Below are positions 1 to 38,417 of a DNA stretch of 38,417 bases, in pieces (position 1 is the stretch's first letter; every line of letters begins with the position of its first letter). The position numbers and the translations under genes were made by a program. A model generated the notes under the pieces. The model searched no databases and was not told the origin of the DNA. It worked only from the letters and a program-made list of their open reading frames with translations. The DNA comes from Macrostomum lignano (Eukaryota): contig NIVC01003860.1 in the NCBI GenBank assembly GCA_002269645.1, positions 35,003 through 73,419 of the forward strand, read 5' to 3'.

Positions 1-30
1 CGCTACTTGAAAGCGACACAGATGAGACTA

Positions 31-170
31 GGCATGCAGAAAGATACTAGGACATACAGAAAGATACTAGGACATACAGAAAGATACTAGGACATACAGA
101 AAGATACTAGGACATACAGAAAGATACTAGGACATACAGAAAGATACTAGGACATACAGAAAGATACTAG
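31..170. repeat. 20-bp minisatellite (GACATACAGAAAGATACTAG), ~7 copies
   Basis: Unit read directly; the first copy is degenerate. Confidence 0.95.
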
Positions 171-446
<276 letters not shown>

Positions 447-1210
447 GGATTAAAAATGCTGCAGTCCGGCAGTGACTGAATGAGCCATCAATGCCGTTAA
501 TTTCAGGTTAAGCGGTAAGCGAGGTGCCGCAGATAAATGAGATCATATTGAGTCGGGAGCCGGGCCGATCCCCTGAATTCATTCCTCCCTCTCGGCTTCC
601 CCTACGCCAAGCCGTTTGCTGTTCGGGCTGTGGAAGGTAATTATTCAAAATCCCCACCTACCCAATCCCTAGAGAAGTTCCGCCCCACCCTCCCTCAAAT
701 CAGTTATCCCCTTCTTCCCCGACACCAGTCTGGTCTGGTGACCAAGCCCGGGACTCCCTCTCTTATGCAGTAGAAAGAAGATAAGGCGGCCCCCCGCTGC
801 CTGCACCCCCCTGTCGGACAGTGACTGATGACCCGCTCCGGTGCCTTTCTAAGCGCCACTTGAATGGAATTTTTTATTCGTTTGGAAACGAAGGCTTCTT
901 TCTTTCTTCCTAGCCAGCCGTGCCCGACCCCTTCCGCCCAAGGCCGGAAGGCCAAAGCAGAAGCAAATGGCTGTGTTGTGTTTGTGCGGCTTCGGTGCTG
1001 GTGGCTGGACAACTTTTCAAACCAGTGGGGGCGCGCATCGTCTCGGAAAATAAGCATTAGAAAAGAAACAAGCCACCGAGCCAATTCGAGCATCTCCGCT
1101 TTCATTGGCCCGCCAGCCAACCAGCTGAAGCATAAAAGCTACAAAGCCGCAAAGCAAGGACTGTTCCCGTTGAGTCCAGTCGAAGAATTCCTTTGAACCT
1201 TGAAACAGCA

Positions 1211-3478
1211 ATGAATTCGCACGTCGGCAACTTGACGCTCCTGCTGTTTTTCACTGCGCTGCTCAAATCAGCCGCTCTGTCAACTTCCGCTGTCGTTTCC
1301 CTAACCGGAGACGAAGCTGCCTCGATGTCGTCCAGGGCCGACCAGTTCTGCGCGCCCGTGCCGATCAGGGTGCCCGTCTGCTCTAAAATCCGCTACAACA
1401 CCACGGCCAGCTTCATCGCTCAGGATCGAGTCGCTTTCCTACTTGGCAATCTGCAAGAGCTTGTCAATACGAATTGCGCGCCCTACCTTCGCCTGTTGGC
1501 CTGCTCGGTGCACCTGCCTCTGTGCAACAGCGACCAGAGCCTGCTGGTCCGGCCGTGCCGAGAGTTCTGCTCCTCAGTGAAGGGACTCTGCGAGGCCCAG
1601 CTGAGGCGGTACGGCATCGAGTGGCCCAGTCACCTGAACTGCGATCAGCTAGAGCTGGAGGACAACGGCAGTAAAAAGAATCTCTGCCTGAGACCCATCG
1701 AGGAGGAGTTCAACGCCCAGATGATGAAGAAACAGCCGCCACCGCCGCATCTCCCGCTGCCGCCGCCGCTCTCGCCGCAGATTGTCGGAGCCAGCGCCGG
1801 CTCGGGAAACGGCTCCGGAACGGTGGACTCTGCCGCCACTTCCACAGCCCCCGGTTCGGCTGTGCCCGACGCTGATTGGTCCTCAGATGCTCCGAAGTGC
1901 TCCGCCGCTGAGCTTCCAGTCGGCGGAGTCGGCGGCTGGTGCGCCAAACGATGCCTGTCCAGTTACCTGTTCGCCAAGGAGGATCGCGACTTCGCCGACG
2001 CCTGGATGCTCGCCTGGTCTGTGGCCGCCGCCGCCTGCGCCATCCTGGCTTTGGTCACCTTCGCCCTGGAGCCCGGCCGGTTCCGCTATCCGGAGCGGCC
2101 GGTGGTCTGGGTGGCCGCCTGCCACCTGGTCCACGCCGGCGCCCATCTGCTGCGCGCAGCGCTCGGGCCGGAGCTTGCCTGCAGCCGCTCCTCTGCTGCC
2201 CTGTCCGGCAGCCGCGGCGAGCTGGCCCTGGTCAGCCGGCACGCCGGGCAGTGGTGCGCCGCCATCTTCCTGCTGCTGTACTTCAGCTGGCTGGCCGGCC
2301 TGCTGTGGTGGCTGGCCCTGGCGCTGTGCTGGCACCTGAGCGCCGCTCGGCGCTGGCACCATGGACTGCTGGCTGAAAGGACCGTCTGGCTTCACCTGCT
2401 GGCCTGGGGCGCCCCGCTGCTGCTGAGCGTCACTCTGCTGGTGCTGCACCGGATCGAGGGGACGAGCTCACCCACCTGTGCGTGGTGGACGGCTCCCGGC
2501 CAGCCGATCTGCTCATGTTTCAGGTGGGAAACTTTGCTAATTCTCTGGCTGTGTTGTGGGGAAGTAAAAGGATGATTGATAGATCCGGTAGATCCTCTAT
2601 TCAAATTTTCTGAAAATTTATCGATTCCGGTCAGTTTGAGCGTATTCTCCACCGCTACCGCCAACCTCCAGGTGGTGCCGATGGCCACCGCACTGCTGCT
2701 CGGCCTCGGCTTTTTGGCCTCCGCCCTGCGCTCGGCGCTGCTGTCCGCGGCCGCCGCTGATTCGCCTTTTCCAGCCGACGAGCGCCGGCAGGACCAGCGG
2801 CAGGCTGACAAATCCGCAGGCGGAGGAGGAGCTGCTCTCTCGGGATCAGCCGAAGGCGCCTCACCGGAGCAGCGGGCGGCCCGCCTCAGCCTGTTCGCCT
2901 TCCTGTTCGCCCTGCCGGCCGCCTGCGTGCTTGCTGCCAACGTCTACGAGCTGGCCGAGCGCCCGCGCTGGACTGAAAGCCTCGCAGCCGTGCTGGCCCG
3001 GCCCGGCTGCGCCAGCCGCCAAGGAGTCAACAGCATCGCCGGGTGTCGCCTGTCGTCCCGGCCGTCGGCCGCCGTTTACATGCTGAAGATTTTCATGTCG
3101 CTGACCGCGGGACTGCCGGCCGGGCTGCTGGTGTGGGCCAACTGGCAGTCGCTGAGCGCCTGGCGCGCCTGGCTGGGCCGACTGACCAGCCGCTGGACGC
3201 GCCGCAAGCAGCTGCCGCAGACCGCGCAGCCGCAGCCGCCTCCTCCAACGCGGCCGCTGGTGCCTCCGCCACCGCAGCAGCCTCAGCCGCCGTTGCCTCC
3301 GCCGCCGCCAGTCAGCCATCGTCAGCAGCGGCACTATCACGTGTTCAATCCTGCCCACAGTTGCAGCAGCAGCCAGCAGCAGTACGAGCTGCATCACGCC
3401 TACGCTACAGTTGACAGCGTCAGGTGCGACTCAGCCAGGAGCAAGCGGCTGCACGGCTGCGCTGTGTCGGATGTTTGA
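1211..3478 (+). CDS. fzd: Frizzled-family Wnt receptor, FZD4/9/10-like. Exon 1 1211-2523 (1-nt frameshift at G run 2458-2461), intron 2524-2671, exon 2 2672-3478
   Basis: Signal peptide; 10-Cys CRD (FCAPV...NLCLR); TM1-ICL1 motif FRYPERP; CAAIFLLLYF; one added G gives IEGDELTHLCVV (family VDGDELxGxC); GT..AG phase-0 intron joins LLMFQ to VVPMATALLLG; TM7 YMLKIFMSL; C-terminal class I PDZ-ligand SDV. Confidence 0.93.
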
Positions 3479-3721
3479 GCACTTTGACCCGTAATGGAAA
3501 TTCACTATTATGCTAAATGTTGTTTGCTTGATATAATTGACCTATTTTTTAAGCTTCTCACCTTCCAAATAGTTTCTTAGAAAGCTTTTTTTGAGCTCAT
3601 CGGACACGCTTGCCTGGCTGCTTGCTTGTATATAAAATTTGCTTCTCTTGACAACTCCTTTATTAATCATTAGCAGGATTATGTGGCTCTCCGAATAAGT
3701 TGGTGGGGATTGATGAGGAGA

Positions 3722-4226
3722 AAGGTCTACGACCTTTCTGGTTGGTCAGGGTGGAAGGTCTACGACTCTCTCTGATTGGTCAGGGTGGAAGGTCTAACGG
3801 CTCTCTCTGATTGGTCAGGGAGGAAGGTCTACGGCTCTCTCTGATTGGTCAGAGTGGAAGGTCTACGGCTCTCTCTGATTGGTCAGGGAGGAAGGTCTAC
3901 GGCTCTCTCTGATTGGTCAGAGTGGAAGTTCTACGGCTCTCTCTGATTGGTCAGGGTGGAAGGTCTACGGCTCTCTCTGATTGGTCAGGGTGGAAGGTCT
4001 ACGGCTCTCTCTAATTGGTCAGGGTGGAAGGTCTACGGCTCTCTCTCGATTGGTCAGGGTGGAAGGTCTAATGGCTCTCTCTGATTGGTCAGGGTGGAAG
4101 GTCTACGGCTCTCTCTAATTGGTCAGGGTGGAAGGTCTACGGGCTCTCTCTCCGATTGGTCAGGGTGGAAGGTCTAATGGCTCTCTCTGATTGGTCAGGG
4201 TGGAAGTATCTTGCTAATTGGTCAGG
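3722..4226. repeat. 34-bp minisatellite (GATTGGTCAGGGTGGAAGGTCTACGGCTCTCTCT), ~15 cores
   Basis: 15 TTGGTCAG cores counted at ~34-bp spacing. Confidence 0.95.
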
Positions 4227-4563
4227 AATAAAGGAATAAAAGTCAGTAATTGTATAGTAAATTTAGTACTTGTAACGCAACACCCAGTCAATACAAATGA
4301 TGTAATTACTATAAGCTGCATATGATACCAGTAGTTTACACTCTGCCGCTTCTTCGATTACCCAGACTATATTTTAGCTTGTCAAACTTGTAAACTATCA
4401 AATCCTTTTTCAGATTTTAATCCGTAGCTGGTACAAAATTCATATAAATTCAAAATTCATGACAGAGACAAAATGTCGCAATAATTCTACAAATACATTT
4501 GGTAGAGATTGCTAGCCAGTGAAGCAAGAAGTTCTTTGTTTGAACATCTGAGTATTATTGGTG

Positions 4564-5345
<782 letters not shown>

Positions 5346-5992
5346 TCATGACTTTATAGATAAATTTCTAAAATCCAACACGCAGCCAGCTATCTTCATC
5401 AGCTTCACTTTTTTGTAAAGTAGACTGCCTAAATATCAGATGCTGGTATTTTCCGCAGGAAACTGAAAGAGAATTGGCATTAATAAACATTTAGAATTCA
5501 GTCAGAGTACAGTGCAAGCACATGCAGTGAAAAAGAATCCATACTGTGCAGTTTAAAACCCGCGTTGTGCAACTCTCGAACAGATTTCACTGCCTTTATC
5601 TGCTGGTAAATTTATCTGTAAATGGGGGGGGGGAGTGAGAAAAAGAAAAACAGTCACTGTAGCAGAAGGATATTGATACGGGAGGGGGGCACAGGCGTGA
5701 TAAATGCCATGCATACACCGACTCGCCGCCACTTTCGGTGTGTTCTGTGCGCGAGAAGCTGGGGCCCTACATGCAGCAGTTGAGTTGTCGGGAAACTGGT
5801 GCAGCTGCATGGTGCTGAAGCTCGCACGCAAGTCAGCGCAGAGTCTCACGCCACTGTCTTGCTAAGCTAATCTTCAAGCCGCCTTTTCTGTTGCAACTCT
5901 TTGTGACTTTATTCTCACGGATCCGTTTTGCTTCACGGCTGGGGTGGGTTTCGCAAACGCGAAATTTCATTTGCTTTCATAAACGCGAAACA

Positions 5993-6788
5993 TCACAAAC
6001 GTGAAACTTCACCACCGCTAAATGTCACCTACTTTCACAAACACGAAACTTCACCACCGCTAAATGTCACCTACTTTCACAAACGTGAAAGTTCACCACC
6101 GCTAAATGTCACCTACTTTCACAAACACGAAACTTCACCACCGCTAAATGTCACCTACTTTCACAAACACGAAACTTCACCACCGCTAAATGTCACCTAC
6201 TTTCACAAACACGAAACTTCACCACCGCTAAATATCACCTACTTTCACAAACACGAAACTTCACCACCGCTAAATATCACCTAATTTCACAACCGCGAAA
6301 CTTCACCACCGCTAAATGTCACCTACTTTCACAAACGTGAAAGTTCACCACCGCTAAATGTCACCTACTTTCACAACCGCGAAACTTCACCACCGCTAAA
6401 TATCACCTACTTTCACAAACACGAAACTTCACCACCGCTAAATATCACCTACTTTCACAAACACGAAACTTCACCACCGCTAAATATCACCTAATTTCAC
6501 AACCGCGAAACTTCACCACCGCTAAATATCACCTACTTTCACAACGCGAAGCTTCACCACCGCTAAATATCACCTACTTTCACAACCGCGAAGCTTCACC
6601 ACTGCTAAATGTCACCTACTTTCACAACCGCGAAGCTTCACCACCGCTAAATATCACCTACTTTCACAACCGCGAAACTTCACCACCGCTAAATGTCACC
6701 TACTTTCACAAACACGAAACTTCACCACCGCTAAATGTCACCTACTTTCACAACCGCGAAACTTCACCACCGCTAAATGTCACCTACT
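5993..6788. repeat. 42-bp minisatellite (TTTCACAAACACGAAACTTCACCACCGCTAAATGTCACCTAC), ~19 copies
   Basis: 14-codon periodicity (HKHETSPPLNVTYF) in the ORF track; unit read directly. Confidence 0.95.
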
Positions 6789-7319
6789 AGAGTAGATCGA
6801 GTAGTACTAGATATCAGACTACTGATAGAGAGAAAGAGAGAGGAGTTTCCTGTTTGTGAAAGCAACCCCACGGTCGCATTGTGCAAATTGCAGTTTTCAA
6901 CTGCAGACTTGGCTCGTATTAATAATTAGCATCTTTATCCGGGATCGGGAGAAGCTAAAACTTCTGAGACTACTGATAGAAAGACTGATAGATCGATCGA
7001 GTTTAGCTTCCGGCGTCCGCAGTGTCTCGAATCTCGGCCGCGCTCCGAACTCGACAGGAGAATTATCTTGGAACTGCTGACGAACTCGTAATCCTACGGT
7101 CATAAATATTTTATCAAAGTGTAGGTATAATATTCTTCGTTTTATTATTCCCATTGGTAAGTTGCAGTTCGCAGTATTTTATGTGGCACCTCCAAATTTG
7201 TATGAAAATAATTTTAATGCAGATAAACCGTTGAAAAACTGAAGCAGACGGACGCTAAACTCGGTTTCTTAGAATTGAGCTGGGCCGGTTAGGGGTCGTA
7301 TGTTTGCCGTGTTTAGTAA

Positions 7320-7665
7320 AGGTGAAGAAGGAGAGATGGGGAGGAGAGGTGAAGAAGAAGAGAGGAAGAAGATGAGAGGGTGAGAAGGAAAGGGGGAGAA
7401 GGAGAGAGGAGGAGAAGGAGAGAGGAGGAGAAGGAGAGAGGAGGAGAAGGAGAGAGGAGGAGAAGGAGAGAGGAGGAGAAGGAGGAGAAGGAGAGAGGAG
7501 AAGGAGAGAGGAGGAGAAGGAGAGAGAGGAGAAGGAGAGAGGAGGAGAAGGAGAGAGGAGGAGAAGGAGAGAGGTGGAAGGAGAGACGTGGAAGGAGAGG
7601 AGGAGAAGGAGAGAGAGGGGAGAAGGGGAGTGGGGGAGAAAGAAAGGGAGAGAAAAGAGGCAAAG
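7320..7665. repeat. Polypurine tract with 13-bp GGAGAAGGAGAGA units
   Basis: Directly visible. Confidence 0.9.
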
Positions 7666-8429
7666 CAGGATGGGAAGATACCCTCGCAGTCTATGGCTTA
7701 AAGGCAGACGCTCATCAGCTTAGCGAAATTTGACAAACTCATTTTTACAACTTAAAGCCTTCGGCTATAAGCTACCCAAATGCATTTCCAATCTTCGTGT
7801 GAGTCATCTATCATAATTCAGAGAATAAACAAAACAGGGAGAAAAATAGACAGCAGAGGCTTGCAGCGAAATGAGGAAACAGGTCAGAGAACGAGAGGAT
7901 AAAAGGAAATCGGGCAGAAGCCGCGGGGATCTGAGTGCCTTCTTTGAGCATCTTCCGCCAGGTTTTACGACCCTGTCTTCCTCAGTGAGCTTCATCATTG
8001 AGGGAGCAGGAAGATGAGGCTAAATTGTGAGCTATGGGATAAGAAATCCCCTAGCAGTTTTACGATGCCCAAAATTTACGACTCGAATAATGAGGGTTGG
8101 GAAGCTTTCAATGGACTCTCAGCCACTATCGAAGTCGCTTCGTGGTTATATATTTGGCTCCCATTATATTGGCTTCAGTTCAGTCCCAGAGCGTCGGGTA
8201 ACTTCGGATATTTCGCTACGATGTGCGCTCCATGATTTACTCACATACAGATTCGAATAGACCACAACACAACAGCAACTTTGCTCAGCGACAGAAGTCA
8301 GACTGAAGCCCAGTCACAGGGTCGTTGCCACATGACACTGCAAAGTCAAGCTGAATCAGTCCCTGAGCTGAATTCGAGTTCCATTAATAAACAATATAAC
8401 AATTTGAAGTTCAACTTATACTTTTTTCA

Positions 8430-9462
8430 TTAACCACTTCGCGCCCAAGCTTGGTTCCGCAAGATGGCTTAAAAGCCCAAAGGCCTGCAGAGCAGTCCAT
8501 AGACAAATTTGTCTTTTTTGCTGAATCGAGTGCACACCCTAGAAGCCCAGAAGTAAAGTATATCACATAGTTTTTCAGCTAGCTCCTGTTCAAACCTTCC
8601 TACCCACAAATGGCTTTTACGCGGCCGAATAGGACAGCTAAAAGTGACGCCTTGCGTAGACTGGGACTCGATTCCGATTCGGAAGACGCTTTATCAAGCA
8701 ATGACTCGACGGTTTTTGAGTCAGAAACGGAGTCGGAAGGCATGGATCCAGAAATTGATCAGAGCCAAGATGAGGCGACCGCGGAATGGGTTGAAGTAAC
8801 CCCTGGAAATGACAACTCGTTTGACCACGACGGGGTGCCGGAATTCCGAGGGTTTTTGACCATCAATCTAAGCACTGGTCTACCAGAAAATCCAGACGAA
8901 AGTATGAAATAATTTTTATCAATCTTCCTGACTGAAGAGTTTCTCACCACCGTCTTGTCACATGGACCAATGAGCGAATGTGGTTGGCTGTCAGGGAGTT
9001 CCAGCAGGAGAGTGCAGAAATGGCGAGGAAGAGAGCGAGAGTTGTTGTTGAGCTTAGCGGCGAAGTGCTGGGCGAAGGATACCACAAATACACGGACGAC
9101 TCCCTGCAACGGAAGCCCAGACTCGCCCAAGCAAACGATTCCGAATTTGAAACCTGACGTTCCAGCTAAGAAGACAGTATTTTGCTGCAGCCAATGTCCC
9201 GGAAATCCTGGTCTCTGTCCAGATCCATGCTAATTCATCCACGCTTTATTTCCCTTTAACATTTCCCATTTGAGTGAAAACACAATAGAAATGCACAATG
9301 GACGTCTTTAAATCAGTCATGGCCTGCACAGCAGGCCATACTGGGCACTTGCTTTAGTGATTGGGAGATGGTTTTTGATGCCATAGACATTTTTCAATCT
9401 CTGGGTTTCTGGGCCGTTTCGGTATGGCCTGCAGTGCAGGCCTTTGGCTTCCAAATGGTTAA
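8430..9462 (+). mobile_element. Internally deleted piggyBac-like DNA transposon (~1 kb) flanked by TTAA
   Basis: TTAA|CCA at 8430-8436 and TGG|TTAA at 9456-9462; AAGCC(C)AAAGGCCTGCA shared in inverted orientation at both ends; acidic N-terminus (ORF from 8610) and C-terminal Cys-rich KKTVFCCSQCPGNPGLCPDPC typical of piggyBac transposases; DDD core absent. Confidence 0.8.
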
Positions 9463-9473
9463 AAATTTAGTTA

Positions 9474-10050
9474 TTATCTGATTGTAGGAAAAGTTATCGG
9501 AATTTTAAGTCACTTCACTTCGAACTATCATTATTATTATTGATTTTTTAGCATTCAATGTAATTTCCATCAGAGGCAATAACCTCCTGCCAACGTGCAT
9601 GCAGAGAATGGATGCCCTTGCGGTGCCACTCGGAGCTGTGGGAGCCGAAGAAGTCATGCAAATGCTTCTCCAAGTCCTCCTCATCCTTGAAGCTGTGATC
9701 AGCCATGGACTTTCTGAGCGCGACAAAAAGGTGGTAATCGGTAGGCGCAATATCTGGGCTGTAAGGTGGGTGGAGAAGAACCTTCCAACCAAGCGCCAGC
9801 AGCAGAGAGAATGGGCAACTTCCATGCTTTCATCTCCATCTGGCAGAGATGATCGGCGACGGTCGTCCAGTTGGCTGCTGATTGTTCTCAGCGAGGAGCG
9901 CCTCCAGGGCATATCGTCATCGAGTTCAGGTGGACACACACTGCAAGGTCTGTCCTCAAGGCCCAGTTCTCCATTCTCAAGGTGCTTTTACCAATCGTAC
10001 CTAATGGACTCTAAAATTACAGCTGAACTCCAACAGCGTGTCGATTGATG
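9474..10050 (-). mobile_element. Mariner (Tc1/mariner) transposase remnant with internal deletion
   Basis: Minus strand reads LGWKVLLHPPYSPDIAPTDYHLFVALRKSM...GIHSLHARWQEVIASDGNYIEC* (stop 9548-9550), the mariner YSPDLAPxDYHLF C-terminus; upstream fragment LEDRPCSVCPPELDDD resembles the mariner LEDxPRSGRP HTH linker. Confidence 0.88.
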
Positions 10051-10819
10051 AATAAGATATGAACTTGAAATGCTATCCACATTCCAAGATAAAAGAGTTA
10101 AAGGGGCAAAATTGCTTGCATGTGATATGAGCCAGCAGCTAATCATCATTTTCTCCAAATATTTTCATGTCGAGTCAAAAATAAAGCAAATATGCGCTTA
10201 TACTACTGAACAGAGAGTAGCCAGTCAAATTGATACATCCAGATAGGGCTGAGTGAACCATCTAGGGTATTTAGTATCTGTGATTGGCAGTGAACTAAGC
10301 TGGGATGACCTCGCTAACAGTAATCAATAGGAGAATTGTAATTCGTTAGAAAAAGTAGCCTTGCTCGGGAAAATTTAATCTACTGCTAATGGTAAACGAG
10401 GCAGCGTACTGAAGTTTAAAAGATAGTGATGAGGACGCACTTTTTTCCAAATCTCACGCTCGCACACGGGCTCTAAACTTGCTAGCCTACTGACAGCCGG
10501 CTATGGGCATTTTTCGCCTTTTTGTGTAGTTTTTCTAGAATTCATACTAGTAGGATTTTTGTAGCTATATGATTTTGCCGTACTTGTAGTTATAATAACA
10601 TAGGTGCAGCTTTTGGTACTTTTGGGGTCATAAATCATTGCTTTTGAGCTGGTCTGACAGCCACCTGCGCCTCGCTCAGTGTTGAGGCTGGTGCCAGATT
10701 TGGGATTAGCGATTAGCGATTTCTCTTCACCATCTTCACCTACTACTTAATAAGATCTTTCCAATGCATATTTTTTCATTGATTTTTGTAACTCCTACGC
10801 GAATGGTCATAAATCATTA

Positions 10820-12198
10820 TGTAGCGATTTTGAGTGAGTTATGACTGCACCTGGCGTATTTTTATGGCCCCGAGGGAACTAATAGGATCATCTGGTCACG
10901 TGAGTTTGGGTGGCAAAAAGCTCAGCCAATCAGAAAATTCGACGTCAGTTATAACAAATCGGCTCAGCCAATCAGCGTCGAGGTGTTCCATTATAACAAA
11001 CTGCGGTCCAGTTGGCGGCTATTTAAACCGGTGTTTTTGGCCCGCTCGGGCTTCAACCGGTTCAACCCCTGCAAACCCTTTCTGGAGACCGGCCAGGAAC
11101 TTGCTCTCTCTCTGGCCTGACCGTCGTTTCTTGATCCGCGGATTGCAACTCCCCCCATCATCATCAAGGACGAATTCCCCCGGTCATCAGCAGTGAACAT
11201 CAAAGTGAAGAGCATCACATGCTAGCTATCTGCGAAGATTGTGACATCAGCATCATCCCGAGTCTACAGCTGCAAAGCACTAAGCCGATTCGGTCACTGC
11301 GGATTACCTGGTCTCCGACTGTTGAGTTTCTGATTGGTTTGGTGAGAGCCTACCTAGACTTGCTTGATTGGGTGATCCCTTATCTGTCCCCTGTTTCAGT
11401 AGCTGGATTAGGCGCACACTTTTGCTCATTTTGTTCAGCAGTGCTGTAATCGAGGCAGAAATCATTCAATAATATTGAATTAGTAGTCTGAAACACCAAT
11501 TCAATCTGAGGTGTTAAGTGAATCAGTGAGAAGGTTAAATCTGACAGTTATTTTTATTTGTTTTTTTTTTTTGTTCGCCGATGGCTCAGATGAGTGGCTA
11601 AGCTAGTAGGCGCCGGTCACAGTGGACCAATGGCAAGACAGTTCTCAGTCGATCAATCTATCAAATCAGTGAGCAAAATTGCCAATAGTGCAAAATCGGC
11701 GCTAGAGATGTACTCTGTGCACTCTAGGTTCGCCAAGCGGCTCGGGTAATGAATCATGCGGCCTCTGAAGTTCGAGTTAGCCTATCATCAGCGCTACGAG
11801 AGGCTGGTCGGTGCGTTGAAGTCCAAAAGTGCAATTCCTCGTATTTAGCAATGTAATAGTACATGTAGCTACCCCATAGTCTCGCCACTGCAAGAATCCA
11901 CTGCACAAGTCCCCTCTGTACCTGCATGGCCAATGCGATCTAGTCCCAGCAGTGTCCCTTATCATCGGCTATGACTTCGAGATTGACAGCAAAAAGACAC
12001 TAGTTGGCAGGTAAGTGCTAAGCCCCCTCTATAGTCGGAAGCCCCATTTCGAAAGTTCCGGTTTGGTCAGCCAGGACGCACGGGCTGGTGGCAGCGGGTT
12101 AGTTAATCTGCGGATTAGCTGATCTCTACCTTCAAAATTCTCCCTGCTTGTCTCTCGCTGTCCCTCTCTTAGCTATAGGACCTAGACTGCTCGCCACA
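10820..12198 (+). mobile_element. LTR-like promoter cassette (TGTAGCG...CGCCACA)
   Basis: TG..CA ends with 6/7 terminal inverted match; CAGCCAATCAG x2 (10926, 10968), GACGTCA (10941), TATTTAAA (11020), splice donor CAG|GTAAGT (12011). No TSD and no internal retroelement ORF seen. Confidence 0.45.
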
Positions 12199-12247
12199 CG
12201 ATCAAGCTACCATGGGGCTGACCATCTGACAGGAGTGGGGGGGGGGC

Positions 12248-23124: not shown

Positions 23125-25180
23125 TGTGTGTTAGCCTACGACCGGGGTCCCAGCCCGCCGAGGGCGGCCGACTCCAGAAAGGTGCACGTCTCTATCAGGT
23201 TAGTCCATAAGTCACTCAGACAAAGCTGCGTCAGATAGGCGCAGGGCAGTTGAAGAGGTGGGCCACCGTTTGGGGCTCAAGGCCGCCGCAATCAGGACAA
23301 ACCGCGGCGACGCCAGGGTTGAGCCTCGCCAGCGTGCACCGCACACGGCGGGGAGGCGAACTTCGGAGCGGTGGATCTCAGGTCGTTGCGCACGAATGAC
23401 GCGATTCGGTGGCAAACTGTCCAGCATGGCCTATAGTGCCTGCGTGTGTTGGGCCCGCTTGGCGCGATACCAGGCTGCAGCCAGCGTCAAGGACATCCGG
23501 GGCCGGAACCGGCACCCAATCGGCGTTAAAATGCTCAGCAGTGAAGATGGAGGCTTTCATGAGTCTACGCAGAGGTGGCAGACAGGAAAGATGGTGGCAT
23601 GGATGTTCCGGGCGTCTGGTGCGGAGCTTGAACTGGAGCGAAAGATGCTGGTTGTGTTGGCGGACGGTGAGCAACTGAACTTCACTGTGTAGATCCGTTT
23701 CAGAGGTAAGGGCTGTGCAGCCGGTGATGCTGCGACTCGCCGCATTCTCGACCGATTGAAGCCGAGTCCAGGACGAGTTCGAGATGATGGGCCCCAGACC
23801 GGCGCAGCGTAGTCGAGCAGACTTCTGCCAAGAGCTTTAAAGGTGTCAACAAAAGTTCCTTGCAGCAGCCCAGGATGAGGCGGCGAGGCAACGTAGCAGG
23901 CTGTTTCTTTTCCGGGTTTCTCCACAAAGATGGAGACGTGTCTCGCGAAGGAGAGTTTTGGGTCGAAGTCACGCCCAGAGTTTTCGGATGGAGGACCTGC
24001 GGCAGTGGGGAGCCGTTTATGAAGACATTAAGCTGGCAGAAGTATTCGCGCTGGTCTGGACTGAACAGAGTGGCCGTACACTTTGATGTAGAACTCTGGA
24101 GCTTGCGCGACTCGAGGAACGGAGCGAGTTCAGCGAGATAGTGATTCAATTGTTGTTCAATGGAATTGCAGCTTGGGGACGAGGCGGCAACGGTAAGATC
24201 GTCAGCGTAGCCGATTAGCTTAGTAGTCGGATTTATGGGCACAGGAGCCTTAGCCAGATAAAAGGCGAAAAGTAGCGGGCTGATGGCGCTGCCCTGCGGT
24301 ACTTCAATGCGAACCTGCCGCCACTTGGACTTAGAGTCTCGCATGAAGGTCCGGGCTTGTCGTCCAAGAATATAGTTGGCGAGCCAGGCCTTAACAGAGT
24401 TCGGAAGATCCGATTCGGCGAGGTCGGAGAGTAATTTGTAATGGTCAACGCAGTCAAACGCCATCCGAAGGTCGATCGCGCCAACGCCGGTCCTGGCCGG
24501 GGGTTTCGACAGGCAGAATCCCGAGCAAATCTGCTCGACCAGTTGGCAGAGGGCGGTCACGGTTGAGTGGTGCGGGCGGAAGTCATGTTGCCAGGCAGGA
24601 AGCTGAAGATGGTCAGTCAGAAGCGGTAGCAGGATCTTCTCCAAGATTTTGGCAAGCGGCGACAGGAAGGAGATCGGGCGGTACGACGCGCCATCGTCCT
24701 GCGGTTTGCCATCTTTCAGAAGGGGACAGATTAAGGACTTCTTCCAGACCGCAGGGATCTCGATACCCTCCGCACCAATAACCCGTCGGACCCCAGAATT
24801 GCGGACCTACAAGCGCAAATCAATTCGAGCCTTTAAGCGGAGAAACGGGACCGCTGGAACAAATTCCTCCTTGAGAACGGCAACCAGCCCAGGATCTGGT
24901 CCACTTTTAAAAAGCTGGCCGGACGCCCGAACGCAGATAAAATGTCATACTAAAGTTCAACGGAAAACCGGCCCTTTCTGGTGCCGAAACTGCGGACCGG
25001 CTCAATTGTCAGTTCACGAGGCCGCGCCTTCACTGCTCCAACCCGCAGATGCGTGTCGTCCGTCGACGTATTAAGGCCCTACCTCGCGCCGCCGGAGACG
25101 CTCCTGTCTGTTCGGCCGATGGCATCGAGCATGCCATCAAGCGGTCCAAGCTCTCCAAAGCCATCAGCCCGGACGGAACC
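23125..25180 (-). mobile_element. 5'-truncated, 5'-inverted LINE (Jockey/I-like) ORF2: RT and C-terminal zinc knuckle on minus (24770-~23165), pre-RT linker on plus (24771-25177)
   Basis: Minus: IPAVWKKS, SYRPISFLSPLAKILEK, QHDFR..HST, AIDLRMAFDCVDH, VPQGSAISPLLF, YADD (24198-24209), LDYAAPVW, TVAHLFNCP..DLW, (AC)n tail at ~23126-23135. Plus: DPRIADLQAQI...KRDRWNKFL...IWSTFKKL...SKAISPDG. Confidence 0.9.
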
Positions 25181-25428
25181 CCCCTATTGAGAGTCAGCCT
25201 GTCTCAGAAATCCCCATTGAGAGACAGTCTGTCTCAGAAATCCCCATTGAGAGTCAGTCTGTCTCAGAAATCCCCATTGAGAGTCAGTCTGTCTCAGAAA
25301 TCCCCATTGAGAGTCAGTCTGTCTCAAAAATCTCCATTGAGAGTCAGTCTGTCTCAGAAATCCCCATTGAGAGTCAGTCTGTCTCAGAAATCCCCATTGA
25401 GTCAGTCTGTCTCAGAAATCCCTATTGA
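25181..25428. repeat. 30-bp minisatellite (GAGTCAGTCTGTCTCAGAAATCCCCATTGA), ~8 copies
   Basis: Directly visible; gives the LRVSLSQKSP repeats in the ORF track. Confidence 0.95.
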
Positions 25429-26403
25429 ACTGCCCGAGCGGCTGACTAAACCGCCGTGTGCCGAAAGCCCCCAGCCTCAGCGCTTGGGAGAACACGGGTG
25501 CCGAATTACGAGGCCTGAGTCGTGAAAGTAACTATTTTATTTTTAGTACTATAGTACGAGCTAATACAACATGGCAGAAGCTAAAGTTATTTATTTATTC
25601 ACACTATTTACGAGCTTAAGCATAAGGTACGGAAAAGTCAAGACTTTTAATCACCGATTTCATTAGAAAGTACCTTAAAATCACAGACAGGCATTGCACA
25701 AACAAAAGCCGATCAGCTGATTTCTAGTATTTTCTGCACAGTGTATTTGTAATTTTATTATTCTGAGCGCTTGCGCATCATGCTCAAATTGATACTGAAA
25801 TATTTAGCTATAATCATTAGTCATGCCAATATCGCAGTTATAAATTTTACATCTAAACAGAGTTGGTGAGAATTAGCAGGTTTCTTTTGTCTGATTAAAA
25901 CTATTTGATTAGAAACAAAAATACCATTGAATACTGTCACTCTATCTACTCGCATTTTGGAGAATTCGGCTCATACACTGAAGCCAGTGCAAAAACAGAT
26001 AATGATGGCGTCCACGCTATTAATTCGAGTTTTAGGATATGAGAAATAACAATTCGACAGTAATTGGACTTGCGATATCAAAGCAATTTAATACTCGTAC
26101 ACTGACTGGGCTGGCTTAGAAATTTAGATTAATTGTGAGCGGATTGAATGCATTGAGCGAATGGTGGGTCAGGCTTGAGAATACTAATTTGGTTTGATTG
26201 CAGTACAGATAATCGTAAATCACAGGTTAAACAGGGGCGGGATACAGCTTAGCTACTTATTGTTGATAGTTCTGACTAAAAAATCCGAGCAGAGGAACGG
26301 AAAGAGCATTTTCTAGAAAAAAAATTCAAGGCTACTTGCCAAAATTAAATGAGAAGGAGTGTTTATTTAGATCTCCAAGATCGCTGGTGATTGAACTGCG
26401 AGC

Positions 26404-29400
26404 TCACTGGATCAGCCACTGCTGTGCAGATACCGTGAGGACAGCCAGAGAGCAGACGGCTCCAGCACTGAGCCATGCCAGATCCATCTTTAGTTGAGCC
26501 GACGATTTCGTCTGCGTCGAGTTTCGTGACGACGACTTGGCCGTGGAATTGGTCTTGTTCGGGTCATTTGCCAAAGTTTGCGCCACGGTCCGGTGGACGT
26601 GCGAAGTCAATTGTTTGGTGGTCTGCGTATGATGTACAATATGTACATTGCGTATGGGCATACTGAACTTATGGTTTGTCACGCTGGTCAATGTTCTGGC
26701 CATAGTGGAAGGGAGTAGGCCTAATCGCTTTTCGTCTTCAGCGGCCAAGGGCTTCTCATCTTGAATGTACAATCTATCGATAGACACACTGGACACGTTT
26801 GCAGCGGATATGGCAATCACTTTTATAAACATCGGAGGTTCATTGAGAGCCATATACTGATTGTAGATGTTCACCGAAGATTGGTTGGTGACAGCCAGTT
26901 CCGGACAGGAGTAATAGCCGTTTACAGCGGTGCAGTTTCCACCTGTCTCTCTGTAGCGAAGACTGTAGACAGGCACATCTGTTGGAGGCAATTCGGATGA
27001 ACATGAGCGTTAAAACCAGTGAAATGTGCATGACAGCTGTGCAACAAATACTCGTATTTGGGGCACTGTTTGCTCTTTGAACCAGATGCCAAAATGTGTT
27101 TTGGTTTTATGAAAAAATATTTTTCAATAAAATTCACATTTCAGCTTGTACTTTAGCAGAGCTGCTTCAAGCGGTACACCTACCTGCTTTAGGCGGGAGT
27201 AGACCAGACGGATCTTTAACTGGATTCCATTTGATCTCAATTATTTTACTCGCATAATCTTTTCTGCTTATATAGATCGCCATGCTTGGCTTAGGAACAA
27301 TACGACGTCTGTCAAAGTTGGGGTCTTCCGCCTGAACAGTCAAGGTGCCGCCAGACAATTGCATTTGGAACGGGAACGTGATAAACACATCGACAGCGTA
27401 TTGACGAGCTTTCTGTACTGCATAGAGTGGTACCATGGCACTGTATGCTCCTCTATCTGTACAAATGAAGTATGAGCAATATGCCTTTTAAATCGCTGTT
27501 TAACAACAATAGTTTTTGTAAAGCTGCTACTGAATTTTTAGTCTTCACTTACTGTAATATTGTTCAGATAGATTAAATCGAGCCACTTCCTTGTTGCTTG
27601 CTGTGACAACTGCGTATATTTGATACTTGTGTTGAATCTGAGATCTTGGTAACAGGTTCACGAAGACACCGATTCGAGTATCATACTTGACCATTGTCAC
27701 ATTATTTGGCTTCACCCTACACGTAGTGTCTCTGGGCAGTAAGGCAAATTGGCTTCCTGTGATAACTATAGTCATTGTTGAGGCCGCCTGTCTGCGAATC
27801 CGGCGTGCGAGACCGACTGCGAGATTCGTTAGCGTCCACTTTCCGCTCTGTTGGAGTGGCGGGTTACTATTGTTTGGGAATCCTTAAAGTTGATGGTTCT
27901 TAGTACTCGTAATTAACTGCCCAGCTATACCCCCCATTTCGAATTTTTTGCTCCTGAAAGAGCATATTTAGAATTTAGTAACACACTGTTACAGTAGCTG
28001 TTAAAATATTGGCTTTTTGCTTTGGCACGTAAATTGGCTCAACTGACCTCTACCTCTGCGTCAGGAATTTGCATTGTCACGGATCCGACTGCAACATCAA
28101 CTGTACAAACGGCACTGCTGCCTCCAGAGCAATTGAAAGTCCTACCGCTCGGCGACCGAAGCATGAGGCGCAGAGAGCCAACCTTGGCGGGATCGCTTGG
28201 CAGAAACAGCGAGAAGACGAGGTTGCTGCGAGTACTGACGTCGAATTCCACCGGATAGCGCAGGTCAGAGGGAACTTGCCTCGAATCCAGCTGTGGGAAC
28301 AAGGAACAGTTCGTACGGAGTCAAACTAAGATGGAAGACAATCGGAATGCAACCAGTGCACTACCTAAGCGCATTTGATTTATTTAGTAACTTAACTAGA
28401 CACAACACTAAAAATAGTTTGTCGCTTAAGTAGGTTATGTGACTGATTTCAGAAGAATCCCGTTGAGCATATTTTCATAATGCTGCAGGATCTCATTGGA
28501 GCTCTAATCTCACCCATTTCTCCCCTATCTCTATATCATCTCTCCTCCATCTCTCCCTCGCGTATTTTCCATCTTTTGCATCCTCTCTCCTTTATTTTAC
28601 TTATCAATTTAAAATTTAAACTTTCATTTTTAATTTCGACCGATACTTGGTAAGCAAAATAAAGGTAGATCAAAATGAGAGCTAAAGCTCAAAGAGGGTC
28701 CTGATATCTTAGCCTGATATAATAGCTGGCTTTCAGAGTTTTTACGTTACGTTAAAACATCATTTACGTTGGGATAATAACAATAGCGACTGTAAAAAGT
28801 GAAAGGCTGCTTATTGCTAGTGTTAAGAAGACACTGTATTTGCTTCAATAATTAAGTAACATAATGCATTACTACGTTTTGGCTTTCACGGCCCCCTGAG
28901 AATTTTATCCCCCGGTCAACAGCAGACTTAAACCCTTACTCAGACAAAAAGAATTTGGCTGTTGTCGATGAATACAATAATAGATGGTGAAAGAAGCGAA
29001 AAGTAATAAATTTTTGTCGAGCAAGCTTCACAATAGAATTCACCCCAACTCACGACGACGGTCTTGTTCACGCCAGCGAGACCAGACTGTAGTGAGGTGA
29101 ACTCCAGTATTAGTTTGGACGCTGCAAGCTTGCTGTCGACCGGACTATATAGCTTGCGACCGTCCGTGACGTCGGCAAGAAGCGACATCCGCATGTCCGC
29201 ACTGTCACCGAACCGAATGGTGTCGACTCTGAGGCTCGTTTTCGATATCGCATCGATGGTAGAGTTCAGCTTGCTGCTGCAGCCTTCCTGACCATCTGAG
29301 ACCAAAAGTATCTGACCACTCGATCGATGAGTTGGACTTGTTACGTTCTCACCTAGCAGCTGGGTGATTTGATTGAGAAGTAGGGGATTCAGTCAGTGGT

Positions 29401-31775
29401 ACCTGGCCTGGACTATGGCTTGACTAAGAATCTGACTGTGCGTAAATCTGTTAAATGACCAAATCACTGACCTTCATAGCCTCTTGAACAGCTCCACCGA
29501 TGCAGGTGCTTCCTCCGGCAGTCAGTTTCGAGACGGATTGCATCAGCTGACGTCGAACAGCCGGTGAGTCAACCAGGATGAAATTTTGCAGCACAGTGGG
29601 TCCGCTAGTAAAGCTGATCAGGGCGCACTCTGACCCGGTCTTCAGAGTGAAGGCAATGTAATTGTTCACTGCATTAATCAAATTTTGCATTCGGTTGTCC
29701 TGAATGGGTCCAAAATGAGTTAGAATGAGTTATTGGTGGATAGTAATCTTTGTGTACTTTTGAAATTGACTTTTTAATTGAATAAATATAGTCACCTCTT
29801 TTGAGCATGTCATTATGAAAAAACTCTTCCACTTGATCCCAAAAATTTTGAAAAGGTTACAAAGTTACAAAGAGCAGAGCATGGAAAGGAAGTGATGCAA
29901 CTGAGACAAAGCAAGCGGCTTCTCACCGAACGCATGCTACTCGATGTATCCATGACGATCACAACACGGTCTCTTTTGGGTTCAACCACTAGACGAAAGT
30001 TGAACTTTGAGTTCACTATAGTAGCAGAGCTGATAGGCCGTAGAAAATCCTCGTGGTCTCTGATGACCTCCGCAGCGCTGCGTGCATTGCAAAATTTGTT
30101 GAGTAAGTTGTCGGCATCCTTGTTGTGCCTGTGCCTGGTGTCGGAGACCTTAAAGTCCGCATCGCAGAAGCGGGTCACTCCGGCGCTGTAGGGCTCGAAC
30201 AGGAACGAGGCAACGTTGGAGTACGCAGGCTCGGTCACCACGATTTTGCAGTTGGGTTCGCCGAATTTGCAGCTGCGTCCGGTTTGATTGCCGCTGGCCA
30301 CTTCCAGCTTCACCTGCAGGTCCGGGTTGCAGGAAGAGAGCCTGGGAAGAACTCTGTTATACGAATCCTTGCTCTTCTGTATCGGGTTACTCAATGGGTC
30401 TTCGCTGAACAGGCCCCAGCGGAACTGCGAAAAGTACAGAGCCATAGTCCTGGCCACCGCTGTGGGATGTGCGGATCAGGGTGGAGCCGTGGCAGCAATG
30501 GGGAAAAGCGTGGCTTGTTAAAGTTGAGGGACTTTTTTAACTCAATCAAGTTTCTTAATTGTTTTGTCTCGACATGAAAATATTTGAAGAAAAAAATGTT
30601 AGCTGCTCATACTTTTCCGCTTCAGTTCTTTTATTCATGGCAGTGGATGAAAATACACTAGATTAGCTACACATTTAACCGTTTAATTTAAAATTAACTG
30701 TTTAATGATTCTATTTCGGCAAGTAGATCTTCAATTTTATTTTCTATATTTAGCTACTTCAACCATTATTCAATTTCGTCAATAGGATATTCTATTTCAT
30801 GCAAAATAGAATAGGATATTTTATTTCATTTTCTTGATGTTTTTATTTTTTCAAATACATACTGAGGAGGTTTTTTTACGGACAAGTTGGGCCTGATTTT
30901 TTGTTGCATTTCTTTAAGTTTGTTCTCTTCACCAATTTTGTTCCATTCATAACAGTCATGTACATGTACAAGGCAGGAGAGGGGAAATTGAATGGGAAAT
31001 CTGCATGCGGGAGCTAAATGTAGCTAAATGCACTTAATGCAGAATGGTGAAATTGAATGTCATCTTGCCGGAATGGAATGTGAGCTTTGTTGAAGTTGAA
31101 CTGAAAATGTGTAGTTAGTATTTTTTATCTATATATAGTTTTATCTAACCTAGAGAATCTATTAAGCATCAACAATATGAAGCATCAAGAGAATTCTTAC
31201 ATTTGTAGATGTTGCTGGACTCGAGACTCTTGGTCGAGAGTTTCACTTTTTCTGCTTGAGCTCCGCAGAAGAAGTCTTCCCACACTACACCCTCATCAGA
31301 CTCCTTGATGTCTGGAGAGACAACGAAATCCGCGTTCTCTGGCCGCTGCCACGTCGCTGGGTGCAGCTGAAGCCTCGAATTGTTCGATTCGGCGAGCTTC
31401 TCACCCAGACTGTGCGGCAGCAGCACGCTGACCTCGCCGAAGCCGAGACGGCGGCCCACAGTATGGGTGAGCTTCTCCAAGATGTCCGAGGCCTCCCGAA
31501 GGGCGGTCTGAAAGGTCAAAGCAGCACTGGATATTCTCCCAGACTTCAGTTTCAATATCACACAATCCTAGCGTATTATGCCTCACCTGCAGCACATGAA
31601 GTAGATGAGCATAGTGCTTCTCCTGCACGTTGCCGTCTGCAGGTATTTGCACAAAGACTAGCAAGTCGTTATAGTAGCCGTCATCAGCGAGATGCAGTTT
31701 GCTTGACGCATCGAGCTGGATGCAAAAAGCAGCCAGAAAAGTCATGAAGATTGTGCTGACGTTTTTTAGCCTCAT
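26404..31775 (-). CDS. clca: CLCA (calcium-activated chloride channel regulator)-like protein, ~982 aa. Nine exons: 31775-31587, 31507-31201, 30459-29927, 29699-29472, 29359-29054, 28290-28048, 27847-27553, 27456-27184, 26978-26404
   Basis: All junctions GT-AG with consistent phases; sum 2949 nt = 982 aa + stop. Signal peptide; CLCA_N (TALREAS...FGEVSVLLP, RWGLFSE, ASFLF...TRFCD, RSAAEVI..DF); vWA with MIDAS DTSSS, TCIG, SDG; SGKWTL, GAYS, IEIKWNP (FnIII-like); Ser/Thr stalk and hydrophobic C-terminus. Confidence 0.88.
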
Positions 31776-32220
31776 GTTTAAGGATTCTGTGCAGATAAAA
31801 GTTGGCAGAATTTCTATACTGAGCGTTGGCTCTGCAACAGATGAACTGGGGCTGGCAGGCAACTCAGCTCGAAGCGAAGCCGCTCCTCTCGATCTCGACC
31901 TGTACTCGCCTCAGAGCCATGGGAGTTTCAGCCACAGACAGAAATTCTGCTGAGCTGCCGGCTTAAAGCTTCGTGCATAAATTTATTGCTGTATAAAAGT
32001 ACTTTTAGACGAAACTCCAAAACAGGGCGGCTCGAGCGGCAGTAAGCGGCAAATAGTCTATGGGCCTGAGGCGGTCAGGCTTAGGAAACAGGTTCAAGTT
32101 GAACTTGGGATAACAAAATATCAAAGCAGACAGTGCTTTTCAGTGAAAGAGTGAGGAAAGAACAAGATGTACTTTTATTAATCGTTGTCATTCTTGAAAT
32201 TACTTTAATAACAAATTAAG

Positions 32221-33330
32221 CCATGAGAATCAGGCAATGAGGCAAACAAAGCGGCGTTTGGCGAGCAAGAGGCGGATAAGCTGCGCGGCAGCATAAATAG
32301 GCAGGCAGCCTCACAGTTTAAACCCGTTTGAAATGGTGGCTCCTTCATGTTTAACATGATGGCACTTTTATGTTTGAAATGGTGGCTCTTTTATGTTTGA
32401 CATGGTGGCTCTTTCATGTTTGAAATGGTGGCTCTTTTATGTTTGACCCTCACAGTTTAAACCCCATCACCCCGCACCACGTACATTGGCAAGCGACTGA
32501 ACGCGGCAGAGTAGTGGACACAATAAACCATGAGGATCTGGAAAGGCAAGAAGGCAAACAAAGCGGCGTTTGGCGAGCAAGAGGCGGAGAGCGCAACGAA
32601 GCGTTAAAGTGGGAGCAGAAAACAAACACCCAACCCCAAAGAGGATAAGACAGTTAGAGTAGAGACGGGAAAATTAAAAACGCGACACCATCTGACCGAC
32701 CGCCCGAGACTTGCGGGCAACAGAATCACCGTCACTGAAGAAGTAGCGCTTCACACAGTCAGAGCGCCAGTCACCCAGGGCCATGATATCAGGCAAGGCC
32801 ACCCACCCCTTCCTGCAGGGCAAAGCTGGCCCCACCGCGCCGCAGGCTGTGGCCGGAGAAGGTGGACGGGTTGAAACCGCAGTTACGCAGTGCCTGCCGC
32901 AGAAGCGGGGTCAGCATACGAGGCTTCAAACGCAGCCTCCGCGAGCCCACGAGGTAGGAGAACAACGGGACGGTGGCGCCGATGCAGGCCGCACCGGCCA
33001 GGTAGGGCAGCTGCACCGTGCGGACACGCTGGCCGAACTGGTTGGTCTTGGACCGCTGCAGCTGCAGCACCAGCCCAGAACCGGAACAGGACAGATGGCT
33101 AGAGCGCAGCAGGTCGCCGACTCGGATCAGCTCCCACCAGGCCACCAGAAAGGCGGCGCAGAATGCAGACCACAGCTAGGTTCGGAGCGAAGCCTCGACG
33201 GGCCGCAGGGTCGCTCGCAAGCCGCCGCAGGTGAGCAGGCTCGAGCGCCGTCGCCTGCTTGGTCTGTAGCCCCAGGAAGCGCCGAGCGCCCCTTAAAAGG
33301 AACTGCAGCCGTGCCGCATATCAGACAGGG
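32221..33330 (-). mobile_element. DIRS/Ngaro-type tyrosine-recombinase retrotransposon remnant (YR ~33330-32720 plus repeated terminal blocks)
   Basis: AAFLVAWWELIR, QRSKTNQFG, FSGHSLRRGGASFA, (fs) IMALGDWRSDCVKRYF give the R-K-H-R-W-Y tyrosine-recombinase set; 37-bp direct repeat at 32240-32276 and 32552-32588; CCTCACAGTTTAAACCC at 32309 and 32448. Confidence 0.8.
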
Positions 33331-33469
33331 TAAAAACAGAGCCCAGCAGTCCCTACACTATAGCTTTAGCACAGATACAGTGATTTGAGTTGATAAGTAT
33401 AATAAGCTTGTTATATCTGCTGAGCTCATCTGCTGAAATCGTTCTGCCCGTTTACATGCGTGCAGCGTT

Positions 33470-35035
33470 TGTGTTCCGCACTACACCCAGATGGCCATCG
33501 ACTCGCGCACCCTGCTTAGCCCGCCGCCACTCTCTTTCACTGGAGTGCCACACGAAGTAGGACGACACCTCCGTGTAGAGCAAGGACCCAGCAAACTCTT
33601 CAATACGGCACAGCTTGAAAAATGGCGTCCACGTTGAGTCCCTCTTAAAACAAAAGCGTTCTCGCTTTTTATCTTGCGATACCTTCGTTAAAATACACGA
33701 CCTGCTCCTCCGACTTGTGAACGTATAATCGGATGACCGCCATAAACCTGTTGTGCACCTGACCAGAAAGTGGAAGGAAAATATACAGCCTTAAAGTTTC
33801 GATGGAAATTCAATTTATACTTTGACGAGGTGTTCACAGCTCTGGTTAAAAGAGCCAATAATAATTAGAATGCGAATTACTTCAAAGCCCAAGATGGTAT
33901 TCACGGCTTCCATTAGACCAATTTAGCGCACGGACAGGTACTCCTTGATCTCATCACGCGGCTCATTTTCTGCCATTTGCGTCTGCTGCTAATTAACCAC
34001 TGCCTGCTCTCTCGGTTCAGTAGAATTCTTATTGGCATCGACTTTGAGCAAACACGAGCAATCTGAGCAAACATGAACGCACGGCATACAAGTGGAGGAG
34101 CAGACTAAATATGAAAACGCGCTAGCACCCACACGTGCACCCCGCCCCCCGCAACACACGCAACCCCGGACGCACCCCCCGAGCCAAGCGAGCCACCTCA
34201 CCCCGCAGTTTAAACGCCCTTACCACCAACACAGTGGCAAGGGTAACAGGAACTCTTTCTGAAAGCCCTTGCTGCATTCGCCATTTTCCATGCAAGGGCA
34301 CACCGGATTCTCCTGCCGCAGGGGCCATGGATCATGTGCGTCTTCACCAGCTCATAGAGCACGGGCTGCTGCTCTGAAATCTCGGCAGACACGATGTCAT
34401 CGTATCGGTCCGGAGTCACCCGCTGACCGCTCGTGAGCCATAGCATATTATGGATAATTTATTTCGCAAAATATGTTTTAAAATATCTCGCAGACTTACT
34501 AAATGTGTTCACCAGATGGTCGACGGTCAGGGTGAATCACAATTCGCGCATCTCCCAACTGCGGATCATGGCTGATTCGATGAGCGACTGCCTTCAGGCT
34601 GTGGACATAGCCGTTGCACTCGTGAAGCAGCGTCTGCAGCAGCTCCGGTAGCTCTGGCTTCACCTTCTGGCTGAGACTCTGGCGGCTTTCAAGTTCGCGA
34701 TCGTTGAAATACACCTGCCAGCCATGGGGCTCAGCTGAATCCTCTGCAAACAGCGGCGCCGTGTTGTGATGCAACTGGCCGCTGATGATGAAGCTGGGAC
34801 TCCAGTCTGGTACCAACCGCAGTTTGGCTCCCAGCGACGTCAGGTGCAGCCCCGAGTTGTAACTTCTAATGTTGGTTAGGAACTCGGCACTCATTCTGCG
34901 CCGCCCCAGGTACAGATCCGCCAGCACTTGAAGCACTGTGCGTCTGGGCAGCTTCACCTCGCCTTTGGCGTAGCAGAAATTCCTCGTCTCAGAGCACCAA
35001 AGTAATGCACCGCATTGGTCGCATGCTCTGTCCAT
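33470..35035 (-). mobile_element. Helitron Rep/helicase remnant (Rep half, fragmented)
   Basis: CDQCGALLW...KGEVKLP...EFLTNIRSYNS...TSLGA...ISGQLHH; LWL...YELVKTHMIHGPCG; DEIKEYL; VHKSEEQVVYF...LLYTEV.SYFVW...WRR: colinear Helitron Rep motifs. Confidence 0.88.
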
Positions 35036-35599
35036 TGGGCCACAGTTATGGACTGGCGCTTCAGGCCTGATTATAAGAGTTAGAAATCTGAAGTTTAGCC
35101 TAAATTAGGAGATAGGTGGAAATTTATTAAATATGCCTAGGTGCAGTGAAGGGCGAGGCAGAAAAGCACAATGAGACCCCTAGATAGCTATTAGAAGGGT
35201 AAACAGAAGCAGCATTAAGACGATTAATCAACTGTCAAGTCAGATATGAATGACCGAATCTAATAAAGCCTCCCTTCCATTCCAGTGAGTAGCAACACTC
35301 CGCCGCAGGCACAATGGCGCTCAAACTGGCCGGGAAAAGCAAACCGAGGAGAGGCCCGACTTAGACAGCAATGACGTCAAAAAGAGCAATCGGCCCGTGG
35401 CACGCGTCAGAACCTGGCGAACTTTGGAGGAGAATCGCACGGCCCGCCTACGGACTTCTATCGAACCTGAAGCGGCCCAAGAAGGCGAGATCAACCCCAA
35501 GTAGCTTGACAACCGAGAGAGAGAACTGTCTAATCATCCATGGACAGAGTTAAGAGAAGGAAAACTAAGCTCTTTTTCCTGTAATCTATTGTGATAAAT

Positions 35600-36640
35600 A
35601 GGCAATTAGATAAATAGCATGCACGGCGAGCAAATAATTAGGCCCTAGACAAACCTACTTGGAGCGTTTGGAGATTTTAAAGCTATTAATCCTAATCGCC
35701 TATCGCCGGTCGGCGAGTCCTACCAGTCTTTCTCCAATAGCCGCAGGTACAGTACAAGAAAATAAAGAACACGAGGGAACACAAACCGAAAGATTTAGAG
35801 AGTGATAATCCTATATGATACAAACTGATAATTGGCTAGACGATTTAATTTGATTATTCAGGCTACAGGATTCAAGCAAATTAGCGGCGCAGATAATTAG
35901 ACTGATGATAACGAATAATAACGATTAATAATAATGATTATATTACGCACTGACAAGCGGATCTCAGCTTGAAGAAGAAGAAGGAGGCACCGAACACAGG
36001 ACCACGGAGAAAGACTCCTATCCCCTGGCCTAAACCAGAACCTACACTCAAACGAGAGCCCTGCCGAATCGACCGTTCAACGGAGTACCGACTAAATTCT
36101 ATCGGCACTGCCCTTCAGTGTAACACTGAGGCCCTCGGGTCGAGGCCGCGTACTTGATCAGATCCGACAGTCTCTATCTAACCGCGCTTGATAGCGACGA
36201 CTTCAGACAGAAATTTGCCGTAGACGTTACGCCACAAGACTAAAGCGGTTGGGCGGGAACAAAAATATGGACCGGGGGTGATGAATTCAGGCGCCTCAAA
36301 GCGCGAACCAAAGGAAACAGCTAGGCCACCGGCCGGGAGACAAGACAAAACCGGGAGAGGAGAGAGGAGAGAAGGCGAGATCCGATTGCCAAAACACACT
36401 TTCATATATAGTCAGAGTCACAACCCCTCAAAACCCCCCTCAAGCCGGGTGGTGTCGTCTGGCGGCCGCTTGCTTAAGCCGAATTGCACTGTGCCCGCGG
36501 CGCCGGGTAGAATTGAAACTTGCCGCGTGCCAGGGTCCAGGCCGGTTCTGATTGGCTGACCGCGCAAAGCTGGGGTTCGCAGAAAACTCAACCCTCCGCT
36601 GAGTCACAAATGACGTCTGACTTCTAGCCTGTTTACGCAA
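35600..36640 (-). promoter_or_regulatory. Third LTR-like promoter cassette (minus strand); boundaries uncertain
   Basis: GACGTCA-like at 36611, CAGCCAATCAG at ~36548-36558, TATATA at 36405-36410 followed by TTTTGGC, matching the layout at 10820 and 16013. Confidence 0.35.
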
Positions 36641-38417
36641 AATCGATTCTAACTAGCAAGGAAAAAGTACACCAAAAAGGTATGACTAAACTAAAGCAAA
36701 ATAACAATTCAATAACAATAATGCAAAAACCTAACTAATAGAATACAAGGCTATCGCAAAAGATGCTCACACTACACTATCTATCCCAAAATTTATCCAA
36801 CTCAACGCATAGATTTGCAAAACCCGGAATAATCTCTAACCCACACACTTCAGTTTAAATGAAATTTTATTTTTATAAAACAACTTGAGTTCGATAACGA
36901 ATAAACTATGATGACCAGTCACCCAATGACCTACCTATTTTGAGCAGGTCTTGCGCCAAAATGACCTAAGATACACTCTGCAGAGTTAATCTTGGCGCCT
37001 CTGCATCTACATTGGGCTCAGAAACTGGAATCGGATTAGCAAAACGTAATGACTCAATGCTCATGACGTAAAAGAATTCGGACGATTGTAATCGGCGGCT
37101 GCAAAGAGGACATACAGTACTGCAATACACTACCATTCGCTTGACAAATCACCAGATCAACATTAAAACAACGATCAATCAATACTGGAAATATCTGCTC
37201 TATACGGCTCGGCAGAGCGTGTCTTAAAGATGCTGCATCGGTCTCAAGTGGAGTGCCCTGCAACTGGTCACACACTGCACTGCATGAAATCACCAGGAAT
37301 GCAAATTATACGCAACGCATCAAAAATTACGACAGATGGTGTCGCCAACTTACTATTGACAAACCTGAAATATCAAATATCAAAACCGGAAATAAATTTC
37401 TTTATTTGCATCGAAAGAGCAGTTGCAAAGTGAAATAAACCGTTTATTTGCACCGATGGAAAAAATGAAATTTACACTGAGACCATAGACGTTTGCCCGG
37501 GGCATGGGGATACATTGTACATAACTTTATTTGCCGGTTCTTAAATAGTGACGAATATATTTTATGCTATTCTACTTTCTTTAAAGCTAGTCTGTCATGT
37601 AATAGCATTATAAAACAAAATTATTAGAAAACGATTTGATCAGTAAAAGATTCTTTAAAACCGATTCTCATGCATCAATTTTCTTCGAAATCAATCGCAA
37701 AACTTAGTATTCTTAGAAACCGATCGCATATGCTGATATTCTTAGAAGGCGAAGAAGCGAATGTAGATTCTATTCAAAATGCTGATCTCATAAATAAAAT
37801 TCTTGGAAACCGATCTCGTAAGTATGATGATAAATCGCATGAAAAAATCTCAGAAACAGATTCTAGTTTTTTTTCTTTTTAACCTATGTACCAAATAAAC
37901 GTCAGCTAAGGCACAATGGGGAATGGGCACACTGATCATTATTTAACGATCACTAAAATATATAGCTCAGATGGTAGAATGGATCTGGACTGAAAAGAGG
38001 CAAGGACGCTCCTGCAGCTTCCTCTGAGGGAACTGGCACTCGCATGGCTCACGTAATCTACCGACCCGTCTGGCCCAAGGACTACTAAATGAAGTGTTCC
38101 TATGATCCTTGTCTGGCCCCGGGTGCTCATCAAACGGATGAGGAGTCCTCGAGTGACCCGTTGCTCTATGCCAGTGACAACTGAAGCATCTGTGGTGCAA
38201 AGACCTACGCGCGCAAGCTGGTCGTCGATTTCTGGCTATGCTACGCCGAGAGTGCCGGCTCAACTGCTCCTCTTAAAGCTGCTTGCGTGCGGATAAAAAA
38301 TAATTAGTGCACAGGGGAAGCTTGACTAATCTAATCTATTGTCATGTCCATGCAGCTTATACGGATTCGACCTAGCGCAATGTATGAACCCGAATCATTT
38401 TCTGCACTAAATTGTAA

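What the first reader, a model, noticed from the sequence alone, without database searches (positions are those of the whole stretch)
30413..30459. CLCA pseudo-protease: HExxH replaced by LYFSQ, MIDAS intact
The family motif FVHEWAHLRWGVFDEY reads MALYFSQFRWGLFSED here, so both zinc-binding His and the catalytic Glu are lost. The gene is otherwise complete (9 in-phase exons, ~982 aa) and the vWA MIDAS (DTSSS, T, D) is perfect. CLCA self-cleavage via this motif is established as the activation step, and the vWA domain engages TMEM16A in mammals. This points to a catalytically dead CLCA subfamily working as an adhesion, mucus or channel-binding protein. It is the best candidate for new biology in this window.
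Basis: partly seen in the sequence, partly recalled or inferred. Interest (0 to 1): 0.72.

Follow-up and report, generated by a model that had tools for sequence, protein, structure and literature searches.

The report
Catalytically dead CLCA paralogue in flatworm
This is an intact nine-exon gene of the flatworm Macrostomum lignano for a CLCA-family surface glycoprotein that has lost its zinc-protease residues but kept its metal-dependent binding site; such "dead" CLCAs are already known to be common, so it is a new example, not new biology.

Summary
On the minus strand, 9 GT-AG exons (31775..26404) encode a 982-aa protein with a signal peptide, a CLCA_N domain, a VWA domain, a beta-rich region, a Ser/Thr/Asn-rich stalk and a hydrophobic C-terminus. 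The HExxH position reads L173-Y174-F-S-Q177 (30439..30425). The MIDAS (D336, S338, S340, T408, D441) is intact.

The source is Macrostomum lignano. The gene belongs to a clade of at least four M. lignano paralogue groups that all have substituted sites (LYFSQ, LHFSQ, LFFSQ, RELSI). M. lignano also has a canonical HEWGH CLCA. The degenerate motif block is the most conserved 15-residue stretch in the clade.

The ORF is kept intact (P of no stop under neutrality about 0.0015), but dN/dS against the nearest paralogue is high (0.63). No HExxH lies in any frame within the gene.

Novelty is low. Lenart et al. 2013 reported that only 72% of CLCA_N domains carry HExxH, with about five independent losses. 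In my census, 25 of 124 non-Macrostomum representatives are substituted, and 20 of those keep the MIDAS.

The most likely role is a non-catalytic, MIDAS-dependent binding or scaffold protein. Expression of this particular copy and its partner remain untested.

The parts
31587..31775 (-). Exon 1: start codon (31775-31773), signal peptide MRLKNVSTIFMTFLAAFCIQLDA, first 63 aa
   Evidence: The donor is CAG|GTGAGG. tblastn to P0002 gives 94% identity.
31201..31507 (-). Exon 2: N-terminal half of the CLCA_N (zincin-like) domain, aa 64-165; ends in phase 1
   Evidence: The acceptor TTTCAG|ACC matches the junction 'HVLQ|TALREAS' in paralogue models P0002/P0174/P0175. An alternative acceptor at 31543 would add 12 aa.
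29927..30459 (-). Exon 3: pseudo-active-site helix, Cys-rich part of CLCA_N, start of VWA with DxSxS of the MIDAS
   Evidence: Both splice sites are conserved in the paralogue on L001.
30398..30445 (-). Degenerate zincin motif MALYFSQFRWGLFSED (canonical: xVHEWxHLRWGVFDEY); L173/Y174/Q177 replace H/E/H; E185 is retained
   Evidence: E185 is invariant in 108 aligned CLCAs and in 124 of 124 representatives. This is the most conserved 15-residue block in the clade, 11 of 15 invariant.
29936..29950 (-). MIDAS DxSxS (D336-T-S338-S-S340)
29472..29699 (-). Exon 4: VWA, includes MIDAS T408 (29507-29505)
29054..29359 (-). Exon 5: VWA, includes MIDAS D441 (29296-29294)
28048..28290 (-). Exon 6: first beta-rich domain after VWA
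   Evidence: It is 95% identical to P0002.
27553..27847 (-). Exon 7: beta-rich domain; holds the polybasic RRIRR (aa 617-621, 27805-27791)
   Evidence: RRIRR is kept in the P0002-type and the truncated paralogues and is absent in P0004.
27184..27456 (-). Exon 8: beta-rich / FnIII-like region
26404..26978 (-). Exon 9: end of the FnIII-like region, Ser/Thr/Asn-rich stalk, hydrophobic C-terminus (aa 956-976) followed by 6 aa, stop codon 26406-26404
26362..26367 (-). AATAAA polyadenylation signal about 40 nt after the stop

Best explanation
The locus is a structurally intact Macrostomum lignano gene for a secreted or C-terminally anchored, heavily N-glycosylated CLCA-family protein. Its zincin site is dead: it has no zinc ligands and no general base. 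It is one member of a lineage-specific, tandemly duplicating and fast-evolving clade of CLCA pseudo-peptidases that co-exists with a canonical HEWGH CLCA in the same animal. Most likely it cannot cleave itself. It most likely acts non-catalytically, as a divalent-cation-dependent (MIDAS) binding or scaffold module at the cell surface or in secreted matrix or mucus. The old active-site helix is probably kept as a structural or interaction element. Shown here: gene integrity, loss of the catalytic residues, an intact MIDAS, clade membership, constraint on the ORF, and co-existence with an active paralogue. Inferred only: secretion or anchoring, no self-cleavage, a binding function, and any partner.
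For: Gene model and motif. Pfam CLCA plus VWA. The VWA is closest to the human CLCA1 VWA by sequence (6pyo) and by fold (TM 0.88 on the paralogue model). All M. lignano relatives of this clade are substituted (LYFSQ, LHFSQ, LFFSQ, RELSI), and so is a related intronless transcript contig (YEFGQ). In the NJ tree the LxFSQ group has 100% bootstrap support, and 97% with P0015 added. The pseudo-motif block is the best-conserved 15-mer among clade members that are only 30-79% identical. All 14 splice sites of exons 3-9 (those the locus covers) are conserved in the paralogue and net coding-length differences are in frame. dN/dS is 0.63; my hand z-test's counts puts it below 1 (z about 3.8). The probability of keeping a 982-codon ORF free of stops under neutrality is about 0.0015. 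A signal peptide, 15 N-X-S/T sequons, a hydrophobic C-terminus and an AATAAA signal are present. Paralogue models in GenBank derive from RNA-seq (PMC5730564) and use the same exon 2/3 junction. A canonical M. lignano CLCA, P0036 with HEWGH, exists. The AlphaFold model of the closest full-length paralogue gives pLDDT of about 83-96 for most of the N-domain (dropping after the motif helix) and a helix carrying LYFSQ. The N-domain model of another clade member matches ADAM, adamalysin and MMP catalytic domains best, with ADAM22 on top, though weakly.
Against: There is no direct evidence that this copy is transcribed. No exact protein for it is in the searched collection; only near-identical but imperfect ML2 predictions, P0175 and P0001, were found. 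dN/dS of 0.63 is high, so constraint is relaxed or selection is diversifying. The gene sits among transposon remnants and next to a broken fragment of another CLCA paralogue. Some expressed paralogues have dropped CLCA_N and VWA altogether, which raises doubt about how essential those domains are. The structural support for a zincin fold is weak (best Foldseek E 5e-3, TM about 0.3). No partner, tissue or phenotype is known.
Confidence: 0.55

Rival explanations
1. It is a silent or recently inactivated duplicate, that is, an unexpressed or young pseudogene whose reading frame has not yet decayed.
For: dN/dS is 0.63. No exact match was found among proteins of the RNA-seq-derived GenBank annotation. 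The neighbourhood is rich in transposon ORFs. A truncated, partly inverted fragment of a P0004-like paralogue lies 12 kb away. The M. lignano assembly is highly redundant (PMC5730564).
Against: The 982-codon ORF is intact. All 16 splice sites are canonical. The start codon, signal peptide, stop and AATAAA are in place. Simulation gives P(no stop) of 0.0015-0.017 for the observed divergence. By my hand z-test's counts, dN/dS is below 1.
Confidence: 0.2
2. It is a 'dead partner' of the active paralogue. It is processed in trans by, or forms regulatory hetero-complexes with, the canonical M. lignano CLCA (P0036 group), so cleavage-dependent activation is kept but outsourced.
For: A canonical HEWGH CLCA exists in M. 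lignano. Human CLCA2 cleavage is intermolecular: the E165Q dead mutant is cleaved by, and co-precipitates with, wild type (PMC10669480). This is a common pseudoenzyme logic (PMC11266112).
Against: There is no evidence of co-expression. The mammalian cleavage site is not recognisably conserved. Trans cleavage of the human mutant was inefficient, 1.5-6%. The relationship of P0036 to the dead clade is unresolved (17% bootstrap).
Confidence: 0.15
3. It is still a protease that uses non-canonical residues.
For: E185 of RWGLFSE is invariant across the family. The motif block is strongly conserved. Some pseudoenzymes have migrated catalytic residues (PMC10211241 abstract).
Against: H, E and H are replaced by Leu, Tyr and Gln. 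There is no His from residue 113 to 274 (sequence). Leu cannot ligate zinc. A single Glu-to-Gln change already abolishes cleavage in CLCA2.
Confidence: 0.03
4. It is a gene-model artefact, and real transcripts take an HExxH-bearing exon instead of exon 3.
For: None found. The only weak point is the first intron, which has alternative acceptors at 31543 and 31507.
Against: The only two six-frame HExxH strings in the whole 38-kb window are at 15889 and 23547. Both are outside the gene and both are interrupted by or next to stop codons. There is a single RWG-type motif in the window. Exon 3 is homologous to CLCA across its full length. The transcript-derived paralogue P0004 has the same junction.
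Confidence: 0.02

Closest known systems
CLCA_N proteins with substituted HExxH sites (Lenart, Dudkiewicz, Grynberg and Pawlowski 2013, PMC3650047)
   Same: Same family and domain order (CLCA_N, VWA, beta-rich region), the same phenomenon (H/E/H replaced while the rest of the motif and protein is conserved), and lineage-specific origin. My census found comparable cases in bowfin, gar, sea urchins, an acorn worm and a crab. 20 of 25 of them keep the MIDAS.
   Different: A flatworm clade was not described there (the words 'flatworm' and 'Schistosoma' do not occur in the paper). The replacement pattern L-x-F-S-Q, where the Trp of HEW is also replaced, is specific to this clade and is itself strongly conserved.
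Mammalian CLCA1/CLCA2/CLCA4 (self-cleaving zincin plus VWA regulators of TMEM16A/B or Orai1/STIM1)
   Same: Pfam CLCA_N plus VWA. The VWA is closest to human CLCA1 VWA 6pyo. The MIDAS is intact. The protein has a signal peptide and a C-terminal anchor-like segment, as in CLCA2 (transmembrane) and CLCA4 (GPI) (the anchor types are from my own knowledge).
   Different: There is no HExxH, so the zinc-dependent cleavage shown to be required for CLCA2 function (PMC10669480; reported for CLCA1 too, from my own knowledge) cannot be intrinsic. Identity to canonical CLCAs is only about 22-29%. The channel partner is untested.
Catalytically dead ADAMs (ADAM2, 11, 22, 23 and others; reviewed in PMC11266112)
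   Same: These are extracellular multidomain metzincin-type pseudo-peptidases. Their HExxH is replaced (for example QSLAQ, QLLSL), and they work through protein-protein binding alongside active paralogues. ADAM22 is the top, though weak, structural match of the N-domain model.
   Different: They belong to a different family (M12) and have a disintegrin/Cys-rich binding module instead of a VWA MIDAS. The relationship is fold-level at best.
Alpha2-delta auxiliary subunits of voltage-gated calcium channels
   Same: They are extracellular VWA proteins with a MIDAS and act as non-enzymatic channel-trafficking partners (GPI anchoring and MIDAS dependence are from my own knowledge). They appear among the profile and fold matches of the VWA.
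   Different: They have no CLCA_N domain and carry Cache domains instead. The similarity is limited to the VWA.

Membership tests
CLCA family (Pfam PF08434 CLCA_N + VWA) | CLCA N-terminal domain detected above the curated threshold | tested here: met
   PF08434 scores 53.5 bits against a cut-off of 25.6, E 3.3e-14, residues 88-318.
CLCA family (Pfam PF08434 CLCA_N + VWA) | VWA domain directly after CLCA_N, with a complete MIDAS (DxSxS, T, D) | tested here: met
   VWA_2, VWA_3 and VWA hits cover 342-507. D336, S338, S340, T408 and D441 are present. The closest solved structure is the human CLCA1 VWA.
CLCA family (Pfam PF08434 CLCA_N + VWA) | Conserved motif context RWG-x-x-x-E and the Cys-rich segment after the catalytic helix | tested here: met
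   R179, W180, G181, E185 and C209, C229, C236, C264, C289 are invariant against Patiria CLCA. The E185 equivalent is Glu in 124 of 124 representatives.
Active CLCA zincin metalloprotease (self-cleaving) | HExxH zinc-binding and catalytic motif | tested here: not met
   The motif reads LYFSQ at residues 173-177. There is no HExxH in any frame of the gene.
Active CLCA zincin metalloprotease (self-cleaving) | Zinc-dependent cleavage into N- and C-terminal fragments | not testable with these tools
   This needs expressed protein. Literature shows that one E-to-Q change abolishes it in CLCA2 (PMC10669480).
CLCA as TMEM16/Orai channel regulator | MIDAS-dependent binding to a channel partner | not testable with these tools
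   Only the MIDAS residues could be checked, and they are present. A 2012 transcriptome table lists ANO homologues in M. lignano (PMC3447372), but no interaction data exist.
Pseudoenzyme (pseudo-peptidase) | Retains the fold of the enzyme family | tested here: inconclusive
   The N-domain of the paralogue models has mostly high pLDDT, and the motif lies on a helix. The best PDB fold matches are ADAM, adamalysin and MMP catalytic domains, but they are weak (E >= 5e-3, TM about 0.3). No CLCA_N structure has been solved.
Pseudoenzyme (pseudo-peptidase) | Lacks catalytic residues yet is maintained by selection | tested here: met
   The catalytic residues are lost. The ORF and splice sites are intact, and P(no stop under neutrality) is about 0.0015. 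dN/dS is 0.63, below 1. The loss is shared by paralogues only 30-47% identical.
Pseudoenzyme (pseudo-peptidase) | Is expressed | tested here: inconclusive
   Paralogues P0004, P0010, P0015 and the L001 neighbour are in the RNA-seq-derived GenBank annotation. A related 2973-nt intronless contig also exists. No data exist for this exact copy.

The most novel reading that the evidence does not exclude
The dead site is repurposed rather than merely decayed. The replacement motif L-x-F-S-Q-[FY]-R-W-G-L-x-S-E-x-P is the most conserved block of a Macrostomum-specific CLCA expansion. The former substrate cleft may therefore have become a conserved ligand-binding groove, or a docking surface for the active paralogue. 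On this reading the family (full-length forms plus expressed forms that lack CLCA_N and VWA) would be a fast-evolving extracellular recognition system. M. lignano is amenable to RNAi and transgenesis, so it would be a tractable model for the still unknown function of inactive CLCAs.
Probability: 0.2. Interest if true: 0.55.

Novelty: new member of a known kind. Interest (0 to 1): 0.3.

Why it matters
Inactive CLCA homologues make up roughly a fifth to a quarter of the family, yet none has an assigned function. The 2013 survey says their roles are unknown. A 2024 review of pseudo-metallopeptidases does not mention CLCA at all. This locus adds a well-defined flatworm clade in a laboratory model where RNAi, in situ hybridisation and transgenesis are routine. 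In the same genome there is an active paralogue, and there are natural truncations lacking the N-terminal domains. That makes it a convenient system for separating MIDAS-dependent from protease-dependent CLCA functions. It does not change any concept: the combination 'dead zincin, intact MIDAS' is recurrent and was already described.

Tried and rejected
1. My first exon-2 acceptor (31543, giving 994 aa) was replaced by 31507 (982 aa) after seeing the junction used in paralogue models. A 19-nt intron reading was rejected as too short.
2. The profile search with the word-indexed database returned only 4 already-known proteins and was wasted. The exhaustive HMMER search gave the useful census.
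Structures were therefore predicted for the closest full-length paralogue P0002 and for the N-domain-only clade member P0010, not for the focal protein.
4. I considered whether all M. lignano CLCAs are dead. This was rejected: P0036 (BOX15_Mlig024754g1) has HEWGH.
5. I considered whether P0036 is the direct sister of the dead clade. This is unresolved, at 17% bootstrap.
6. Searches of papers and supplements for M. lignano CLCA expression data or transcript ids (Mlig028759 and others) found nothing.
7. The species of the related Logan transcript (SRR30276804) could not be determined, and no recognisable leader was seen at its 5' end.
8. The full-length fold search was dominated by VWA hits and said nothing about the N-domain.

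Full report
**1. What is at the coordinates**

The finding lies on the minus strand. The reverse complement of 30398..30445 reads MALYFSQFRWGLFSED.

I assembled the gene from the open segments and splice signals. It has nine exons: 31775-31587, 31507-31201, 30459-29927, 29699-29472, 29359-29054, 28290-28048, 27847-27553, 27456-27184 and 26978-26404. All eight introns (79-763 nt) are GT..AG. An AATAAA signal follows the stop by about 40 nt.

**2. What the protein is**

Pfam finds the CLCA N-terminal domain (PF08434, 53.5 bits, cut-off 25.6) at residues 88-318 and VWA domains at 342-507. The only solved relative by sequence is the VWA domain of human CLCA1, 6pyo.

- The N-terminus is a signal peptide.
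- There are 15 N-X-S/T sequons.
- The last 110 residues are Ser/Thr/Asn-rich.
- They end in a 21-residue hydrophobic stretch followed by only six residues. This resembles a GPI signal or a tail anchor, which is my inference.

In an alignment with a canonical CLCA (Patiria miniata), RWGL, E185 and P187 and six cysteines line up, and H-E-x-x-H falls on L173-Y174-F-S-Q177. The MIDAS residues D336, S338, S340, T408 and D441 are all present. There is no histidine between residues 113 and 274.

**3. Source and relatives**

The close homologues are all from Macrostomum lignano, a free-living flatworm. They fall into these groups:

- the focal type (P0002, P0003, P0174, P0008; 81-88% identity), motif LYFSQ
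- P0004 and P0010 (47%), motif LHFSQ
- P0005 and P0006 (about 32%), motif LFFSQ
- P0015 (BOX15_Mlig010915), motif RELSI
- an intronless 2973-nt Logan contig of unknown species (P0013, SRR30276804), motif YEFGQ

In a neighbour-joining tree of the CLCA_N plus VWA columns, the LxFSQ proteins form a group with 100% bootstrap support. Support is 97% with P0015 added and 59-69% with P0013 added. The catalytic site was therefore lost before this clade diversified.

M. lignano also has a canonical CLCA: P0036 (BOX15_Mlig024754g1) reads HEWGH and has an intact MIDAS. Its position relative to the dead clade is unresolved. The dead clade is thus a paralogous pseudo-peptidase branch living beside an active enzyme. 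It is not a whole-species loss.

**4. Is the gene model right?**

- A six-frame scan of the whole window finds only two HExxH strings, at 15889 and 23547. Both are outside the gene and both are broken by or next to stop codons.
- Only one RWG-type motif exists in the window.
- The GenBank annotation of assembly Mlig_3_7 was built from RNA-seq-derived transcripts (PMC5730564).
- Its model for P0004, on contig NIVC01002494.1 (locus L001), uses the homologous phase-1 junction a few codons upstream of LHFSQ.
- All 14 splice sites of exons 3-9 are conserved between the focal gene and its nearest paralogue on that contig.

**5. Is it alive?**

Against that nearest paralogue (exons 3-9), dS is 0.25, dN is 0.16 and dN/dS is 0.63. 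By domain, dN/dS ranges from 0.53 to 0.80. By my hand z-test's counts this is below 1 (z about 3.8), but high. It indicates either relaxed or diversifying selection.

Net coding-length differences are in frame. Random substitution at the observed divergence leaves the 982-codon frame free of stops in only 0.15% of simulations if half the changes fell on this lineage, and in 1.7% if a quarter did.

Among clade members that share only 18% invariant columns overall, the block LYFSQFRWGLFSEDP has 11 of 15 invariant positions. That is the highest of any 15-residue window and exceeds even the MIDAS loops. E185 is Glu in all 124 non-Macrostomum representatives with the motif aligned. The former active-site helix is therefore conserved in its new form.

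I found no direct evidence that this particular copy is transcribed. The protein collection holds only near-identical but imperfect ML2 predictions (P0175, and the second half of P0001), and the papers and supplements I searched do not mention these genes.

**6. Structure**

The spliced protein could not be submitted.

- The closest full-length paralogue, P0002, gave a model with mean pLDDT 74.7. Most of the N-domain scores about 83-96 (dropping after the motif helix), and LYFSQ lies on a helix.
- The VWA of that model superposes on human CLCA1 VWA with TM 0.88.
- An N-domain-only clade member, P0010, gave pLDDT 78.8.
- Its best PDB matches are almost all ADAM, adamalysin or MMP catalytic domains. 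ADAM22, itself a pseudo-protease, ranks first. The matches are weak (E >= 5e-3, TM about 0.3).

This is consistent with a retained zincin-like fold but is not proof. No CLCA_N structure has been solved.

**7. How unusual is it?**

Lenart et al. 2013 (PMC3650047) reported three relevant points. Only 72% of Pfam CLCA_N members have HExxH. The site was lost about five times independently. The role of the inactive forms is unknown.

My exhaustive HMMER search agrees. Of 124 non-Macrostomum cluster representatives with the motif aligned, 99 are canonical and 25 are substituted. Of the 25 substituted ones, 20 keep a perfect MIDAS. Named examples are:

- bowfin (RLWAT)
- gar (YTWAI)
- sea urchins (RNWGY, RNWAR, RIWAY, REWGR)
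- an acorn worm (TQWAT)
- a crab (QAWAR)

So 'dead zincin plus intact MIDAS' is a recurrent and already described state of this family. The flatworm clade is a new instance. A 2024 review of pseudo-metallopeptidases does not mention CLCA, so the function of such proteins remains open.

**8. Mechanism**

The best-supported reading is a non-catalytic extracellular CLCA. It cannot bind the catalytic zinc or cleave itself. It keeps its fold, and it uses the VWA MIDAS, and possibly the conserved pseudo-site, for cation-dependent binding at the cell surface or in secreted material. I give this a confidence of 0.55.

A variant worth testing comes from human CLCA2, where cleavage is intermolecular and an E165Q mutant is cleaved by, and co-precipitates with, wild type (PMC10669480). 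The dead flatworm proteins could likewise be substrates or regulatory partners of the canonical paralogue.

The main rival is that this copy is a silent or very young pseudogene (confidence 0.2). Residual protease activity and a gene-model artefact are both very unlikely.

**9. Verdict**

The finding is a new member of a known kind, of modest interest. Its practical value is that M. lignano is an experimentally tractable animal for asking what inactive CLCAs do.

Noticed in passing
window 12245-14035 (+) and 14394-14755: A fragment of a second CLCA paralogue, 95-97% identical in protein to P0004 residues 287-606 only. It begins in the middle of the exon-3 equivalent, so it lacks the signal peptide and the motif. 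It is followed by a piece that matches the P0004 gene in inverted orientation. It looks like a truncated, rearranged pseudogene copy.
   Followed up: partly
P0009, P0176, P0177 (M. lignano BOX15_Mlig010296g1, Mlig029287g1, Mlig016394g1); L001 24993-25269: RNA-seq-derived paralogue models of 485-497 aa join the signal-peptide exon directly to the exon 6-9 equivalents. They lack both CLCA_N and VWA but keep the beta-rich region, the stalk and the hydrophobic C-terminus. The C-terminal half may therefore have a function of its own.
   Followed up: partly
window 27791-27805 (-), residues 617-621: A polybasic RRIRR sits in a loop after the conserved G-x-W strand. It is conserved in the focal type, the P0002 type and the truncated paralogues, and absent in P0004 and in Patiria. 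It is a candidate furin-type processing site that could replace self-cleavage. This is a motif-level observation only.
   Followed up: no
window 30401-30445 (-), residues 173-187: The degenerate motif block is the most conserved 15-residue window among the four LxFSQ-type proteins, with 11 of 15 positions invariant against 18% overall. The Glu of RWGxxxE is invariant across all CLCAs examined, whether dead or active.
   Followed up: yes
L001 (NIVC01002494.1 126303-151571, M. lignano Mlig_3_7): Here the closest paralogue of the focal gene, P0004 and a truncated paralogue lie within 25 kb: the first two in tandem on one strand, the truncated one on the opposite strand. In the window the P0004-like fragment and the focal gene lie on opposite strands. 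The cluster has therefore been duplicated and rearranged.
   Followed up: partly
window 1193-3478 (+): A Frizzled-type receptor gene: Fz cysteine-rich domain (E 6e-20) and Frizzled 7TM region (E 3e-41). It is split into two same-frame ORFs separated by a stop at 2573-2575. Profile positions 165-223 are missing, so a short intron probably lies there.
   Followed up: partly
window 15312-15968 (-), 20763-22475 (+), 23700-24644 (-): Transposon-derived ORFs: an integrase core (rve), a TNP-like/P-element-type transposase RNase H domain, and a reverse transcriptase (RVT_1). ORFs at 32789-33145 (-) and 34499-35035 (-) looked to me like a tyrosine recombinase and a Helitron N-terminus, but they gave no Pfam hit.
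   Followed up: partly
window 25150-25400 (+) and 4555-5349: A tandem repeat of a 30-nt unit, translating as SLSQKSPLRV about 9 times, lies just downstream of the gene's 3' end. A long CA/CT-type microsatellite tract lies at 4.5-5.3 kb.
   Followed up: no
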